Origin: Actinomycetes bacterium | GTDB taxonomy: Bacteria; Actinomycetota; Acidimicrobiia; Acidimicrobiales; Palsa-688 | Reading direction: 5' to 3' | DNA length: 64,000 nt | NCBI GenBank assembly: GCA_021828475.1 | Contig: JAJZIY010000012.1 | Coordinates: 1,010-65,009, forward strand | In this document: one piece after another, positions 1-64,000 of the stretch | Layout: each line of letters begins with the position of its first letter | Position numbering within the stretch: the first letter of the stretch is position 1 | Program-made: the position numbers and the translations under genes | The notes under the pieces: model-generated | Told to the model about the DNA's origin: nothing | The model's input: only the letters and a program-made list of their open reading frames with translations | The model's database searches: none

Positions 1-891
1 GGAGAGCAGGTTGCCAGCGCCGACGGCGACCAGGTCCCGGTCGAACGCCTGGCGCCCGGCGGCGCGCGCCCCGTTGTGGTCGGTCGAGCGCACCGTTGCC
101 GACGTCTGGACGACGCAGAGGAACGCCACGGTGGCACACGTGGGGGCGAGCGTGCCGAGGTCGTGCCAGCTGGCGCTGGGCAGCGCCACCCTCGGCAGCG
201 CAGCCCGGACCGGCCCCACGACTGCTACGCCGTGACGACCGAGCCGGGCGGCGGCCACGAGTGCCGTGGCGCCGACGACCCCCACCAGAGCACCCGGTGC
301 CCGGCGGTCGAGCTTCTCGGCAACGACGACGACGGCGAGCACGCCGGCGGCGATGCCGGCGCACCACCAGTTGACACCGCCCAACTGGTCAATGGTCGTG
401 CGCAGCCGTCCGAGCGTCGTCGTGCCGCCGCCGGGCAGCCCGAGCACGGTGGGCAACTGGTGTACGAGGATCTCCGCGCCGATGCCGGCGAGCACGCCTG
501 TGACGACGGGCAGGGGGAAGAAGTCGGCGAGCCAGCCCAGCCGGAGGAGGCCGGCACCGAGGAGGGCGGCCCCGTTGGCAATGGCAAGGCAGGCGACCAC
601 CTCGCCGTAACGGTGACTGCCCTGCACCGCCACCAGAGCGGCCCCGGCGGCGAAGACCGGCGCGATGGTCGAGTCCGCCCCCACCGAAAGTTGCGGGTGC
701 CGGCCCAGGAGAGCGAACGCGAGAGTACCGGCTGCGAACGCCCACAACCCGGTCACGGCCGGCATGCCCGCCAGGTGGGCGGTGGCCATCTGCTCAGGCA
801 CTGCGATGGCCACCAGGGTGACCCCCGCTGCCAGGTCCGCCGCCAGCCAGGAGCGGCGGTAGCCGGCCAAGGTCGGCAACACCAGCTTCAC
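1..891 (-). CDS. SulP family inorganic anion transporter, N-terminal 297 codons; the 3' end lies beyond the window start
   Basis: Not in the ORF track because it runs off the window edge. My minus-strand translation from GTG 891..889 reads VKLVLPTLAGYRRSWLAADLAAGVTLVAIAVPEQMATAHLAGMPAVTGLWAF...FDRDLVAVGAGNLLS. It stays open to position 1, is multi-TM, and has a SulP-like N-terminus. Confidence 0.7.
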   Translation of the reverse strand, partial: MKLVLPTLAGYRRSWLAADLAAGVTLVAIAVPEQMATAHLAGMPAVTGLWAFAAGTLAFALLGRHPQLSVGADSTIAPVFAAGAALVAVQGSHRYGEVVACLAIANGAALLGAGLLRLGWLADFFPLPVVTGVLAGIGAEILVHQLPTVLGLPGGGTTTLGRLRTTIDQLGGVNWWCAGIAAGVLAVVVVAEKLDRRAPGALVGVVGATALVAAARLGRHGVAVVGPVRAALPRVALPSASWHDLGTLAPTCATVAFLCVVQTSATVRSTDHNGARAAGRQAFDRDLVAVGAGNLLS

Positions 892-1077
892 CTGGCGGAC
901 AATAGCCCTCGCCCGTCGCCGGCCCGCCCGTGAGCCCTCCGGGGTGGTGGGCCTGCGGCCCCTGCACCTGACGCCACACGCGCGGGCCCGGTGCGGGAGG
1001 CACGGCGGCGCACGTCTTGGCACCGCCCGGCGCGCCGCTAGTGTTGAGCGGTCCGCCCACCCCTCCAAGGAGCGCCT

Positions 1078-2226
1078 GTGGACCTTTTCGAGTACCAGGG
1101 CAAGCAGTACTTCGCCCGTTACGGCATCCCCGTGTCGCCCGGCGAGGTCGCCGTGACGCCAGACGAGGTCGTTGCGGCCGCCGAGAGGCTCGGCTACCCC
1201 GTCGTGGTAAAGGCACAGGTCCAGGTGGGCGGGCGCGGCAAAGCCGGCGGCATCAAGCTGGCTGCCGACGCCTCCGAAGCCCGCGCCCACGCCGAGGCCA
1301 TCATCGGCATGGACATCAAGGGCCATGTGGTCAAGCGGGTTTGGGTCGAGCACGCCTCGGACATCGCCCGGGAGTACTACGCCAGCTTCACCCTCGACCG
1401 GGGGGCCAAGGCCCATCTGGCCATGGTCTCGGCGCGAGGTGGAGTGGACATCGAGCAGGTGGCCGAGGAGGACCCGTTGGCGATCGCCCGCCTCCACGTC
1501 GACCCGTACCTGGGCTTCTCGCACGAGCAGGCCCGCAAGTTGGTGGACGAGGCCGGGCTGGACGCCGAGGCGCGCGAGGGTGCTGCCGACGTGCTCGTCG
1601 CGCTCCACCGCTGCTTCGTGGAGGGCGACGCCGACCTGGTGGAAGTCAACCCCCTGGTGCTCACACCAGACGGTCGGGTGCACGCTCTGGATGCCAAGGT
1701 GACACTCGACGACAACGCGGCGTTCCGCCATCCCGAGTGGGAGGAGTTGGCGGCCGTGGCGGAGATGGACGAGCGCGAGAGGCTGGCGCGCCAGATGGGC
1801 CTCCAGTACGTAGGCCTGGACGGCGACGTCGGCATCATCGCCAACGGCGCCGGCCTGGCCATGAGCACCTGCGACGTCGTCAACCAGGTCGGAGGCCGTC
1901 CGGCCAACTTCCTCGACATCGGCGGGGGAGCGAGCGCCGAGGTCATGGCCAATGCGCTCGAGGTGATCACCTCGGACACCAACGTCCGGTCGATATTCGT
2001 CAACATCTTCGGTGGCATCACCCGCTGCGAGGAGGTGGCCAACGGTATCGTCACCGCTCTCGGCCGGGTCGACATCGCCGTGCCGATGGTGGTCCGCCTC
2101 GACGGCACCAACGCCGACCAGGGCCGGCAGATCCTGAGCACCGTCGAGTCCGACGAGCTCATAACCGCCCCGAGCATGATGGACGCCGCCCGCTTGGCGG
2201 TCGAACTGGCAGGAAGGGCCAAATGA
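1078..2226 (+). CDS. sucC: succinate--CoA ligase beta subunit
   Basis: 382 aa with an MDLFEYQGKQYFARYGIPV ATP-grasp N-terminus. An AAGGAG SD lies 5 nt before GTG 1078. The stop overlaps the sucD ATG (ATGA). Confidence 0.95.
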   Translation: MDLFEYQGKQYFARYGIPVSPGEVAVTPDEVVAAAERLGYPVVVKAQVQVGGRGKAGGIKLAADASEARAHAEAIIGMDIKGHVVKRVWVEHASDIAREYYASFTLDRGAKAHLAMVSARGGVDIEQVAEEDPLAIARLHVDPYLGFSHEQARKLVDEAGLDAEAREGAADVLVALHRCFVEGDADLVEVNPLVLTPDGRVHALDAKVTLDDNAAFRHPEWEELAAVAEMDERERLARQMGLQYVGLDGDVGIIANGAGLAMSTCDVVNQVGGRPANFLDIGGGASAEVMANALEVITSDTNVRSIFVNIFGGITRCEEVANGIVTALGRVDIAVPMVVRLDGTNADQGRQILSTVESDELITAPSMMDAARLAVELAGRAK

Positions 2227-3107
2227 GCATCTTCGTAGACGCGAGCACCAAGGTCATAGTCCACGGCCTGACCGGGGGCCAGGCGAGGTTCCACGGCCTG
2301 CGCAACCGCGACTATGGCACCAGGGTCGTAGCCGGGGTCAACCCGGCCAAGGGAGGCCAGGAAGTCGAAGGCATCCCCGTCTTCGCAACCGCAGCCGAGG
2401 CCCGCGCCGCCACCGGCGCGACGGCGAGCTTCGTGGCTGTGCCTGCCAAAGTGGCTCCGGCGTCGATCCTGGAGGCGGCAGCGGCCGGCGTCGAGCTCGT
2501 CGTGTGCATAACCGAGGGCATACCGGCCCAGGACGAGGCGCGGGTCTACAGCGAGTTGCGCCACAACCACCCGGGTACCCGGTTGATCGGTCCCAACTGC
2601 CCCGGCCTCATCAGCCCGGGCAAGTGCAACATCGGCATCACTGCGGGGGAGATAGCGCTGGCCGGAGGGCCCGTCGGTATTGTCAGCCGCAGCGGGACCC
2701 TCACCTACCAGGCGTTGTACGAGCTGAAGCAGATGGGTATCGGGGTCACCACCTGTGTCGGTATCGGCGGAGACCCGGTGCCGGGTACGAGCTTCGTCGA
2801 CTGTCTCGAGGCGTTCGAAGCCGACCCCGAGACCAGGGCGGTCATGATGATCGGGGAGATCGGGGGCTCCGAGGAGGAGAAGGCGGCCCAGTTCGTCTCG
2901 GAGCGGATGACCAAGCCTGTCGTCAGCTACATAGCCGGAGTGACGGCGCCTCCAGGCCGTCGCATGGGCCATGCCGGTGCCATCATCTCGGGGAGCAAGG
3001 GCACCGCCCAGGCCAAGATGGAGGCCCTGCGGGCGGCGGGCGTCCAGGTCGCGCTCAACCCCACGGAGGCCGGTCAACTGATGGGCGAGGTCGTCAAGGC
3101 TCTCTGA
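2223..3107 (+). CDS. sucD: succinate--CoA ligase alpha subunit
   Basis: Starts at ATG 2223: MSIFVDASTKVIVHGLTGGQARFHG. Contains SRSGTLTYQ and the phosphohistidine loop MGHAGAIISG. Confidence 0.95.
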   Translation: MSIFVDASTKVIVHGLTGGQARFHGLRNRDYGTRVVAGVNPAKGGQEVEGIPVFATAAEARAATGATASFVAVPAKVAPASILEAAAAGVELVVCITEGIPAQDEARVYSELRHNHPGTRLIGPNCPGLISPGKCNIGITAGEIALAGGPVGIVSRSGTLTYQALYELKQMGIGVTTCVGIGGDPVPGTSFVDCLEAFEADPETRAVMMIGEIGGSEEEKAAQFVSERMTKPVVSYIAGVTAPPGRRMGHAGAIISGSKGTAQAKMEALRAAGVQVALNPTEAGQLMGEVVKAL

Positions 3108-3122
3108 GCCCAGGCGGTCGCG

Positions 3123-3156
3123 GGGCCCGACGGGCCCGGTGGCCGCCCGGGCGGCC
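3123..3156 (+). terminator. two adjacent GC hairpins after sucD (GGGCCC-GAC-GGGCCC and the palindrome GGCCGCCCGGGCGGCC)
   Basis: Inverted repeats read directly in the sequence. There is no U-tract. Confidence 0.35.
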
Positions 3157-3175
3157 CTCACTAGGCTGACTTGGC

Positions 3176-6124
3176 ATGCCCCGCCGCCCCAAGCTCGACG
3201 ACACCGCCCGCCAGGCTCTCGGCCGTGCCCTGGAAGATGCCCTGGAGGGGGAGGTGCGCTTCGACAGCACCACCCGCGCTGCCTACGCAAGTGATTCCTC
3301 CAACTACCGGCAGGTGCCGCTCGGGGTCGTGTTCCCCCGGGGCCACGAGGACATGGTGGCCGTGGCGCGCCTGGCCGCTGAGGCGGGTGCGGCGATGCTG
3401 GCCCGGGGCGCAGGGACGAGCCTGGCCGGGCAGGGCTGCAACGAGGCGGTCGTCGTCGACGTCTCGCGCCATATGGCCAAGGTCCTCCAGCTCGACCCCG
3501 CCTCCAGGACGGCGCGGGTGCAGCCGGGCCTGGTCCTGGACGACCTTCGCCGGCAGGCGGAGCGCCATGGCCTCACTTTTGGCCCCGACCCCGCCACCCA
3601 CGCCTGGTGCACCATCGGCGGCATGGTGGGCAACAACTCCTGCGGTACGCATGGTGTCTACGCCGGCAAGACATCCGACAACGTCGAGGCGCTCTCGGTC
3701 GTGCTGGCGGGGGGTGAGGTGCTCGAAGTCGGCTGCTACGACTCGGCGGCCCTCGAGAGCGCCCGGAGGGGGGGAGGGCGTCTCGCTCGGGTGCTCTCGG
3801 AACTGCAGGCTCTCGACGAGCGCTACGGCCAGGCGGTCAGGGAGCGCTTCCCGGAGCTGGCGCGCCGCGTGAGCGGCTTCAACCTGGACCAGCTGGCCAC
3901 GGGCGACGGCATGCACGTGGCCCGCGCGCTCGTCGGCACCGAGTCGACGTGCGCCTTCACGGCCGAAGCGACGTTGCGCCTGGTGACGAGCCCTCCCCGC
4001 CGGGCACTTGTCGTCATCGGGTACCCGGACATATACATGGCTGCCGAGGCGGTCCCGGCACTGCTGGCTCATCCGTTGCTGGCCCTGGAGGGCTTCGACC
4101 GGACCCTGGTGGACCAGATGGAGGCCCACGGCCTCAACCGGGAGGGCGTCGCCCTTCTGCCTCCCGGCGACGGGTGGCTCCTGGCCGAACTTGGCGGGGA
4201 CAGCGACGAGGAGGCCAGGAGCAAGGCCGAGGACGTCCTGGCGTCCCTACCCAAGGGCACCAATGCAGCGCGTGTCGACGGCGCTACCGACCAGAGGCTC
4301 CTCTGGTCGGTGCGCGAGTCAGGGCTCGGCGCCACGGCGCTGCGCCTGGACGGCCACCACAACTACGAGGGCTGGGAGGACGGAGCCGTACCACCCGAGC
4401 GCCTGGCGGAGTACCTGCGTGGCATAAGCGCCCTCTGGGCGCGCCACGGCTACTCCGGGGCCTGGTACGGCCACTTCGGCCAGGGCTGTGTCCACACCCG
4501 TAACAACTTCGACCTCGCGACGAGAGCCGGTCTGGCCAACTACCGCGACTACGTCACGGCGGCCGCCGAACTGGTGGTCTCGCTGGGCGGGTCCCTCTCC
4601 GGCGAGCACGGAGACGGCCAGAGCCGTGGCGAGTTGCTCGAGGTCATGTACGGACCGCAGCTCGTCGGCGCGTTCGGGGAGTTCAAGCGCATATGGGACC
4701 CGGACGCGCTGATGAACCCGGGCAAGGTCGTCGACGCCTACCCGCTGGACGCCAACATCAAGTACTTCGACCTGCACGACAAGCCCGCCCTGCGCCCGAC
4801 GGCCTACTCCCTGGCAGCGGACGGCGGCTCACTGCTGCACGCCGCCCTTCGCTGTGTCGGGGTGGGCCGTTGCCGACGCGACGACACCGCCACCATGTGC
4901 CCCTCCTACAGGGCCACGCGCGACGAGGTGCACTCGACGCGGGGGCGGGCCAAGGTCCTCGCGGAGATGTTCAGGGGTGAGCTCGTGGCCGATACCTGGC
5001 GCAACGAGGAGGTTCGCGAGGCGCTCGACCTGTGCCTGTCGTGCAAGGCCTGCGCCTCGGACTGCCCGACCCACGTGGACATGGCGACCTACAAGTCGGA
5101 GTTCTCCTACCACTACTACAAGGGGCGTATCAGGCCGGCCGCCATGTACGCCATGGGGTTGCTGCCGTGGGCCGCCAGGGCGCTCAGTGCCGCTCCGGCC
5201 CTGAGCCGTGCCGCCAACTCGGTCCTGGCCTCCCCGGTAGCCGGCAGAGCCCTCAAGCGGGCCGCAGGCATAGCGCAGAACCGGCCGGCACCGAGGTTCT
5301 CTCCGACCGGCGGCTTGCGCCGCGCCCTGACCAGGAGCTCGGACGCCGTCGTGGACAGGCCGCCGAGCAGGTCGACCGTCGTCGTGTGGCCCGACACGTT
5401 CACCGACGCCTTCGACCCCGATCTCGGCCGTTCGCTCATCGCCACCCTCTCCAGCCTCGGCGAACAGGTCGCCGTGCCCGCTCGCTGGGCGTGCTGCGGC
5501 CGGACCCTCTACGACTCGGGCATGCTCGACCTGGCGCGCAGCTCCCTGCGCAGGCTCGTCGACGTCCTGGGCCCGTGGGTCGATGCAGGTGTCCCGGTCG
5601 TCGTGCCGGAACCGAGCTGCCTGGCTGCGTTCCGCGACGAGCTTCCTGCTCTGCTTGCGTCGTCCAAGCGGGCCGCCGAGCTGTCCCGGTTGGCCAGGAG
5701 CCCGGCCGAGCACCTCGTGGCTGCGGGCCACACCGCCCATCTCAGCCCGTCCGTGGGCGTGCCGCCGCCAGGCCGGGCCGTCCTGCACCCGCACTGTCAC
5801 CAGCGCTCCGTGGTGGGTACCGCTGCCGACGTCAAGGTCCTGGAGGCACTCGGCTACCAGGTCGAGGTGCTGGACGCCGGGTGCTGCGGCCTGGCCGGGT
5901 CATTCGGTTTCGATGCCCGCCACGAGCCCGTGTCGAGGCGCATAGGCGAGGACATCTGGCTGCCGAAGCTCCGCGAGTCCATGGAGGGGCTCGACGGGAC
6001 CGTGCCCGAGCTCGTAGTGGACGCTTTCAGTTGCCAGACCCAGCTGTTCCACCTCGGGTCGGACCTGCTGGCACGGGCGACGACGGTGCCCGAGCTCGTC
6101 CGCCGGCGCCTGGGAACGCCGTGA
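3176..6124 (+). CDS. fused FAD-linked (GlcD-like) / Fe-S / CCG-domain oxidoreductase, YdiJ-type 2-hydroxyacid dehydrogenase
   Basis: 982 aa. FAD-binding motif ARGAGTSLAGQ, Fe-S motifs CVGVGRCRR..MCPS and CLSCKACASDCP, and C-terminal Cys-rich repeats PEPSC, HPHCHQ and GCCGLAGSFG. Confidence 0.8.
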   Translation: MPRRPKLDDTARQALGRALEDALEGEVRFDSTTRAAYASDSSNYRQVPLGVVFPRGHEDMVAVARLAAEAGAAMLARGAGTSLAGQGCNEAVVVDVSRHMAKVLQLDPASRTARVQPGLVLDDLRRQAERHGLTFGPDPATHAWCTIGGMVGNNSCGTHGVYAGKTSDNVEALSVVLAGGEVLEVGCYDSAALESARRGGGRLARVLSELQALDERYGQAVRERFPELARRVSGFNLDQLATGDGMHVARALVGTESTCAFTAEATLRLVTSPPRRALVVIGYPDIYMAAEAVPALLAHPLLALEGFDRTLVDQMEAHGLNREGVALLPPGDGWLLAELGGDSDEEARSKAEDVLASLPKGTNAARVDGATDQRLLWSVRESGLGATALRLDGHHNYEGWEDGAVPPERLAEYLRGISALWARHGYSGAWYGHFGQGCVHTRNNFDLATRAGLANYRDYVTAAAELVVSLGGSLSGEHGDGQSRGELLEVMYGPQLVGAFGEFKRIWDPDALMNPGKVVDAYPLDANIKYFDLHDKPALRPTAYSLAADGGSLLHAALRCVGVGRCRRDDTATMCPSYRATRDEVHSTRGRAKVLAEMFRGELVADTWRNEEVREALDLCLSCKACASDCPTHVDMATYKSEFSYHYYKGRIRPAAMYAMGLLPWAARALSAAPALSRAANSVLASPVAGRALKRAAGIAQNRPAPRFSPTGGLRRALTRSSDAVVDRPPSRSTVVVWPDTFTDAFDPDLGRSLIATLSSLGEQVAVPARWACCGRTLYDSGMLDLARSSLRRLVDVLGPWVDAGVPVVVPEPSCLAAFRDELPALLASSKRAAELSRLARSPAEHLVAAGHTAHLSPSVGVPPPGRAVLHPHCHQRSVVGTAADVKVLEALGYQVEVLDAGCCGLAGSFGFDARHEPVSRRIGEDIWLPKLRESMEGLDGTVPELVVDAFSCQTQLFHLGSDLLARATTVPELVRRRLGTP

Positions 6125-6765
6125 GGGAGGGGCAGCGCCGGGTCGCGGCCACCGGTCCCGTCCCGGCCGTCACCGTGGGCCCTTGCGGGCCCGACGACGT
6201 CGTGGCCCTCCGCCACGCCGTGCTGCGGCCGCACACGACGGTCGAGCACGCCACCTTCGCCGAGGACTCGTACCCCGCGACGGCGCACTTCTGCGCCCGT
6301 GACGAGGCCGGAAGCGTGGTCTGCGTGGCCACCGTGTGGCCCGAGGCCCCCCCGTGGCCGGCCGGTGACAACCCACTGTCGCTGCTCCCGCCCGGGCCCC
6401 CGGCAGCGCCGGGAACTGCCGCCCGGAGCGGAGATGCGGCTCAGAACGGAGCCGTTGCCCCCCACGAGCGGCCGGCGGCTCCTCGAGGCCTGGCACGGTC
6501 CACCCCTGGCGAGGCGTGGCGGCTGCGTGCCATGGCCACCCATCCCCAGTGGCGCGGTCGGGGGGTGGGTGCCGCGGTCGTCCGGGCGGTCACCGACCAT
6601 GTGGCTGCCCAGGGCGGCTCCCTGCTCTGGTGCAACGCCAGGTTGGGTGCAAGGCGTTTCTACGAACGTGCCGGCCTCACCACCTGGGGGGAGGTCTGGC
6701 AAGAGCCCGTTATCGGGCCGCACGTGGTGATGTACAAACGCGTGGCAACGCGTAGAAGCGGGTAG
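6121..6765 (+). CDS. GNAT family N-acetyltransferase with a Pro/Ala-rich insertion
   Basis: GTG 6121 overlaps the upstream stop (GTGA). Acetyl-CoA motif HPQWRGRGVGAAVV, and a C-terminal NARLGARRFYERAGL. Confidence 0.7.
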   Translation: MREGQRRVAATGPVPAVTVGPCGPDDVVALRHAVLRPHTTVEHATFAEDSYPATAHFCARDEAGSVVCVATVWPEAPPWPAGDNPLSLLPPGPPAAPGTAARSGDAAQNGAVAPHERPAAPRGLARSTPGEAWRLRAMATHPQWRGRGVGAAVVRAVTDHVAAQGGSLLWCNARLGARRFYERAGLTTWGEVWQEPVIGPHVVMYKRVATRRSG

Positions 6766-6776
6766 ACAGAGTTCCG

Positions 6777-8402
6777 ATGACTGATCCTGCGCAACACGTC
6801 GCGCCCGGTGAGCGGACCTCGAGGGACCAGCAGTTCGAGTTCATAGTCCTGTCCAACCGGCTCCCCGTGGAGCCCAACCCGCTCGGCGGGGGTATGCGCT
6901 GGAGGCGAAGTCCCGGCGGCCTGGTGTCTGCCCTGCAGCCGGTGATCGCCAAGAGCGGCGGCGCATGGGTCGGCTGGACTGGTGCCCCGGCGTCGGCGAC
7001 CACGGCGGCGGGTGCGCCCGGACCGGCACGCCGCGCGTTCGGCTTGTGGGAGGACACCGGCGAGGTGCAGGTCGTGACCGGCCGGGGTGCCGGCGGTGGT
7101 GGGCCTCAGGTGGGCGCCCGGGTTACCGACATGCTCGGCCTCGGGCGCGACGACCGTGGGCCGGTGTCGGAAGAAGAGGTGCACGCCATACCGGTGCCCC
7201 TGTCCGAGGACGAGGTGGACGCCTACTACGAAGGCTTCTGCAATGCCACTCTCTGGCCTCTCTACCACGACGTCACAGCGCCCCCCGTCTATTCGCGGCG
7301 GTGGTGGCATTCCTACGTCGAGGTCAACCATCGCTTCGCGTCGGCAGCAGCGGCCCACGCGACCGACGGCGCGACCGTGTGGGTGCACGACTACCACCTG
7401 CAGCTCGTGCCGGCCATGCTGCGGGGCTTGCGTGGCGACCTTCGGATCGGTTTCTTCAACCACATACCGTTCCCCCCCTACGACCTCTTCGCCCAGTTGC
7501 CATGGAGGCGCGAGGTGGTGGAGGGGCTCCTCGGAGCGGATCTGATCGGCTTTCAGACGGCGGACGGCGCCGCCAACTTCCTTCGGGCCTGCCGGCGCCT
7601 GACTGACTACCACACGCAGGGCCCGGTGGTGACAGTTCGCCGGCGCAACGGGGCACAGCCCGGTTCGGTGCGGGTGGGGGCGTTCCCCATCTCTGTCGAT
7701 GCAGCGGAGCTCTCGGAGCTCGCCCAGCGCCCCGAGACGGTAGCCCGTGCACTGCAGATCCGTCACGAGCTGGGCGACCCGGACCTCGTCCTGCTCGGAG
7801 TGGACCGTCTCGACTACACCAAGGGCCTCCTGCACCGGCTCCGGGCCTACGGGGAGCTGTTGAAGGAGGGCCGCCTCAGCCCGCCCGGCACCGTCATGGT
7901 GCAGGTCGCCAGCCCGAGCCGGGGCGAGGTCGCGCAGTACAGGAAGCTGCGGGAGGAGCTGGAGAGAGCGGTCGGCAGCATAAACGGCGACTTCTCGCCC
8001 GTCGGTCACCCGGCGCTGCACTACCTGCACCAGAGCTTCCCCAAGGAGGAGATGGCGGCCATGTACCTGGCCGCCGACGTCGCCCTGGTGACGCCCTTGC
8101 GGGACGGCATGAACCTCGTGGCCAAGGAGTACGTGGCCTGCCGTTACGACCTGGGCGGCCGCCTGGTGCTGTCTGAGTTCACCGGCGCCGCCGAGGAGTT
8201 GAAGGGGGCGTTCCTGGTCAACCCTCACGACATCGACAGCCTCAAGGGCCAGATAATGGCCGCTGCGGAGTCCTCCGAGAACCAGACCGCCAGGCGTATG
8301 CGTCGCCTCCGCCAGCGCGTCTTCGCGAACGACGTGCACCGGTGGGCGGCCGAGTTCCTCGGCGCGCTGGCCGGCGAGCAGCGCGGCAGCGCTGCCGGTT
8401 AG
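6777..8402 (+). CDS. otsA: alpha,alpha-trehalose-phosphate synthase (GT20)
   Basis: Motifs [46 protein letters not shown] and [14 protein letters not shown]. Confidence 0.9.
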
Positions 8403-8421
8403 ACCGGGTAGCCGGAACATC

Positions 8422-9522
8422 GTGCCCGCTCCCGCCGAGGTGACCCAGGTGGTGCCCGACGCCCCCACGACGTCGCAAGGGCCCGGTGGCCCGGGCAACG
8501 AGGTCGACGGCGAGGCAGGCTTCCGGCAACCGATGCTCGCGCAGGCTCGCGTCGGAGTGCGAGCCACCTCGGATCTGCTGCCGGGTGGCAGCAGTTGCTG
8601 GCTGATGGAGCCCAAGCTGGACGGCTTGCGCGGGATCGCCGTCCGCAACCGGCCGGGTGTCACCCTCTACTCGCGCAACCGCACTTCCTTCAACAGCCGC
8701 TTCCCTCGTCTGGTGGCGGCGCTGACGAGCCTGCCCGCCGACGATTTCGTGCTCGACGGCGAAGTCGTGGGCATGGTTGGGGGAAGGCCCGACTTCGGCG
8801 CTCTGCAGGAGGGTGCAGCGACCGAGGTCGGTTACCACGTGTTCGACCTCCTGCACCTGCTCGGCCACGACGTGCGCAGGCTGCCCATCGAGGAGCGCAA
8901 AGCCCTGCTCGCGAGGCTCCTGGCGCCCGTGGAGGTGCCTGGTGTCCACCTGGTGGCGCCGCTGTCCGGCACGCCGCGCCAGGTCTTCGAGGCCAGTTGC
9001 CGCGACGGCTGGGAAGGCGTGGTCGCGAAGAGGCGGGGCTCGGTGTACCGCTCGGGCCGTTCACCCGATTGGGTCAAGCTCAAGTGCTCGTGCCGTCAGG
9101 AGCTCGTGGTCGGAGGCTGGACGCCGGCCCAGGGGTCCCGCGAGGGTCTCGGGGCGCTGCTCCTCGGCTACTGGGAGGCCGGGAAGCTTGTGTACGCGGG
9201 AAAGGTCGGTACAGGCTTCGACGCACGGATGCTCGGCGAACTGGTGCGGCGGCTCTCGCCAGTCGCCAGGACCTCGTCGCCCTTCGACGGCAGAGTGCTC
9301 GAGAAGGCAGCCCGGTGGGCGGAACCATCGCTGGTCGTCGAAGTGGCGTTCACCAACTGGACATCGGACGGACGCCTGCGCCACCCGAGCTTCGTGACCT
9401 TGCGGGACGACAAGCCTGCTGCCGCGGTCGGCCGTGAGCCGTGCGGGCCTGCAGCCGTCCCTCGCCGAGGGTCTGACAAGCCGCAACGCTGGGTAGGCAC
9501 CCAGCCAGGGAACAGGAGGTAG
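8422..9522 (+). CDS. ATP-dependent DNA ligase (stand-alone LigD/LigC-type ligase domain)
   Basis: Nucleotidyltransferase motifs EPKLDGLRG (KxDG), LDGEVV, EGVVAKR and WVKLK, followed by an OB domain. The start is uncertain (GTG 8422, or ATG 8533 at PMLAQ). Confidence 0.85.
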   Translation: MPAPAEVTQVVPDAPTTSQGPGGPGNEVDGEAGFRQPMLAQARVGVRATSDLLPGGSSCWLMEPKLDGLRGIAVRNRPGVTLYSRNRTSFNSRFPRLVAALTSLPADDFVLDGEVVGMVGGRPDFGALQEGAATEVGYHVFDLLHLLGHDVRRLPIEERKALLARLLAPVEVPGVHLVAPLSGTPRQVFEASCRDGWEGVVAKRRGSVYRSGRSPDWVKLKCSCRQELVVGGWTPAQGSREGLGALLLGYWEAGKLVYAGKVGTGFDARMLGELVRRLSPVARTSSPFDGRVLEKAARWAEPSLVVEVAFTNWTSDGRLRHPSFVTLRDDKPAAAVGREPCGPAAVPRRGSDKPQRWVGTQPGNRR

Positions 9523-9524
9523 GA

Positions 9525-10142
9525 ATGGGATTCGCAACGACGGTGCTCCGGCTCGTTACCGGCGCCACGATGGCAGGCCACGGTATCCAGAAGCTCACCA
9601 CTTCACTGGGTGGTCACGGTCCCGAGGGCACCGCTCAGGCCTTCGAGCAGATGGGCTTGCGCCCGGGACGCCACTTCGGCATGGCCACGGGTGCGGCGGA
9701 GGCGGCCGGTGGGACGATGATGGCCCTCGGTCTCGCCACGCCACTGGCATGCTCCATGGTCACCGGTGTCATGGTGGGCGCCATCACCAAGGTGCACCTG
9801 AAGAAAGGCTTCTGGGCCACCAACGGCGGTTTCGAGTACAACCTCGGCATCTTGGCCAGCACCTTCGCCATAGCCGGCGCCGGCGGGGGCCCGCTGACCC
9901 TGGACGGCCTACGCGGCAAGAAGCACCGTGGCCTTGGCTGGGCCGTCCTGCAGCTCGCGCTCGGTGCCGGTGCAGCCGCCGGTGCTCTCGCCATTTCGGA
10001 CCGCCAGGCTTGCACCGCCCCCGAGGGCGCCCTTTCGCCGGCCGCTGACGCCTCGGGCGAGGCGAGCGCCGACGGGGACGACGACATGGTCGACCTGGCT
10101 GCTGGGGACGGTCTGAGCGGGCGCACGGGGGCGGCGCAGTAG
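9525..10142 (+). CDS. DoxX family membrane protein
   Basis: N-terminus [24 protein letters not shown] and about 4 TM segments. Starts 3 nt after the ligase stop. Confidence 0.75.
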
Positions 10143-10302
10143 CGGCTACCAGGCACGGGTGCGGCCCGGAGGGGCAGGTCACGAGGGGCTGAGCGGCCCG
10201 CGCCCAGGGCCTGGCACCCCTGCCGGAGCGGGGCGCCAATGCGTCGGGCTCGGGCGAGGTGGCTGCCGGCCCGGTAGAGTGGGTTTCCAGGAGGTAGGAG
10301 CA

Positions 10303-10533
10303 CTGTCCAACACCAACGCGAAAGAGCAGGCCATCCTGCTGGAGGGCACCGTCGTCGAGTCCCTGAAAAATGCCACTTTCCGGGTCAAGACGGACAACGG
10401 CCATGAGGTGCTGGCCCACAACTCGGGCAAGATGCGCATGCACCGGATACGGGTGCTGCCGGGTGACAGGGTCCAGGTCGAGATCAGCCCCTACGACCTC
10501 AAGCGGGGCCGCATAACCTACCGCTTCAAGTAG
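10303..10533 (+). CDS. infA: translation initiation factor IF-1 (start codon uncertain: CTG 10303 or GTG 10279)
   Basis: S1-fold sequence [70 protein letters not shown]. The track ORF (from 10159) is far too long. AGGAGG 10289..10294 lies 8 nt before CTG 10303. Confidence 0.85.
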
Positions 10534-10587
10534 CACTGCCCGGCCTGCCATGGCAGGCACGCCAAGGCGGACAACCAGAGCAAGAGC

Positions 10588-10615
10588 AACAGGCCGGGGC
10601 GAGCCCCGGCCTGTT
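10588..10615 (+). terminator. perfect 13-bp GC hairpin after infA (AACAGGCCGGGGC-GA-GCCCCGGCCTGTT)
   Basis: Read directly in the sequence, 55 nt after the infA stop. There is no U-tract, so it would be an I-shaped terminator of the kind seen in high-GC actinobacteria. Confidence 0.5.
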
Positions 10616-10674
10616 GCGCGAGCCTGCCGTCCCTGCCGCTGGCCGGCTTCCGGTCGAGCAGTCGAATCCTCTCC

Positions 10675-10692
10675 CGTTGACGCCCGTCAACG
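10675..10692. repeat. palindrome CGTTGACG-CC-CGTCAACG
   Basis: Perfect 8-bp inverted arms. It shares the TGACG/CGTCA core with the palindrome at 11182..11203. Confidence 0.6.
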
Positions 10693-11129
10693 CCACCGGG
10701 CCTGTCGAGCGCGCCGGGGGGGCGCCACCCCGTTCTTGCATGCCCGGGCCTTGGTCCCTCTCGGGCCTTCTCCCTTGTCGGCGCCGGCCAGCAGCCCTGG
10801 CACCCGCACGGCCGTGCGGGTGCGGCCCTGCGCGGAAGGCCGATATGTCTGAATTTCGCGGCGGTTACTTTGGGCCCAAAGTGTGCCTGGAGTAGAGGCA
10901 TCTGTGGCGGTGCCACCGGCCACATATCGGGCAGCACTCAATTGCTCGAGGGGCCGTCTTCCCTGGTGGGAAGCAGGCCATGACGAGCACTTTGGGTGGT
11001 TGCCGACGCGGCCGAGAGCCGTTGCGACGCCATCCAGAACCGGCACAAAAGCGACATTCGCCCCTAAATGTGAAACGGCTACGGGACATCGCCGTAATGC
11101 CTGGATATAGCCCCTTTTCGCGGAAACAC

Positions 11130-11158
11130 TTGACGCGGACGCCTATTTCGCTTAGCGT
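11130..11158 (+). promoter_or_regulatory. candidate sigma-A-type promoter, TTGACG-N17-TAGCGT
   Basis: The hexamers and the 17-nt spacer were counted in the sequence. It lies ~200 nt upstream of the NlpC/P60 start, in a stretch of locally lower GC. Confidence 0.3.
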
Positions 11159-11181
11159 TCTAGACGACCAAGAAGCAGCCG

Positions 11182-11203
11182 GTGACGGAAATTAATTCGT
11201 CAC
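11182..11203. promoter_or_regulatory. palindrome GTGACG-N10(AT-rich)-CGTCAC, candidate operator in the NlpC/P60 leader
   Basis: ggtgacggaaattaattcgtcac has 6-bp perfect arms and lies ~25 nt downstream of the candidate -10. Confidence 0.3.
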
Positions 11204-11363
11204 TTGGGCCACGGGGCACTGCACGTCCCGGCCCTGGTACCGGCTGAGCCACGGATCAAGTTGGAGCGGCCGAGGCTGGCCGCACGGGTTGTAGAGGCGC
11301 GCGCCCTCGGGGCCGTGTCCCTTGCCTTGTCCTGGCTACGTAGTGCGAGGGGTTAGAGAGCAA

Positions 11364-12698
11364 TTGACTGCCGAAGGGCTGATCAAACGCGCCATAGCGG
11401 CGGTCTGCGCCGCTGCCGCTGCCGCCGCCGTGGCGGTGTTCCCTACGGCCGCGGGGGCCTCGCCGCTCGAGGGCACCCGGGGCGTCACGGCACCCACGGA
11501 CGGCTACTGGGTGGTCAACAGCACAGGAGCGGTTGGTGCTGCGGGGGGCGCTCCGGTGCTCGGGAGCCTCCGCCAGCACCAGCGCCTGGACCGCTCGGTG
11601 GTCGGCATGGCTGCGACGCCTGACGGTCAGGGGTACTGGTTGGCGACGGCCGGCGGAGGCGTCTTCAGCTTCGGTGACGCCCGCTTCTTCGGTTCGGCCA
11701 GTTCGCTGCGGATGCTCCACGCGTCAGCCGGGCGGGTGGTGGGCATCGCTGCGGCCCCCGGGGGTCACGGTTACTGGCTGGCGGCAGCCAACGGGGAGGT
11801 CTACAGCTACGGTTCGGCCAGGTACCTGGGTGTCGCCGACCTGCGTGGCAGGGGCTACGTGGTGGGGATAGCGGCGTCGCCTCACGGCATGGGCTACTGG
11901 CTGGCGACCTCGAAGGGGGAGGTCTACAGCTTCGGTACCGCCCGCTACCACGGGGGTGCTGCAAGGGCGGGGCGTCACGTGGTGAGCATCACGGCTACCC
12001 CGCAGGGTGGCGGCTACTGGCTCACGAGCGCCGGGGGTGCCGTCATGCCCTTCGGTGACGCCGCCGACAGGGGTGCTGCAGCCCCCTCCACCAGGAGCGC
12101 TCCCATCGTCGGGATGGCGGCCCTGCTCGATGGCCGCGGGTACTGGGTGGCCAACCGCCAGGGCACCGCCTACGGGTACGGTGCCGGTTCACGTACGGCC
12201 GCAGCGCGCCTGGCAGCCCAGGCCGTTGCCATTGTCGCCGACCCTGCGCCGGTGGCACCCGGCAGGCCCGTGCGGGCTTCGGGTGGGGCTCAGCTCCGAC
12301 AGGAGGCGGCAACCGTCGGTGCCCCCGACCAGGCCGGAGAGGCGGCCGTCGCCTTTGCGCTCGCCCAGGTGGGCAAACCGTACTCCTACGGTGCCACCGG
12401 CCCCTACGCCTTCGACTGCTCCGGCTTGGCGCTGTCGGCCTGGCGCGCCGCAGGCGTCGAACTGCCCCGGACGGCCGCCCAACAGTACAACGCGGGGGTG
12501 CACGTCCCCCTCAGCGACCTGCAGCCCGGTGACCTGGTCTTCTGGGCGACAGACCCCTCCAACCCGGCCACGATCTACCACGTCGCCATATCGTTGGGCG
12601 GGGACCGCACGGTCCAGGCCACTCAGCCTGGCGGGGGCGTGCAGGAGATGGGCTTGTGGGGAGCCGGCCTGCTGCCTCTGGCGACCCGGCCCGCCTGA
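11364..12698 (+). CDS. secreted NlpC/P60 peptidoglycan endopeptidase with six N-terminal ~40-aa GYW repeats
   Basis: TTG 11364 follows GCGAGGGG, and the track start TTG 11322 is also possible. Signal peptide AIAAVCAAAAAAAVAVFPTAAGA. Six repeats of the form P.G.GYWL....G.V..FG.A...G. C-terminal domain GKPYSYGATGPYAFDCSGL...IYHVAISLG. Confidence 0.85.
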   Translation: MTAEGLIKRAIAAVCAAAAAAAVAVFPTAAGASPLEGTRGVTAPTDGYWVVNSTGAVGAAGGAPVLGSLRQHQRLDRSVVGMAATPDGQGYWLATAGGGVFSFGDARFFGSASSLRMLHASAGRVVGIAAAPGGHGYWLAAANGEVYSYGSARYLGVADLRGRGYVVGIAASPHGMGYWLATSKGEVYSFGTARYHGGAARAGRHVVSITATPQGGGYWLTSAGGAVMPFGDAADRGAAAPSTRSAPIVGMAALLDGRGYWVANRQGTAYGYGAGSRTAAARLAAQAVAIVADPAPVAPGRPVRASGGAQLRQEAATVGAPDQAGEAAVAFALAQVGKPYSYGATGPYAFDCSGLALSAWRAAGVELPRTAAQQYNAGVHVPLSDLQPGDLVFWATDPSNPATIYHVAISLGGDRTVQATQPGGGVQEMGLWGAGLLPLATRPA

Positions 12699-12809
12699 GA
12701 GTGCAAGCAGGCGCGGGCCGGCGGCGTCCGCCATGCGGGCCTGGCGTGAGGTGCCCACTGCAATGGCAGGTGGCCGTTGTCGCCGCTTTCTTTGCTCACC
12801 CCGGCCCCC

Positions 12810-13589
12810 TCAGCTCGGCCGCCACCGGCCCCTCTCGGTCAGGACCTCTCTCAGGACGCTGGGGCGGTCCGTCATGAGGCCGTCCACTCCGAGGTCGAGG
12901 AGGCGGTGCATGGAGGCCGGGTCGTCGACGGTCCAGACGTGGACCGCAACGCCCGCCTGATGACAGGAACGGACGAAGCCCTCGTCGACGACAGTCGTGT
13001 GCCCGTGCCGCTCGGGCACCTGAGCGGCCGTCGCCCGCGACCAGCCCCGGGGTAGCCTTCCGATCCTCCTGCCTGCGAGCAGGGCCACGACCCCCCACCA
13101 CCCGGCCGCCACCGGCACCTTGCCGCCGAGCGCGGCGCTCGCCCGAGCCGCGCGGCGGCCCGAGAACGACGCCAGCATGACCCGGTCCTGGGAGGCGGTC
13201 CTGCGCACGGCCTCGACCACTGGCAGCAGGGCAGCCTCCTCTTTGATGTCGATGTTCCAGCAAAGCGACGGCCACGACCCCAGCAGGTCCTCGATCAGCG
13301 GAGGTGGCCGGCCGTCGGCAAGCGGGTAGCCAGACAACTCCCCGGAGCGCACTGTCCCCGGCCGGCCGGGCCGGCCGCAGACGCGCCCGAAGTCGGGGTC
13401 GTGCAGCGCCACGGCGCGACCGTCGGCGCAGGCGCGGGCATCGGTCTCCATGTAGGTGAACCCGGTCGCGACCGCGTGCTCGAAGGCCGCCCAGCTGTTT
13501 TCCGGGGCCTCTGCGGCCCCGCCGCGGTGAGCGAAAGCCAGGGGATCGCGGTGCTCGGCGTACGCCCATGAGCTCTCAGGCCGTGCCAT
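12810..13589 (-). CDS. glycerophosphodiester phosphodiesterase (GDPD family)
   Basis: Contains AFAHRGGAAEAPENSWAAFEHAV, YMETDARA and ALHDPDF. Confidence 0.85.
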   Translation of the reverse strand: MARPESSWAYAEHRDPLAFAHRGGAAEAPENSWAAFEHAVATGFTYMETDARACADGRAVALHDPDFGRVCGRPGRPGTVRSGELSGYPLADGRPPPLIEDLLGSWPSLCWNIDIKEEAALLPVVEAVRRTASQDRVMLASFSGRRAARASAALGGKVPVAAGWWGVVALLAGRRIGRLPRGWSRATAAQVPERHGHTTVVDEGFVRSCHQAGVAVHVWTVDDPASMHRLLDLGVDGLMTDRPSVLREVLTERGRWRPS

Positions 13590-13747
13590 GGTGCGCCAAG
13601 GTAGCGGTCACGGCGTGCGGCCGCGCCGACGGGCGGCGCGTGCTGCGGCCCGGCTGGTGCGTGCTGACGGCAGGCACCCTGCTCTGCTCGACCGCTGCTT
13701 TGCTCGACTGCGGCGCGAAAGGGTTGCGCTGGGGTACGGTTTGTGCC

Positions 13748-14839
13748 GTGGTCAGCATCGATATCTCTTCAGCCCGGCTCGTGCCGGGCGCAGGCGAAGG
13801 CGGCTGGTTGTGCAGGCTGCCGAGCGCGGTGGTGTGGGCCCCGGGGCACGGCGACGAGGCCGAGGAGCTTGTCAGGACCTGTTTGTCGGCGGGCAGCGCC
13901 GCCGAGCTGCTCGGTCGGGTGGGCTCGCACCTGGCCGATCCCCAGGGCGCGGCCTGGCCACCCTTCGCCATCGTGGCGGCGCGCGGTGCCGACGTCGTCG
14001 CCGTGGTCCACGGCCCCGTCGCCCTTCAGGTGAGGCACGGCTCTGGTGACGAGCGCCTCTTCGGGGGGGAGGAGGTCGGTTCGTGGCTCAACCGCGTCCT
14101 TCGCAACGTGTCCGTCGTGAGCGCCGGCACGCCCGGCGTGCGCGATGCCCTTTCGGACATGCGCCAGGGAGTGGTGCGGGCGAGCGGCTTCGCCCTGCTG
14201 CCCGTCGGGGCCAGGGGAGCGGAGGCCGTCTTGCCGGCGGCTGCTGCACTGGCAGCCTCCTCCCTGTCGCCGTCTCCGGCACCGGCGCGCCAGGGCAGCC
14301 CCGGCGCCAGCTCCGTGGTGCCCCAGCACCGTTTCGTCGACGACGACCTCGCCGCCGGCTTCGGTGCCGCCGGCTTCGGTGCCGCCGACTTCAGCGACGA
14401 CGAGTTCGCGGCCGAGAGCCCGACGGTCGTGGAGCAACCTGCCGTCGTTGGCGACGCCACCCTGGCCGAGACGGTCGGGCGCGGCGGGCTCGGTCGCCTG
14501 ACATGGGACAACGGCGAAGTCGACGACCTCGATGGCCCGGCGCTCGTCGGTAGGGACGTCTCGACCGACGAGGCCGTCCTGGCCGGGCGCATGGCCGGCC
14601 TGGTGCCCGGCGGCCAAAACGACAGCATGTCGCGTGTCCATGCCGAGATCAGCCTGCGCGGGGCCGAGGTCGTGGTGGTGGACCGGGGGTCGACCAACGG
14701 GACGTTCATCTGGGACGAGGCGGCCAAGGCCTGGCAGCGTCTCGCCGCCGGCCAGGCGCACGCAGTGACGCCCGGTACCGTCCTCGCCTTCGGCGAGCGG
14801 ACCGCCACCTTCGAGGGCCACGCCGCCCCGGTCGGCTGA
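13748..14839 (+). CDS. FHA domain-containing protein (start uncertain)
   Basis: C-terminal FHA domain LVGRD...[31 protein letters not shown]. The track start 13568 would overlap the divergent GDPD start, so I prefer GTG 13748. Confidence 0.7.
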
Positions 14840-14934
14840 GAGCACTGCGCACGTGCCCGGCCGACGGGCCCGGCCGCGCACCGTTCCTTAAACAACGGCT
14901 GAATCTCGGGGGCCGGTCAGTCCGGAGACGTATC

Positions 14935-15522
14935 GTGGCGGGTATGGCCGACAAGGCGACGTTCGCGGAGCAGGCGATCCCCTACATGGGCTCGCTCTAC
15001 AGCGCGGCGCTGCGCATGACCCGCAACGGCCCGGACGCCGAGGACCTGGTCCAGGAGACCTACCTCAAGGCCTACCGCGCTTTCGGGTCCTTCCAGGAGG
15101 GCACCAACCTCAAGTCCTGGCTCTACAAGATCCTGACCAACACCTTCATCAACAGTTACAGGGCACGTCGTCGCCGCCCGGTGGAGTCCGACATGGACGA
15201 CATCGAGGATCTCTACCTCTACCGCCGTCTCGGTGGCCTGGAGGCGGCCGCAGCCGGTCGTAGCGCGGAGGAGACCGTCCTGGAGGGTATCAGCGAGGGC
15301 GAGGTCAAGGCGGCTGTCGAGTCGCTGCCCGAGCAGTTCCGCCTCGCCGTCGTGCTCGCCGACGTAGAGGGTTTCTCCTACAAGGAGATAGCCGAGATCC
15401 TCGATGTGCCCATGGGTACGGTGATGAGCAGGCTGCACCGGGGAAGAAGGGCACTGCAAAAAGCGTTGCACCCATATGCACGAGAGCACCGGCTGGTGTC
15501 TCCTGCCGACGTGGCCAACTAA
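14935..15522 (+). CDS. sigH: ECF sigma factor of the SigH/SigR (thiol-oxidative stress) type
   Basis: Region 2 [17 protein letters not shown] and region 4 [37 protein letters not shown] lies 8 nt before GTG 14935. It is followed by a ZAS anti-sigma gene. Confidence 0.85.
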
Positions 15523-15541
15523 CGATCGACGAGCGAACCAG

Positions 15542-15826
15542 ATGCAACCTGAGCCGTACGACCATGGAGGAGAACGGGTGGAGCGGCCGGTGGTGGAGCC
15601 CTGTCAGGAGGCCATCGCCACCCTCTACAGCTTTCTCGACGGCGAGCTCACCCCGGACATGCGGGAGCGGATCCAGCACCATCTGGATGACTGCGCACCG
15701 TGCCTGAGCAAGTTCGACTTCGAGTCCGAGCTGAAGGCCGTGATAGCCCGCAAGTGCAGGGACGAGGTCCCCGAGGCACTGAAGCTGCGCGTGGCCCAGG
15801 CTCTGCACGCCGAAGACGGGTCGTGA
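15542..15826 (+). CDS. rshA: zinc-binding anti-sigma factor (RsrA/RshA-like, ZAS)
   Basis: Starts at ATG 15542. Contains EPCQEAI...LDGEL...HHLDDCAPC (HxxxCxxC). Confidence 0.85.
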   Translation: MQPEPYDHGGERVERPVVEPCQEAIATLYSFLDGELTPDMRERIQHHLDDCAPCLSKFDFESELKAVIARKCRDEVPEALKLRVAQALHAEDGS

Positions 15827-15850
15827 ATAGCCTGCGCCTCTCCCGGGTAC

Positions 15851-16090
15851 ATGGGGTTGCGTCCGGGAAGGAAGTTCCCCCAGCAGACGTTAGTGAGAGA
15901 GATGAGCGAACGATCACTCGGTGGCCACATGCTGAGCGGAGGGGAGCGGCCGTCGAAGTCGTTCGGACGCGACCGGACCTGCCGCCATCCAGGTTGCAGC
16001 ACGAAGCTCTCGATGTACAACAACGGCAAGTACTGTTTCCAGCACGAGCCGATGGCAGTGCCGCGCACCCGGGGCCGCAAGATCGCATAG
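15851..16090 (+). CDS. small hypothetical zinc-ribbon protein (start uncertain)
   Basis: Contains CRHPGCSTKLSMYNNGKYCFQHE (CxxxxC...CxxH). It is basic and lies immediately downstream of rshA. Confidence 0.5.
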   Translation: MGLRPGRKFPQQTLVREMSERSLGGHMLSGGERPSKSFGRDRTCRHPGCSTKLSMYNNGKYCFQHEPMAVPRTRGRKIA

Positions 16091-16118
16091 CCGGCGTGGC
16101 TGCCCGGGAGGGACAGCC

Positions 16119-17228
16119 TTGAACACAACCGGCGATGGGCCCATAGCCTGGGATCTCGCTGAGAAGGTCGCTGTCCGCATCGCCAGCAGGCAGCCCGGAG
16201 TGGTCCCTGGGCGTCTGCGGGTCCTCGAAGAGGACTTCGCCGAGCTCACAGCCCAAGCCGAGGAGCTGGTCGTGCGCGAGACCGGTCTCGAGCCTCTGGC
16301 CGGGCCGGCTCGGGCCCGAGTGACCGATCGGGCCGGGTGGGCGCGCGCGAACATCGCCTCGATGCAGCGGCTGCTGCGTCCCCTGAGCGACAAGCTCGAG
16401 GCGGCGATGAACAAGTCGGTGCCGAGCATCGGCCCGGTCCAGCTGAAGGTGCCGTCGCAGGTGACCCGCAATGTCACCGGTGCCCAGCTCGGGGCGCTGC
16501 TCGGTTGGATGTCGACCCGTGTGCTCGGTCAGTACGACCAGTTGCTCATCGAGGACGAGCGGCCCGATGACCAGGACATCGTCTACTACGTCGGCCCCAA
16601 CGTCATCGACTTGGAGGACCGCCACGGCTTCCAGCCGCGCCAGTTCCGGCTCTGGATAGCGTTGCACGAGGTCACGCACCGCTTGCAGTTCACCGGGGTC
16701 CCCTGGCTGCGTCCCTACTTCCTGGACCTGGTGAGCTCCATGCTCGCGGGCGTCGACCCCGACCCCCACCGCCTTGTGGACGCCCTCAAGCGGGCGGCGG
16801 GCGAAGCGAGGGAGGGGCGCAACCCCCTGGAGGAGGCGGGCCTGCTCGGCCTGCTGGCCTCGCCCGCCCAGCGCCAGGCCATGGACAGGATCGGCGGGCT
16901 GATGAGCCTCCTCGAAGGCCACGGTGACGTGGTGATGAACCGGGCTGCGGCGGGCCGCGCCCCACAAGCCGAGCGTTTCGCCAGGACGCTCCACGAGCGC
17001 CGGCAGCGGCGAGGGGCGGCGAAGGTCGTCAGCACGCTCGTCGGGCTCGATGCCAAGCTGCGCCAGTACGAGATGGGGGAGCGCTTCATCGACGAGATCG
17101 AGCGGCTCGGCGGCCGCGAGCTCTTCGACGTCGTCTGGCGGGGGCCCGAGTGGTTGCCGACCCTGGGCGAGATCAAGGACCCCGCTTCGTGGGCGCAGCG
17201 TGCGGCCGGGCTCGGCCGTAGCGCCTGA
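16119..17228 (+). CDS. zinc-dependent metalloprotease, DUF2342 family
   Basis: HExxH motif in LHEVTHRLQF. 369 aa. It occupies the position upstream of tilS, as in mycobacteria by my recollection. Confidence 0.8.
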   Translation: MNTTGDGPIAWDLAEKVAVRIASRQPGVVPGRLRVLEEDFAELTAQAEELVVRETGLEPLAGPARARVTDRAGWARANIASMQRLLRPLSDKLEAAMNKSVPSIGPVQLKVPSQVTRNVTGAQLGALLGWMSTRVLGQYDQLLIEDERPDDQDIVYYVGPNVIDLEDRHGFQPRQFRLWIALHEVTHRLQFTGVPWLRPYFLDLVSSMLAGVDPDPHRLVDALKRAAGEAREGRNPLEEAGLLGLLASPAQRQAMDRIGGLMSLLEGHGDVVMNRAAAGRAPQAERFARTLHERRQRRGAAKVVSTLVGLDAKLRQYEMGERFIDEIERLGGRELFDVVWRGPEWLPTLGEIKDPASWAQRAAGLGRSA

Positions 17229-17255
17229 ACCGCCCGGCTGCCGGGCAGGCCGGCT

Positions 17256-18047
17256 GTGGCCCGCGTCCTGGTCGTCGACGACGAACCCGACCTGAGGGAG
17301 CTGGTGCGCATCAGCCTCCAGTTGGCCGGTCATGAGGTGTCGGTGTGCGCCGACGGGGGCGAGGGACTGGACGCCGTGCGCCGTGACCGGCCTGACGTGG
17401 TCGTCCTCGATGTGATGATGCCCGTGATGGACGGCTGGGACGTGCTGAGCCGCCTGAAGTCCGATCCGGACGCCTCGGTGGCGTCCATCCCCGTGCTCAT
17501 GCTCACGGCCAGAGCCGACGAGCTGGACGCCATCCGCGGCGGCATCGAGGGAGCGGTCCACTACCTGACGAAGCCCTTCTCCATCGAGGACCTTCGTTCG
17601 GCGGTGCTCGGCGTGCTCGTAGCCGGTCCCGAACCGGCGCTGCGACGAGCGGCACAGGAGGACGCCCTGGTGCGCCTGGCCCGTCTGGAGCGGGGTACAT
17701 CCGGGCCTGCGGGCCGGCCTCCCGGGCCGCGCATGACCCGCCTCGAGCCGGCCAGTGGCGTCCCCCAGGGCCCGAGCGGGCACTCCCGCGACGCCGGCGC
17801 CTGGCCCAGCTGGTTGGCATCGGCAAGCATGACAGCGCGCGACCGGGAGATACTCGAAGCCGTGATGTCCTGTGCCACTCTCGGCGACGCTCGTGCCACC
17901 CTGCAGTTGAGCCGCAGCTACCTGTACTCGAGACTGCGCCACCTCGCGCACGGGCTGGGTTTTTCCGGCGGCCCGGCGCTCGTTCGAGCACTGCACGCGG
18001 CGAACGCGCTTGCCGAGCGGCCCCCCCGGCCCGGACCGAGCCACTGA
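17256..18047 (+). CDS. orphan response regulator with a divergent C-terminal HTH-like domain
   Basis: Receiver domain VLVVDDEPDLRE..VVVLDVMMPVMDG..LMLTA..YLTKPF. The C-terminus reads TARDREILEAV...LQLSRSYLYSRLRHLAHGLG. There is no kinase gene in the window. Confidence 0.8.
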   Translation: MARVLVVDDEPDLRELVRISLQLAGHEVSVCADGGEGLDAVRRDRPDVVVLDVMMPVMDGWDVLSRLKSDPDASVASIPVLMLTARADELDAIRGGIEGAVHYLTKPFSIEDLRSAVLGVLVAGPEPALRRAAQEDALVRLARLERGTSGPAGRPPGPRMTRLEPASGVPQGPSGHSRDAGAWPSWLASASMTARDREILEAVMSCATLGDARATLQLSRSYLYSRLRHLAHGLGFSGGPALVRALHAANALAERPPRPGPSH

Positions 18048-18997
18048 TGCTCCCGGTGCCATCGCCCCGGGCATGGCCGGAGGCCGTCGCGGCCGTACTG
18101 GCGCGCTGCAGCTTCCCTCGACCGGGCGAGCCTGCAGCCTGTGCCGTCTCCGGCGGCCCGGACTCCATCGCCCTGCTCGCGCTGGCGGTCGCCGCCGGCT
18201 GCCGCGCTCACGCCGTGCACGTCGACCACGGGCTCCGGCCGTCGAGCGCCACCGATGCCGATGTCGTGAGAGATGCGGCTCAGGCCCTCGGAGCGACGTT
18301 CGAGACCGTCACGGTCGTCGTCGGGCCGGGCCCCGACCTCGAGGCCAGGGCGCGCAGCGCACGCTACGAGGCCCTTCCGACGGGTGCACTGGTGGGCCAT
18401 ACCGCTGACGACCAGGCGGAGACCCTGCTGCTCAATCTCATGCGTGGCTCCGGTCTCGACGGGCTGGCCGCCATGCGTCCCGGCCCGGCGGGACTGAGGG
18501 GCGTCCGGCGGCCGATCCTGGACTTGCGCAGGTCGGAGACGGCCGCGGTCGCGGCGGCGCTCGGCCTGCGCACCGTGAGCGACGAGTCCAACCAGGACAT
18601 GCGCTTCCGGCGCAACCGTGTTCGTAGCGAGCTGCTGCCCATGCTCGCCGACGTCTCCGGCCGAGACCCCGTCCCGGTGCTTGCACGCACCGCCCGCCTG
18701 CTGGCGCAGGACGCTGAGATGCTGGCCGACCTGGCCACGGGCGTGGACGCGACGGACGTGCGTGCGCTCAGAGCAACGCCCGGGCCACTCGCCCGACGTG
18801 CGTTGAGGTCCTGGTTGCGTGAGGGCCAGGGTGCCGAGCAGCACCCGCCCTCCGCGGCGGAGACCGAGCGTGTCTGGCAGGTGGTGCAGGGCACCGCCAA
18901 GGCCTGTGAGCTGGCCGGAGGCCGTCGCGTGACCCGCTCCAAGGGCCGGCTGCGGGTTTGGGCACCAGCCGCCGGTATAGGTTGGCAACGCCCATGA
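18047..18997 (+). CDS. tilS: tRNA(Ile)-lysidine synthase
   Basis: PP-loop [14 protein letters not shown]. The start overlaps the upstream stop (TGATG). Confidence 0.9.
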
Positions 18998-19578
18998 ACG
19001 ACGACTCCGCCACCCTCTCGCCCACCGGCCAGCCGTGGCTGGCCGACGACCCCAACCTGGGTGAGGTGGTCGTGAGCGAGCGCCGGATCCGCGACCGCAC
19101 AGCCCAGATGGGAGCAGAGATCACCACGGACTACGCCGGCAGGCCGCCGTTGCTCGTCGGCGTGCTCAAGGGCGCATTCGTTTTCATGAGCGACCTTGCG
19201 CGTACCATCGCCCTCCCGGTCGAGTTCGACTTCATGGCTGTCGCCTCCTATGGCAGCAGCACCAGGACGAGCGGCGTGGTGAGGATCGTGAAGGATCTCG
19301 ACACCGATCTGGCCGACCGGCACGTACTGGTGGTCGAGGACATCGTCGACTCCGGGCTCACCCTTGCCTTCCTCCTGCGCAACTTGGCAGCCCGGCACCC
19401 GGCCAGCCTTGCCGTGTGCGCCCTGCTGGCAAAGGGCCCGCCGTCGGAGCTCCCGGAGCTGGCCTACGTCGGTTTCCACATACCGAGGGACTTCGTCGTC
19501 GGCTACGGGTTGGACATCGCGGAGCGCTACCGCAACGTGAGCTCGATCCGGCGCTACACCGGTCCGGTGCAGGCCTGA
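18994..19578 (+). CDS. hpt: hypoxanthine phosphoribosyltransferase
   Basis: ATG 18994 overlaps the tilS stop (ATGA). PRPP motif [14 protein letters not shown]. Confidence 0.9.
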
Positions 19579-19581
19579 GCG

Positions 19582-20163
19582 GTGGCGGTCGACCACGCGC
19601 GCGTCGCCGCCGCCGTGAGGGAGCTCCTGGCGGGAGTCGGCGAGGACCCGGACCGTGACGGGTTGAGGGAGACGCCTGCCCGGGTTGCGAGGATGTACGC
19701 CGAGCTGTTCTCCGGGCTGGACGAGGACCCGGTCCAGCACCTGAAGGCAACGTTCGAGGCAGAGCACGACGAACTGGTCCTCGTGCGCGACATAAGGCTG
19801 TTCAGCATCTGCGAGCACCACCTGCTCCCTTGGACCGGTCGGGCCCACGTCGCCTACATCCCGGCCGAGGACGGTCGGGTGATCGGCCTGTCCAAGCTGG
19901 CCCGGCTCGTGGGCGGTTACGCCAGGAGGCCTCAGGTCCAGGAACGCCTGACGGGACAAGTGGCCGACGCCCTCGTAGCGGCCCTGGCGCCCCGGGGCAC
20001 TCTCGTGGTGGTCGAAGCCGAGCACCTGTGCATGTCGATGAGGGGAGTGCGCACACCCGGTGCTACCACGGTGACATCTGCGGTCCGGGGCGAGTTCCTC
20101 ACCAGTGCCCCAGCACGGGCGGAGGTCATGGGCTTCCTGCAGCGGGGCAACCGGGAGCTGTAG
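19582..20163 (+). CDS. folE: GTP cyclohydrolase I
   Basis: Contains [11 protein letters not shown] and GLSKLARLV. 193 aa. Confidence 0.95.
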
Positions 20164-20257
20164 CATCCCGGTAAGCGGCACCCGAGCGAGGCGCCCAGGC
20201 CGGGCCCGGTGCTCGGGGCCGCCGTCCGGACCTGCCCGGCCAGGTGCTACCCGGCCG

Positions 20258-20887
20258 TTAGTACCTCGGTGCGACCGCAGCCAGCAGGGCCCCGGTCACC
20301 ACCAGCACCGTCCCGACGCGGTAGAGCCAGGTCCCCAGTGCCTCGTAGAGCTCCGGTTCCAGCAGCTGCCCCGGTCCGAAGTAGCGCCTGCGCCACCGGG
20401 CGCCCACGGCCGAGAAGAGGCACGCCGCGCCGAAGCCGGTGATCGTCTCGCCGGTCCGGGCGTGGACGGCGCCCATTGCCCACCAGGTCGTGTAGGCCAG
20501 GCTGGCCATCTTGAGCAGGGCCCACACCCGCGTGAACTGCAGCCACCGTCGGCGTCGCCGCCATGCCGGCGCGCCCGGGCCGCGGCCGTACTCGGGGTCG
20601 CCCGGGAGACCTGGCGCGCCGAGGTCGACAGGCTGGCGGTGCCGGTCGGCGGCCGCGGCCCAGTCGGCGGCCAGGATGTCGAAGGGGGTGCGCTCGGGCT
20701 CGGGCTCGGTGTCGTAGGCGGCATCGCCAGCGCGCTCTCGGTCGGGCCCCACGGGATGTGGCTCGGCACGGCCACCGCCGGCCTTTAGCCGGATGTCGAC
20801 CCCCTCCGTCCAGACCGGCCTCCGCTTCGGCCTTCGGGCGCCGGGTATGTTGGCCGGCGCAGTACCGATATGCTGGCGAATCGCCAT
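20258..20887 (-). CDS. hypothetical membrane protein (acidic/Pro-rich N-terminus, ~3 C-terminal TM segments); start uncertain
   Basis: Contains WLQFTRVWALLKMASLAYTTWWAMGAV, ITGFGAACLFSAV and LGTWLYRVGTVLVVTGALLAAVA. The competing plus-strand ORF is Arg/Pro junk. Confidence 0.5.
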   Translation of the reverse strand: MAIRQHIGTAPANIPGARRPKRRPVWTEGVDIRLKAGGGRAEPHPVGPDRERAGDAAYDTEPEPERTPFDILAADWAAAADRHRQPVDLGAPGLPGDPEYGRGPGAPAWRRRRRWLQFTRVWALLKMASLAYTTWWAMGAVHARTGETITGFGAACLFSAVGARWRRRYFGPGQLLEPELYEALGTWLYRVGTVLVVTGALLAAVAPRY

Positions 20888-21668
20888 GACGCTCGTGATG
20901 GGGGTCCTCAACGTCACCCCGGACTCCTTCTACGACGGAGGCCGTTGGCAATCGGTGGGCGCGGCCGTCGAGCACGGGCTCGAAATGTTCGAGCAGGGGG
21001 CGGACGTGGTGGACGTCGGGGGCGAGTCGACGCGGCCGCGCGCACAGCCGGTCGCCCAGGATGCCGAGCTGGCCCGCGTGGTGCCCGTTGTGGCAGCCCT
21101 CGCAGCTCAGCTCCCCGCCGGTCGGCGGTTGTCCGTGGACACCCGCAAGGCAGTTGTCGCCGAGGCCGCTCTCGAGGCAGGGGCGAGTATCGTCAACGAC
21201 GTCTCCGCCTCGTTGTGGCAGGTGGCAGCCAGGCATGGTGCCGGATGGGTGGCGATGCACATGCGGGGTGAGCCGGCCGACATGATGGAGCGGGCTGACT
21301 ACGCTGACGTGGTCGCCGAGGTCGCCACCTACCTGGGCGACAGGGCGGAGCAGGCACGCGACGGCGGTGTCCGGGAGATCTGGGTGGACCCGGGTATCGG
21401 GTTTGCCAAGCGGACCCCCCACAACCTCGCGATCCTGGCGGCGCTCCCCCGGTTGGTGGCCATGGGTTGGCCGGTGGCCGTCGGCGTCTCGCGCAAGCGT
21501 TTCACAGGGGCCCTGGCCGGGAGCGAGAGCGACCCGGCGCCGCTGTCCGAACGCCTCGAGGGGTCGTTGGCGGCGGCGGTGTGGGCGGCACTGGCCGGTG
21601 CTTCGATGGTGAGGGTGCACGACGTCAAGGCGACAGCGGACGCGGTGAGGCTCGTCGGTGCCGGTTAG
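20886..21668 (+). CDS. folP: dihydropteroate synthase
   Basis: Starts at ATG 20886: MTLVMGVLNVTPDSFYDGG. Contains VDVGGESTRP and GVSRKRF. Confidence 0.9.
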   Translation: MTLVMGVLNVTPDSFYDGGRWQSVGAAVEHGLEMFEQGADVVDVGGESTRPRAQPVAQDAELARVVPVVAALAAQLPAGRRLSVDTRKAVVAEAALEAGASIVNDVSASLWQVAARHGAGWVAMHMRGEPADMMERADYADVVAEVATYLGDRAEQARDGGVREIWVDPGIGFAKRTPHNLAILAALPRLVAMGWPVAVGVSRKRFTGALAGSESDPAPLSERLEGSLAAAVWAALAGASMVRVHDVKATADAVRLVGAG

Positions 21669-22223
21669 GTGGTCGGTTTGAGGGGCAAGTGGGCGGCCGG
21701 GATAAAGCCGCGGTTCTTCACGTGGGTGATAAAGGACCGGCTCGCCGTGTGCGAGCGGCCCGGCGGTTATGCCCGCAACCACCGCAAGGTGCGGCGCCGG
21801 GAGGAGATCCTCTGGATCAAGTGCCAGGGCTTCACCAGGGTCGTGTCGTTGCTTGCCTCTCCCCACAACCTGCACGCCTACGACGAGGAGCACGTGGCGT
21901 GGTCCCACGTCCCCTTCGCTGCCAACGACGACCCTGCCGCTGTGCTGCCGGAGCTCTACCAGCAGTTGCGCGCGTGGTTGCGTGAGGGCGAGAGGGTCGT
22001 CGTCCACCAGGAGGAGGTCGGTGACCGCCTCATGGGGACCGTAGCCGGCTATCTCCACTGGAGCGGCCTGCTGGCTGAGAGCGCCGCGGCCGTGGCCGTG
22101 GTGGAGAGGTTGCTGGGCCGCCAGATGGGGCCCGAGGGCCGCCGGCTCGTGGCGATGGTCCCCTCCTTCGCGCCGCCGGCTCCGGCTGGGACTGCGCCTC
22201 ATGACCATGAACCTGGTTCCTGA
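21669..22223 (+). CDS. dual-specificity/PTP-fold protein with the CX5R Cys replaced by Gln
   Basis: The P-loop-like segment VVVHQEEVGDRLMGTVAGYL compares with VHCxAGxxRS(G)xxxxAYL. A candidate general-acid region PFAANDDP is present. It starts 1 nt after the folP stop and overlaps the folB start by 23 nt. Confidence 0.6.
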   Translation: MVGLRGKWAAGIKPRFFTWVIKDRLAVCERPGGYARNHRKVRRREEILWIKCQGFTRVVSLLASPHNLHAYDEEHVAWSHVPFAANDDPAAVLPELYQQLRAWLREGERVVVHQEEVGDRLMGTVAGYLHWSGLLAESAAAVAVVERLLGRQMGPEGRRLVAMVPSFAPPAPAGTAPHDHEPGS

Positions 22224-22584
22224 CGTCATAGAGCTGCGCGGCCTGCGCTTCGTCGCCGCCCACGGCGCGCTGGAGGAGGAGCGCCAGCGTGCCCAGCCGT
22301 TCGAAGTCGACCTGGATCTCTACGCCGACCTGAGGGAGGCGGGGCGCACCGACGACCTGGGACGTACCGTCGACTATGCCGCCGTATGCGAGGCGGTGAG
22401 GGCCGTGGTCGAGGGCCCGCACGTCGATCTGCTCGAGACGCTGGCCGAGCGTGTGGCGGAGCAGGTGCTGGAAGCCGCCGGGCAGACGGCGTCGGCGGTA
22501 ACGGTGTGGGCGCGCAAGCTGCGCCCACCCGTTGCCTACCAGCTGGCGTCGGTGGCCGTCAGGGCCCACCGCACCCGCTCGTGA
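22201..22584 (+). CDS. folB: dihydroneopterin aldolase
   Basis: Contains IELRGLRFVAAHGALEEERQRAQPFEVDLDLY. Confidence 0.9.
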   Translation: MTMNLVPDVIELRGLRFVAAHGALEEERQRAQPFEVDLDLYADLREAGRTDDLGRTVDYAAVCEAVRAVVEGPHVDLLETLAERVAEQVLEAAGQTASAVTVWARKLRPPVAYQLASVAVRAHRTRS

Positions 22585-22597
22585 TCCTGGACGGGTC

Positions 22598-23050
22598 GTG
22601 ACGAGGGCGTTCCTGGCGTTGGGTTCCAATCTGGGCGATCGTTGGGGGTACCTGCGCGCAGGTGTGGCGAGCCTTCCCGACGTATCTGCCCTGTCCCACG
22701 TGTACGAGACGGAGCCTGTCGGGGGCCCTGGCGGCCAGGGGCCCTATCTCAACATGGTGGCCGAGCTGGCTACCGGGTTGGGGCCCCTCCAGTTGCTGGA
22801 GGCCGCTCGGGCGGCCGAGAGCGACGCCGGTAGGCGGCGGGTTGTCCGTTGGGGCCCCCGCACGCTCGACGTCGACGTGCTGATGGTGGGCGACATCGAG
22901 ATGGCGACAGAGGAGCTCACGCTGCCGCACCCGAGGATGTGGGAGCGTGGCTTCGTACTGGTACCGTTGGCGGACCTTGCCCCCGAGCTGCTCGCCGGGC
23001 ACCCGGGCGCTGCCGTGGCGCGTGGTGTGCGCCTGGCGGGAGACCTTTAG
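22598..23050 (+). CDS. folK: 2-amino-4-hydroxy-6-hydroxymethyldihydropteridine diphosphokinase
   Basis: Starts at GTG 22598: VTRAFLALGSNLGDR. Contains GPRTLDVDVL and LTLPHPRM. Confidence 0.9.
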   Translation: MTRAFLALGSNLGDRWGYLRAGVASLPDVSALSHVYETEPVGGPGGQGPYLNMVAELATGLGPLQLLEAARAAESDAGRRRVVRWGPRTLDVDVLMVGDIEMATEELTLPHPRMWERGFVLVPLADLAPELLAGHPGAAVARGVRLAGDL

Positions 23051-23059
23051 GGAGGTGCA

Positions 23060-23917
23060 GTGATAGTCACCGGACAACCCGAAGAGTTCCGAGAGCTGCT
23101 CGGTCGTGCCCGGGCCGAGGGGGCCGTCGTGGGGCTGCACCCCACGATGGGAGCGCTGCACCCCGGCCACCTGGCGAACATCCGTCAGGCCGCCCACGAT
23201 TGCGACCTGGCCGCGGTGACGATATTCGTCAACCCCCTCCAGTTCGGTCCCGGTGAGGACTTCGAGAAGTACCCGCGTACACTCGACCAGGACCTGGCGG
23301 CCGCCGACGAGGCGGGGGCGGGTGTGGTCCTGTGCCCGCCTCCGGAGGCGATGTTCTCCCAGGTGCCGCTCACCACCGTGGCGGTCAGGGGCCTTTCCGG
23401 GCGCTGGGAGGGTGCATCCCGTCCCGGGCACTTCGACGGCGTCGCCACCATCGTCACCAAGCTGTTCGCACTGGCGGGCGAGTGCAGGGCCTACTTCGGG
23501 GAGAAGGACTTCCAGCAGCTCGCTGTCGTCCGCAGGTTGGTCGCCGACCTCTCGCTGCCCGTCGAGGTAGTGGCGTGCCCCACGGTGCGCGAGCCGGACG
23601 GCCTGGCCCTGTCGAGCCGCAACCGTTACCTCGGACAAGACGAGCGCCGGGCTGCCCCGGGCATCTACTGGGCTCTGCTTGCAGGCAAACGTTCCATCGA
23701 GGAGGACGGCCTGCGCGACGGGCACGAGGTCGTCCGCACCATGGTCAGGGCCTGCGAGCGTGAACCCCTCGTCGACCTCGAGTACGCCGCCGTGGTCCGG
23801 CCCGACGACCTCGAGCCCCTCGACGAAGTCGTGCTCCCGGCGCGCCTGCTCATAGCCGGCCGGGTCGGGCGGGCCCGCCTGATCGACAACGTCGCAGTCG
23901 GAGGAGAGGGGACCTGA
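23060..23917 (+). CDS. panC: pantoate--beta-alanine ligase
   Basis: Contains LHPTMGALHPGHLANI and FGEKDFQQ. A GGAGG SD lies 4 nt before the GTG. Confidence 0.9.
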   Translation: MIVTGQPEEFRELLGRARAEGAVVGLHPTMGALHPGHLANIRQAAHDCDLAAVTIFVNPLQFGPGEDFEKYPRTLDQDLAAADEAGAGVVLCPPPEAMFSQVPLTTVAVRGLSGRWEGASRPGHFDGVATIVTKLFALAGECRAYFGEKDFQQLAVVRRLVADLSLPVEVVACPTVREPDGLALSSRNRYLGQDERRAAPGIYWALLAGKRSIEEDGLRDGHEVVRTMVRACEREPLVDLEYAAVVRPDDLEPLDEVVLPARLLIAGRVGRARLIDNVAVGGEGT

Positions 23918-23918
23918 A

Positions 23919-24710
23919 GTGTTGATGGCCATCGACGTAGGCAACACCCAGATCGTCGTGGGTCTGTTCGCCGCCGCCGGCCCGGGGGGCGCCACGGGGG
24001 AGCTCGTGCACCACTGGAGGGTCGCAACGCACTCGACCTACACAGCGGACGAGTTCGCCCTCCAGCTGGCGCAACTGCTTGCACTGGAAGGGCTGGGCCT
24101 GGATGCCGTCAGCGGGACGACGGTGGCCTGTGTCGTGCCGCCCCTGCGTATGGCCCTGCGGGAGGTGACAGCGCGCCGGCTACCCGGGCCGTCGGTGATA
24201 CTGGAGCCGGGCGTCCGCACCGGGATGCCCGTGCTGGTCGACAACCCCCGAGAGGTGGGTGCCGACCGCATCGCCGACGCCGTGGCGGCTTACGAGCGTT
24301 ACGGGGGCCCGACCATCGTCGTGGACTTCGGCACGGCAACCAACTTCGAGGTCGTGTCCGCACGGGGTGAGTACGTCGGTGGGCTGCTCTTCCCGGGTCT
24401 GGAGGTGTCGCTCGCAGCCCTCACCTCCCGGGCGGCGATGCTGCCGCGTGTGGACATCGTCCCTCCCCGCAGCGTCCTCGGCCGGAACACGGTCGAACAG
24501 CTCCAGGCGGGTATCTTCCACGGCTACGGAGCCTTGGTGGAGGGGGTGTGCGCCCGCATCAAAGCCGAGGTCGGACCGGCGACCGTAGTGGCGACGGGGG
24601 GCCTGGCCCCGGTGGTCCTCGGGGCCTCCCCCGTCATCGACCACTACGAACCCTGGCTCACGCTGTACGGGTTGCGCACCATCTACGATCGCAACCGAGC
24701 CGATGTCTGA
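23919..24710 (+). CDS. coaX: type III pantothenate kinase
   Basis: Contains MAIDVGNTQIVVGLF, VVDFGTATN and ATGG. Confidence 0.9.
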   Translation: MLMAIDVGNTQIVVGLFAAAGPGGATGELVHHWRVATHSTYTADEFALQLAQLLALEGLGLDAVSGTTVACVVPPLRMALREVTARRLPGPSVILEPGVRTGMPVLVDNPREVGADRIADAVAAYERYGGPTIVVDFGTATNFEVVSARGEYVGGLLFPGLEVSLAALTSRAAMLPRVDIVPPRSVLGRNTVEQLQAGIFHGYGALVEGVCARIKAEVGPATVVATGGLAPVVLGASPVIDHYEPWLTLYGLRTIYDRNRADV

Positions 24711-26118
24711 ACCCCTGCCTTATCGCGCCATCGTGACCGCCCATGCCGGCGAGCTGCACGAGCGCTTCGCCGAGCTGGCGGCCGGTGACGGCTCGGGTGT
24801 CACCGTCACGGTCGCTGGGCGCGTCATGCTGCGCCGGGAGATGGGCAAGCTGACCTTCATGACGATGTCGGAGTGGACCGGCCAACTGCAGCTCTTCGCT
24901 GGTTCGCAGTGGACCGAGCGCTTCGACGAGCTCAACCGTCTCTCCCTTGGCGACTGGGTGAGCGCCACCGGTGAAGTAGTGCGTACCCGTACCGGCGAGC
25001 TCTCCGTGCGCGTCGGGTCATGGGCCCTGCTGGCGGAAGCCCGCCGTTCGTTCGGTGACAAGTGGCGGGGTATCTCCGATGTCGACACCCGCTACCGCCA
25101 GCGTTATGCCGACCTCTGGGCCAATCCGCGCTCGCGCCAGGTGCTGATGGCTCGCAGCCGGGTCGTCTCCGCTCTCAGGCGGGGCCTCGAGTCGGGCGGT
25201 TTCGTCGAGGTGGAGACCCCCGTCTTCCACCCGGTCCCTGGCGGGGCCACGGCCAGGCCGTTCGTCACCCACCACAACGCCCTCGACATGGATCTCTATT
25301 TGCGTATAGCTCTGGAGCTACATCTCAAGAGGCTTGTGGTGGGCGGTATCGAGCGGGTGTTCGAGATCGGCCGGGTGTTCCGCAACGAGGGCCTGTCCCC
25401 CCGGCACAACCCCGAGTTCACGATGCTCGAGCTCTACCAGGCCTATGCGGACTACCACGACATGATGGATCTGACCGAGAACCTCGTGGCGGGGGTCGCC
25501 CGGGAGGTCACGGGTGGCACCAGGACCGAGTACGCAGGCCGGGAGCTCGACCTGGCCCCCCCGTGGCGCCGGGCCACGATGCTCGATCTGATCGCCGAGC
25601 ACTCGGGCCACGAGGTCGGCTTGGACATGCCGGTGGAGGAGCTCACGGCTCTGGCCTCGCGCCTCGGGGTGCACGTCGAGCCCGGCTGGGGCCCGGGAAA
25701 GGTCGTCCTGGAAATCTACGAGAAGACGACCGAGCCCAACCTGTGGGGACCTGTCTTCGTCATGGACTACCCCAAGGAGGTCTCGCCGCTGGCCCGGGAC
25801 CACCGGTCCTCGCCGGGGATGGTCGAGCGCTTCGAAGTCGTGGTGGCCGGACGTGAGCTCTGCAACGCCTTCTCCGAGCTGACCGACCCCGATACCCAGC
25901 TCGCCAACTTCGAAGCCCAGGCCAGGGCCCGTGCTGCGGGCGACGAGGAGGCCATGCCGGTCGACACCGACTACGTGAGGGCACTGGAGTACGGCCTCCC
26001 GCCCACGGGCGGTATGGGGATGGGCGTCGACCGCCTCGTCATGCTGCTCACCGGGTCGGAGGCGATCAGGGACGTCATCGCCTTCCCGACCCTGCGCCCG
26101 GAGGTGGGCGAGGACTGA
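24703..26118 (+). CDS. lysS: lysine--tRNA ligase (class II)
   Basis: OB-fold N-terminus VAGRVMLRREMGKLTFM, class II motifs FRNEG..., and GLPPTGGMGMGVDRLVMLL. Confidence 0.9.
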   Translation: MSEPLPYRAIVTAHAGELHERFAELAAGDGSGVTVTVAGRVMLRREMGKLTFMTMSEWTGQLQLFAGSQWTERFDELNRLSLGDWVSATGEVVRTRTGELSVRVGSWALLAEARRSFGDKWRGISDVDTRYRQRYADLWANPRSRQVLMARSRVVSALRRGLESGGFVEVETPVFHPVPGGATARPFVTHHNALDMDLYLRIALELHLKRLVVGGIERVFEIGRVFRNEGLSPRHNPEFTMLELYQAYADYHDMMDLTENLVAGVAREVTGGTRTEYAGRELDLAPPWRRATMLDLIAEHSGHEVGLDMPVEELTALASRLGVHVEPGWGPGKVVLEIYEKTTEPNLWGPVFVMDYPKEVSPLARDHRSSPGMVERFEVVVAGRELCNAFSELTDPDTQLANFEAQARARAAGDEEAMPVDTDYVRALEYGLPPTGGMGMGVDRLVMLLTGSEAIRDVIAFPTLRPEVGED

Positions 26119-26198
26119 GGCGGCGCCACCGGGCAGGCACGCCCTCACCGTCTCTCATGGCAGGCGCAGGGGCCGGTCCCCTCCAGCGGTACGCGGGA

Positions 26199-26227
26199 AA
26201 GGGCCGGGGCCTGTGGCCCCGGCCCTT
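26199..26227. terminator. bidirectional 13-bp GC hairpin (AAGGGCCGGGGCC-TGT-GGCCCCGGCCCTT) between convergent lysS and a small membrane gene
   Basis: Perfect inverted repeat read in the sequence. Confidence 0.5.
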
Positions 26228-26270
26228 CTCTGCGCGCTGGTTACGAGGCCCGGCTAGCCGGGACCGCCCG

Positions 26271-26543
26271 TCAGGGCATGACGTCGCGCTGCTCGATCAC
26301 CCTCTCGCGGCCACCGGGCGTGTAGTTGACGCTCTCACGCGTCACGGCCCGACGGTTTGACCCGGCTGCGAACATGGCGATCCCGATGACGACGGAGACG
26401 ATGCCGACGATCAGCAGGATCACCCCGACGGTGTTGATGTTGAACCCTGTGGTGGCGACGCTCACGGCGTACTTGAGGATGGCACCTATGACTACGAGCA
26501 CGATGCCCAGGCCTATGAGCCCGCTGCCTGCTCCCCTGTTCAT
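26271..26543 (-). CDS. small two-TM membrane protein (90 aa)
   Basis: Starts at ATG 26543 after GAGGAGAGGGA: MNRGAGSGLIGLGIVLVVIGAILKYAV...VGVILLIVGIVSVVIGIAMFAAG. The longer track ORF upstream is Pro/Arg junk. Confidence 0.65.
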   Translation of the reverse strand: MNRGAGSGLIGLGIVLVVIGAILKYAVSVATTGFNINTVGVILLIVGIVSVVIGIAMFAAGSNRRAVTRESVNYTPGGRERVIEQRDVMP

Positions 26544-26885
26544 GATTCCCTCTCCTCGCTTCCTGGGCGCACTCGGCTTCGGGCGCCCGACGTTCGACTG
26601 CGGCCACTTGCCGGCAGGACTTGTACCCAGCGGCCGGCACTCTCTACCTGGCCGGCTTGGGGGCCCCTCCCGAGTTTGCGCCGGCCCCAGGAACCGCGGG
26701 AGCGAGCGGTCACCTTGACCAGGTGCCCGGGGCACGGCGGGTGGCGGGGCCTGCCGGACCTTGCTGGCGCCGCTCGCCCTGTGCTCGGCCGGCGTAGGAA
26801 GAAAGCGCCAGGAGAGGGCCCCGCGCCCAGCGGGTGCCGGCCCGGGCCCCGCCCGCACACGGCGAAGGCCTGGTGCGGCCGGGCT

Positions 26886-27905
26886 TCAGCCGGCCCGCAC
26901 GTCCAGGTCGTCGAAGAGCTTCTGGGCCAGCCCGGAGAGGGTGGAGCGGGCCGCTTCGGCGCCGGCGGCGTTGCCGTTGAGCGAGGCACCGGTCCCGGGG
27001 ATGGAGGCGAGGGCGCCGGCGGCCTCGTCGGCCCAGCGACGGCCTTCTGCCACCGAGCTGCGCAGGGCACCCGTGGCCAGGATCATGTCGCGGACCTTGT
27101 CCAGCTCCGGGCCGGCCAGCTGCTGACCCAGCAGGGCGCCGATCTCCGGTCCGGAATCGGGGTCGGCCAGGGCACGGATGACCGGGAGGGTGTAGGTACC
27201 CTCGAGGATGTCGTGGCCGGCGGGCTTGCCCAGTTCGGCTTCGGTGCGGACCAGGTCGTTGACGTCGTCCCAGATCTGGAACGCCATACCGAAGGCCTGG
27301 CCGAAGCGGGTGAGGGCGTCCACGGTCTCCACCGGAGCACCGGCGACCAGCCCGCCGATGCGCGTCGAAGCGGAAAGCAACGAGGCCGTCTTGGCGGAGA
27401 TGGCCCTGAAGTAGGCCGCCTCCGTGCGCTCGGTCGAGTAGGAGTGCCGCAGCTGCACCAACTCGCCCTCGCAGAGGCGGCTTATCGTGGTGGCCAGGAC
27501 CCGTACCACCTCGGTGCCCAGGCCGGCGGCTATCTCGGAGGCCTTGGCGAGCAGGAAGTCGCCGGCCAGGATGGCGACGAGGTTGCCCCAGCGGGCGTTG
27601 GCGCTCTGGACGCCGCGCCTGGAGCTGGCGTCGTCGATGACGTCGTCGTGGTACAGCGAGCCCATGTGCACGAGCTCCACCGCAACGGCGCCCTGCACGA
27701 CGCCGTTCCCGACGGACGCCCCTGTCGAGAGTGCCGCCGCCAGCAGCAGTGCCGGCCGCAGCCGCTTGCCGCCGGCAGCCATCAGGTGGGATGCCACCTC
27801 GGACAGCACGGGCTCGGGCGCAGCCACCGCCTGGCGCAGCTCCTCCTCAACCCGGGCCAGGCCGTCGTCGAGACCGGGAAGGTTGAGCAACTCCCAGACG
27901 TTCAT
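26886..27905 (-). CDS. polyprenyl diphosphate synthase (trans-IPPS)
   Basis: Two Asp-rich motifs, LYHDDVIDD and FQIWDDVND. Start at ATG 27905 (MNVWELLNLPGLDDGL). Confidence 0.85.
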   Translation of the reverse strand: MNVWELLNLPGLDDGLARVEEELRQAVAAPEPVLSEVASHLMAAGGKRLRPALLLAAALSTGASVGNGVVQGAVAVELVHMGSLYHDDVIDDASSRRGVQSANARWGNLVAILAGDFLLAKASEIAAGLGTEVVRVLATTISRLCEGELVQLRHSYSTERTEAAYFRAISAKTASLLSASTRIGGLVAGAPVETVDALTRFGQAFGMAFQIWDDVNDLVRTEAELGKPAGHDILEGTYTLPVIRALADPDSGPEIGALLGQQLAGPELDKVRDMILATGALRSSVAEGRRWADEAAGALASIPGTGASLNGNAAGAEAARSTLSGLAQKLFDDLDVRAG

Positions 27906-28135
27906 TACCAGACGATATGCCAACGTCAAGGGCAAGTACGAACCGACCAGGCCCGACGGGCCGCAGTGGGCCGGCGCCAACGCTGATGACGGAGGCTACA
28001 GGTACACTGGAGGAAGCAAGAGCCCGATGAAGAGGGTATGGATGACTTGCGTGGGGAGCCGTGGGCCCGGCGGTACGCCGGTGGGTCGACCGTTCCGGGT
28101 GCGGAGCACCGGATCTGCTGAGGAGGCTGCGAGCG

Positions 28136-30628
<2,493 letters not shown>

Positions 30629-30666
30629 GGCCCACGGGAGCCAGGTACCTGGCGACGGGGCACAAG

Positions 30667-30700
30667 CTACGGCGAGGGCGGACTGCCGTCCTCGCCGTAG
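30667..30700 (+). terminator. 11-bp hairpin after clpC (CTACGGCGAGG-N12-CCTCGCCGTAG)
   Basis: Read directly in the sequence, 39 nt after the clpC stop. Confidence 0.5.
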
Positions 30701-30828
30701 TCGCGCTCCTGGACTCCTTCGTGGCGAGCGCCTGGTCCTCACGCCAGCCGTCCTCGTCCTTCGCCACCGGCGCACGCGACGCCGCGCGCGCCGTCGCCGT
30801 CTCAGCCGCCTCCTAGTCTGACCGGGCG

Positions 30829-32280
30829 ATGACAAGGGCCAGGTCCGTTCACACATGCCAGGCGTGCGGCGCCAGCCATACCCGATGGTCCGGACGCTGC
30901 CAGACCTGCGGGGAGTGGAACTCGCTGGTGGAGGAGGCCCTCCCCGCTCCGGCGCGTGCCGGCGCCGTCCCACCACCCCCGACCAGCGGCCCGGTTGCCC
31001 TGACCGAGGTCGACATGGAGGGTCACCAGCCGATGGCGACAGGCCTGGCGGAGCTCGACCGCGTCCTCTCCGGCGGCCTCCTGCCCGGGTCCGCGACGCT
31101 TCTCGGCGGCGAGCCGGGCACGGGCAAGTCGACCCTCCTGCTGCAGGCGCTGGCCTCACTCGCCGCGAGCGGTCGCCGGTGCCTGCTAGTGGCGGCCGAG
31201 GAGGCTTCCCACCAGGTACGACGTCGGGCTCATCGGCTAGGGGCCGACGTACCCGGAGTGTTCGTGGTGGAGGCCACGGACCTGGCGACCATCGTCGAGG
31301 GGGTGGCGCGCCTGCAGCCCGAGGTGGTGGTCGTCGACTCTGTACAGGCCATCAGCGACCCGGACGTCGCAGGGGGAGCGGGTTCGGTGGCCCAGGTCCG
31401 CGAGTGCGCGCAGAGCCTTGCCAGAATGGCCAAGGCCTCCGGCGCCGCCCTGGTGCTGGTGGGGCACGTCACCAAGGAGGGCTCGCTCGCCGGGCCACGG
31501 ACGCTCGAGCACCTGGTCGACACCGTCTTGAGCTTCGAGGGTGACAGGTACCTGGCACTGAGAGCGTTGCGCGCCGTGAAGCACCGTTTCGGGCCGACCG
31601 GGGAGACCGGTCTGTTCGAGATGGGCGAGCGGGGCCTCGCTGGCGTCGCCGACCCCAGCGCCCTCTTCCTGGGCGACCGGAGGGAGGGCTCGGCGGGTTC
31701 GACGGTGACCGTCCCGGTAGAAGGGTACCGGCCGCTCGTAGTCGAGGTCCAAGCCCTCGTGGGGCGCTCCTCGCAGGTGCCGAGGCGGTTCGTGACAGGC
31801 CTGGACCCGGGCCGGGTCGGCTTCCTGGTGGCCGTGCTGGACCGCAGGGCCGGGGTTGCGCTGGGGGACTGCGATGTCTACGTCTCGGTCACGGGGGGTG
31901 CACGGGCATGTGAGCCGGCTGCCGACCTGGCGATATGCCTTGCCCTTGCCTCCAGCCTCGTGGGGGCACCGGTTCGCTCAGGGCTCGTCGCCATCGGTGA
32001 GGTGGGCTTGGGTGGCGAGCTGCGCCGGGTCGGTTCCATGCCCAAGAGGCTGGCGGAAGCGGGCCGTCTTGGGTTCAAGTCGGCCCTGGTACCTGCCCCT
32101 GCGGCGGCTGGAGCCGCCCGTGACGTCGAGGTGGTGGCGGCGCGGTCCCTGCGCGAGGCCCTGGGCGCCGCCTTCCCGGCCGGATGGCCACTCGCCGAGC
32201 GGCAGCGCGCGCCGCGTTCGGGCCCTGCGGCAAGGCGCCCTTCGGGTGACGGCGGCCGTACGCTGCGGGAAATCGGTTAG
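30829..32280 (+). CDS. radA: DNA repair protein RadA
   Basis: Zinc finger CQACGASHTRWSGRCQTCGEWNS, Walker A GGEPGTGKST, KHRFG, and a Lon-like C-terminus. Confidence 0.95.
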   Translation: MTRARSVHTCQACGASHTRWSGRCQTCGEWNSLVEEALPAPARAGAVPPPPTSGPVALTEVDMEGHQPMATGLAELDRVLSGGLLPGSATLLGGEPGTGKSTLLLQALASLAASGRRCLLVAAEEASHQVRRRAHRLGADVPGVFVVEATDLATIVEGVARLQPEVVVVDSVQAISDPDVAGGAGSVAQVRECAQSLARMAKASGAALVLVGHVTKEGSLAGPRTLEHLVDTVLSFEGDRYLALRALRAVKHRFGPTGETGLFEMGERGLAGVADPSALFLGDRREGSAGSTVTVPVEGYRPLVVEVQALVGRSSQVPRRFVTGLDPGRVGFLVAVLDRRAGVALGDCDVYVSVTGGARACEPAADLAICLALASSLVGAPVRSGLVAIGEVGLGGELRRVGSMPKRLAEAGRLGFKSALVPAPAAAGAARDVEVVAARSLREALGAAFPAGWPLAERQRAPRSGPAARRPSGDGGRTLREIG

Positions 32281-32289
32281 CATCTGCCG

Positions 32290-33363
32290 GTGCCGGACAG
32301 GCTGAGCGCAGCAATGATCGAGGCGCTGGGCTCGATCGCCCCGGGGCGACCCCTTAGAGAGGGCCTCGACCGGATCCTCCAGGCCAAGATGGGTGCCCTG
32401 ATAATCGTGGGGGACGGGCCGGAGGTGCTCTCGATCTGTTCGGGAGGCTTCCTGCTGGACTCCGAGTTCAGCCCGCAGCGCCTCTCCGAGCTTGCCAAGA
32501 TGGACGGGGCGATCATCCTTGCGCCGGACGCCAGCCGGATCGCCCGCGCCAACGTCCACCTGGTGCCCAACCCTACGGTCGCCACGGCGGAGACGGGTAC
32601 CCGTCACCGTACGGCGGAGCGAGTGGCGCGCTCGATAGACGTCGCAGTCACCACTGTCTCGGAAGACCGGTCCGTCATAACCGTCTACCGGGGCGACCAG
32701 CAAAGGCCCCTGGCCCCGGTCGAGCGCCTTCTCGCCCGAGCCAACCAGGCACTGGAGACCCTCGAGGGCTATCGGGACCGCCTCGACGTGGTGGCCAACG
32801 CACTGTCGGCCCTGGAGGTGGAGGACATGGTGACAACGCGTGACGTTGTCACCGTGCTCCAGAGGACCGAGATGGTGCGCCGCATCGCCGAAGAGGTGGA
32901 CGGCTACAGCATCGAGCTCGGCACGGATAGTCGTCTGGTGCGCCTGCAACTGGAGGAGATGCTCGCTGGAGTGGAGGAGGAGCGGCGCCAGATAGTGCGC
33001 GACTACCTGCCTCCCGACCCTGGCTGGGCCGTGAGCGATGCCCTGGCCGGCCTCAGCCAGTTGTCGACCGATCGCCTCCTCGACCTGTCCAGGGTTGCTT
33101 CGGTGTTGCGCATCGGATCGCCGAACGGTGACCTGGAGCGGGGGCTCAAGCCGTGCGGCTACCGCCTGCTCTCCAAGATCCCGCGACTGCCCGAGCCGGT
33201 GGTGGTCAACATCGTCCAGCGCTACGGCGGGCTCCAGCAGGTGTTACGGGCCAGTGTCGAGGACCTGGACACCGTCGAGGGGATCGAAGTGGCCGGAGCC
33301 CGCTTCGTCAAGGACGGCCTGGCGCGCCTGGCCGAGACCAGCATCCTCGACCGGTTGGGCTGA
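32290..33363 (+). CDS. disA: DNA integrity scanning protein DisA (diadenylate cyclase)
   Basis: DAC domain GALIIVGD...DGAIILAPD...THRHRTAERVA-like (GTRHRTAERVA), followed by a C-terminal HhH region. Confidence 0.95.
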   Translation: MPDRLSAAMIEALGSIAPGRPLREGLDRILQAKMGALIIVGDGPEVLSICSGGFLLDSEFSPQRLSELAKMDGAIILAPDASRIARANVHLVPNPTVATAETGTRHRTAERVARSIDVAVTTVSEDRSVITVYRGDQQRPLAPVERLLARANQALETLEGYRDRLDVVANALSALEVEDMVTTRDVVTVLQRTEMVRRIAEEVDGYSIELGTDSRLVRLQLEEMLAGVEEERRQIVRDYLPPDPGWAVSDALAGLSQLSTDRLLDLSRVASVLRIGSPNGDLERGLKPCGYRLLSKIPRLPEPVVVNIVQRYGGLQQVLRASVEDLDTVEGIEVAGARFVKDGLARLAETSILDRLG

Positions 33364-33474
33364 TCCTCGGGCACTGGTAGGCGCGGCCACTGCGGGCCCG
33401 GCTCCGCCCGGCCTTGCGCCCGACCGGCTCCCTTGTGACCCCGTTCATCGCCGGGGCACTCGGCGCCGGCAGTG

Positions 33475-34134
33475 TCAGCGGGCGCGTTGAGCGAGACGCT
33501 CCCGGTTGACGATGCGGTAGCGGCGGTCCGCCTGCTCGATCCAGCGTAGCCGTATGAAGGCAGCGATCGCCTTGTTGACCCGTTCCCGTGAGGCTCCGAC
33601 CAGGCCGGCAAGCTCCTCCTGGGTTATGGGTAGCACGAACTCGTCGGAGTCGCCGGCCAGTTCGAGCAGGCGCTTGGCCGTCCGACCGGTGACGTCGAGC
33701 AGCATGGCGTCGGCCAGGGCGTCGTCGGCCGCCCGCAGGCGCTCGGCGAACAGGCTGACCACGTGCCACAGCAGCCCGGGTTGGGCTTCCAGCTCGCTGC
33801 GGACGACCTCGAAGGGCACCCGGACGACTTCAGAGCGCTCGAGTGCCCTGGCCGACGCCGAGCGCGCTTCGTCGTCGAAGAGCGGCATCTCGCCGAACAG
33901 GTCGCCCTTTTCCATGAGGGCCACCAGCGACTCGCGCCCGTCGGGAGAGCGCTTGCCTATGGCGATACGCCCGCTCAGGACCACGAACAGCTCCTTGGCC
34001 TCGTCGCCCTCGCTGAAGAGCGTGTCGTTGCGTTCCAGACGGACCGAGGAGGCCCTGACAGCGACGCGTGCCAAGCCCTCCTCGTCGAGCGACGAGAAGA
34101 ACTCCGATCCCGAAAGTGGTGACACGTCTTCCAT
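33475..34134 (-). CDS. Crp/Fnr family transcriptional regulator (cNMP-binding + HTH)
   Basis: Contains FSEGDEAKELFVVLSGRIAI, GDLFGEMPLFD and the HTH ELAGLVGASRERVNKAI. I prefer ATG 34134 to the track start TTG 34143. Confidence 0.85.
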   Translation of the reverse strand: MEDVSPLSGSEFFSSLDEEGLARVAVRASSVRLERNDTLFSEGDEAKELFVVLSGRIAIGKRSPDGRESLVALMEKGDLFGEMPLFDDEARSASARALERSEVVRVPFEVVRSELEAQPGLLWHVVSLFAERLRAADDALADAMLLDVTGRTAKRLLELAGDSDEFVLPITQEELAGLVGASRERVNKAIAAFIRLRWIEQADRRYRIVNRERLAQRAR

Positions 34135-34212
34135 GGAAGCCAAACGCTAGCCGCTGTCCCATCCGCGCGCAGGGCCCTAGAACCGCGGGCCGGTTGGACC
34201 GGTAGGCGGAAA

Positions 34213-34244
34213 GGACCTACCCTGGATGGGGACCTACCCTGGAT
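34213..34244 (+). repeat. perfect tandem direct repeat GGACCTACCCTGGAT x2 (period 17) upstream of carD
   Basis: The copies at 34213..34227 and 34230..34244 are identical and separated by GG. Each contains a TACCCT (TANNNT) hexamer. Related GGTAGG/GTAGGG half-sites flank them. Confidence 0.9.
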
Positions 34245-34279
34245 AGTAGGGCGTACCGGTCAGGAACCTTGGGAGACGC

Positions 34280-34759
34280 ATGCCGTTCGACGTCGGGGAC
34301 AAAGTCGTCTACCCCCACCATGGGGCAGCTGTCGTCGAAAGGAGGGAGGTCAGGGCGGACTTCGGCGACCCCCGCGAGTACTTGGTGCTGAGGCTGGCCT
34401 ACGGGGACCTGACTCTCAAGGTCCCGGTCGACTCGACGGCTGACGTGGGCATCCGTGAGGTGATCAACGACGAGGAAGTGGAGGAGGTCTTCGCCGTCCT
34501 GCGCAAGAAGGACGTGCGCATGCCGACCAACTGGTCACGCCGCTACAAGAACCATGTCGAAAAGCTCAAGTCCGGCGACATCTACCAGGTGGCCGAAGTG
34601 GTCCGGAACCTGTCCAACCGCGACAAGGACAAGGGCCTGTCAGCGGGCGAGAAGCGCATGCTCAACAGGGCCCGCCAGATCCTCGTCTCCGAGCTCACCT
34701 TCGCCATCGGGGTGTCCGAGGCGGAGGCTGAGAAGAAGCTCGACGAAGCCCTGCCCTGA
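34280..34759 (+). CDS. carD: CarD family RNA polymerase-binding transcription regulator
   Basis: Contains MPFDVGDKVVYPHHGAAVVE and the C-terminal LSAGEKRMLNRARQIL. Confidence 0.95.
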   Translation: MPFDVGDKVVYPHHGAAVVERREVRADFGDPREYLVLRLAYGDLTLKVPVDSTADVGIREVINDEEVEEVFAVLRKKDVRMPTNWSRRYKNHVEKLKSGDIYQVAEVVRNLSNRDKDKGLSAGEKRMLNRARQILVSELTFAIGVSEAEAEKKLDEALP

Positions 34760-34797
34760 GCCGCCCCGAGAGGACCGCGACCGCCTCGGCGTGGGCG

Positions 34798-35427
34798 GTG
34801 GTCGTAGCCGGCGGTAGCGGCGCGCGCTTCGGAGGCCACAAGCAGTTCGCGCCTCTCGGCGGCCGCGAGGTAGTCGAGTGGTCACTCGGCGTTGCCCGCA
34901 CGGTGTGCGCCGGCATCGTGCTGGTGGTGCCCGATGTATGGCTGTCGGCCTGCTCGGGGCGGGCGGATGCCGTCGTCGTCGGAGGGGGGACCCGGGCGGC
35001 ATCGGTACGGGCCGGCCTCGACCGGGTGCCGGACGGCGCTGACGTCGTCGTCGTGCACGACGCGGCGAGGCCGCTCGCCACTGCCGAGCTGTGGCGGGCG
35101 GTGATCGAGGCAGTCGTTGCCGGGGCAGATGCTGCCGTGCCCTGCGTCCCGGTAACCGACACGATCAAGCAGCGACAGGCCGACGGCAGCCTCGTCACCC
35201 TGGAGAGGTCGACCCTCGTTGCCTCGCAGACCCCGCAGGCTTTCTGCCCCGAGGCCCTGCGCCGCGCGCACGCGGGCGGGCGTGAGGCCACAGACGACGC
35301 AGCGTTGCTCGAGTCACTGGGCTGCCGGGTGATCGAAGTGCCCGGCGAGCCGGCCAACTTCAAGCTCACCAGCCCGTCGGACATCCGTGTCGCCGAGCTA
35401 CTGCTGGAGGCTCAGCAGTGCAGTTGA
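34798..35427 (+). CDS. ispD: 2-C-methyl-D-erythritol 4-phosphate cytidylyltransferase (5' end probably extends upstream through a non-canonical start)
   Basis: Contains VVAGGSGARFGGHKQF, VHDAARP and DTIK. GTG 34798 leaves only one residue before the P-loop, while the frame is open back to CTG 34756. Confidence 0.85.
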   Translation: MVVAGGSGARFGGHKQFAPLGGREVVEWSLGVARTVCAGIVLVVPDVWLSACSGRADAVVVGGGTRAASVRAGLDRVPDGADVVVVHDAARPLATAELWRAVIEAVVAGADAAVPCVPVTDTIKQRQADGSLVTLERSTLVASQTPQAFCPEALRRAHAGGREATDDAALLESLGCRVIEVPGEPANFKLTSPSDIRVAELLLEAQQCS

Positions 35428-35888
35428 GGATCGGGCAGGGGCTGGACATCCACCCCTTCTCCGACGACCCGGAGCGACCCCTCGTGCTCGCCGGGGTCGG
35501 CGTGCCCGGTCCTGGCCTGAGGGGCCACAGCGACGCGGACGTCGTGTGCCACGCTGTCACCGACGCCCTGCTCGGCGCGGCCAGCCTCGGAGACATCGGT
35601 GGGATGTTCCCGGACAGCGACGAGACCTGGCGGGGCGCCGACAGTGTGGCCTTGCTCGCGGCGGCCATGGAGCGTCTCTCGCCACCGTGGAGCGTGGTCA
35701 ACGTGGACTGCACGATCGTGGCCGAGTCGCCTCGCCTGGCCGGTTACAGGGGGCAGATGGAGAGCCGGCTGGCGGAGGTGGTCCGAGCACCCGTGTCCGT
35801 GAAGGCCAAGCGTGGGGAGGGGCTGGGGGCGCTTGGCCGCAGGGAGGGGATCGCATGCTTCGCCGTCGCCCTCCTGCATCAGCCGTGA
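35418..35888 (+). CDS. ispF: 2-C-methyl-D-erythritol 2,4-cyclodiphosphate synthase
   Basis: Contains RIGQGLDIHPF, GHSDADVVCHA and DIGGMFPD. It overlaps the ispD stop. Confidence 0.95.
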   Translation: MQLRIGQGLDIHPFSDDPERPLVLAGVGVPGPGLRGHSDADVVCHAVTDALLGAASLGDIGGMFPDSDETWRGADSVALLAAAMERLSPPWSVVNVDCTIVAESPRLAGYRGQMESRLAEVVRAPVSVKAKRGEGLGALGRREGIACFAVALLHQP

Positions 35889-36676
35889 TCTCGCACAGGC
35901 AGGCGCACGGCGGCGACCGGTCGAGCCGTACGGGCCTCGGCGGCACGCAGGTCGAAGGTCACCATGCCGTGGCCGAACTGTTGCAGGCCCGACGCCGGCG
36001 GGTGAGACGGCTCTGGGTCAGTCCAGGGCACACTCCCGATGGCGTGGTCTCCCGGCTGGCGGCGCAGGCCAGGGGTGAGGGCGTACCCGTGCACGACAAG
36101 TCCCCAGAGGCACTGGCGGCAGCGGCGCTGACCAATGCTCCTCAGGGCGTCATAGCCTGGGCGGACCCCGTCGAAGAGGTCGGCCTCGACGACCTGCTGG
36201 GGACCATGGGTGCGACGGTCCCTTTCCTCGTCTGCCTCGATGGCGTCACCGACCCCGGCAACCTGGGAGCGGTCATGCGCAGTGCCGTCTGTGCGGGTGC
36301 CACCGGGATGGTCGTCGGGAGGCACCGGTCCGCGCCGCTGACTGCCGCCGCCGTGAAGGCCGCAGCCGGAGCGGTCGAGCACCTGCGCATAGCCGTCGTC
36401 CCGGGAGTTCCTTCCGCCCTGGGCCGCCTGGTTGCGGCCGGCGTCTGGACGGTGGGCCTCGACGTTTCCGGCGGAGATGACATCTGGTCGGTGCCGGTGC
36501 TCGACGGAGCGGTAGCGCTGGTGCTGGGGGCGGAGGGCAGAGGCCTGTCGGTGCTGGCGAAGCAGCGTTGTGACCTGCTGGTGCGGATACCGCAAGCCGG
36601 CGTGCTGGGGTCGCTCAACGTGGCTGCCGCCGCCGCCGTCGCCTGTTTCGAAGTCGCCCGCCGCCGCGCCCGGTAA
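35885..36676 (+). CDS. rlmB: 23S rRNA 2'-O-ribose methyltransferase, SpoU/TrmH family (RlmB-like)
   Basis: GTG 35885 overlaps the ispF stop (GTGA). Contains VEGHHAVAELL, DGVTDPGNLGAVMRSA, LVLGAEGRGLS and GSLNVAAAAAV. Confidence 0.85.
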   Translation: MISHRQAHGGDRSSRTGLGGTQVEGHHAVAELLQARRRRVRRLWVSPGHTPDGVVSRLAAQARGEGVPVHDKSPEALAAAALTNAPQGVIAWADPVEEVGLDDLLGTMGATVPFLVCLDGVTDPGNLGAVMRSAVCAGATGMVVGRHRSAPLTAAAVKAAAGAVEHLRIAVVPGVPSALGRLVAAGVWTVGLDVSGGDDIWSVPVLDGAVALVLGAEGRGLSVLAKQRCDLLVRIPQAGVLGSLNVAAAAAVACFEVARRRAR

Positions 36677-36697
36677 GCGACGGGCGCCCTTGGGTAA

Positions 36698-37849
36698 GTG
36701 CAGGGCATGGGCCATACGACGCGCCACGAAGCGGCGCCCACCGGCATGTCCGGCGGGCCGGCGGTGACAGACGTGCGAACGGCGGTTTTCGAGGTACCGA
36801 CAGACCAACCGGAGGGCGACGGCACGATGGCCTGGTCCGCCACGACCGTCGTGGTCGTCCAGGTGGACGCTGGCGGTCACACCGGCACCGGATGGTCGTA
36901 CACGGGCGCGAGCGCTGCCGCGGTCGCGCGCGACCACCTGGCTGAGGAGATCCGCGGGCGAAGCGCGCTGGACACACCGGCGCTGTGGGCCTCGATGGTG
37001 GCGGCCTGCCGCAACCTCGGGCGACCCGGGCTGGCATCTTGTGCCATCTCGGCAGTCGACACCGCACTTTGGGACCTCAAGGCCCGCATCCTTGGCTTGC
37101 CGCTCGCCTCCCTGTTCGGCCGGGTGCGCCCCTCTGTACCGGTGTACGCGAGCGGGGGTTTCACCACCTACGCGGACGAGAGGACGGCCTCACAGCTCGA
37201 GGAGTGGGTCGGCGACTGGCACATGGACAAGGTGAAGATCAAGGTCGGCGAGTCGTGGGGCAGCCGCCCGGAGAGGGATCTGCACAGGGTCGACTTCGCT
37301 CGCAAGGTCATCGGGGACGAGGTCGAGCTCTTTGTGGACGCAAACGGTGCGTACCGCCGCAAGCAGGCGGTACGCATGGGGCGCCGGTTCGCCGACTGTG
37401 GCGTCACCTGGTTCGAGGAACCGGTATCGTCAGACGACCTGAGCGGGTTACGCGAGGTCAGGGACAATTGTGCCCTCGACGTGGCTGCCGGCGAGTACGG
37501 CTACGACGAGTGGTATTTCGCCAAGATGATCGACGCCGGCGCCGTGGACTGCGTCCAAGTGGACGTGACCCGATGCGGCGGTTACACGGCTTGGTGCCAC
37601 GTGGCCGGGCTCACGGGGGCGCACAACCTCGACATCTCGGGCCACTGCGCCCCCAACCTGTCGGCCCACGTGGCCATCTCGTGCCCCAACCTGAGGCATC
37701 TGGAGTACTTCCACGACCACCACCGCATCGAGAACATGCTCTTCGAGGGCGCCCTGTCGCCCAGCGGGTCGATGCTGGTCCCTGACGCCGGTCGCCAGGG
37801 CCACGGCATGCTGTTGCGCAAGGACGTCGACGAGTACCGCAGAGGCTGA
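36698..37849 (+). CDS. enolase-superfamily enzyme (mandelate racemase/muconate lactonizing family)
   Basis: Contains KIKVGE, VDANGAY, WFEEP and AAGEY. 383 aa. Confidence 0.8.
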   Translation: MQGMGHTTRHEAAPTGMSGGPAVTDVRTAVFEVPTDQPEGDGTMAWSATTVVVVQVDAGGHTGTGWSYTGASAAAVARDHLAEEIRGRSALDTPALWASMVAACRNLGRPGLASCAISAVDTALWDLKARILGLPLASLFGRVRPSVPVYASGGFTTYADERTASQLEEWVGDWHMDKVKIKVGESWGSRPERDLHRVDFARKVIGDEVELFVDANGAYRRKQAVRMGRRFADCGVTWFEEPVSSDDLSGLREVRDNCALDVAAGEYGYDEWYFAKMIDAGAVDCVQVDVTRCGGYTAWCHVAGLTGAHNLDISGHCAPNLSAHVAISCPNLRHLEYFHDHHRIENMLFEGALSPSGSMLVPDAGRQGHGMLLRKDVDEYRRG

Positions 37850-37859
37850 AGCGCGGGCC

Positions 37860-38306
37860 TCAGAGGTGGCGGGACCTGGAGACGAGCGCCCTCTTCCAAC
37901 CGACCGGCACACCAGTTGTCGACGCAGCGGCGGCTATGGCGCCGGCGGCAACGGCGGCAGCGGAAGCGCCGGCTACCAACCAGCGCGAGAGCCTCGGGAT
38001 GTCCCGGGCGCTGAGCGTCCCGCCCATGTCGACGAGGTCGCCGAACGCGCTCACCGCCGCCCAGGTCCTGAGGCGGCCGGGGTTCCCGGCCGCCAACATC
38101 GTCCCAGCACCGAGCACCACGTCCCTCGCCGCCAGCGAGCGCGACAGCACTCGACCGCCTCCGGTGGTCCCGGGCCTGCCGACCCACAGGGCGGCGAGGG
38201 ACGGGACAGCGAGGCAGGCGGCCCCCACGCCGGTGCGTACCACCGCCACACCCACGGCGAGGCGCCTGGCCCGGCCGGGCCCCATGACCGTGGCGGCGGC
38301 CATCAT
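37860..38306 (-). CDS. hypothetical Ala/Gly-rich membrane protein (148 aa)
   Basis: ATG 38306 overlaps the stop of the upstream HypA-like gene (ATGA). Contains MMAAATVMGPGRARRLAVGVAVVRTGVGAACLAVPSLAALWV... and a C-terminal TM segment WLVAGASAAAVAAGAIAAAA. Confidence 0.5.
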   Translation of the reverse strand: MMAAATVMGPGRARRLAVGVAVVRTGVGAACLAVPSLAALWVGRPGTTGGGRVLSRSLAARDVVLGAGTMLAAGNPGRLRTWAAVSAFGDLVDMGGTLSARDIPRLSRWLVAGASAAAVAAGAIAAAASTTGVPVGWKRALVSRSRHL

Positions 38307-38704
38307 GCCGGAGCCGGAGGTACCAGGCAAAGTGTGCCGGGATCTGGGGCGAACGTAACGGACTCGAGCACCGCGCCCTCCCCGAGGGCCCACTGGGTCA
38401 CCAGTGACTGGCAGGACGGGCAGACGACGAGGGCGGCCACGACAGAGCCCGTTCGGGGCAGCCCCTCGCTCGGCTGGACGTGGGCGCCGCAGTCCTCGCA
38501 ATAGAGGGGGCTGCGGTCAGTGCGGACCTCCACGGACGCACCCTCGGCCGCCGACCCGGCTGAGAGAAGGTGGAAGCCTCGCTCGATTGCTCCGGCGTCC
38601 AACCTGTCACCCGCGACGCGTACCCTGACTGCTCCCACCCGGCGTCCGCCGGCCCTCCTCAGGGCCGCCTCGACAATTCCCTGGCACAACTTCAGCTCCT
38701 GCAC
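38303..38704 (-). CDS. HypA-like zinc-ribbon protein with His2 replaced by Gln
   Basis: GTG 38704 lies 8 nt after GAGGAG and gives (M)QELKLCQGIVEAALRRAGGRRVGAVRVRV...AEGASVEV...YCEDCG...VCPSCQ. This aligns with my recollection of the E. coli HypA N-terminus MHEITLCQRALELIE...RVTGVWLKIG...AEGCKLHL and its two CxxC pairs. Confidence 0.6.
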   Translation of the reverse strand: MQELKLCQGIVEAALRRAGGRRVGAVRVRVAGDRLDAGAIERGFHLLSAGSAAEGASVEVRTDRSPLYCEDCGAHVQPSEGLPRTGSVVAALVVCPSCQSLVTQWALGEGAVLESVTFAPDPGTLCLVPPAPA

Positions 38705-38963
38705 GACCACCTCTCCTCTCGGGGCCGGGGCGCGGCAGGGCTCCGCCCCGGGGGTGCAAGTTATGTACAGTCCCAACCACTGCGTTGGAGGGCAGCCCGA
38801 GAAGCTGGCCGGCCTCGTTGGGCCGGGCCGAGAGCCTACGGCCCGACCGCCAGAGCGGTACCCGGGGCCGGCGCGTACCGTCCCCCGGACCGTTCGCGCC
38901 ACGACCGGCCTCCACCGGCCGGCCGTCGCACGTTCCATCACGCTCCCGAAACCTGTCCGGGCC

Positions 38964-39131
38964 TCACCAGTGGTACCAGCGGCCGCCGCCCGCTCCGGAG
39001 CGGAAAGCGAAGCCGGCCAGCCAGAACAGCAGCACGATTGCCGCCGCGATCCACAGCCAGTGCAGGGTGAAGCCAAGGCCGAAAAGCACTATCGCCAGCA
39101 AGAGGAACAAGAGGATTGCAGCCAATTTCAC
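38964..39131 (-). CDS. small hydrophobic two-TM protein (55 aa)
   Basis: GTG 39131 follows AAGGGAG. Sequence: VKLAAILLFLLLAIVLFGLGFTLHWLWIAAAIVLLFWLAGFAFRSGAGGGRWYHW. Confidence 0.5.
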   Translation of the reverse strand: MKLAAILLFLLLAIVLFGLGFTLHWLWIAAAIVLLFWLAGFAFRSGAGGGRWYHW

Positions 39132-39292
39132 ACTCCCTTTCGATGGGGCGTCAGGCCCCGCCTGGTACCGGCTGCCTATGCATGCAGCGGTACCGCTAGT
39201 TCGGGGACGGCTGCCCCCGGTGATCCGAACATGTACCCACCGAGGCGCCGGCGAACACAATCCGCGCGCCAAACGCGGTGGCAGCTGTCCGG

Positions 39293-39535
39293 TCAACGCC
39301 CGCCGGAACCGCGGAAAGCCTCGACCAACGCCTCGTTGAAGGCCTTCAGGTCATCGGGCCGACGGCTGGTGACGAGCACGTTGGGGCCGGGGAGGCAGAC
39401 AGTCACCTCTTCGTCCACCCAGGTGCCGCCCGCGTTGCGGATGTCCGTCTGCAGGCTCGGCCAGGACGTCATCGTGCGGCCCTGGGCGCGCCCCGCCTCG
39501 ACGATGCTCCACGGCCCGTGGCAGATGGCGGCCAC
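39293..39535 (-). pseudogene. C-terminal remnant of a DJ-1/PfpI family protein
   Basis: [46 protein letters not shown]...[21 protein letters not shown] matches only the last ~85 residues of PfpI proteins. An in-frame TAG (39553..39551) lies 5 codons upstream of KPVAAICHG, and I find no recognisable N-terminal half in any frame before the tRNA. Confidence 0.65.
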
Positions 39536-39758
39536 CGGCTTGCGAGCGGCCTACCCGCCCGCATGACCCACGACACCTCCGGCCTCGCACGGAGCCGTAG
39601 TGCCACGAGAGGCCTCGGCCCTCTTTGGCACGGCAACTCCTCCAGGTTCCGGCGGGGCTTGTCGTGCCCGCCAAAGAGCCAAAGGCTCCTCGAGGAGCAC
39701 CTGGAAGGTCCGGGCCACACCCGGCAGGTTCCGATGGCACCAGAATTGGGATGCCCGG

Positions 39759-39832
39759 TGGAGCCCGGGAGGAGGATCGAACTCCTATCGCCTGATTACA
39801 AGGCAGGTGCTCTACCATTGAGCTACCCGGGC
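39759..39832 (-). tRNA. tRNA-Thr (anticodon UGU), CCA encoded
   Basis: Manual cloverleaf: GCCCGGG-TA-GCTC-AATGGTA-GAGC-A-CCTGC-CTTGTAA-TCAGG-CGAT-AGGAG-TTCGATC-CTCCT-CCCGGGC-T-CCA. The acceptor, D and T stems are perfect. There is one C-U mismatch at 31:39 and a 4-nt variable loop. Confidence 0.85.
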
Positions 39833-39932
39833 CGGCGGTGTCCCGCCCCGAAGAGCATGCCGCATCGGAGTGCGCCCTGCCACCCCTGGAGGATCCTTGA
39901 TCGCGCGGGGTACCGGTGGCAGGGTGGCTGTG

Positions 39933-40193
39933 ATGGTTCTGTGCGAACGTGACCGGACGGTGCTCGACATCGAGCGGACCTGGTGGCTCGAGGGTCGTAC
40001 CAAGACCGAGGTGGTGCGCACCCGGCTGGCCGTGTCGCTGGCGCGTTACAACCAGATGCTCGCTGAGCTTGTGGCCATGCCGGAGGCCGAGGACTACGAT
40101 CCACTGGTTGTGCGTCGCGTTAGAAGGGCCAAGGACCGCCGGCGCTGGGCGATGATGGGCTCTCGGCCCGCCGGCTGGCACCGCCCGAGATGA
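39933..40193 (+). CDS. DUF3263 domain-containing protein
   Basis: Starts at ATG 39933: MVLCERDRTVLDIERTWWLEGRTKTEVVRTRLAVSLARYNQMLAELV...DPLVVRRVRRAKDRR. Confidence 0.75.
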   Translation: MVLCERDRTVLDIERTWWLEGRTKTEVVRTRLAVSLARYNQMLAELVAMPEAEDYDPLVVRRVRRAKDRRRWAMMGSRPAGWHRPR

Positions 40194-40798
40194 GCGATCA
40201 GGCTCCCGCGCCGCCCTCGGCCGGCGGGCGGCCGCCCGCCGGGCCTGGCGGCGGGCACCCTGCGGCGCTGGCCAAGCCGTTCAGGGCTTTCCTCGTCGTG
40301 CTCGTGGCCCTTGTCGTGGGGGTGGCCGTGCTGGCTCGCCAGGGCAGCGCTCCCAAGGTCACCGCGGCCACCGAGCCGAGCACGACGGTCGCTCACAATG
40401 CGCGCGTGACGACGACGGTGCCCGCCACGACACTGCCGCCGACGACCACCACGACCGTCCCTCCGTCCTCTGTCAAGGTGCTGGTGCTCAACGGGTGGAC
40501 AACCGCCCACGGGGCGCTCTACTTCCAGAAGAAGCTGCAGGGGGAGGGCTACGACACGCTGGCTCCCTACAACGCCACGTCGTCGTCGATCAAGACCTCG
40601 CAGGTGCTCTATGCCAGCTCGCCGTACCGGGTCAATGCCGCCGACATCGCACGGCAGCTCCAGGTGCCGGCGTCGGGCGTGCGCCTGGCGTCACCGTCGG
40701 ACGCCTCCGCCGTGCCCTCCAACCTGCTCGGCCAGGCCGAGGTGATCGTAGTGATCGGGGAGGACATCTCCAACCAGGTCCCGGCCAACTACACGTGA
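40190..40798 (+). CDS. LytR_C (LytR cell-envelope-related C-terminal) domain membrane protein
   Basis: ATGA overlap with the upstream gene. One TM segment, a Thr-rich linker TTTVPATTLPPTTTTTVPP, then VKVLVLNGWTTAHGALYFQKKLQGEGY. Confidence 0.75.
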   Translation: MSDQAPAPPSAGGRPPAGPGGGHPAALAKPFRAFLVVLVALVVGVAVLARQGSAPKVTAATEPSTTVAHNARVTTTVPATTLPPTTTTTVPPSSVKVLVLNGWTTAHGALYFQKKLQGEGYDTLAPYNATSSSIKTSQVLYASSPYRVNAADIARQLQVPASGVRLASPSDASAVPSNLLGQAEVIVVIGEDISNQVPANYT

Positions 40799-40811
40799 CC
40801 GGGGGCGGCGG

Positions 40812-41630
40812 GTGAGCGGGCCCCCGTCGCTTGTGGACTGGTCGGCGTGGTGGGAGCATCCCGGGCGCTCCGGGGTGCTGACGGACTTCGACGGGACTCT
40901 CTCGGCGATCGTGGAGGACCCGTCCCGTGCTGTCGCCCTGCCCGGGGTCAGGCAAGTGCTGGCCAGGCTGGCTGCCAGCCTGGGGATGGTCGCTGTCGTC
41001 TCGGGCAGGCCGGTGGCGTACCTGGGCAGCCGGCTGCCCGACCTGCCCCGTGTTGCGCTGTTCGGTCTCTACGGCCTGGAGTCACTGTGCGGCGGTCGGC
41101 TGGAGGTTGCTCCCGCCGCCCTGGCATGGCAGGAGGCGGTCTCGGGCACTGCCGAGCGGGCGGCGGCGGAAGCACCTCCGGGTGTCGACGTCGAACGCAA
41201 GGGCCTCGCCGTGGCCCTGCACGTCCGGCGGCACCCCGAGCTGGCCGGCTGGGTGGCCGCATGGGCGGCCGAGGCAGCGGCCGCCACGGGGTTGCTCGCC
41301 CAGCACGGACGGCTCTCGGTGGAGCTGCTGCCCCCTCTGAGGGCCGACAAAGGCACCGTCGTCGAGGGCGTGGCGGGTGACCTCGACGCGGTTTGCTTCG
41401 TCGGCGACGACACCGCCGACCTGCCTGCCTTCGCTGCCTTGAGCAAGGCACGCCGAGAGGGCAAGACGACCCTCGCCATTGGTGCAAGCAGCGCAGAGCA
41501 ACCCGAAGGGCTCGCCCGGGTGGTCGACGTGATGGTCGAGGGGCCGAAGGGGGCTCTCGCGGTCCTGAGACAGCTCGCCGACGGTCTCGCCGACAGGGGA
41601 AGCGGCCGCCGTCGGGACACACCGGCCTGA
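40812..41630 (+). CDS. otsB: trehalose-phosphatase (HAD)
   Basis: Contains VLTDFDGTLSAIV, SGRP and FVGDDTADLPAF. Confidence 0.85.
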   Translation: MSGPPSLVDWSAWWEHPGRSGVLTDFDGTLSAIVEDPSRAVALPGVRQVLARLAASLGMVAVVSGRPVAYLGSRLPDLPRVALFGLYGLESLCGGRLEVAPAALAWQEAVSGTAERAAAEAPPGVDVERKGLAVALHVRRHPELAGWVAAWAAEAAAATGLLAQHGRLSVELLPPLRADKGTVVEGVAGDLDAVCFVGDDTADLPAFAALSKARREGKTTLAIGASSAEQPEGLARVVDVMVEGPKGALAVLRQLADGLADRGSGRRRDTPA

Positions 41631-41661
41631 CCCGGCCCTCGGCACCGGCGGGAGGGCCGGG
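41631..41661. terminator. 10-bp hairpin (CCCGGCCCTC-N11-GAGGGCCGGG) between convergent otsB and gpgS
   Basis: Read directly in the sequence. Confidence 0.4.
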
Positions 41662-41704
41662 ATGCTCGGCGGGCCGGAGGCCAGGCGGGCCGCGGCCGGG
41701 CGCC

Positions 41705-42517
41705 TCAGTGCGGCGGCGGCCAGCCTGCCCGGGCGAGGATCGTGCGGATGACGGTCTCGGATTGGGGGGACAGCTCTGCCAGGGGGCGGTTGCGGTGGCG
41801 GCGCTCGCCCAGGTCGCACTGGCCCAGCGCTGCGAGCCCGTAACTGCTCGCCAGGTCGACCAGCATGGCGACCTCGACCCCGTAGCCCGGCTCGAAGTCG
41901 AGCTTCTCCAGGGGCGCCCGGCGCCCGGCGACTTCGCCGGCCAGGGGCTGGTCGAAGGCGGCCAGCTGGGGGAACAGGATGCGCAGGAGCGGTTTGGCGG
42001 CCAGCTCGGTGACCCGTCCTCCCTCTCCGGGGCGGTCTGCCAGCGGCCGCCTGTAGGAGGCCTTCACGAAGACCAGGTCAGGGTCGGACAGCAGGGGCCC
42101 GACCAGGCCGACGACGAAGCCCGGATCGAACCCCTCGATGTCGGCGTCCAGATAAACCACGATGTCGCCACGTGTCTGGTCCAGGCCGCTGCGCATGGCC
42201 CGGCCCTTGCCGGCGGCGCGCTGGGCGACGACGACGGCACCCGCCTCCCTTGCCACCCGTGCGGTCGAGTCGGTCGAGCCGTCGTCCACCACCACCAGTT
42301 CGTCGACCAGCCGGTAACGCTCCATCAGCTCGGCGCGTACCGCCCCAGCGACCCGGCCGACGGTCGCCGCCTCGTTGCGCGCCGGGATGCACACCGAGAT
42401 GCCGGTCGCCGCTTCCTGCTTGAGGGCAGCCAGTCTCCCGGCGGCGAACGAGCCGCCGTGGTAGCTCCTCAGCACCCGCCCACTCTGCCACGCCGTCGTG
42501 CCATGCCGTCGTGCCAT
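41705..42517 (-). CDS. gpgS: glucosyl-3-phosphoglycerate synthase (GT81)
   Basis: Contains ISVCIPARNEAATV, VVVDDGSTDST, VYLDADI and TELAAKPLL. I prefer ATG 42517 (MARRHGTTAWQ), because the track start 42595 would run into the riboswitch. Confidence 0.85.
   Translation of the reverse strand: MARRHGTTAWQSGRVLRSYHGGSFAAGRLAALKQEAATGISVCIPARNEAATVGRVAGAVRAELMERYRLVDELVVVDDGSTDSTARVAREAGAVVVAQRAAGKGRAMRSGLDQTRGDIVVYLDADIEGFDPGFVVGLVGPLLSDPDLVFVKASYRRPLADRPGEGGRVTELAAKPLLRILFPQLAAFDQPLAGEVAGRRAPLEKLDFEPGYGVEVAMLVDLASSYGLAALGQCDLGERRHRNRPLAELSPQSETVIRTILARAGWPPPH
42492..42517. repeat. 13-nt perfect tandem duplication GCCGTCGTGCCAT x2 (plus a 5-nt partial third copy) spanning the gpgS start
   Basis: 42492..42504 and 42505..42517 are identical. 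This creates two ATGs (minus strand) 13 nt apart, hence in different frames. Confidence 0.9.
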
Positions 42518-42591
42518 GCCGTGATCCGAGGGCCTGCGCCGCGAGGTAACGGCTGGCGGGACTTTCGCACCGGTCCTAACATTGGGGTACA

Positions 42592-42692
42592 TCATCCAGA
42601 GCGGCTGAGGGACGGGCCCGACGACGCCGCGGCAACCAGTGAGCTCGGCCGTTGGGCGGGGCGGCGCATGGTGCCAATGCCCGAGCCGATGA
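42592..42692 (+). promoter_or_regulatory. SAM riboswitch aptamer (SAM-I core without P4; SAM-IV or SAM-I/IV-like)
   Basis: UCAUCCAGAGCGGCUGAGGGACGGGCCCGACGACGCCGCGGCAACC-N32-GGUGCCAAUGCCCGAGCCGAUGA matches the conserved SAM-I core nearly base for base. The P1 3' strand abuts SD GAGGAGG (42691..42697) and GTG 42702. Confidence 0.75.
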
Positions 42693-42701
42693 GGAGGCAG
42701 T

Positions 42702-43943
42702 GTGCCGTTCGTTGAGGGACTTCGTTGTCGTGAGTGTGCGCGCTCCTATCCCGCCGAGGCGCTGCACGTCTGCGAGTGGTGCTTCGGCCCGCTCGAAGTG
42801 GTCTACGACTACGAGGCGATCACCGCTTCGACGTCGCGCCAGCGCATAGCCGCCGGCCCGAGGACCATCTGGCGCTATGCCGACCTGCTGCCCGCCGGGG
42901 CGGAGGGCGCCGTCGACCTCGGTGCGGGCATGACACCGCTGCTTCGCGCCGACCGCCTCGGTGCCGAGCTCGGCCTGTCGGACCTGTGGGTGAAGAACGA
43001 CACGGTCAACCCGACCGGCTCGTTCAAGGACCGGGTCGTGTCTGTGGCGTTGACCAGGGCGCGCGAGCTCGGCTTCAAGGTCGCCGCCTGCGCCTCCACC
43101 GGCAACCTGGCCAACTCCGTGGCCGCCCATGCGGCCAGGGCGGGCATGCGTTCGGTGGTGTGCATCCCCGCCGACCTCGAGGTACCCAAGGTGGTGAGCA
43201 CCGGCGTCTTCGGGGGCTACCTGGTCGCGCTCAACGGCAACTACGACGACGTCAACCGGCTGTGTGCCGAGCTGGCGAGCGAGTACCCCACGTGGGCTTT
43301 CGTCAACGTCAACGTGCGCAGCTACTACGCCGAGGGCTCCAAGACCCTGGCTTTCGAGGTCGCCGAGCAGCTCGGCTGGCGTGCTCCCGACCACGTCGTC
43401 GTCCCGATCGCCTCCGGCAGCCAGCTCACGAAGATCGCCAAGGGCTTCCGCGAGCTCCACAAGGTCGGTTTGCTCGACGACGAGCCTCATGTGCGCATCT
43501 CGGGAGCCCAGGCGGCCGGGTGTTCGCCCGTGGCCGACGCCTTCGCCAGCGGGGCGGACTTCGTGAAACCGGTGAAGCCGACGGGCATCGCCAAGTCCCT
43601 CGCCATCGGGAACCCGGCGGACGGGGGGTACGCCCTCGACGAGGTCAGGCGTTCGGGTGGTGCCATCGGCGCGGTCACCGACGAGGAGATCGTGGAGGGC
43701 ATCAAGCTCCTCGCCCGGACCGAGGGCGTCTTCGCCGAGACGGCCGGCGGTGTGACCGTCGCCGTGCTGGCCAAGCTCGCCGCCGCAGGCGTGGTCAAGC
43801 CCAACGAGAGAGTGGTCGCCTACATCACGGGCAACGGCCTGAAGACGCTGGACGCGGTGGCAGCCACCTGCGGGCCGACGGTGACGGTGGCGCCAAACCT
43901 CGAAGCCTTCCAGGCCGCCGTGCACGTGGCAGACTGGCAGTGA
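42702..43943 (+). CDS. threonine synthase homologue (PLP fold type II) with an N-terminal CxxC-x11-CxxC zinc ribbon; candidate sulfur-carrier-dependent homocysteine synthase
   Basis: Contains MPFVEGLRCRECARSYPAEALHVCEWC and the PLP lysine motif TGSFKDRVVS. 413 aa. It lies downstream of the SAM riboswitch and upstream of a MoaD-like gene. Confidence 0.85.
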   Translation: MPFVEGLRCRECARSYPAEALHVCEWCFGPLEVVYDYEAITASTSRQRIAAGPRTIWRYADLLPAGAEGAVDLGAGMTPLLRADRLGAELGLSDLWVKNDTVNPTGSFKDRVVSVALTRARELGFKVAACASTGNLANSVAAHAARAGMRSVVCIPADLEVPKVVSTGVFGGYLVALNGNYDDVNRLCAELASEYPTWAFVNVNVRSYYAEGSKTLAFEVAEQLGWRAPDHVVVPIASGSQLTKIAKGFRELHKVGLLDDEPHVRISGAQAAGCSPVADAFASGADFVKPVKPTGIAKSLAIGNPADGGYALDEVRRSGGAIGAVTDEEIVEGIKLLARTEGVFAETAGGVTVAVLAKLAAAGVVKPNERVVAYITGNGLKTLDAVAATCGPTVTVAPNLEAFQAAVHVADWQ

Positions 43944-44016
43944 CCACCTCGCCGGCCGCCCGGGCGTCGCTGGTGGTCGCTTGCCGGTTCCCGTACCTCT
44001 CAGGAGACACGCCCAG

Positions 44017-44295
44017 ATGAGCGTCAAAGTCCGTATCCCCACCCAGCTCAGGTCCCTTTCCGGCGGCGCAGGCGAGGTGGAGGTGGAGGCGGCGACCGTG
44101 GGGGACGCCCTCCGGGCGCTCGACTCCGCTCACCCCGGTTTCGCTGAGCGCCTGTTCGACGAGGGTGGCGGACTGCGCAGGTTCGTCAACGTCTTCATGG
44201 GCGAGGAGGACATCCGGTTCCTCGACGGCCTGGGGACGCCGACGCCGTCGGGCTGCACCGTCTCCGTCGTGCCTGCCGTCGCCGGCGGACAGTAG
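44017..44295 (+). CDS. MoaD/ThiS/CysO-like sulfur-carrier protein ending ...VPAVAGGQ
   Basis: ATG 44017 follows CAGGAGA. 92 aa: MSVKVRIPTQLRSLSGGAGEVEVEAATVGDALRAL...VSVVPAVAGGQ. It has a beta-grasp-like length and a GG motif with one extra residue. Confidence 0.8.
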   Translation: MSVKVRIPTQLRSLSGGAGEVEVEAATVGDALRALDSAHPGFAERLFDEGGGLRRFVNVFMGEEDIRFLDGLGTPTPSGCTVSVVPAVAGGQ

Positions 44296-44411
44296 GGGCC
44301 GCCCAGGGGCTGCCGGCCCCGGCCACCCACCACCGCCCGGGGGCCGGTCCCGTCGCTTTTTCAGCCCTCCGAGGCGCAGCTTGCGCGCGAACCGCCCGTT
44401 GCGGTGTACTG

Positions 44412-46111
<1,700 letters not shown>

Positions 46112-46134
46112 GCCGCCCAGTTTGCCCGCTGTTG

Positions 46135-46164
46135 CCGGCGCCCCTCCCTCGGGAGGGGCGCCGG
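46135..46164 (+). terminator. 13-bp GC hairpin after groEL (CCGGCGCCCCTCC-CTCG-GGAGGGGCGCCGG)
   Basis: Perfect inverted repeat 24 nt after the groEL stop. Confidence 0.5.
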
Positions 46165-46312
46165 CGCGTCCGGGCGGGCACCCGGCTCCACCAGGGCCGG
46201 GTGGCAGTCATGGGTGCTGCGCCGACCTACCTCGCGACAGAGCTTGCAGCGGGGCCGCTCAGGGGCAGTATCCTCGAGCATGCAGGAGCGCCTGCGTCAG
46301 GAGGTGCCTTCG

Positions 46313-46810
46313 ATGGCTGAGCACGGTCCGGCAGGTCCGGTCGGCGACGGGCTCCCCCCGCCGCCGGCAAGGCCGGAGGCTGATGCAGGCGGCGCCGCTT
46401 CGCAGCTGGCGGTGCCGTTGTCGACGCCCGGCACCGGCAGTACCAAGGCGCCCGTGCCCGGGGGGGTAGCACCACCCGGGGAGGCGGGGACAACCGGGCC
46501 TGGCCCGGAAGCACCCTCGACGACCAGGGCGAGCGCCACCTGGACCGCTGTAGCCCTCGGCATGGTGTTCCTGGTGGTGGTCGTGGTCTTCATCCTCGAA
46601 AACCTTCAGGACGTCAAGGTGACCTTCTTCGGTGCCAGCTGGCGGGTCCCGCTGGCCATCGACCTGCTCCTGGCTGCTGTCCTGGGTGGGGCGGTGGTGT
46701 TCAGCGCCGGGGCTGTCAGGCTGCTCCAGTTGCGGGTGCGGAGCCGGCGCACGAAGCGCCAGTCGGCCCCTTCTTCGCGGCGCAGGTTGCGGGCGCACCC
46801 CGGCCGGTGA
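46313..46810 (+). CDS. LapA/DUF1049-like membrane protein with a disordered N-terminus
   Basis: ATG 46313 lies 8 nt after AGGAGG. Contains WTAVALGMVFLVVVVVFILENLQDVKVTFFGASWRVPLAIDLLLAAVLGGAVVF. Confidence 0.6.
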   Translation: MAEHGPAGPVGDGLPPPPARPEADAGGAASQLAVPLSTPGTGSTKAPVPGGVAPPGEAGTTGPGPEAPSTTRASATWTAVALGMVFLVVVVVFILENLQDVKVTFFGASWRVPLAIDLLLAAVLGGAVVFSAGAVRLLQLRVRSRRTKRQSAPSSRRRLRAHPGR

Positions 46811-46909
46811 GCGGTCGGGGCCGTCGATGACCGGATGGCGCCCGGCAGTGGCCCGGCCGGTACCGGTGGCGGCCTGCAGCCGTCGGCAACCGCCGTAGCA
46901 TTGGCTTCG

Positions 46910-47611
46910 ATGAGCATGATGCCGTTGTCGCCCGCCGAGGGATGGGGCGTTCTCCACCTCTTCTTCAAGACGTCGCCCGCCGTGGACTCCGAGGCGGTGA
47001 CGGCCGCCGTCAAGTGGGCGGAGGGCTCCGGCCTCGAGGTTGTCTGCTTTGCCGTGCTGGGCCACAAGGCGGACATGGCGGCGATGCTGCTCGGGCCCGA
47101 CCTGGTGGCCCTGCGGCGGGCCCAGAGCGCTCTGTGCGCAGCCGGCCTCGAGCTGACCGGCTCCTATCTCTCGCTCACGGAGGTGTCCGAGTACGCCAAG
47201 GGGATGCCGGCCGAGCGGCTGGAGCCGCGCCTGCACCCCAAGCTGCCGCCCGAGGGCAAGCGGGCCGTCTGCTTCTACCCGATGTCCAAGCGGCGCGACG
47301 GTGATGACAACTGGTACAGGCTCGACTACGACTCGCGCCTCTCGCTCATGTACGAGCACGGGGCCAGCGGGCGCAAGTTCGCGGGCCGGGTCCTGCAACT
47401 CGTGACCGGCTCAACAGGTCTGGACGACTACGAGTGGGGCGTGACACTGTTCGCCAACACCCCCGACGACCTCAAGCAGTGTGTGTACTCGATGCGCTTC
47501 GACGAGGCGTCGGCGCGCTTTGGCGACTTCGGCCCGTTCTACACAGGCGTCGTCGGGCCTGTGGAGCAGGTCCTGGCTGCCTGTGGGCTCCTGCCCGGCA
47601 ACGAGCCGTGA
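46910..47611 (+). CDS. hemQ: coproheme decarboxylase / chlorite-dismutase family protein
   Basis: Contains GWGVLHLFFK, VCFYPMSKRR, NWYRL and YSMRFDEASARFG. The start is uncertain (46835 or 46910). Confidence 0.85.
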   Translation: MSMMPLSPAEGWGVLHLFFKTSPAVDSEAVTAAVKWAEGSGLEVVCFAVLGHKADMAAMLLGPDLVALRRAQSALCAAGLELTGSYLSLTEVSEYAKGMPAERLEPRLHPKLPPEGKRAVCFYPMSKRRDGDDNWYRLDYDSRLSLMYEHGASGRKFAGRVLQLVTGSTGLDDYEWGVTLFANTPDDLKQCVYSMRFDEASARFGDFGPFYTGVVGPVEQVLAACGLLPGNEP

Positions 47612-48498
47612 CCGCCGCTTCTGTCGTCGACGTCCACCTCCAGCAACTCCGGGACCAGCTGGCGGCCCTGGGGCCCGTGGTCGTCGCCTTCAGCGGGGGC
47701 GCTGACTCCGCCTTCCTGGCATTCGCGGCCCACCAGGTCCTGGGCTCCTGCGGGGCGATGGCCGTGACGGCTGTGTCGGCGTCGCTGGCTCCGACGGAGC
47801 TCGAGGACTGTCGGGCGCTGGCCGCCGAGTGGGGCCTCAACTATCGCGAGGTCGAGACCAGCGAGACGGCGAAGCCCGCCTACATAGCCAACGGAGGCGA
47901 CAGGTGCTGGCACTGCAAAGACGAGCTGATGCGCTGTGTCGCTCCAGTGGCCGCAGCCTTCTCGCAGGCCTCTCCGAAGGCCGGCAGCAGGCCGGACGGC
48001 TCCCCGCCCGCCCGGGTGCTGCTCGGGGTAAACCTCGACGACCTGGGTGAGTACCGGCCCGGCCAGGCGGCGGCGCAGGCTGCGGGCGCGGTGTTCCCCC
48101 TCGTCGAAGCCGGTTTCACCAAGACAATGGTGCGAGAAGCCTCACGCCTGCTCGGTCTGCGGACCTGGGACAAGCCGGCCGCGGCCTGCCTGGCGTCGCG
48201 GGTCCCTTACGGCACACCGGTCAGTCTCGGCACGCTGAGCGCTGTCGCCAAGGCCGAAGCGGGCCTGCGCTCGCTCGGGTTCCGTTCGCTGCGGGTGCGC
48301 CACTACGGGGACACGGCCCGGGTAGAGCTCCCCCTCTCGGACCTGGGCAGGGCGCTTGACGAGCGTGAGGATCTTGTCCGAGCCGTACGCGCTGCCGGCT
48401 ACCGGTACGTGACCCTCGACCTGGAAGGGCTGCGCTCGGGTAACCTCAACGCCGCCCTGGGCGACCCGGGCACCACCCGCCAGGAGGTAGCCAAGTGA
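47608..48498 (+). CDS. LarE-like PP-loop ATP pyrophosphatase (three-Cys type)
   Basis: GTG 47608 overlaps the hemQ stop (GTGA). Contains the PP-loop VAFSGGADSAF, DRCWHCKDEL and PAAACLASRVPYG. Confidence 0.8.
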   Translation: MTAASVVDVHLQQLRDQLAALGPVVVAFSGGADSAFLAFAAHQVLGSCGAMAVTAVSASLAPTELEDCRALAAEWGLNYREVETSETAKPAYIANGGDRCWHCKDELMRCVAPVAAAFSQASPKAGSRPDGSPPARVLLGVNLDDLGEYRPGQAAAQAAGAVFPLVEAGFTKTMVREASRLLGLRTWDKPAAACLASRVPYGTPVSLGTLSAVAKAEAGLRSLGFRSLRVRHYGDTARVELPLSDLGRALDEREDLVRAVRAAGYRYVTLDLEGLRSGNLNAALGDPGTTRQEVAK

Positions 48499-48740
48499 CA
48501 CCGACATCCGTGCGCGCCCGTTTGACGTTCCCAGAGGTACTGGTCGGCGAGCCGGTCATATCGCGTCTGGCCCTCGACTACGGCGTGACGGCCAACATCC
48601 GCCGGGCCAATGTCGAGGAGCACGCCGGGTGGATCGTCTGCGAGCTTGCGGGGGAGCGCGAAAGGCTCGACGAGGCCGTGGAATGGCTCGAGGGCCACGG
48701 CATCAAGGTGGACTGGCTGGGCGGCGGCGTCGAGAGCTGA
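48495..48740 (+). CDS. stand-alone NIL domain protein (81 aa)
   Basis: GTG 48495 overlaps the LarE-like stop (GTGA). Sequence: RLTFPEVLVGEPVISRLALDYGVTANIRRANVEEHAGWIVCELAGERERLDEAVEWLEGHGIKVD. Confidence 0.75.
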   Translation: MTPTSVRARLTFPEVLVGEPVISRLALDYGVTANIRRANVEEHAGWIVCELAGERERLDEAVEWLEGHGIKVDWLGGGVES

Positions 48741-48757
48741 CCGCGCCGCCGGGGCCG

Positions 48758-49072
48758 TCAGCGGCCCTTGCGCCCCTTCTTCTTGGATTTCGCACCCGAG
48801 GGCTTCCCACTCCCGCCCCGCCCTCCCGGATTGGCCGGTCGCGGCCGCGGTGGCGGAAGGGCAGCCAGGCCCCAGGCAGTGTTCGACATGGGCCGATCGG
48901 CCTCTTTGGCCCAACCGGCGGTCGACAGGGGACTGGGTTCGAAGAACAGGCATTCCTCGGGGCAGCTGAAGGGGAGCTCCGCTGCTGCGCCAAGCCGGCA
49001 GCGCTGCATGCTCTCGCCACCGTGCGTCGTGCGGCGCAGGTAGTGCCGGCATTCTTCGCGGACGAACGTCAC
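48758..49072 (-). CDS. small Cys4 protein with a Pro/Gly/Lys-rich basic tail (104 aa; start uncertain)
   Basis: Starts at GTG 49072: (M)TFVREECRHYLRRTTHGGESMQRCRLGAAAELPFSCPEECLFFEPS...KPSGAKSKKKGRKGR. Cys spacing is C-x16-C-x11-C-x3-C. Confidence 0.55.
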   Translation of the reverse strand: MTFVREECRHYLRRTTHGGESMQRCRLGAAAELPFSCPEECLFFEPSPLSTAGWAKEADRPMSNTAWGLAALPPPRPRPANPGGRGGSGKPSGAKSKKKGRKGR

Positions 49073-49094
49073 CAGGGCCGAGCGCCCGTGAGCG

Positions 49095-50318
49095 TCACTG
49101 GTCGCCGTCGCGGTCCGGACGTGAGCGCCGGCTGCGCCAGCCGAGCACCTCCAGCGCCAGCCACGTCGCCAGCGGCAAGGTGAACGACAGGGTGAGTAGC
49201 ACCGGCTCGGCCAGGTCCCCCTTCGGCGGCGCCAGCTCCACCTGATCGGCCACCAGCCTGAACGGTGCAGCAAGCGAAAGGTGGCCGCCGAGCGCCGCCA
49301 CACCGGTGACCTGGATGTTGTGGCGCCCAGGCGAGGTGTGCGGCAGGACCACTGACGTCTTGAAGTCCCCGCCCGGCCCGGCCAGGGCGGTCCCGAGCAG
49401 GAGGGGCCGCGGAGTGTCGAGGAGTATCTGGACGTGGGTCCCGGCCCGGAAGCCGGTGCCACTCAGATGGACCTGGGCGCCGGCCCTGGCCTGCGAGGGC
49501 GCCCGGACGGCGGGCGTCGCCACCATTGCCGGAGGTGATGCCACCCGGCTCGCCCGCGGAGCCGTCGATGTGGTCGACGTCGATGTGGTCGACGTCGTCG
49601 ATGTGGACGTGGTCGATGTGGACGTGGTCGACGAGGCCGGACCAGGACGAGCCGCCTTCTTCGTCGAGGTCGTGCTCTCGGCGGCCGGACCGGGCGCCGG
49701 GTGCGTAGTGCTCGACATGAACCCCGGAAGGGTGCCCGTGCCGGCAACCCCGCTAGTGGTGGTCGTGGCCGGCAGCGTCGTCGAGGTGGAGGTCGAGCTG
49801 CTGGTAGTGGTGGGCAGCGTCCCCGGGACAGTACCGGGCGGCGGGTACGACGGCACGCTCGAGCTGGTCGTCGACGTGCCGGGCACGGTCGTGGTCGTCG
49901 TGGTGGAAGTAGGCGCCGTGGTCGTCGTCGTGGGCCGGGTCGTAGTGGTCACCGGGACGGTGGTGGTGGTCGCCGGGGTCGTCGTGGTGGTCGCCGGGGT
50001 CGTCGTGGTGGTGGTGCTGGTGGACGGCACGCTGGACGAGGTCGTGCCAGCACTCGGGACCGTTGTGGTCGTGGTCGTCGGCAAGCCGTTTGTGGTGGTG
50101 GTCGTGCGGGGCAGTCCGACAGCGTAGGAGCCTGAGGTCGACGTGCTCCCCTGGGCCGCGAAAGGCACGACGCCGGCGGCACCGGCCGGGGCGATGCCCG
50201 TGACGAAATCGACCGCCGCAACCGAGAACAGCAGGACGCCGGTAGCTGTCCAGGCACGACCGACCCTCAACTGGGACTTCGCGAGCCTGCTGCCCGCTGC
50301 GTTCCGAGGTGAGGACAT
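49095..50318 (-). CDS. secreted, membrane-anchored Thr/Ser-rich (mucin-like) protein with an Ig-like domain
   Basis: Signal/TM segment WTATGVLLFSVAAVDFVTGIAPAGAAG, about 230 aa of poly-Thr/Ser, the domain QVHLSGTGFRAGTHVQILLDT...GRHNIQVTG, and a C-terminal TM segment LLTLSFTLPLATWLALEVLGW. Confidence 0.7.
   Translation of the reverse strand: MSSPRNAAGSRLAKSQLRVGRAWTATGVLLFSVAAVDFVTGIAPAGAAGVVPFAAQGSTSTSGSYAVGLPRTTTTTNGLPTTTTTTVPSAGTTSSSVPSTSTTTTTTPATTTTTPATTTTVPVTTTTRPTTTTTAPTSTTTTTTVPGTSTTSSSVPSYPPPGTVPGTLPTTTSSSTSTSTTLPATTTTSGVAGTGTLPGFMSSTTHPAPGPAAESTTSTKKAARPGPASSTTSTSTTSTSTTSTTSTSTTSTAPRASRVASPPAMVATPAVRAPSQARAGAQVHLSGTGFRAGTHVQILLDTPRPLLLGTALAGPGGDFKTSVVLPHTSPGRHNIQVTGVAALGGHLSLAAPFRLVADQVELAPPKGDLAEPVLLTLSFTLPLATWLALEVLGWRSRRSRPDRDGDQ
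49564..49632. repeat. coding tandem repeats: GTCGATGTGGTCGAC x2, then GTCGATGTGGACGTG x2
   Basis: Read directly in the sequence. They encode the STTSTSTTSTSTTSTTSTSTTST tract of the Thr-rich protein on the minus strand. Confidence 0.9.
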
Positions 50319-50875
50319 CCGGGCACCAACTTCTGTTCGGGGGGGGTCGGCAATATCCCGGCCCGCCGGCCGAAAGAGATCATAGCGCCTCGGGCCGGCC
50401 TCCTACCACCCTCACTACCTGGTCTTACACCCTACCAGGGACCGGCCGGCAAGCTGCGCGGGCCTCCACTAGCAGCAGGCCCCAGGCCCCCTCGGGCATC
50501 CCTGCGCCGGTTGGACGCCGCCTGGTGGGGACCCTGCAGATGCCAAGCGGAAGCTGACATGAGAGGGCCTCGTCTACGTGTAAAGATTGGCCTTGATCTA
50601 ATGCCCGAACGAAGGGGAGGGGCACTGATTACCGCAACACCACATCCTGCGGCCATGGCTGCGCTCTGCGGGCCTGGCAGCGTCGGGGCCCATCGGAGAA
50701 GGCCCTTGTGCGGTGCCGACGGCATGGCCCGCGCCGTGACCTGCCCTGCAGCGCAGGGTAGGCTCCTCGTCGCGCCAGCAAGGCGTGCCGGGGGAGAGGT
50801 TGGGGCCAAGAGGACTGACGCGGCGCAACGCCGGCTAGACGGCGCGCCCCGGCACTGTCGGTCCAGGAGGGGCTA

Positions 50876-51862
50876 ATGCGCTATATCGCTCGCCGGTTGT
50901 TCTTCTATGCCGTCGCAGCGTTCGTGGCCTTGACTGTGAACTTCTTCATTCCCAGGGCGATCCCGGGCAACGCCGTCGAAGCGATCATGTCCAAGTACCC
51001 GAACCTGCAGCCCGGAGCCGAAAAGGCGCTCGAGGCGATGCTGGGGGTCGGTCACCCCGGCTCAATATGGCACCAGTACTGGCAATACCTCGGTGACGTC
51101 GTCCACTTCAACTTCGGCACCGACCTGATACAGTTCCCCGCCAAGGTATCGACCATCCTGGCCGCTGCCCTGCCCTGGACGATCGTGCTGGTGGGGGTGT
51201 CCACCGTGATCGCGTTCTTCCTGGGCACGGCGCTCGGCATCCTGGCCGGGTGGCGCAACGGTGGCTGGTCGGACAACTCGCTCGCCCCGCTGATGTTCCT
51301 GCAGTCTCTGCCCTACTTCTTCCTGGCCCTCGTGCTGATCGACGTGTTCGCCATCAAGCTGGGATGGCTGCCCGCCGGCCAGGGGTTCGACGGGTCCGTG
51401 ACCACGCCGGGCTGGTCGCTGTCGTTCATATCCAACGCGGCCCAGCACGCCATCCTCCCGGCGCTGACGATCGTCGTCACCAACGTTGCCGGATGGATGC
51501 TCACCATGCGCAACGTGATGATCACCACCGTCAGCGAGGACTACGTACTGGCCGCCCAGGCCAAGGGCCTGGCCAACCGGCGTGTTGTCATCACCTATGC
51601 CGCCCGTAACGCCATCCTCCCCCAGTTGTCCGGCTTCGCGAACGCACTCGGCTTCGTGGTGAGCGGGGCCATCGTCATGGAGATCGTCTTCGCCTACCCG
51701 GGCATCGGCCAGTGGCTGATCAATGCCGTCTCCTCCAACGACTACCCGCTCATGCAGGCGATCTTCCTGGTGATCACCTTCGCTGTCCTCCTGGCCAACC
51801 TCCTGGTCGACCTGGTGTACATCGCCGTCGACCCCCGAGCCAGGACGAGGTCGACACGATGA
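50876..51862 (+). CDS. ABC transporter permease (DppB/OppB-like)
   Basis: Starts MRYIARRLFFYAVAAFVALTVNFFIPRAIPGN. AGGAGG lies 5 nt before the ATG. 328 aa, about 6 TM segments. Confidence 0.9.
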   Translation: MRYIARRLFFYAVAAFVALTVNFFIPRAIPGNAVEAIMSKYPNLQPGAEKALEAMLGVGHPGSIWHQYWQYLGDVVHFNFGTDLIQFPAKVSTILAAALPWTIVLVGVSTVIAFFLGTALGILAGWRNGGWSDNSLAPLMFLQSLPYFFLALVLIDVFAIKLGWLPAGQGFDGSVTTPGWSLSFISNAAQHAILPALTIVVTNVAGWMLTMRNVMITTVSEDYVLAAQAKGLANRRVVITYAARNAILPQLSGFANALGFVVSGAIVMEIVFAYPGIGQWLINAVSSNDYPLMQAIFLVITFAVLLANLLVDLVYIAVDPRARTRSTR

Positions 51863-52911
51863 GCGTCGTGATGCCCGCCGCCACCGAGCCGACGGCCACT
51901 GCGGGCAAGGTCGCCAGACGGGGCTACTGGAAGCGGCTCCCGCTGAAAGCCAAGGTCGGAGCCGCGATCCTGGCCTTCTTCATCCTGGTCGCCATAATCG
52001 GGCCGTCGATAGCCCCCTTCAACCCCTCGTACCAGAACCCGTCGCTGAACGCCTCGCTGGAGGGGCCCAACGCGGTTCACCTGCTGGGCACGACGCAGAG
52101 CGGTCAGGACGTCTTCTCACAGCTCCTCAGCGGGATCCGCCTGACCATGGTGCTCGCGCTCATCGTGGGGGCGGCCGCATCGTTCCTGTCGGTCGTCGTC
52201 GGCGTCACGGCGGCGTTCCTCGGCGGCCTCTGGGACGAGGTCCTCTCCCTCTTCACCAACGTCGTGCTGGTGCTGCCATCGTTGCCCCTGCTGGTCGTCT
52301 TCCTCGGCTACCTGCCCCAGAGCGGGCAGACCCCCACGATCGTCGTGCTCAGCGCGCTCAGCTGGCCCTGGGGCGCGCGCGTCATCAGGGCGCAGACGCT
52401 GGCGATCCGCAACCGCGATTTCGTGGCCGCTTCCCGGGAGACAGGAGAGCGCAGTTGGAGGGTGGTCATGTTCGACATCGTCCCCAACGAGATCAGCCTC
52501 ATAGCGGCCAACTTCGTCAACACCGTCCTGTACGCCATAGGGGCGTCGGTGGCTCTGGCTTTCATCGGGGTCGCCGACCTCAACAGCTGGAGCCTTGGGA
52601 CGATGCTCTACTGGGCTCAGAGCCAGGACGCCCTGCACCTGGGCGCCTGGTGGTGGTTCGTGCCTCCCGGCCTGGCCGTCGCCCTGATGGGGACCGGCCT
52701 GGGGCTGCTCAACTTCGGCATAGACGAGCTCGGCAACCCCCGCTTGCGCGATGCGTCGACAGCGCGGCGCTTCGGCCTGCGCTGGCGTCCGGGCGAGCCG
52801 ACCCCCGTGGCCACCGGGCCGAGAGCAGGTCGCCGGTTGCCCGACCGGGCCCCGGCGGCCATGCGCTCGGCTGCCCCAATGCCGCCGGCCGTGGAAGAAG
52901 GGGCACGATGA
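51859..52911 (+). CDS. ABC transporter permease (DppC/OppC-like) with a ~50-aa C-terminal extension
   Basis: ATG 51859 overlaps the upstream stop (ATGA). Contains GAAILAFFILVAIIGPSIAPFNP and GIDELGNPRLR. Confidence 0.9.
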   Translation: MSVVMPAATEPTATAGKVARRGYWKRLPLKAKVGAAILAFFILVAIIGPSIAPFNPSYQNPSLNASLEGPNAVHLLGTTQSGQDVFSQLLSGIRLTMVLALIVGAAASFLSVVVGVTAAFLGGLWDEVLSLFTNVVLVLPSLPLLVVFLGYLPQSGQTPTIVVLSALSWPWGARVIRAQTLAIRNRDFVAASRETGERSWRVVMFDIVPNEISLIAANFVNTVLYAIGASVALAFIGVADLNSWSLGTMLYWAQSQDALHLGAWWWFVPPGLAVALMGTGLGLLNFGIDELGNPRLRDASTARRFGLRWRPGEPTPVATGPRAGRRLPDRAPAAMRSAAPMPPAVEEGAR

Positions 52912-54215
52912 CCACAACCCAGAGCCCTGGGCAGGGCCCCGCCGGTGCCGGCGCGGACAGCGCGTGGTCCCGAAATCCCTCTGCCGCAGAGCCCGTACTC
53001 GACATCAGGGACTTCTCCGTCGTCTACCGCACTCCCGGGGGTGACGTGAAGGCGGTGGAGAGCGTCAACCTCTCGTTGCGCCCGGGCGAGGTCGTCGGGC
53101 TCGCCGGCGAGAGCGGGTCGGGCAAGTCGACTCTCGCCTACGGGGCGTGCCGGCTGTTGCGCGCACCGGCGTTGATCACGAGCGGGAGCGTCATCTACCG
53201 GGGCCGGCGCATGCCTCAGGCCGTCGACGTGGTGTCACAGCGGCCCGAGCAGCTTCGCCAGCTCAGGTGGCGCGAGATCGCCATCGTGTTCCAGAGCGCG
53301 ATGAACGCCCTCAACCCCGTGCTGTCGGTGAAGGCCCAGCTCGTCGACGTGATCCGCGCCCACATGGCCGTCAGCCGCTCCCAGGCCGTCGACAAGGCGG
53401 CGGAGCTGCTCGACTTCGTCTCCATCCCCAGGTCGCGCCTACGCAGCTACCCCCACGAGCTCTCGGGAGGGATGCGCCAGCGGGTAATGATCGCCATGGC
53501 CCTTGCGACCGACCCCGAGATGGTCATCATGGACGAGCCCACCACCGCACTGGACGTCGTAGTCCAGCGCGACATCCTCGCCCAGGTCGTCGAGCTCAAG
53601 CAGAGGCTCGGCTTCGCAGTGCTCTTCATCACCCACGACCTCTCCCTCCTGCTGGAGCTGGCCGACCGCGTTGCGGTGATGTACGCGGGGCGCCTGATCG
53701 AGGTGGCCACCGGTCACCAGATCCACCACGAGCCGGCGCATCCCTACACCAAGGGCCTGCTCAATTCGTTCCCGTCCCTTCGCGGCCACAAGCGCGAGCT
53801 GCGGGGCATTCCCGGCATTCCACCGGACCTGCGGGCGCTGCCGCCGGGTTGCCCGTTCCTGCCCAGGTGCGGGTACGGCACCGAAAGTTGCCTGGAGGTC
53901 GAGATGAAGCTCGTACCCGTCGCCACGTCCGAGGATCCCAACCACGTGACGGCGTGCCCCTTCGTCGTACCGGAGACCCCGGCTCCTGCACATGACGTGG
54001 GGCGCGACGTGGCCGGTGCCGCCCCGCAGGGCTCCTTGCCTGCGGGCACAGGTCCCGGTGCCGACGGCGGTGCCGGTGCCGATGGCGGCGCGAGTCGCAG
54101 CGACGGAGCATCTGCTGGCGTGGCCGGGGCATCACCCGGCCCCGGGCGGGTCGTGCAGGAGCGGGACGCTGGGACCAAGGTCGACGGCGCCACGTCGGGT
54201 GGTGAGCGACTGTGA
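52908..54215 (+). CDS. ABC transporter ATP-binding protein (DppD/OppD-like) with a Gly/Ala-rich C-terminal tail
   Basis: ATGA overlap with the upstream gene. Walker [10 protein letters not shown], signature LSGGMRQR, Walker [12 protein letters not shown]. The oligopeptide C-terminal motif is followed by ~75 aa of low-complexity sequence. Confidence 0.9.
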
Positions 54216-55297
54216 GCGCCGGTACCGCCACCGGTTTCTGGCCCGCCGAGCCGGGAGACATCCAGTCGCCGGCTTCGGACCGGGGCGAGCTGGCCATGGA
54301 AGCCATAGCGCTGCGCAAGGAGTTCAAGATCGGCAGGCGCCAGAGCCTCACGGCGGCACGTGACGTGAGCTTCAACCTCTACCGCGGGGCTGTGATCGCT
54401 CTCGTGGGCGAGAGCGGGTCGGGCAAGTCCACCGTCGCGCGTCTCCTGGCCGGCCAGGAGACCCTGACCTCTGGCCGGGTCACCCTCGACGGCAAACCCG
54501 TCGACCTGGCCAGCCGTGGGCACTTCCGCGCTTACAAGAGCCAGGTGCAGCTCGTATTCCAGGACCCCTTCTCGTCGCTCAATCCCGTCCACACGGTGCG
54601 CTACCACCTGGCACGGCCGGTCCGCCTGCACCAGCACAAGACCTCGTCAGCCGATGTCGAGGCCGAGCTCGGCTCACTCATGGAACAAGTCCGCCTGACA
54701 CCGGCAGACCAGTTCCTGGCCAAGTACCCGCACGAGCTGTCGGGGGGCCAGCGCCAGCGCGTTTCCTTTGCCAGGGCACTTGCCGCCCACCCGAGCGTCC
54801 TGCTTGCTGACGAGCCGGTCTCGATGCTCGACGTCTCGATCCGCCTGGAGATGCTCAACCTCCTGGACGAGTTACGCAACAACTTCAAGCTGGCTCTGTT
54901 GTACATAACCCACGACATTGCCTCGGCGCGCTATTTCGCCGACGAGGTCCTGGTGATGTACGCCGGCGAGATAGTCGAGCGTGGCTCGGCCGAGCAGGTT
55001 ACCCAGCAACCCGCCCATCCCTACACGCAGTTGCTGGTGTCCTCGGCGCCGGATCCTGACAATTTGGGCAGTATCTTGAAAACCGGTGGCAAAAGAGGCG
55101 CCAACAACGCCGAAACGCCGGGTCGTATAGTCTCTGCATGCCCGTTCCACCCACGCTGCCCGTTCGCGGAGCAAAAGTGCCGCGACGAGCGACCGCCGCT
55201 GATGAGGGTGAGTGCCACCCGGGGGGCTGCCTGCTGGCGGCTCGACGTGGCCGCACCCGACGTAGTGGCGGCCGGCGCCGGGCCTGACGGGCATTGA
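54212..55297 (+). CDS. ABC transporter ATP-binding protein (DppF/OppF-like)
   Basis: GTGA overlap with the upstream gene. Contains [17 protein letters not shown] and LLADEPVSMLD. Confidence 0.9.
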   Translation: MSAGTATGFWPAEPGDIQSPASDRGELAMEAIALRKEFKIGRRQSLTAARDVSFNLYRGAVIALVGESGSGKSTVARLLAGQETLTSGRVTLDGKPVDLASRGHFRAYKSQVQLVFQDPFSSLNPVHTVRYHLARPVRLHQHKTSSADVEAELGSLMEQVRLTPADQFLAKYPHELSGGQRQRVSFARALAAHPSVLLADEPVSMLDVSIRLEMLNLLDELRNNFKLALLYITHDIASARYFADEVLVMYAGEIVERGSAEQVTQQPAHPYTQLLVSSAPDPDNLGSILKTGGKRGANNAETPGRIVSACPFHPRCPFAEQKCRDERPPLMRVSATRGAACWRLDVAAPDVVAAGAGPDGH

Positions 55298-55349
55298 CAG
55301 GGTAGGGGGCGCGCATCCGCGCTCAAAAGGGGCCATTTCCTCAGGAGGG

Positions 55350-57059
55350 TTGACAACCTTGAACCACAAACTATCCACCAATCGGAAGATGCTCGCCATC
55401 GCCATGTCCGGCTGCATGACCGCCGGCCTGGTTGGCGTGACCGCGTCGGCTTCGTACGCCACGCCCAGAACGCACGCCGCGGCCACTTCCGAGCTGATCA
55501 TGGAGTCCTCGCCGGAGAACTCCATCACGCAGAACTTCAACCCCTACGTGCCCACGGCCGCACCCCAGGGCATGGGTGCGACCGGCCTAATCTACGAGCC
55601 GCTGATCATGTTCGACCTGGCCGCGCCGCCCAAGTACTACCCGTGGTTGGCGACCTCGTTCAAGTGGTCCAACGGCGGCAAGACGATCACCTTCACGATC
55701 CGCAATGGAGTGAAGTGGAGCGACGGGCAGGCTTTCAGCCCTGCTGACGTGGCCTTCACCTTCAACATGATGAAGAAGTACACGGCCGTCAACCTGGCGG
55801 GCCTCGAGATCGGCGCCGTCAAGACCGCAGGCGACACGGTGTCCGTCAGCTTCCCGACGCCCCAGTACGCCAACCTGCAGAACATCGCCGGCATCGGCGT
55901 GATGCCCGAGCACATCTGGTCGAAAGTGGGCAACCCGGCCACGTTCACCGACCCCAACCCGGTCGGCACCGGCCCCTACATGCTGGGCAACTTCACCCCG
56001 GAGGGCTTCACGCTGGTGAAGAACCCCAACTACTGGCAGAAGAGCCTCATGCCCAAGATCGACAAGGTCTACTTCCCGGTCTACACCTCGAACACCGGCG
56101 CCCTGGACGCCCTCTACTCGAACAAGATCGACTGGACGGGCAACTTCATCCCCGGCCTGCAGAAGGACTTCGTCGACACCAACAAGGCCTTCCACCACTA
56201 CTGGGAGGCTCCGGGCAGCAGCAATGCCTTCGACATGAACCTGCACGAGTGGCCGACCAACCAGCTAGCCGTTCGCCAGGCCGTGAGCGCGGCGCTCAAC
56301 CGGACCGTGCTGGCAGACGAGGGTGAAGCGGGGCTGGAAGACCCGGTGCTGAACGCCACCGGCCTCACCCTTCCCACCTTCGCGGCGTGGAGCGGTCCTA
56401 TCAAGAACATGACGAACTCGCCGACGTCCCAGCCGGCCAAGGCCAAGGCGATCCTGGAGAAGGCCGGCTACACGCTGAAGGGTGGCTTCTTCTACAAGAA
56501 CGGCAAAGAGGTCACGATCAGCCTGATCAGCCCGTCGTCGTACACCGACTACGCCGAGGTCGGCTCGATCGCCGCCCAGGAGCTTCGGGCGGTCGGCATC
56601 AACGCCAGCTTCACGGGCACCACGGTCAACGCCTGGAACGCGGACTTCGCTGCAGGCAACTTCCAGATGGCCGAGCACTGGTCGAACAACGGGCTGACCC
56701 CGTACAACCTGTACGACAACTGGCTGGCCAGCAACCTGGTCAGCGGCAAGAACGCCACCGGTGACTACGAGCGCCTGAGCAACCCGTCCATCAATGCCGA
56801 CCTGGCCAAGATGGCTGCGGCACCGACTCTGGCCGCCCAGATCGCCGCCCTAACGCCTGTGGCCAAGTTCGTCGCGAACCAGTTGCCCATCGTCCCCATC
56901 ACAACCGCCTCGGAGTGGTTCGAGTACAACTCCGACCATTTCGTGGGTTGGCCGACGCAGAGCAACCCCTACGAGACGGGCCAGCCCTCCGGCACCAACA
57001 ACGGCCCGGGAGCGGGGACCGACCTGTACGTGATCCTGCACCTGAGCCCGAGGGGCTAG
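55350..57059 (+). CDS. ABC transporter substrate-binding protein, family 5 (peptide/nickel)
   Basis: 569 aa. The N-terminal signal has a possible lipobox, AMSGC. TTG 55359, 10 nt after AGGAGG, is an alternative start. Confidence 0.9.
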   Translation: MTTLNHKLSTNRKMLAIAMSGCMTAGLVGVTASASYATPRTHAAATSELIMESSPENSITQNFNPYVPTAAPQGMGATGLIYEPLIMFDLAAPPKYYPWLATSFKWSNGGKTITFTIRNGVKWSDGQAFSPADVAFTFNMMKKYTAVNLAGLEIGAVKTAGDTVSVSFPTPQYANLQNIAGIGVMPEHIWSKVGNPATFTDPNPVGTGPYMLGNFTPEGFTLVKNPNYWQKSLMPKIDKVYFPVYTSNTGALDALYSNKIDWTGNFIPGLQKDFVDTNKAFHHYWEAPGSSNAFDMNLHEWPTNQLAVRQAVSAALNRTVLADEGEAGLEDPVLNATGLTLPTFAAWSGPIKNMTNSPTSQPAKAKAILEKAGYTLKGGFFYKNGKEVTISLISPSSYTDYAEVGSIAAQELRAVGINASFTGTTVNAWNADFAAGNFQMAEHWSNNGLTPYNLYDNWLASNLVSGKNATGDYERLSNPSINADLAKMAAAPTLAAQIAALTPVAKFVANQLPIVPITTASEWFEYNSDHFVGWPTQSNPYETGQPSGTNNGPGAGTDLYVILHLSPRG

Positions 57060-57136
57060 CGCTCGGACAGCTCCCTCCTTCCCCGGTCCTGGCTCACGCC
57101 CGGAGGCTCAGTCCACCGGCGTGAGATCAGGCTCGT

Positions 57137-57170
57137 CGACAACCCCCCGGCGCGCGCCGGGGGGTTGTCG
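57137..57170. terminator. perfect 34-nt palindrome (17-bp arms) CGACAACCCCCCGGCGC|GCGCCGGGGGGTTGTCG between the convergent SBP and UPF0182 genes
   Basis: Read directly in the sequence. Confidence 0.55.
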
Positions 57171-57344
57171 CATCCCGCGACCATGTACGAGACGGGCGAA
57201 AGCCGGGTACAGACAGCGGCCCCGGAGGGGGCACGGACTTCGAAGCCGGGCTGCAGCTGTGCCCACGCGGGTGACGCCAGGAGCTCGCCGCCCGTCTTCC
57301 CCCGGCCAGAAGGCGCTGGGGGAGCTGGGCCGGGAGCAGCGTGC

Positions 57345-60300
57345 CTACGAGCGGCTCTTGGCGCCGTTCTTCGCCTGGGCGGTCGTGGTGGTCGTGGTGG
57401 CCGCCGTAGTGGAGCGTGGCACCGTGGTGGTGGCCACCCGGTGCTCCAACTGGTCGGCCAGGGCGACGGCCGCCTCGCCGGCCTGGATGTCGTTCTGGTA
57501 GGTCCCGAGGTCGCCGCTTTGCAGGGCTCGCTTGGCCAGGGCGAAGTCCTGCTGTGCCTCGGCGAGGTAGCGGGCGACGCTCGACCCCGGTGCCGGTGCG
57601 GAGGTCGGCACGGTCGTAGTAGGCGCCTGGCGCCGGGTGGTCGGCACCCGGGCGGGCACGGTCGTCGAGGTGACGGCCGGGCTGGTGGTCGTGGTGGACG
57701 CGCCCGGTGACCTGCGACGGGTGGCGGGCTTGGGCAGCGAAGCGGGTGCGGGCCGTCCCCCCGGGCAGAGGCTGGCGAAGGGGTGCCCACCCCCGGGGTT
57801 CGTGACCCGGCAGAGGGCGGTGTAGACCGAGGGCGGGTTGTCGACGCCCGAGTCGAACGCCTGATGGTCGTAGACCACGATGACATCGCCGAGGCGCGGG
57901 GCCGTGGCGCCTGAACCGGAAGCGGCCGGCTCCACATAGAGGGGCTGGAAGTACACCAGTGTCTGCCCGATGGGCACCATCGACAGGTTGCCCAGGAGCA
58001 CCCGCGACCCGTTCTGGTTGAGCAGGCTCAGCTCCTCGGAGATCACGTTGTTGGCCTTGACGGCGTTCGACACGAGGGACGGCCCGTCGACGGATTGACC
58101 GGCAGGGACCGTGAAGAGCGTCAACTGCCCGTAGTCGTTGGGGTCGGACGACGCCGTCATGAAGGCGGTCAGGTTTGACTTGTCCCCCGCCGACGCGGGC
58201 ACGAAAGGTTGGACGAGCACGAAGCTCTGCTGGGTCGGGGCCTGGCCTGGCAGCGCCATCAGCTCGTACACCGGCGGGATCAGCCCGGGCGGGGTCGAGC
58301 CGCCGCCGCCCCCGTTCAGCTCGAGGCGGGCCGGGTTCTGAGGCACACCCCATGCCTGGGACTGCGTGTAGAACTGCGACGCAGTCTGCTGGTGGTAGAG
58401 CGTGTACATGTTGGTCTGGACCGTGAAGAGGTCCTGGGGGTAGCGCCAGTGCGAGGCGATACCGGGGATGTCGGCCTGAGCCTTGGACATGGGGGTGAAC
58501 AGGCCCGGGAAGGCTGCTTCGTAAGCCTGCAGGACCGGGTCGGTGGGGTCCTGCACGAAGAACCACATCTTGCCGGTGTAGGCGTCCACGACGGCCTTGA
58601 CGGAGTTGCGGACGTAGTTGAAGTCGAGCCCGGCGAGCCCGCTCGAGGCCGGGAGGCGGGCGGTGTCAGCCGGCTCCGAGTAGGGGTAGTTGGCGCTGGT
58701 CGTGTAGGCGTCCTCCACCCAGTACAGGCGCCCGGACAGGATGACGGGGTAGGGGTGGCTGTCGTAGGCGAGGAACGGTGCCGCCTTTTGCAGGCGCTGG
58801 ACGACGTTGCGGTAGTACAGGATCCTCGAAGTGGGCGTCACCTGGCCGGAGAGCAACAGGTTGATGTCACCGAAGCTCACAGCGAAGGCGAGCCGGCGCA
58901 GTAGGCCCCCGGCGGCCACTCCGCCGTTGCCGGCGTAATGAGCCGTCTGTTCGTTGTTGGTGAGGGGATCCTGGTAGTCCAGCTCCGGTTGGGCCGAGTT
59001 CGCGACCACGTACCCGTATGCAGACTGCGGGCTGGTGTCGAAGTAGATCCTGGGTTGGTTGGTGAGCGAGGGCTGGCCCGAGCCCGGGATGTCGGAAAGG
59101 CTGAAGTTGGGGTACCCGCCGAGGGTGACCCCGGACTGGTTCGCGGGTGCCACGACCGCCGAGTACCCGTGGGTGAACTCGAGGTGACGGTTGACCCAGC
59201 TCGGGGGCACCTGTGGGGAGTTGAGCTCACGGGCGGACACGAGCACCGGCGTTTCCTGTGGGTGCGAGCTGTTGCCGGTGACCAGCGGGTAGCGGTCGGC
59301 GCTCGGGCCGCTCAGCTGGTAATAGCCACGGAAACCCTGCTGGCGGGTGAATATCTGGTTGATGTCGGACGAGCCGGCGTCCCAGACCGCCACGTTGGCC
59401 AGGGTCCGGCGGTTGGCCACCGCCTGCGCCGAGTCGCCGGTCACGGCGCCCGATGTCAGCGTGGCATCCCCCTGGAAGTTCTGCTGGGTCACGGACCCCA
59501 GGCCATAGGCCGCCGTCGTGGCCTGGATGTTGTCCTGGATGTACGGCTGCTCCTTGACGTTCTGTGCCGGCTTGACCACGAAGTTCTGGATTATTGCCGG
59601 GTAGGCGTTGCCCACCAGCGCCCAGACGAGGCCCCACAGGGCTACGCCGGACAGCGGTAGCACCCAGCCCTGGCGGCGGACGTTGTATAGGAACAGGCCT
59701 GCGGCCACGACCGAGATGGCAACCAGGAGCAGAAGGGCAGGGCTGACAGCGTGGACGTCCGTGTAGGTCGCCCCCGCCACGGGCGGGTACCGCGTGGACA
59801 GGACCAGGGACAGGCGCTGCAGGTAGTAGTTGGCGCCTTCTGTCAGCACCATGGCCGCCAGGAGGACCGATATGTGGGCTTTCACCTTGGGGGCCACCCG
59901 CCCGGAGGACGCGTGGGGCCGTATACCGCCGTTGAGGTAGTCGGCGAGGATGCACAGCAGCAGCGTCACCACCAGGGCGGCGAAGATCCAGTCGACGAAC
60001 CAGTTGACGAAGGGCAGTTCGAAGACGTAGAAGCCGGCGTTCATGTGGTACACGGGGTCGGCGCTGTTGGGGCCGGTGAAAGTCTGGGAGTTGGAGAACA
60101 ACAACCAGTTGTTCCACTGGGTATGGGCGCTGATCCCACCGATGGCTCCGAAGGCGAGCGCCACCACCGCTCTCGGCCAGCCGCGGTGGCGACCCGTCAG
60201 GTCCTGCCAGCGGGTCACCAGTTGGTCTTCGGGAGGCGGCCCTGCCGGAGCAAACCGGTCGGCGAGCCACAGGTTGCCCCAGATGAGAGCCACGAGCACG

Positions 60301-60527
60301 ACCGTGAAGGTGGCGCCCAGCCCCAACTGCACGGCGAGTGTCTTGACCCAGACCGCCGAGAAGCCCACCGAGCGGAACCAGAGCAGGTCCGTGTAGAAGG
60401 AGGCCAGCCGCTGGGCGAAGGCCAGCAGCAGCAGGAGCACCGCCAACCCGGCCGCCAGGGCCCACCGGCCCCGGTGCGCCCGCAGCGAGAGGCGGTTGGA
60501 TATGTCGGACGGCGCGCGCATCAGCAC
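57345..60527 (-). CDS. UPF0182 family polytopic membrane protein with a Thr-rich C-terminal extension
   Basis: 1060 aa. The N-terminus ...FYTDLLWFRSVGFSAVWVKTL has multiple TM segments, followed by a large extracytoplasmic domain. The tail is rich in TTTVP-type tracts. Confidence 0.85.
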   Translation of the reverse strand: MLMRAPSDISNRLSLRAHRGRWALAAGLAVLLLLLAFAQRLASFYTDLLWFRSVGFSAVWVKTLAVQLGLGATFTVVLVALIWGNLWLADRFAPAGPPPEDQLVTRWQDLTGRHRGWPRAVVALAFGAIGGISAHTQWNNWLLFSNSQTFTGPNSADPVYHMNAGFYVFELPFVNWFVDWIFAALVVTLLLCILADYLNGGIRPHASSGRVAPKVKAHISVLLAAMVLTEGANYYLQRLSLVLSTRYPPVAGATYTDVHAVSPALLLLVAISVVAAGLFLYNVRRQGWVLPLSGVALWGLVWALVGNAYPAIIQNFVVKPAQNVKEQPYIQDNIQATTAAYGLGSVTQQNFQGDATLTSGAVTGDSAQAVANRRTLANVAVWDAGSSDINQIFTRQQGFRGYYQLSGPSADRYPLVTGNSSHPQETPVLVSARELNSPQVPPSWVNRHLEFTHGYSAVVAPANQSGVTLGGYPNFSLSDIPGSGQPSLTNQPRIYFDTSPQSAYGYVVANSAQPELDYQDPLTNNEQTAHYAGNGGVAAGGLLRRLAFAVSFGDINLLLSGQVTPTSRILYYRNVVQRLQKAAPFLAYDSHPYPVILSGRLYWVEDAYTTSANYPYSEPADTARLPASSGLAGLDFNYVRNSVKAVVDAYTGKMWFFVQDPTDPVLQAYEAAFPGLFTPMSKAQADIPGIASHWRYPQDLFTVQTNMYTLYHQQTASQFYTQSQAWGVPQNPARLELNGGGGGSTPPGLIPPVYELMALPGQAPTQQSFVLVQPFVPASAGDKSNLTAFMTASSDPNDYGQLTLFTVPAGQSVDGPSLVSNAVKANNVISEELSLLNQNGSRVLLGNLSMVPIGQTLVYFQPLYVEPAASGSGATAPRLGDVIVVYDHQAFDSGVDNPPSVYTALCRVTNPGGGHPFASLCPGGRPAPASLPKPATRRRSPGASTTTTSPAVTSTTVPARVPTTRRQAPTTTVPTSAPAPGSSVARYLAEAQQDFALAKRALQSGDLGTYQNDIQAGEAAVALADQLEHRVATTTVPRSTTAATTTTTTAQAKNGAKSRS

Positions 60528-60575
60528 CCCGGAGCCTAATGGCAGGTCCCGGTGCCCGGTATGCGGCCGGCGCCC

Positions 60576-63014
60576 TCAGGCTTCCCGCGCCGCCCTCGGA
60601 CGAGTGGGGCGGCCGCCGGCACCCTGCTCAGCCGGGGCGAGAGCACAGCGGCAACCGGGATGGGCCGGCGGGTACAGCTGCCCGGTGGGCCACGCCTCGC
60701 CCTTGCGCTGGTGGCCGGCCAGGGCGTTGTCGTCACAGTCGGGGCATGGTCCCTCGGCCTCGCTGACCGCCCAGACCAGGGAGGCGCTCACGGGCAGGGC
60801 CAAGTAGGCTCCCCGCGACAGCGCCGCCGCCACGTGGTCGCGCGCCACGGCCTCTATACGCTGCGTCTTCCACTCACGGTAGGCAGCGCCCAGCGCGCCG
60901 GCCAGGTCAGCGCTGTCCTCTGCCTGCGCGTCGAAGGCGGCCTCCAGGCGTTGGCGCAATGGGTCGGCAATCGAGCGGCCAAGCTCGTCGGCGAGGTCCT
61001 CCACCACGTCGGGGCCCACCGCGTCGAGTTTGCCCTTCCCGCCGTAAAGCTCGGCGACAAGTTGGCTCCCGGCACGCGCCGCTTCCTCGAGCAGCGGCTT
61101 TCCCGCCTCGACGAAGCGGTCGGGTTGCTCCTCGGCGGCAGGCAGCACCGAGGTCGGCGTGGGGGTGCCCTTGGTGCTGCGCAGGCGGTCGAGCAGCGAG
61201 TTCTGCTCGTCCTGGAGGGCCCGCTTGAGCTTGCGTGCCAGCGACCCCTCGAGCCTGGTGGCGAGCTGGTCGCGGCGCGAGAAGTACTCTGCCCGAGGTC
61301 CGTCGGGAGCGTCGCGCTCCGGCTCCACGGCCTGATCGGCCTCGTCCGGCACAGCGGACCGGGCTGCGGTGGGGGCGTCGCCGGCCTGGGAAGCCAGGGA
61401 GCGCCTGGCGCTGGAGGTCGCATCTTCTCGTCCGGCGCGTATGCGGGCGAAGAGGCTCTCCACGTCCCTTTGGCCCTCGGTGCCAGGCGCCGCCTCCGTG
61501 CCGACGCCGGCGGTGCTGCGCCCGGCATCGAGGTCATGCGGCGCGGCCGAGCCGTCGGCCGTGGCTGCGGCCGTGGCCCCACCGGCCGCTTCGGTGCGCG
61601 CGCCCGCGACGGTGGTGTCACGGGCAGCGCTGCCCTCCCCAGCCTTCGGTAGGGCACCGACCGTGGCCTCGGAAGGGACCATGGCCGGGGGTGCCTCAGC
61701 CGCCGGCTCGGAGCGGACGAGCCGCACGCTCTCCACGGCGTCACCGGGGACGATGGTCGAGCTCGCCGCGCTCATCGCCGCAGCGGCCTGCCTCTTGCCC
61801 CGCGCCCTGGTGTCCTCGCCCTCCGCTGGTACGCGGCTCGGCGCGACCCCGTTGGCGTAGTCCGTTGCGGGTGGCTGGGTTGTGGCGGCCACGGGAGTGG
61901 TCACTGCCGAGGAGGCCCCGACCGGGTCGGAAGTCACGCGAACGTTGGCTCCGACCGAGGTGGCCGCGGCCACCTCGGTCACCTTCGGCGCCAGCACCAC
62001 CGGTCTCGTGTTGGTCGCCACGCTGCGCGACGTCCCAGGGCTGGCCGGAACCGGCCCTGGGACGTCCGTGCCCGTCGGCTGCGTGCCCGTCGGCTGCGTG
62101 CCCGAGGTGGCGGCGGGGGGCTGGCTGGTCTCGCCCGCAGGGCCGGTCGTGGCACCGCGCTGGCCGTCAGGGACCGACGCGCCTGACCTGGTGGCGTCTG
62201 CCTCGCCGTGCCCCCACAGGTCGTCCCCCCGGAGATCCAGGGGCTCGGCCGGACCGGTGCCGTGCGGGCGCCCAACGGCGTCGGACGCCGCCCGCGCCTC
62301 AGCGTCCGCCCTCTGCAGTTCGTCCGTCACCTCGTCCAAGGTGCGGCGCACCACCAGGTAAGCGTCGAGGAGGCGCTCCCGCCCCGCCCGCAACTGCTCG
62401 ATCTGGACCGTGGCCAGCTTGCGTCGGCGGGCCAGGTCCGTGAGGATCTTCTCGCGCAGGGCCTGGGCGGCTGCGACGGTCTCGTCGTAGCGCTCGCGCG
62501 CCTCAGCCTCGAGCTTGGCACGCTGCTCTGCCGCCGCCTGCAGAGCTGTGTTGGCGTCAGCGTCGGCTCGCTCACGGACCAGCGCTGCTGCCCCGTCCGC
62601 CTCGGCCGAGCGCCGGGCGAGCAGCGCCCCCGCCTCGGCGACCATCGCGTCGGCCCGGTTCTTGGCTTCCTCGACCATCTGCCTGGCCGTGCCGTCCGCT
62701 TTGGCGGTTATCTCCGCCGCAGCGCTGCGGGCGCTGCGCAGTATCGCAGCCGTCTCCTCGCCGACGGCCGACATGAGGGTCGCCTCGTCGAACTTGGGGT
62801 GCAAGGCGCGTTGCTCGGCATCGCGCCGGGCGCTCTCCGCCTGGTCGCAGCGTTCACGCAACCGGCGGACCTGAGCCGCAACTTGTTCGAGGAACTGCTT
62901 GACCTCTTCGGGGTCGTAGCCTCGCCAGGCCTGACCGAACCTGCGCCCCGCGACCAGATCTGCCGAGATGTCGGGCAGATCGCTGATGCGGTTGATGGCG
63001 CGGTCGTTGGGCAT
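60576..63014 (-). CDS. DivIVA domain protein with a coiled coil, a ~300-aa disordered region and a Cys-rich Mu-F-like C-terminus
   Basis: N-terminal DivIVA domain FGQAWRGYDPEEVKQFLEQVAAQV, then a long Ala/Glu/Arg coiled coil. The C-terminus reads RIEAVARDHV...LVWAVSEAEGPCPDCDDNALAG...YPPAHPGCRCAL. Confidence 0.8.
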   Translation of the reverse strand: MPNDRAINRISDLPDISADLVAGRRFGQAWRGYDPEEVKQFLEQVAAQVRRLRERCDQAESARRDAEQRALHPKFDEATLMSAVGEETAAILRSARSAAAEITAKADGTARQMVEEAKNRADAMVAEAGALLARRSAEADGAAALVRERADADANTALQAAAEQRAKLEAEARERYDETVAAAQALREKILTDLARRRKLATVQIEQLRAGRERLLDAYLVVRRTLDEVTDELQRADAEARAASDAVGRPHGTGPAEPLDLRGDDLWGHGEADATRSGASVPDGQRGATTGPAGETSQPPAATSGTQPTGTQPTGTDVPGPVPASPGTSRSVATNTRPVVLAPKVTEVAAATSVGANVRVTSDPVGASSAVTTPVAATTQPPATDYANGVAPSRVPAEGEDTRARGKRQAAAAMSAASSTIVPGDAVESVRLVRSEPAAEAPPAMVPSEATVGALPKAGEGSAARDTTVAGARTEAAGGATAAATADGSAAPHDLDAGRSTAGVGTEAAPGTEGQRDVESLFARIRAGREDATSSARRSLASQAGDAPTAARSAVPDEADQAVEPERDAPDGPRAEYFSRRDQLATRLEGSLARKLKRALQDEQNSLLDRLRSTKGTPTPTSVLPAAEEQPDRFVEAGKPLLEEAARAGSQLVAELYGGKGKLDAVGPDVVEDLADELGRSIADPLRQRLEAAFDAQAEDSADLAGALGAAYREWKTQRIEAVARDHVAAALSRGAYLALPVSASLVWAVSEAEGPCPDCDDNALAGHQRKGEAWPTGQLYPPAHPGCRCALAPAEQGAGGRPTRPRAAREA

Positions 63015-63087
63015 GGCCCATAAGCCTACGCCTGGGGGGTCAAAGGATGGGGAACCTTGCCGGCTTTCCAGGGGGTTCCCGAGCCCC

Positions 63088-63112
63088 GACCGCCGGCCGT
63101 GGAACGGCGGTC
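63088..63112 (-). terminator. 8-bp hairpin (GACCGCCG-N9-CGGCGGTC) after the PDZ-Lon gene
   Basis: Read directly in the sequence, 15 nt downstream (on the minus strand) of the stop at 63127. Confidence 0.35.
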
Positions 63113-63126
63113 ACTTGCGGTCGCGT

Positions 63127-64000
63127 TCAGGCTCCGGACAGGGGGCTGCCGCCGAAACGGTGTGTGAGGACGCTGAGCACCTGGGCCAGGTTGGCGACCG
63201 GGACCACCTGCAGGCCCGGGCCCGCCATCGATCTCGCATCGGCGTACTCGGCGGTGGGCACGAAGAAGACCTGCGCCCCCGCCCGTTGCACGGCAACCGT
63301 CTTCTCCCGAACGCCGCCCACCGGGCCCACTGCGCCGTCGGGCGAGATCGTGCCCGTCGCAGCCACACGGTGGCCACCCGTCAGGTTGCCGCTGGAAAGG
63401 CTGTCGAGGATGGCCAGGGTGAAGGCCAAACCGGCCGACGGCCCGCCGATGTTGCCGGCGTCGACCGAGACGTGGAAGGGCAGCACCGGACGAATGAGCG
63501 TCTGTGTCTCGACGCCGAGGTAGCTGCGGTCTCTGAAACCCTGGCGCACGATGCTCGCAGGCGGCTTGGCCATCACGACCTTGACCGGCTTGGGGTGGCC
63601 CTTACCCCCGTGCTTGTCCATGATGGTCACAGCGGTGCCCGGAGCCACGCTCTTCAGGGCTGCCGTCAGGGCCTCTGCGGTGCTGACGGGGTGGCCGTCG
63701 ACGGCGGTCAGCACGTCGTTGCACTTGATCCCCGCTGCCCAGGCCGGCGAGCTCGCCCGTACACCGACTACCTGGGCCCCCAGTTCGGACGCACCCACCT
63801 TGTAGCGCAGCACCGTCAGTGCCGCCAGCGCCGCGTCCTGGTCTGCTGAGACCATCTGCTGGGCATCCTGACAGGCCAGCTCCGAGGCCGGCGTATTACC
63901 GGTGTAAGCCGCAACAGGGACCATCTCGTCGTGCTTGCTCAGGATGCCCAACTCGTACTCCGCCCAATCGAGCGGGCTCGCCTGGCTCACCTCGACGTCG
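63127..64000 (-). CDS. PDZ domain + Lon-protease (S16) C-terminal domain protein; the 5' end lies beyond the window
   Basis: PDZ region VVGVRASSPAWAAGIKCNDVLTAVDGHPV and Lon catalytic motif DAGNIGGPSAGLAFTLAI. The frame stays open to position 64000 and the expected N-terminal TM segment is absent. Confidence 0.85.
   Translation of the reverse strand, partial: DVEVSQASPLDWAEYELGILSKHDEMVPVAAYTGNTPASELACQDAQQMVSADQDAALAALTVLRYKVGASELGAQVVGVRASSPAWAAGIKCNDVLTAVDGHPVSTAEALTAALKSVAPGTAVTIMDKHGGKGHPKPVKVVMAKPPASIVRQGFRDRSYLGVETQTLIRPVLPFHVSVDAGNIGGPSAGLAFTLAILDSLSSGNLTGGHRVAATGTISPDGAVGPVGGVREKTVAVQRAGAQVFFVPTAEYADARSMAGPGLQVVPVANLAQVLSVLTHRFGGSPLSGA

Follow-up and report, generated by a model that had tools for sequence, protein, structure and literature searches.

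A Cys-less protein with a predicted dual-specificity phosphatase fold, encoded between folP and folB in Acidimicrobiia: a candidate pseudophosphatase independent of folate synthesis

In the topology of dual-specificity phosphatases (DSPs), the loops that follow β2, β3 and β5 emerge together at the active-site face. In the pseudophosphatase STYX the nucleophile is replaced, but the phosphate-binding loop is otherwise intact, its Arg included, and binds phospho-ligands. To our knowledge, pseudophosphatases are well known in eukaryotes and hardly described in bacteria, and a search of the literature on bacterial pseudophosphatases found nothing relevant. In folate synthesis, the step between FolE and FolB acts on dihydroneopterin triphosphate (DHNTP), for which NudB and FolQ are Nudix pyrophosphatases, the latter located in a fol gene cluster. 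Nothing was found in the literature on a DHNTP phosphatase in Actinobacteria or on folate auxotrophy in Acidimicrobiia. Here we describe an open reading frame, X, which encodes a Cys-less protein of predicted DSP fold within a fol operon of an Acidimicrobiales genome. A preliminary description had proposed that X could serve as a phosphate-binding module or unconventional phosphatase for DHNTP, or alternatively as a pseudophosphatase scaffold.

In the window, the whole stretch of 64,000 nucleotides analysed here, X occupies positions 21669..22223 of the plus strand and encodes 184 amino acids if read from GTG at 21669. This GTG immediately follows the folP stop codon (TAG, 21666-21668), and the folB ATG at 22201 produces an overlap of 23 nt with the 3' end of X, so that the placement originally claimed, directly after the folP stop and with a 23-nt folB overlap, agrees with the coordinates of both ORFs. 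TTG at 21678 is the likelier start, giving 181 amino acids, because the N-termini of X relatives (M-R/K-G-K-W) align to residue 4, where an Atlas record likewise begins. A Shine-Dalgarno-like AGGTGG at 21667-21672, which overlaps the folP stop, is located 5 nt upstream of this TTG. Tight coupling to folP holds with either start. X is a coding ORF and not a chance frame, as judged from its GC3 of 0.86, similar to that of folP, its many relatives, and a dN/dS of 0.02-0.15 among them. No RNA runs containing this stretch are listed; the runs are DNA only, mostly mine-drainage metagenomes.

The neighbouring plus-strand genes are folE (GTP cyclohydrolase I, 19582..20163; PF01227, 4e-72), folP (dihydropteroate synthase, DHPS, 20793..21668; PF00809, 6e-76, and TIGR01496, 7e-87), folB (dihydroneopterin aldolase, 22201..22584; PF02152, 3e-33, and TIGR00525) and folK (HPPK, 22532..23050; PF01288, 6e-36, and TIGR01498). 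By Pfam and NCBIfam, tilS, hpt and folE are found upstream of folP, and panC, coaX, lysS and clpC downstream of folK; there are no terminator-like sites between folP and lysS. The folE gene is directly 3' of hpt, the two abutting at 19578-19582 with no ftsH between them; tilS-hpt-ftsH-folE is the order known from other Actinomycetota. The true folP start is probably at about 20886, because homology begins only around residues 31-36 of the listed ORF (MTLVMGVLNVTPDSF), from where relatives align. With such a start, only a very short divergent promoter region would separate folP from the 5' end of a minus-strand gene at 20258-20917. This divergent gene (219 aa, GC3 0.88) lies in the folE-folP gap of 630 bp and splits off folE from folP-X-folB-folK. 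It matches no Pfam family and has hydrophobic C-terminal stretches; tblastn against 12 near relatives gives 97-153 bits in its frame, and for the plus-strand ORF that overlaps it (20105-20788) either 39-69 bits or no match, which marks it as a real gene.

Pfam and NCBIfam yield no match to X at E values up to 1. Among 26 diverse relatives, two or three reach only E 0.006-0.024 with the DSP models of these libraries (including DSPc, PTP-SAK and Tc-R-P), and X itself falls under every one of them. Searched alone against the PDB, X gives a weak match (E 0.021) to 25xa, a solved bacterial "dual specificity protein phosphatase family protein", in which HQEEVGDR of X is aligned to HCRAGYGR. A profile of the 26 relatives matches the same structure with E 6.4e-13 and VHR with 7e-4. 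The AlphaFold2 model built from this alignment (pLDDT 92.1, pTM 0.85) is matched by Foldseek to VHZ/DUSP23 (4erc, E 5e-8), KAP and Tk-PTP as top hits and also to baculovirus RNA 5'-phosphatase and Cdc14, and VIA-align superposes it on DUSP23 (2img) with Z 18.6 and rmsd 2.2 Å over 146 residues, and on STYX (2r0b) with Z 14.7. In the ESM Atlas, the nearest named clusters are PTP-SAK, Tc-R-P and DSPc. The DSP/PTP α/β fold assigned to X from its letters is confirmed at the level of the predicted structure, and the reading of a Cys-to-Gln change holds with it, because the model matches DUSP23/VHZ and the family profile matches a bacterial DSP.

The catalytic residues of this fold are not conserved in the family. 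For conservation, full-length relatives were aligned to the family HMM and thinned to less than 80% identity (n = 64). The loop that replaces HCX5R is H113-QEEVGD-R120 (22005..22028, plus strand), where Gln114 occupies the nucleophile position. In the 64 non-redundant sequences this position reads Gln (37%), His (15%), Arg (14%), Met (6%), Gly (6%), Ala (4%) or Glu (4%), and Cys in none. Gln is therefore not a specific replacement, position 114 being free among the relatives; the catalytic loop as a whole has escaped constraint. One closer relative, from family f3, carries Cys at this position, apparently by chance. The motifs quoted in the preliminary description (IKDRLAVCERPGG, PFAANDDP and VVVHQEEVGDRLMGTVAGYL) are all present in the translation. 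The P-loop Arg is indeed kept in this X as R120, in a loop that also contains E115, E116 and D119, but across the family it is retained in only 59% of the sequences. PFAANDDP, proposed as a possible general-acid loop, is kept only by close relatives and does not line up with the canonical general-acid Asp. Residues 83-88 are unconstrained in the 64 sequences, which contain no conserved general acid, and the position facing the canonical P-D of 25xa reads P-F/A (Ala or variable).

A different set of residues is conserved instead. The family signature, E-R-P-G-G-x4-H-R-x-V-R-R-x-E-E-x2-W, covers residues 29-49 (21753..21815, plus strand), that is, the β2-α1 loop and the start of helix α1. Within it, HRKVRR (HRxVRR) is a six-residue Arg-rich insertion relative to 25xa in the profile alignment. 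P14, W19, E29, G32, G33, R42 and E46 are found in 100% of the 64 sequences, R39, R43 and W49 in 98%, Y71 in 96%, H38, E45 and N67 in 95%, E146 in 95-96%, and H113 in 93%; position 119 is Asp or Glu in 91%. N67 and Y71, both in the β3-α2 loop (residues 60-71, SLLASPHNLHAY; 21846..21881, plus strand), are not shared with 25xa. W19, the PGG motif, H113 and the helix containing E146 belong to the general DSP scaffold, and E29, R30, H38-R39-x-V-R42-R43, N67, Y71 and D119 are specific to the X family. Some members have Tyr or Ala in place of H38, and some lineages Asp or Gln in place of E29. The C-terminal tails are Lys/Ala-rich and histone-H1-like in some orthologues and strongly acidic (Ala/Pro/Glu/Asp) in others. 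The hint of nucleic-acid binding from the basic tails was dropped in view of this inconsistency and that of the core domain, whose net charge ranges from -7 to +9 among orthologues with no consistent sign.

In the class Acidimicrobiia, X belongs to the core genes and occurs as a single copy. A word-indexed search gave 2037 relatives, mostly described as "hypothetical", one being labelled "protein-tyrosine phosphatase family protein"; the named sources are Acidimicrobiales MAGs. An exhaustive search gave 459 cluster representatives. When species genomes were scanned, at least 592 loci were recovered, each with a title naming an Acidimicrobiia, Acidimicrobiales or Actinomycetota MAG. In a set of 401 Actinomycetota genomes, X was found in 30 of the 31 Acidimicrobiia sampled, and outside this class only as weak matches in 4 of the 7 genomes of family f29. 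Of 251 Acidimicrobiia genomes with a completeness of 90% or more, 248 carry X once, and some of these are as small as 0.9-1.1 Mb. Two unpublished genomes (G538 and G572), both with X and HPPK, are counted here; without them the figures are 246/249 for X and 241/249 for HPPK. The signature motif is also seen in the outgroup homologues. Those of f29 (L021-L024), from another class of Actinomycetota, keep ERPGG...HR..RR..E..W and read VHCDRVSEW in the P-loop, with Cys and without Arg at +6. Their neighbours are genes for sugar transferases and glycosidases rather than fol genes (in L023, one for a sugar transferase and one for a GH5-like glycosidase), and in L021 the X-like domain lies inside an 881-aa open frame in DNA of 78% GC. 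In the window's own genome, no canonical DSP paralogue scores over its cut-off. A short ORF on contig C138 of genome G000 (L141:1348-1605, minus strand), starting from MHCARAERRT, has an HCX5R(T) signature and scores 22 bits with DSPc, under the cut-off. It adjoins an ArsR-type HTH gene and is possibly a piece of a Cys-phosphatase gene or of an arsenate-reductase-like one.

The place of X among the fol genes is widespread in the class. In the 80 nearest species, folP is directly upstream of X in 79 and folB downstream in 78, so that its embedding in a folP-X-folB arrangement extends to the relatives. The order folE-folP-X-folB-folK is common to most Acidimicrobiia families, including genomes of 1.1 Mb, and the stop codon of one gene often overlaps the start codon of the next. 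Families f11 and f12 (L016 of G119, L017 of G133) have folP-X-folK, without an intervening folB; two HPPK matches are observed per genome, and folB may be elsewhere or replaced. In family f3, X directly follows tilS in all seven loci examined and is followed by genes for an epimerase and an α/β-hydrolase, with no fol gene nearby, and in the larger genomes of this family folB-folK is beside a DHPS-like gene at a separate locus lacking X. X did not, then, move along when the fol genes went to another locus. In four such genomes (L029-L032 of G147, G302, G091 and G390), folB and folK are back to back in one stop-to-stop open frame of 295-420 aa. The oppositely oriented DHPS-like gene adjoins them in G091 and G390, that of G091 being under the TIGR01496 cut-off. 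Each of these two genomes has a much stronger Pterin_bind match elsewhere, which in G091 passes the TIGR01496 cut-off as a bona fide DHPS. In family f5, HPPK is present in both genomes sampled and X was found in neither; in the complete f5 genome, which carries folE-folP-folB-folK-panC, folP and folB are about 40 bp apart. X is thus dispensable in a lineage having the pathway. About 25 database proteins, nearly all singletons, appear to join a FolP domain to X (e.g., P0275, P0283 and P0293). They were rejected as fusions, since out-of-frame sequence at the FolP C-terminus marks them as assembly frameshifts, and they therefore provide no fusion-based evidence for a functional link.

X is also retained where the pathway appears to be missing. 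HPPK is encoded in 243 of the 251 genomes, and the eight lacking it all have X. One of these (G405) is an assembly artefact with X at a contig end, and was left out. The remaining seven, all of family f3 and 97-100% complete, comprise three of three genomes of genus g3, two of two of g8 and two of four of g7; six are drafts, the exception being G062, with two contigs and 100% completeness. In such genomes, folB was absent in six of six tested, folE in four of four, and DHPS in three of four, the fourth (G212) having only a weak sub-threshold match. Where tested, then, the lack of FolE means that no DHNTP or FolE-derived pterin is made in these cells. The seven organisms (G062, G379, G462, G212, G324, G459 and G537; e.g., locus L026) are small Acidimicrobiales of 1.7-2.5 Mb and are likely to be folate auxotrophs. 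Their X retains every signature residue. The Nei-Gojobori dN/dS is 0.10 in g8 (dS 1.0) and 0.11 in g7 (dS 0.5), as compared with 0.016-0.15 in pairs from fol-containing genera; in g3, dS is saturated and dN is only 0.14-0.19. X is under purifying selection in organisms that show no trace of the pterin branch.

Of the possibilities raised in the preliminary description, the fallback, a pseudophosphatase scaffold, is the one that we favour: the DSP fold is kept, the catalytic residues are no longer conserved, and dN/dS is well below one (0.016-0.15). In this proposal, for which we judge the chances to be evenly balanced, X is a non-catalytic DSP-fold pseudophosphatase with a rebuilt Arg-rich cleft and a folate-independent housekeeping role, and is co-expressed with the fol genes through inherited gene order. 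It would be a single-domain protein of the cytoplasm that arose from small atypical DSPs of the DUSP23/VHZ type and is no longer capable of thiol-phosphate catalysis. The family-specific residues would line the old catalytic cleft, because the loops that carry them, after β2, β3 and β5, open on the active-site face; we infer this clustering on one face from the topology of the DSP fold, not from measured distances. The six-residue insertion at the start of α1 would contribute a new Arg ridge, at the β2-α1 position which we take to be the same as that of the "arginine loop" of PTEN. X would most likely work by binding a partner at the rebuilt cleft without turnover, and this partner is probably anionic or phosphorylated. 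That relatives lacking the folate pathway keep X suggests a binding protein whose housekeeping job would be independent of de novo folate synthesis, rather than the missing phosphatase of the folate pathway. The block tilS-hpt-folE-folP-folB-folK-panC-coaX-lysS is a mix of unrelated housekeeping functions, so belonging to it is only weak evidence that X shares a pathway with its neighbours; X would owe its position between folP and folB to this old block, which would give it co-expression only. A point against this proposal is that the tight folP-X-folB embedding seen in most families is usually a sign of shared function.

The presence of a single copy in nearly every member of the class, down to genomes of about 1 Mb, makes it very likely that X does something important. 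In a bolder form of the pseudophosphatase proposal, which we put forward only tentatively, X represents a founding bacterial pseudophosphatase family, a class-wide and probably essential reader of a phosphorylated protein or a nucleotide-type signal. It would read this signal via the rebuilt cleft, composed of the Arg ridge with E29, N67, Y71 and D119, as a bacterial counterpart of STYX-like regulators with an independent origin. The family is unannotated in Pfam and NCBIfam, and mutagenesis and ligand screens can be aimed directly at the motif E-R-P-G-G...H-R-x-V-R-R-x-E-E.

A role that is linked to folate and yet involves no dephosphorylation is rather unlikely. X might bind a phosphorylated pterin or folate (e.g., its anionic polyglutamate tail), or dock FolP, FolB and FolK for channelling or regulation, and auxotrophs would keep it to handle salvaged folate. 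Both the class-wide, translationally coupled embedding between folP and folB and the invariant Arg cluster, which suits anionic ligands, are in keeping with such a role. It is opposed by f5, which runs an intact fol operon without X, by f3, whose fol genes are grouped at a different locus that lacks X, by the lack of FolE, where tested, in the fol-less genomes that keep X, and by the frameshift origin of the apparent FolP-X fusions. The conserved Arg/His/Glu-rich site could still support non-thiol catalysis. An enzyme with a new and unrelated activity on the old cleft, in which E29 or H38, for instance, acts together with the Arg ridge on a substrate other than a pterin, would explain why a compact set of polar and charged residues is near-invariant at a level typical of active sites, and why X is a core gene even in 1 Mb genomes. 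We nevertheless regard this as improbable, in that H38 and E29 are themselves replaced in some members and lineages, and that there is neither a precedent nor a candidate substrate. The proposal that X is an unconventional non-thiol phosphatase or pyrophosphatase acting on DHNTP between FolE and FolB is likewise improbable despite its operon position and the conserved His, Arg and Glu on the presumed cleft: the nucleophile position is free, a general acid is not conserved, only 59% of the family retains the P-loop Arg, E115, E116 and D119 should repel phosphate, and a dedicated DHNTP phosphatase would not be kept under purifying selection in seven genomes lacking folK and, where tested, FolE and folB, be absent from f5 in spite of its pathway, and stay behind in f3. 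The tempting annotation suggested by the operon, that of the "missing" pterin-triphosphate phosphatase of Actinomycetota, is thus opposed by both the phyletic pattern and the residue conservation, and may be removed.

Of the systems described so far, the DSPs of the DUSP23/VHZ type (2img, 4erc), together with the archaeal Tk-PTP/SsoPTP and the bacterial 25xa, have the same single-domain fold and size as the model of X. The scaffold motifs F-x-W-V, LA-x-S, PGG and VSL, as well as H before the P-loop, G-Y-L and R-x2-G-P-x-G-R, are common to X and this group. X differs from these in lacking the Cys nucleophile, a conserved P-loop Arg/Gly and the general-acid Asp after the H-x-P strand, and in conserving instead the HRxVRR insertion at the start of α1, E29, R30, N67, Y71 and D119. 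NudB and FolQ are similar to X only in the hypothesised pathway step and, in the case of FolQ, in location within a fol cluster; their fold and chemistry are unrelated, and X does not co-occur with the pathway. STYX (2r0b) and other eukaryotic pseudophosphatases of the DSP fold share with X a replaced nucleophile, and by analogy X is expected to act by binding rather than by catalysis. The loop of X is, in contrast to that of STYX, wholly degenerate and partly acidic, with conservation shifted to a separate Arg ridge, and X is bacterial, restricted to one class and of independent origin.

Follow-up and report, generated by a model that had tools for sequence, protein, structure and literature searches.

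At the locus described here, a gene whose named homologs are all labelled threonine synthase follows a short leader that resembles a SAM riboswitch. The locus raises three questions: to which class of the SAM clan the leader belongs, how it might control the gene behind it, and what a supposed threonine synthase would be doing under the control of SAM. The window, meaning the whole stretch of DNA that was analyzed, is 64,000 nucleotides long and comes from an Acidimicrobiales genome.

Family and architecture of the aptamer

Both strands of the window were searched with all 4227 Rfam families. The SAM-I model (RF00162) matched positions 42589-42695 of the plus strand with 60.6 bits, above the gathering score of 44.4. 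Across both strands of the entire 64-kb window and all families, the E-value was 1.4e-11, and the match is therefore far beyond chance. It spans the full-length model (positions 1-108), and in the E-value scan SAM-I was the best-scoring clan member at this location. The covariance search thus agrees with an earlier note on this DNA, which had proposed a SAM riboswitch of the SAM-I type. The sequence elements quoted in that note (UCAUC, a 32-nt P3 insert, GGUGCCAAUGCCCG, GAUGA, GGAGG, and GUG) are all present, and the RF00162 alignment and covariation put P1, the K-turn-bearing P2, P3, and the J3/4 pseudoknot strand at the positions claimed. Its start coordinate of 42592 is correct for UCAUC, but the string quoted there begins at 42591. 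The features of the locus are collected in Table 1.

The positions diagnostic of the SAM-I core, namely J1/2 AGA, the A-U and U-A pairs of P1, and GCAACC/GGUGCC, aligned to the consensus and were invariant in an alignment of 40 sequences from the window and its relatives. From SAM-I crystal structures, we take these J1/2, P1, and P3 positions to be the ones tied to SAM contact. The sequence also carries the signature of the K-turn, which would have tandem sheared G-A pairs and a 3-nt bulge: the GA/GA dinucleotides are invariant, and the flanking helices covary across the 40 sequences.

The canonical P4 hairpin is missing, as the earlier note had stated. Nineteen consensus positions of P4 are deleted in the RF00162 alignment, with 3 nt in their place, and the hairpin that would complete a four-way junction is likewise absent from 39 of 39 related Actinomycetota loci. 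Between the PK-1 strand CCCG (42680-42683) and the 3' strand of P1 there are only AGC and C42687. The latter may pair with G42679 as the single remaining, outermost pair of P4, and both nucleotides are invariant in 40 of 40 sequences. The RNA is still filed as SAM-I because the family is known to tolerate the loss of P4: its full Rfam alignment includes Actinomycetota members without the hairpin (PMC12714719). Judged from its sequence, the element at 42589-42695 is a genuine member of the SAM-I riboswitch family, predicted to sense SAM and pared down by the loss of P4.

Table 1. Sequence features of the riboswitch locus, numbered from the first letter of the window
Feature	Position	Strand	Basis or remark
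Promoter-like TGGCGG, 17-nt spacer, TAACAT	42554-42559, 42577-42582	+	Read from sequence, relatives
SAM-I aptamer, P4-less, three-way junction	42589-42695	+	RF00162 match
P1 5' strand UCAUC	42592-42596	+	Pairs with GAUGA 42688-42692
J1/2 CAGA	42597-42600	+	SAM-I consensus aAGA; A, G, A invariant in 40 sequences
P2 arm	42601-42630	+	P2a, K-turn, P2b, loop
P2a GCGGC / GCCGC	42601-42605 / 42626-42630	+	Pairing and covariation
K-turn UGA opposite GACGAC	42606-42608 / 42620-42625	+	Two GA dinucleotides invariant
P2b GGG / CCC	42609-42611 / 42617-42619	+	Pairing
P2 loop ACGGG	42612-42616	+	
PK-1 5' strand CGGG, within P2 loop	42613-42616	+	Pairs with CCCG 42680-42683
P3 GGCAACC / GGUGCC	42631-42637 / 42670-42675; whole 42631-42675	+	Proximal pairs invariant
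P3 distal extension, 32 nt	42638-42669	+	
GGUGCCAAUGCCCG (P3 3' strand through PK-1 3' strand)	42670-42683	+	Read from sequence
J3/4 remnant AAU, G42679, CCCG (42680-42683), AGC, C42687	42676-42687	+	Sits in the place of P4
P1 3' strand GAUGA	42688-42692	+	RF00162 alignment, pairing in relatives
Shine-Dalgarno (SD) GAGGAGG	42691-42697	+	Its initial GA also ends the P1 3' strand
metM-like gene, ThrC-family PLP enzyme, 413 aa, GUG start	42702-43943	+	TIGR00260, PF00291
metO SD AGGAGA	44002-44007	+	
metO-like ThiS/MoaD-family sulfur carrier, 92 aa, ends ...PAVAGGQ	44017-44295	+	PF02597, NF041918
Terminator-like hairpin and T-run, after metO, before groEL	44338-44362	+	Pattern scan, consensus match only
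groEL	44432-46111		

Conservation in relatives and class membership

The P4-less aptamer was found upstream of the orthologous gene in all 39 of the Actinomycetota relatives retrieved (loci L001-L038 and L042), 38 of them by Rfam (51-76 bits) and L030 by pattern only. The window locus and these 39 relatives make up the 40-sequence alignment. The linker that stands in the place of P4 is 1-3 nt long in every sequence. Four of the five P1 pairs are invariant in 40 of 40 sequences, and the fifth is U-A in 37; a compensatory version, UUAUC/GAUAA, occurs at the metagenome locus L140. Of the P1 pairs in the Rfam model, the three outermost mostly do not form in the alignment. Pairing in P2a is 100%, and three of its five pairs show compensatory changes; P2b likewise reaches 100%, with a single exchange of G-C for C-G. 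PK-1 is also 100% paired, one of its positions being GC in 35 sequences, AU in 3, CG in 1, and GU in 1. The distal pairs of P3 show 10-12 double changes each, and the P3 inserts, which range from 13 to 47 nt, fold on themselves. Over the whole alignment, 90.4% of cells were paired, with double changes at 12 pairs; the observed covariation score was matched by 0 of 500 shuffles, and controls in which the strands were slid dropped to 35-44% paired. Covariation backs P2a, P2b, PK-1, and distal P3.

RNAalifold independently recovered the P1 core (four pairs), P2a, P2b, and distal P3. On the full alignment it also mispaired the 3' strand of proximal P3 with the PK-1 strand (GGUGCC/GCCC), a pairing to which we give no weight because all of its bases are invariant. 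Thermodynamic folding of the GC-rich leader is uninformative. Single-sequence folding gave z = 0.59, and the unconstrained minimum at -59.8 kcal/mol is not the aptamer fold, which when imposed as a constraint came to -51.7 kcal/mol in a calculation that has no pseudoknot or ligand terms. A GGCA-GUG-UGCC hairpin at the start codon of the window and the pairing CGAUGAG/UUCGUUG of the minimum-energy fold are not kept in relatives.

In the SAM-IV and SAM-I/IV classes, P4 is replaced by a 3' hairpin together with the pseudoknot PK-2; SAM-I/IV is without the K-turn and PK-1, and SAM-IV has a 4-nt turn in place of the K-turn (PMC6890682). A PK-2 was sought as the longest stretch of the P3 insert complementary to the 60 nt that follow P1, using 300 shuffles per sequence, and none of the SAM-IV style was found (median p 0.65, with 1 of 40 sequences below 0.05). 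In the window, an 11-nt match between P3 insert and tail spans the start codon; its p value is 0.12, and relatives do not conserve it. A conserved hairpin 3' of P1, whether a relocated P4 or a P5, was sought with RNAalifold in the 60-nt tails of 36 leaders of type A (described below), and 0 pairs were returned.

The absence of P4 invites two readings other than a working SAM-I riboswitch. The RNA might belong to SAM-IV (RF00634) or SAM-I/IV (RF01725), as both have a junction without P4, and one lower-scoring match from the same clan overlaps the SAM-I match. The top clan score is nonetheless that of SAM-I, complementarity between P3 insert and 3' tail is at the level of the shuffled controls, and there is no conserved hairpin 3' of P1, where coding begins after 9 nt. 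The six-nucleotide SAM-I K-turn and PK-1, on the other hand, are present and conserved, and the P2 of the window RNA has a six-nucleotide bulged strand with conserved GA/GA, not the four-nucleotide turn of SAM-IV. The RNA keeps the K-turn and PK-1 and has no P4, PK-2, or P5, so it is a three-way-junction SAM-I that lies outside both other classes; membership in either is already contradicted, and we hold it to be highly improbable. The earlier note had likened the element to these classes, which is right as to the missing P4 but does not extend to the 3' hairpin and PK-2 that replace it there. Alternatively, the missing P4 and short P1 might mark a decayed, non-functional remnant of a SAM-I riboswitch. 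This is contradicted by conservation with compensatory changes over 40 species that share only 68-87% identity in MetM. Nor do the aligned core positions vary, the same form stands before several methionine genes, and designed P4-less SAM-I aptamers switch in response to SAM (PMC12714719). We find a remnant scarcely credible.

Downstream genes and proposed control of translation initiation

The product of the downstream gene has an N-terminal four-Cys zinc ribbon. It scored 287.6 bits with the thrC equivalog model TIGR00260 (cut-off 167.1) and 286.9 with NF006050, an equivalog that includes the zinc-ribbon form, which is below the cut-off of 303. Its best relatives in the PDB are threonine synthases, with alignment only from about residue 55 on. 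The second gene encodes a ThiS-like carrier, such that an enzyme of PF00291/TIGR00260 is followed by a PF02597 carrier ending in AGGQ. At least 31 of the 40 loci have, after metM, a ThiS-like open reading frame ending in AVAGG, mostly plus 0-2 residues; most relatives show a 4-nt overlap between the two genes, which in the window are 73 nt apart.

Such a pair, MetM and MetO, is reported to form a homocysteine route in Streptomyces albulus (Hasebe et al. 2024, Appl Environ Microbiol 90:e01247-24, through PMC12172450 and bioRxiv 10.1101/2024.10.14.618325), and the account in PMC12172450 places a SAM riboswitch upstream of S. albulus metM. The same account gives 51.6% identity between a cyanobacterial homolog group and S. 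albulus MetM; cyanobacterial homologs from that group are about 60% identical to the product encoded in the window. MetM is frequently misannotated as threonine synthase, according to GapMind 2026. Gene context, synteny, and the literature through these secondary citations support assignment of the ThrC-like and ThiS-like proteins to a putative MetM/MetO route, and with it the proposal of the earlier note that this "threonine synthase" belongs to methionine metabolism. In relatives, the same aptamer type is found upstream of genes identified with full-length NCBIfam models as metE and metH, which is consistent with a methionine regulon. Full-length NCBIfam gave no identity for the riboswitch-associated reading frames at L133, L138, and L152, and Pfam applied to 45-residue N-terminal fragments of riboswitch-associated reading frames identified MetE alone.

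A generic sigma-70 scan returned no promoter. The promoter-like motif in Table 1 was found by a relaxed, homolog-guided search, in which a -10-like hexamer ended 7-11 nt upstream of the P1 core in 28 of the 39 related leaders. In 22 of those 28, a -35-like TTGAC/TGGC was present at the correct spacing, as compared with 0 in a coding-region control. From these motifs, the transcript is predicted to start near 42589, at the 5' edge of P1. At the other end of the aptamer, GGAGG (42693-42697) lies directly 3' of GAUGA (42688-42692), and the GUG start codon (42702-42704) is 9 nt past P1, so that P1 does run into the SD and GUG 42702 as the earlier note had described. GAGGAGG presumably matches the actinobacterial anti-SD. 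GGAG(G) directly follows GAUGA in most leaders of type A, and the juxtaposition GAUGA-GGAG(G)-N4-7-start recurs in about 30 of the 40 species; in 28 of 40 leaders, P1 and the start codon are 9-11 nt apart. In leaders of type B, 55-150 nt and extra hairpins separate aptamer and SD. In the window, a pattern scan detected no intrinsic terminator after the aptamer and before the start codon, an interval too short to hold one.

Building on the family membership, architecture, conservation, covariation, and gene context observed above, we consider it probable that this is a P4-less SAM-I riboswitch with which SAM represses translation initiation of metM-metO, and that 42589-42697 is the entire 5' UTR of the operon. 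Initiation is the favored point of control because P1 meets GGAGG, GUG follows 9 nt on, and the promoter motif lies at P1. We infer that this very sequence binds SAM, that the response is OFF, and that control is exerted at initiation. The aptamer would form a three-way junction from a 5-bp P1, the K-turn P2 arm, PK-1, and a P3 of variable length, with neither P4 nor a substitute 3' domain. At high SAM, binding at the conserved core would lock P1, take two bases of GAGGAGG into it, and bring the compact aptamer right up to the GGAGG that remains, 9 nt before GUG, thereby lowering initiation at metM and likewise at the co-transcribed metO. Since P1 takes in only two, possibly three, bases of the SD, occlusion would have to be mainly steric. 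At low SAM, P1 would open and free the SD. As MetM/MetO would convert O-phosphohomoserine and a thiocarboxylated carrier to homocysteine, the result would be feedback repression of methionine and SAM synthesis. Affinity of SAM-I for its ligand is reported to drop as P4 is shortened (Heppell 2011, as cited in PMC12714719).

This explanation has to be weighed against other functions for the enzyme and other routes of control. The scores with TIGR00260 and the names and structures of the homologs would fit a true threonine synthase, with the riboswitch dividing O-phosphohomoserine between threonine and methionine. Repression at high SAM, however, has the wrong sign for control at that branch point. 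NF006050 stays below its cut-off, a carrier ending in GG comes next, usually with the 4-nt overlap, as is the signature of MetM/MetO, and the misannotation of MetM and the presence of the same aptamer type before metE and metH also speak for the methionine pathway. We therefore think a true threonine synthase very unlikely. The aptamer and ligand could also be as proposed and yet act without direct occlusion of the SD, SAM altering Rho-dependent termination or mRNA decay. In the case of decay, a paired rather than free 5' end could change attack by 5'-end-dependent RNases, with any effect on translation being secondary. The small share of the SD within P1 would suit this, as would the apparent location of the aptamer at the extreme 5' end of the transcript, where P1 also sets whether that end is single-stranded; type B leaders indicate that the aptamer is usable with other platforms. 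However, the recurrent type A spacing is what would be expected if proximity to the SD were selected, and a paired 5' end normally stabilizes mRNA, which would make SAM an activator, the opposite of what a biosynthetic gene calls for. Control through Rho or decay is, in our estimation, rather unlikely, and translational repression of metM-metO by SAM remains our preferred reading.

Significance and relation to known riboswitches

The element was correctly spotted but is not new: P4-less SAM-I riboswitches of Actinomycetota appear in a 2025 paper (PMC12714719), the SAM riboswitch of metM-metO dates from 2024, and current understanding is not overturned. We raise as a tentative possibility that the SAM-I/SAM-IV clan reaches its minimal natural architecture in the Acidimicrobiia-type element, which would serve a lineage-wide methionine regulon, do without a separate expression platform in type A, and constitute a distinct sub-class. 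In that case a three-way junction that lost P4 without gaining PK-2 or P5 would regulate metM-metO, metE, and metH, and in type A the transcript would begin at P1 with the SD abutting it. If natural members have never been characterized biochemically, the sub-class would be experimentally untouched, and the P4-less form could be a plausible evolutionary intermediate between SAM-I and the actinobacterial SAM-IV. A SAM-I aptamer conserved with covariation, lacking any compensating peripheral domain, and wired straight to the ribosome-binding site would offer a compact natural model for what P4 and PK-2 add to SAM-clan aptamers. The riboswitch is also an independent flag that a "threonine synthase" label hides a methionine-pathway enzyme, and would allow annotation of the MetM/MetO route across the Acidimicrobiia, which are abundant and uncultured in soil and freshwater.

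Among known systems, the window RNA is like the short- or no-P4 subgroup of RF00162 in Actinomycetota (PMC12714719, Nat Commun 2025) in P1, J1/2, P2a/K-turn/P2b, PK-1, P3, and core; its host is a member of the same phylum (Acidimicrobiales), and P4 is missing exactly as there. It departs from the textbook SAM-I of Bacillota and Thermoanaerobacter in having a three-way rather than four-way junction, a P1 of only 5 bp, no terminator/antiterminator platform, an SD that abuts P1, and an aptamer that probably begins at the 5' end of the transcript. With the S. albulus metM-metO riboswitch, as reported in PMC12172450, it shares the regulated genes and ligand logic; the host is one of the Acidimicrobiia, not Streptomyces.

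SAM-IV (RF00634) resembles the window RNA in occurring in Actinomycetota, in its junction without P4, its PK-1, its presumed translational control, and its short P1, which is 4 bp in the cryo-EM structure, but has a P5 3' of P1, a PK-2 between P3 loop and 3' tail, and the 4-nt turn, none of which the window RNA possesses. SAM-I/IV (RF01725) has the SAM-clan binding core and no P4 within the junction; its unbroken P2, lack of PK-1, and 3' helix with PK-2 are the reverse of what is found here. The proposed mode of control is also reminiscent of the Thermoanaerobacter preQ1-I riboswitch, which gates translation by minimal overlap with the SD. There, too, only the first SD bases lie in the ligand-stabilized helix, with no separate expression platform, although ligand, fold, and family are unrelated and the analogy is one of mechanism only.

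SAM-I aptamer in the window

The entire 64-kb window was scanned with 4227 Rfam families, and two matches only were above the gathering score. SAM-I (RF00162) matched 42589-42695 on the plus strand with 60.6 bits against a gathering score of 44.4 (E 1.4e-11), and a tRNA gene was found at 39762-39832 on the minus strand (66.7 bits). A permissive scan of 42400-42900 returned SAM-I as the top SAM-clan member, with one weaker match of the same clan suppressed. The sequence quoted in the earlier note is present at its location and, since a significant covariance-model match was found, the observation stands: the element is a real SAM-I riboswitch, correctly interpreted there. The alignment spans model positions 1-108, with 19 consensus positions of P4 deleted and 3 nt in their place, and with a 23-nt insertion in the P3 loop.

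Features of the window riboswitch, its surroundings and the type B leaders (window positions unless a locus is named)
Feature	Position	Strand	Sequence or evidence
Promoter-like motif	42554-42582	+	TGGCGG-17 nt-TAACAT; matched to motif in relatives
P1	42592-42596 / 42688-42692	+	UCAUC / GAUGA; sequence, Rfam alignment, relatives
J1/2	42597-42600	+	CAGA
P2a	42601-42605 / 42626-42630	+	GCGGC / GCCGC
K-turn	42606-42608 / 42620-42625	+	UGA opposite GACGAC
P2b	42609-42611 / 42617-42619	+	GGG / CCC, loop ACGGG
PK-1	42613-42616 / 42680-42683	+	CGGG / CCCG
P3	42631-42637 / 42670-42675	+	GGCAACC / GGUGCC, plus self-pairing 32-nt extension
P3-to-P1 segment		+	In order: AAU, G42679, PK-1 strand, linker AGC, C42687, P1 3' strand
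SD	42693-42697	+	GGAGG, gapless after P1
Start codon	42702	+	GUG, four bases beyond GGAGG
metM-like gene, ThrC-family PLP enzyme (413 aa)	42702-43943	+	TIGR00260 287.6 bits, PF00291
metO-like gene, ThiS/MoaD-like protein (92 aa)	44017-44295	+	Profile matches; C-terminal AGGQ
Terminator-like hairpin	44338-44362		After metO-like gene, then groEL
Type B leaders	L026:2438-2505, L032:1841-1910, L036:2411-2475, L100:7041-7100; L131, L116, L160 and ~30 more metagenome loci

Absence of P4 and covariation among relatives

We fetched 80 loci with relatives of the downstream protein, one genome per species. Of the 39 Actinomycetota loci (L001-L038 and L042), 38 have an Rfam SAM-I match directly before the gene, at 51-76 bits; at L030 it fell slightly under the threshold and was recovered by structural pattern. 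Only 1-3 nt lead from the PK-1 strand to CGAUGA in 40/40 sequences, window included, and the absence of P4 described in the earlier note thus holds in the window and in all 39 related loci.

SAM-IV and SAM-I/IV riboswitches replace P4 with a hairpin 3' of P1 and with PK-2, a pseudoknot that joins the P3 loop to the 3' tail (PMC6890682). Complementarity between the P3 insert and the next 60 nt was that of shuffled inserts (median p 0.65; 1/40 below 0.05), and the positions of PK-2 candidates were inconsistent among the 40 sequences. RNAalifold gave no conserved pair in the post-P1 region, and the P3 inserts, 13-47 nt long, are self-folding. The window RNA is therefore a three-way-junction SAM-I without any substitute for P4; the 3' hairpin and PK-2 of SAM-IV and SAM-I/IV have no counterpart found in the P4-less form.

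Pairs were counted on the 40 leaders, aligned with MAFFT, using the structure derived from the anatomy. Pairing was found in 90.4% of alignment cells, with double-sided changes at 12 pairs; none of 500 column shuffles reached any of five measures, and with the 3' partners shifted by 1-3 columns pairing was only 35-44%. P2a and PK-1 were both 100% paired; three P2a pairs show compensatory changes, and one PK-1 position shows G-C, A-U, C-G and G-U. Covariation was heavy in distal P3. The 5-bp core of P1 is essentially invariant, and P1 is therefore uninformative in this set; in the Rfam model P1 has three further outer pairs, which here are mostly unpaired. Metagenome locus L140 has a compensatory P1, UUAUC/GAUAA. 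RNAalifold without an input structure recovered the P1 core, P2a, P2b and distal P3.

At alignment columns 46/103 (window G42632-C42674), 6/40 leaders (L004, L006, L007, L014, L028 and L030) have A as the second base of P3 (GACAACC), giving an A-C mismatch against an unaltered GGUGCC. This change is recurrent, uncompensated and adjoins the ligand pocket.

Genes and proposed control

The thrC equivalog TIGR00260 exceeds its NCBIfam cut-off on the window enzyme (287.6 versus 167.1), and the named close homologs among proteins P0001-P0120, from Acidimicrobiales MAGs, are all annotated as threonine synthase. The protein carries an N-terminal CxxC...CxxC extension; solved threonine synthases are without it, their alignment beginning near residue 55. 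In at least 31 of the 40 loci the enzyme gene is followed, mostly with a 4-nt overlap, by a ThiS-like ORF whose product ends in AVAGG. The MetM/MetO route, which leads from O-phosphohomoserine to homocysteine, was described in Streptomyces albulus by Hasebe et al. 2024 (as cited in PMC12172450 and bioRxiv 10.1101/2024.10.14.618325), and threonine synthase is the label under which MetM "is often misannotated" (GapMind 2026). By gene context and literature, the window ThrC-like and ThiS-like gene pair matches the MetM/MetO route. The placement of the "threonine synthase" in the methionine regulon is upheld by this ThiS-like partner and by the same aptamer type preceding MetE and MetH. Threonine synthase labels in Acidimicrobiia would amount to systematic misannotation of MetM-type enzymes.

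The window carrier ends in ...PAVAGGQ (44284-44295). Among relatives, GG is the exact end of 25/37 downstream ORFs; a few have 1-2 more residues (GGSH, GGLA, GGI, GGAL, GGSR). The window MetO-like carrier would need C-terminal trimming before thiocarboxylation; a hydrolase, Mec, is listed for MetO maturation (GapMind 2026).

The divergent gene upstream of the riboswitch encodes glucosyl-3-phosphoglycerate synthase. Its longest ORF (41705-42595, minus strand) has its ATG, 42595, within the aptamer; the NCBIfam match starts at residue 16 of the version beginning at 42517, well downstream of 42595. The gene probably starts at 42517 or below, which would leave ~70 nt for the two divergent promoters.

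Between the aptamer and the start codon there is neither a terminator nor space for one. In 28/40 leaders the start codon is 9-11 nt past GAUGA, and GGAG(G) comes immediately after GAUGA. In 28/39 leaders we found a -10-like hexamer ending 7-11 nt ahead of the P1 core, with a TTGAC-like -35 located 17-18 nt upstream in 22 of those 28; the identical search on a coding-region control gave 0. The window transcript probably starts at ~42589, and its entire 5' UTR would therefore be the aptamer and SD. The P1 3' strand does run directly into the SD and the GTG, as had been described, and the first two bases of the extended SD, GAGGAGG, also belong to that strand. SAM would stabilize P1, and the stabilized P1 together with the compact aptamer would hinder 30S binding. 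An OFF switch on translation is the simplest reading, with the control step one that we infer; thermodynamic folding is uninformative for this GC-rich leader.

Distribution and relation to known riboswitches

Canonical SAM-I with P4 precedes Chloroflexota MetM-like genes at L043, L052, L053, L057, L072 and L080 (67-88 bits; P3 inserts up to ~78 nt). SAM-I control of the MetM-like gene thus occurs in two phyla, with differing aptamer architectures. No Rfam riboswitch was found with the cyanobacterial, Armatimonadota, Nitrospira and Aquificaceae relatives (L041, L044-L051, L054-L056, L058-L071, L073-L079).

A metagenome scan for the P4-less signature, blind to SD and gene, gave 120 stretches, many being metM leaders in which the SD abuts P1 (type A). 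Others, type B, have a 7-bp P1 and, after it, 55-150 nt with conserved hairpins. These aptamers, Rfam-confirmed at 58-77 bits, lie upstream of metM-like, MetE (L100, L131) and MetH (L116, L160) genes identified by NCBIfam. The P4-less aptamer is thus a trait of the lineage, used for the methionine regulon and not peculiar to metM.

The conserved type B 3' element reads AGCC-N3-(G/A)GCGG-loop-CCGC(U/C)-N3-GGC, then GCGCUC-loop-GAGCGC-GUCGAG. By eye, changes are compensatory (GAGCGG/CCGCUC versus GGCGG/CCGCC; CUCGAG..GUCGAG versus CUCGCG..GCGAG). Overlap between the two helices suggests alternative pairings; CCGCUC is also complementary to the aptamer's own GAGCGG. The element had no Rfam match at E <= 10, and inspection by eye showed no complementarity of the PK-2 kind with P3 loops. 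It probably represents an expression platform not described before.

Two P4-less aptamers lie on the same strand of the L092 contig, with near-identical 3' elements, and two lie ~1.1 kb apart on opposite strands of the L096 contig; several methionine-regulon operons evidently cluster on these contigs. ORFs directly after P4-less aptamers (58-70 bits) at L133:4003-5073(-), L138:156-1016(+) and L152:2-1012(-) had no NCBIfam match at E <= 1e-5 and are candidate unannotated SAM/methionine regulon members. An N-terminal motif, ...ARFFDSRAAY..., is common to L152 and L145.

That the P4-less form is an uncharacterized minimal SAM-clan sub-class, and possibly an intermediate from SAM-I to SAM-IV, we regard as a rather doubtful proposal. 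In the RF00162 alignment, deletion of P4 is the main axis of variation (PMC12714719, Nat Commun 2025). SAM aptamers are able to work without P4, affinity drops as P4 shortens, and in SHAPE-MaP designed aptamers lacking P4 switch with SAM (PMC12714719). As in the window aptamer, [quoted passage not shown] (PMC12714719), and metM of S. albulus has an upstream SAM riboswitch (PMC12172450), as does the window metM-like gene. Both halves, the P4-less Actinomycetota SAM-I and the metM SAM riboswitch, are already in the literature; added here are the demonstration that nothing like PK-2/P5 stands in for P4 in this form, the covariation support for the form, a P1 joined directly to the SD at what is predicted to be the 5' end of the transcript, and the occurrence of the P4-less form across Acidimicrobiia.

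Follow-up and report, generated by a model that had tools for sequence, protein, structure and literature searches.

In Mycobacterium tuberculosis, CysM and CysO make cysteine from O-phosphoserine and the CysO thiocarboxylate, and in Wolinella succinogenes the HcyS/MetY/HcyD/HcyF system makes homocysteine from O-acetylhomoserine and the HcyS thiocarboxylate, the HcyS carrier also needing C-terminal trimming by a JAMM protease. In Streptomyces albulus, homocysteine is made from O-phospho-L-homoserine by MetO, Mec, MoeZ and MetM (Hasebe 2024, as summarised in the GapMind 2026 preprint), and MetM is often misannotated as threonine synthase (GapMind 2026 preprint). A SAM riboswitch lies ahead of S. 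albulus metM, to whose product a cyanobacterial homologue is 51.6% identical (PMC12172450).

The MetM/MetO system is therefore already known, and the stretch of DNA analysed here (64,000 nucleotides from an uncultured member of the Acidimicrobiales, hereafter the window) carries an Acidimicrobiales copy of it. We put at roughly 85% the probability that metM and metO here form a two-gene operon, predicted to carry out thiocarboxylate-dependent homocysteine synthesis and to be switched off by SAM. At the level of sequence, this reading is supported by the riboswitch, the conserved pairing of the two genes, the CysO-type carrier, the divergence of the ThrC pocket and the synteny with Nonomuraea. 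The substrate and product, the processing of the carrier's terminal Gln, which E1 and protease take part, and control at the level of translation are inferred.

Riboswitch, enzyme gene and carrier gene

The putative operon consists of the following features:

42589..42695, + strand: SAM-I (S-box) riboswitch aptamer (Rfam RF00162), the operon leader
42691..42697, + strand: Shine-Dalgarno sequence GAGGAGG, which overlaps or abuts the 3' strand of riboswitch helix P1 (GAUGAGG)
42702..43943, + strand: metM-like gene (GTG start) for a 413-aa ThrC-fold PLP enzyme, predicted to be an O-phosphohomoserine-dependent homocysteine synthase
44017..44295, + strand: metO-like gene (ATG start) for a 92-aa sulfur carrier of the CysO/MoaD/ThiS family, ending VPAVAGGQ
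44338..44362, + strand: terminator-like hairpin and T-run (pattern scan), closing the metM-metO unit ahead of groEL

The riboswitch matches RF00162 over its full length (model positions 1-108; 60.6 bits against a gathering score of 44.4, E = 1.4e-11). Its 3' end lies 6 nt before the metM-like start codon, a space too short for a terminator, and the arrangement of CGATGA-GGAGG followed after 4-8 nt by the start codon is kept in about 25 Acidimicrobiia loci. Because helix P1 and the Shine-Dalgarno sequence merge at the 3' strand of the helix, we propose that abundant SAM, by stabilising P1, would block translation of metM, i.e. that the riboswitch is probably a translational OFF switch with the Shine-Dalgarno sequence fused to P1. 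Folding the leader to minimum free energy gave a structure whose stability does not exceed that of shuffled sequence (z = 0.1), and a sigma-70 promoter scan gave no match, as is expected for an actinobacterium of 70% G+C.

Public gene callers agree on the 413-aa enzyme, and an identical protein (P0001) has been called in public metagenome-assembled genomes. It matches Pfam PALP (240 bits) and exceeds the cutoff of the ThrC equivalog model of NCBIfam (TIGR00260, 287.6 bits, cutoff 167.1), while remaining under that of the closer model NF006050 (286.9 bits, cutoff 303). The PLP-lysine motif SFKDR, with the Schiff-base lysine of the threonine-synthase fold, occupies residues 107-111, and direct reading of the translation gives an N-terminal Cys4 zinc ribbon, C9-x2-C12-x11-C24-x2-C27. 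This ribbon was considered as a marker of MetM and rejected, as it is also found in three ThrC-like proteins that have no carrier neighbour. The carrier gene follows after a gap of exactly 73 nt. Its product matches Pfam ThiS (42 bits) and NCBIfam SAMP1/MoaD, and among solved structures M. tuberculosis CysO (3dwg_C, E = 2.5e-17, aligned over the full length) is nearest, with the Amycolatopsis ThiS/MoaD protein 4n6e_B also among the closest.

The earlier note, made from the sequence of the window, had described a SAM riboswitch whose presence fits the role of the gene below it, a 413-aa ThrC homologue with SFKDR and CxxC-x11-CxxC motifs, and a 92-aa beta-grasp carrier ending VPAVAGGQ after 73 nt, and all three descriptions hold (RF00162 score, motifs and ThrC models, coordinates and ThiS-family match, respectively); none of these matches is attributable to chance. 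It had also called the extra C-terminal Gln unusual. This does not stand, since residues beyond the Gly-Gly, from 1 to 16 of them, are found in 14 of 72 neighbouring carriers (19%); the PAVAGG tail itself is invariant in the carrier survey.

A clade distinct from threonine synthase

The enzyme and its neighbourhood were compared across 80 related loci from Actinomycetota, Cyanobacteriota, Chloroflexota, Nitrospirota and Armatimonadota. A carrier gene lies directly 3' of the enzyme gene, on the same strand and within 0-400 nt, in 73 of these loci and in all five phyla; the remaining seven have no carrier beside the enzyme, and some of the seven end at contig edges. SAM-I riboswitches were found ahead of the enzyme gene in at least 44 of the 80 loci (two phyla) and also in Nonomuraea. 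Acidimicrobiia and Chloroflexota both have them, and the cyanobacterial homologue genes lack them. Identities within the clade, including those to the window enzyme, range from 55 to 90%, against 32-40% for five solved ThrCs, which score 187-208 bits (four bacterial) and 146 bits (Arabidopsis). Judged by sequence, the enzyme and its carrier fall into a clade with sharp boundaries.

The clade is also set apart at the active site. Residues L136, N204, Y209 and S238 are present in 82 of 82 clade members, and all five ThrCs differ at these positions. They correspond to T88, S155, R160 and N188 of Thermus thermophilus ThrC, which reportedly (Omi 2003, Murakawa 2011) hold the phosphate of substrate and product that directs the addition of water. 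Four of six residues of the ThrC phosphate pocket are thus invariantly swapped in the clade, and of the five T. thermophilus residues T88, N154, S155, R160 and N188 N154 alone is retained. The clade is also invariant at R206, S213, C274, K298, D307, T347 and T382, and the three zinc-ribbon ThrC-like proteins without a carrier neighbour lack its signature. Together with the four pocket positions, these residues could allow MetM to be sorted from ThrC automatically; thousands of database entries in the clade carry the label "threonine synthase". The comparison with bona fide ThrC that had been suggested beforehand yields a separate clade with four replaced pocket residues, and the window enzyme appears to be a paralogue distinct from housekeeping ThrC.

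A parallel in a complete genome is that of the cultured actinomycete Nonomuraea gerenzanensis, which has riboswitch, metM, metO and groEL in the same order as the window and whose MetM-like protein is 55% identical to the window enzyme. Far from its metM-metO it also has a canonical thrC of its own, whose product is 64% identical to M. tuberculosis ThrC. The order metM-metO-groEL is also that of Streptomyces SCO4293-4296. The cyanobacterial clade members have a MetO homologue after them and show 58-61% identity to the window enzyme. Searches for a Streptomyces MetM (tblastn of plasmid sequences; protein, representative and cluster searches) gave none among their matches: tblastn returned only Nonomuraea, whose chromosome is filed as a plasmid, and the matches of a further protein search were dominated by Streptosporangiales. 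The putative orthology with S. albulus MetM and MetO is based on conserved gene order, a common mode of regulation and identities by way of intermediate homologues.

These comparisons bear on the explanation that the protein doubles, as a bifunctional or moonlighting enzyme, as threonine synthase and threonine deaminase, its carrier neighbour contributing little or nothing to the making of methionine. A MetO-linked homologue from Microcystis is reported to have both activities in vitro and not to have raised methionine in vivo (PMC12172450), and the score above the TIGR00260 cutoff points the same way. However, the SAM riboswitch places the window gene in the methionine/SAM regulon, and the cyanobacterial genes lack this riboswitch; the four pocket residues are replaced throughout the clade, the carrier pairing is kept across five phyla, and Nonomuraea retains its own canonical thrC. 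Nor does the window offer a threonine-pathway context, hom and thrB being absent from its approximately 58 likely genes in a Pfam scan. We regard this explanation as unlikely, and favour homocysteine synthesis. The earlier note had arrived at the same SAM-regulated reading of MetM/MetO type, and had mentioned a reported conversion of O-phosphohomoserine to homocysteine by MetM/MetO; this agrees with the published account (GapMind 2026 preprint), and the reading is strengthened by the pairing in 73 of 80 loci, the riboswitch, the CysO-type carrier and the remodelled pocket.

Sulfur activation and neighbouring genes

The Pfam scan likewise found no ThiF, Prok-JAB or rhodanese domain in the window, and phmmer searches with ThiF and JAMM queries against all of its six-frame open reading frames of at least 60 aa had no match. 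The absence of E1, rhodanese and JAMM from the 64 kb had been reported in the earlier note, and both methods agree with it (phmmer for E1 and JAMM). It had, however, been thought unusual, and this view has to be given up. An E1 lies within 10 kb in just three of the 80 loci and a JAMM protein in just one; regular expressions for JAMM run over the loci gave no match with a strict pattern and one convincing JAMM, in locus L054, with a looser one. In Nonomuraea, the MoeZ-like E1 lies 0.7 Mb and the JAMM protease 2.6 Mb from metM-metO, the mec-cysO-cysM cluster being likewise distant; Mec and MoeZ are also part of the known pathway. On the basis of the locus survey and the Nonomuraea genome, we therefore rejected the idea that the lack of an E1 and a JAMM is an anomaly. 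In a Nitrospira locus, ThiF, MetM, MetO (ending GG-SHD), NIL, ThiF and JAMM are contiguous.

Under the mechanism that we propose, a JAMM/Mec-type hydrolase encoded elsewhere would trim the extra Gln of MetO, exposing Gly-Gly, and a MoeZ/ThiF-type E1, also encoded elsewhere, would adenylate the terminal glycine and convert it to the thiocarboxylate. MetM, a PLP enzyme of the threonine-synthase fold, would eliminate phosphate from O-phospho-L-homoserine, and the MetO thiocarboxylate would attack C-gamma, in place of the addition of water at C-beta by ThrC; homocysteine would be formed after release from MetO.

The pair might instead make cysteine or another thiol from O-phosphoserine, as do CysM and CysO, with SAM control as general regulation of sulfur amino acids. 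The carrier is most like CysO, and the enzyme weakly resembles cysteate synthase over part of the model (TIGR03844, 69.8 bits, cutoff 325), which shows that a ThrC fold can act on O-phosphoserine. This is nevertheless extremely improbable: the fold is that of ThrC and not of CysK/CysM (the cysM model TIGR01138 gives 39.7 bits against a cutoff of 394), Nonomuraea has its mec-cysO-cysM cluster besides metM-metO, and the substrate of the characterised homologue is O-phosphohomoserine (GapMind 2026 preprint).

O-phosphohomoserine would also be the substrate if the enzyme used free sulfide, with MetO dispensable or serving another pathway, e.g. delivery of sulfur to a cofactor. Related PLP sulfhydrylases often take sulfide in vitro, seven of the 80 loci have no adjacent carrier (some of them at contig ends), and no activating E1 is near the pair in the window. 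Against this are the tight same-strand adjacency in 73 loci, the invariance of the PAVAGG tail, the full ThiF/JAMM cluster around the pair in Nitrospira, and the use of a MetO thiocarboxylate in the published pathway (GapMind 2026 preprint), so that we consider free sulfide very unlikely and retain the thiocarboxylate as the predicted donor.

A chdC-larE-NIL block, kept as a gene block in 16 Acidimicrobiia loci, lies 3.3 kb downstream of metM-metO and contains two genes that may bear on the pathway:

47608..48498, + strand: LarE-family PP-loop ATP-dependent sulfur insertase (TIGR00268, 266 bits, cutoff 150)
48495..48740, + strand: stand-alone 81-aa NIL-domain protein (Pfam NIL, 65 bits), its start overlapping the larE-like stop by 4 nt

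LarE chemistry converts a carboxylate via an acyl-adenylate to a thiocarboxylate. The LarE-like protein, as read from its sequence, has an SGGADS motif and a CxxC...C motif, the latter marking the [4Fe-4S] type of LarE (PMC9283937), and an association of its gene with metM-metO is possible. In Chloroflexota, Nitrospirota and Armatimonadota, NIL homologues lie within MetM/MetO operons or beside them; in a word-index search with the window's NIL protein, the matches listed were close Acidimicrobiales relatives only. It can be imagined that in Acidimicrobiales this block, rather than a MoeZ-type E1, supplies the missing functions for charging MetO. The LarE-type enzyme would then thiocarboxylate MetO, or use it as a sulfur source in the manner of TtuA with TtuB, and the NIL protein would be a methionine-sensing partner of MetM. 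If true, a ubiquitin-like sulfur carrier would be charged independently of an E1, and the pathway would have a third subunit not yet described, but we think this scheme improbable. We give somewhat less than an even chance to the tentative suggestion that the NIL protein, by itself, serves MetM/MetO as a functional partner or regulator. As a recurrent neighbour it is a testable lead to an unrecognised regulatory or accessory component, and the most novel by-product of the analysis.

Comparison with known systems

The window locus resembles the M. tuberculosis CysM/CysO/Mec/MoeZ system in its CysO-like carrier, with the same PAVAGG tail, and, as predicted, in an E1 (MoeZ) encoded elsewhere and in the logic by which a protein thiocarboxylate attacks a PLP-bound unsaturated intermediate. 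It differs in that the partner enzyme is of the ThrC fold, with a C4 phosphoester substrate and gamma-replacement (both predicted), and in having no adjacent mec and being under a SAM riboswitch. With Wolinella HcyS/MetY it shares, as predicted, a protein thiocarboxylate as sulfur donor and homocysteine as the product; in contrast to the window, MetY is a fold type I enzyme that uses an O-acyl substrate, and the E1 and protease are clustered with the carrier.

ThrC proteins of T. thermophilus (1UIM/1V7C), M. tuberculosis (2D1F), Bacillus subtilis (6CGQ) and Aquifex aeolicus (2ZSJ) are 38-40% identical to the window enzyme, and have in common with it the fold, the PLP lysine motif and the presumed substrate, O-phosphohomoserine. 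The window enzyme is set apart by its N-terminal Cys4 ribbon, carrier partner and SAM control, and by replacement of T88, S155, R160 and N188 plus around 20 other ThrC-invariant positions. The Microcystis aeruginosa "ThrC" BH695_RS11850 belongs to the same clade and has a MetO-like neighbour, but it lacks a SAM riboswitch and is reported to be a threonine-induced threonine synthase/deaminase (PMC12172450).

The locus matches the S. albulus system in several respects: there too, the gene of a small carrier adjoins that of a PLP enzyme homologous to ThrC, a SAM riboswitch precedes them, the enzymes for activation and maturation fall outside the two-gene unit, and "threonine synthase" is the routine annotation. 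The window differs from it in its uncultured Acidimicrobiales host, the GG-Q carrier terminus, the NIL-domain and LarE-like genes nearby and a riboswitch that appears to be translational, with the Shine-Dalgarno sequence fused to P1. The MetM/MetO route, along with its SAM riboswitch, would thereby extend into uncultured Acidimicrobiales. Acidimicrobium has been listed among organisms without a recognisable route to homocysteine (Price et al. 2018), a gap that MetM/MetO plausibly fills.

The enzyme-carrier locus and its surroundings

Genes in the window were called by codon usage and about 58 products were compared with Pfam; for the enzyme and the carrier, public gene callers give the same two products. 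All the features that the earlier note had read from this locus are present, namely the PLP motif SFKDR (residues 107-111 of the enzyme), an N-terminal CxxC-x11-CxxC ribbon (C9-x2-C12-x11-C24-x2-C27), a gap of exactly 73 nt between the two genes, a 92-aa carrier ending VPAVAGGQ and a SAM riboswitch. The nearest solved structures to the carrier are M. tuberculosis CysO (3dwg_C, E = 2.5e-17) and a ThiS/MoaD protein of Amycolatopsis (4n6e_B). The window, from an uncultured member of the Acidimicrobiales, has a G+C content of 70%; its top matches are Acidimicrobiales MAGs, and a protein identical to the enzyme occurs on public contigs of up to 290 kb.

Features of the window
6777-8402, + strand: OtsA-like GT20 gene
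40812-41630, + strand: trehalose-phosphatase-like gene
41705-42517/42595, - strand: gpgS (glucosyl-3-phosphoglycerate synthase; NF010496, 301 bits), divergent from the riboswitch
42589-42695, + strand: SAM-I riboswitch (Rfam), full-length, 60.6 bits against a gathering score of 44.4
42702-43943, + strand: enzyme, 413 aa (PALP, 240 bits; thrC model TIGR00260, 287.6 bits, cutoff 167)
44017-44295, + strand: carrier of the ThiS/MoaD family, starting with ATG at 44017
44338-44362, + strand: terminator-like hairpin
44412-44438: perfect CIRCE operator, TTAGCACTC-N9-GAGTGCTAA, just 5' of groEL
44489-46111, + strand: groEL
46835-47611, + strand: chdC
47608-48498, + strand: LarE-family PP-loop sulfur insertase (TIGR00268, 266 bits), with SGGADS and CxxC...C
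48495-48740, + strand: stand-alone NIL-domain protein, 81 aa

The hairpin ends the metM-metO unit before the CIRCE-controlled groEL, and the order metM-metO-groEL is kept across Actinomycetota, Nonomuraea included. With gpgS, the trehalose-phosphatase-like gene and the OtsA-like gene in the window, the locus is flanked by compatible-solute genes. Coding signal is weak over 37866-39566, beside a tRNA-Thr(UGU) at 39759-39832 (- strand). This stretch holds a HypA-like ORF (38303-39076, - strand) and an 80-aa fragment (39293-39535, - strand) whose match to DJ-1/PfpI is confined to the C-terminal part of that family; the stretch may have decayed or be of foreign origin.

Separation from threonine synthase and proposed control by SAM

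Scanning a single genome for each species gave 80 loci with enzyme relatives 58-87% identical, from Acidimicrobiia and other Actinomycetota, Cyanobacteriota, Chloroflexota, Nitrospirota, Armatimonadota and Aquificota. A carrier homologue lies directly 3' of the enzyme gene on the same strand in 73 of them.

Comparison with bona fide ThrC, the check proposed for the enzyme, sets it apart by both identity and pocket residues: its identity is 32-40% with five solved ThrCs, against 55-61% with clade members of other orders and phyla. Leaving aside the N-terminal ribbon, the alignment of 82 clade members with the five ThrCs shows about 30 positions that are invariant in the clade and differ from the invariant ThrC residue. 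These include T88 to L136, S155 to N204, R160 to Y209 and N188 to S238 (ThrC residues in T. thermophilus numbering, confirmed by K61 in the 1UIM sequence), and further swaps such as G112V, N206R, Q213S, A274C, T298K, S307D, P347T and D382T. In ThrC, K61, T88, N154, S155, R160 and N188 reportedly bind the substrate phosphate, and the retained phosphate is said to steer water to C-beta. The swapping of four of these six residues would fit an enzyme that releases phosphate and admits another nucleophile at C-gamma.

The zinc ribbon was ruled out as a MetM marker: ThrC-like proteins of Haloprofundus, Bosea and Chlorohelix, with no carrier neighbour, have the ribbon without the clade signature, so that the pocket signature is diagnostic of the clade and the ribbon is not. 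Cys274 (in AAGCSP) is strictly kept in 82/82 clade members, where ThrC has Ala or Ser, and could handle a thioester or acyl intermediate.

Only six nucleotides separate the end of the aptamer (42695) from the enzyme start codon (42702), with no space for a terminator, and the 3' strand of P1, GAUGAGG, continues into the Shine-Dalgarno sequence GAGGAGG (42691-42697). The arrangement CGATGA-GGAGG, then 4-8 nt, then the start codon is kept in about 25 Acidimicrobiia loci. This layout suggests a translational OFF switch: P1, once stabilised by SAM, would occlude the Shine-Dalgarno sequence of the enzyme gene; the fold energy of the leader gave no independent support for such a switch. SAM-I riboswitches stand before the enzyme gene in 44 or more of the 80 loci (35 by strict motif search and nine more by Rfam cmscan), including almost all those of Acidimicrobiia and several of Chloroflexota. 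Fourteen cyanobacterial loci gave no SAM-I riboswitch, in agreement with PMC12172450. A cyanobacterial locus, L046, carries a glutamine riboswitch (RF01739, 49 bits; 17872-17954, - strand) about 6.6 kb 3' of the metM homologue and unrelated to MetM/MetO.

Carrier tails and a recurrent NIL gene

The 64-kb window yielded no ThiF, Prok-JAB or rhodanese domain, either by Pfam on the called products or, for ThiF and JAMM, by phmmer against all six-frame ORFs, which bears out what the earlier note had said. It had also taken this lack, and the Gln after GG, to be unusual; neither view holds across the family. Complete carriers beside MetM homologues end at GG in 58 of 72 cases, and the other 14 have 1-16 extra residues (Q, R, K, I, A, C, LA, AL, SR, SH, SHD and longer). 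Within 10 kb, an E1 occurs in only 3/80 loci and a JAMM protease in only one, and the window's arrangement is thus the family norm. The extension is labile and evidently tolerated, since even the carriers of the closest relatives differ (GG in L001, GG-SH in L002). The one locus with a JAMM gene, L054 of Nitrospira, has a contiguous cluster (8198-13149) of a CysK-like PLP enzyme, ThiF, MetM, MetO, NIL, a second ThiF and Prok-JAB; here an extended carrier (GG-SHD) is accompanied by its own protease.

The chdC, LarE-like and NIL genes, 3.3 kb downstream of metM-metO, overlap by 4 nt each and are therefore probably translationally coupled. The block lies 3' of metM-metO-groEL in at least 16 Acidimicrobiia loci. 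The CxxC...C motif is that of the [4Fe-4S] type of LarE (PMC9283937), and larA, larB and larC are absent from the window. Elsewhere the NIL gene enters the operon itself: six Chloroflexota loci (L043, L057, L064, L065, L067 and L072) have it between MetM and MetO, behind a SAM riboswitch in L043, L057 and L072, and a NIL homologue directly follows MetO in L054 and two Armatimonadota loci (L040, L041). Given this recurrence, the pathway may have a conserved third component. NIL domains have been described as methionine-binding regulatory modules and are also part of homocysteine synthesis by DUF39/NIL-ferredoxin, an unrelated route. It is plausible that the NIL protein regulates or assists the MetM/MetO pathway, at somewhat less than even odds; that the LarE homologue charges or reads MetO is speculative and very unlikely. 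No mention of NIL in this pathway was found in the GapMind 2026 preprint or in the literature searched. The flagged oddities of carrier, E1 and JAMM are ordinary within the family; the NIL/LarE lead is possibly new and is the part worth following.

Comparison with Streptomyces albulus and Nonomuraea

In S. albulus, according to Hasebe et al. 2024 as summarised in the GapMind 2026 preprint, homocysteine is formed from O-phosphohomoserine by MetM, which is homologous to ThrC and often misannotated. In this route MetM uses the MetO thiocarboxylate, with Mec for maturation of MetO and MoeZ for sulfur loading; Mec-type trimming belongs to the published pathway. The S. albulus metM is preceded by a SAM riboswitch, and its product shares 51.6% identity with a homologue from a cyanobacterium (PMC12172450).

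The complete 11.85 Mb chromosome of Nonomuraea gerenzanensis (NZ_LT559118.1; loci L081 and L089) is mis-filed in PLSDB as 'plasmid I', with 10 annotated features only, which made a complete actinomycete genome usable for comparison. Besides metM-metO, and at sites far apart, it carries a canonical thrC (product 64% identical to that of M. tuberculosis), a mec-cysO-cysM cluster (2.6 Mb from metM-metO on the circular map) and a gene for a MoeZ-like E1 (0.7 Mb from metM-metO). Like the window, it has a SAM-I riboswitch, a MetM-like gene (product 55% identical to the window enzyme), metO (product ending GG) and groEL in the same order. Together with carrier pairing, the SAM-I riboswitches and the non-ThrC signature, this order supports the MetM/MetO-type reading, with function predicted from sequence: the pair, likened to that of S. 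albulus by description, is most probably a new-lineage member of the pathway described in 2024.
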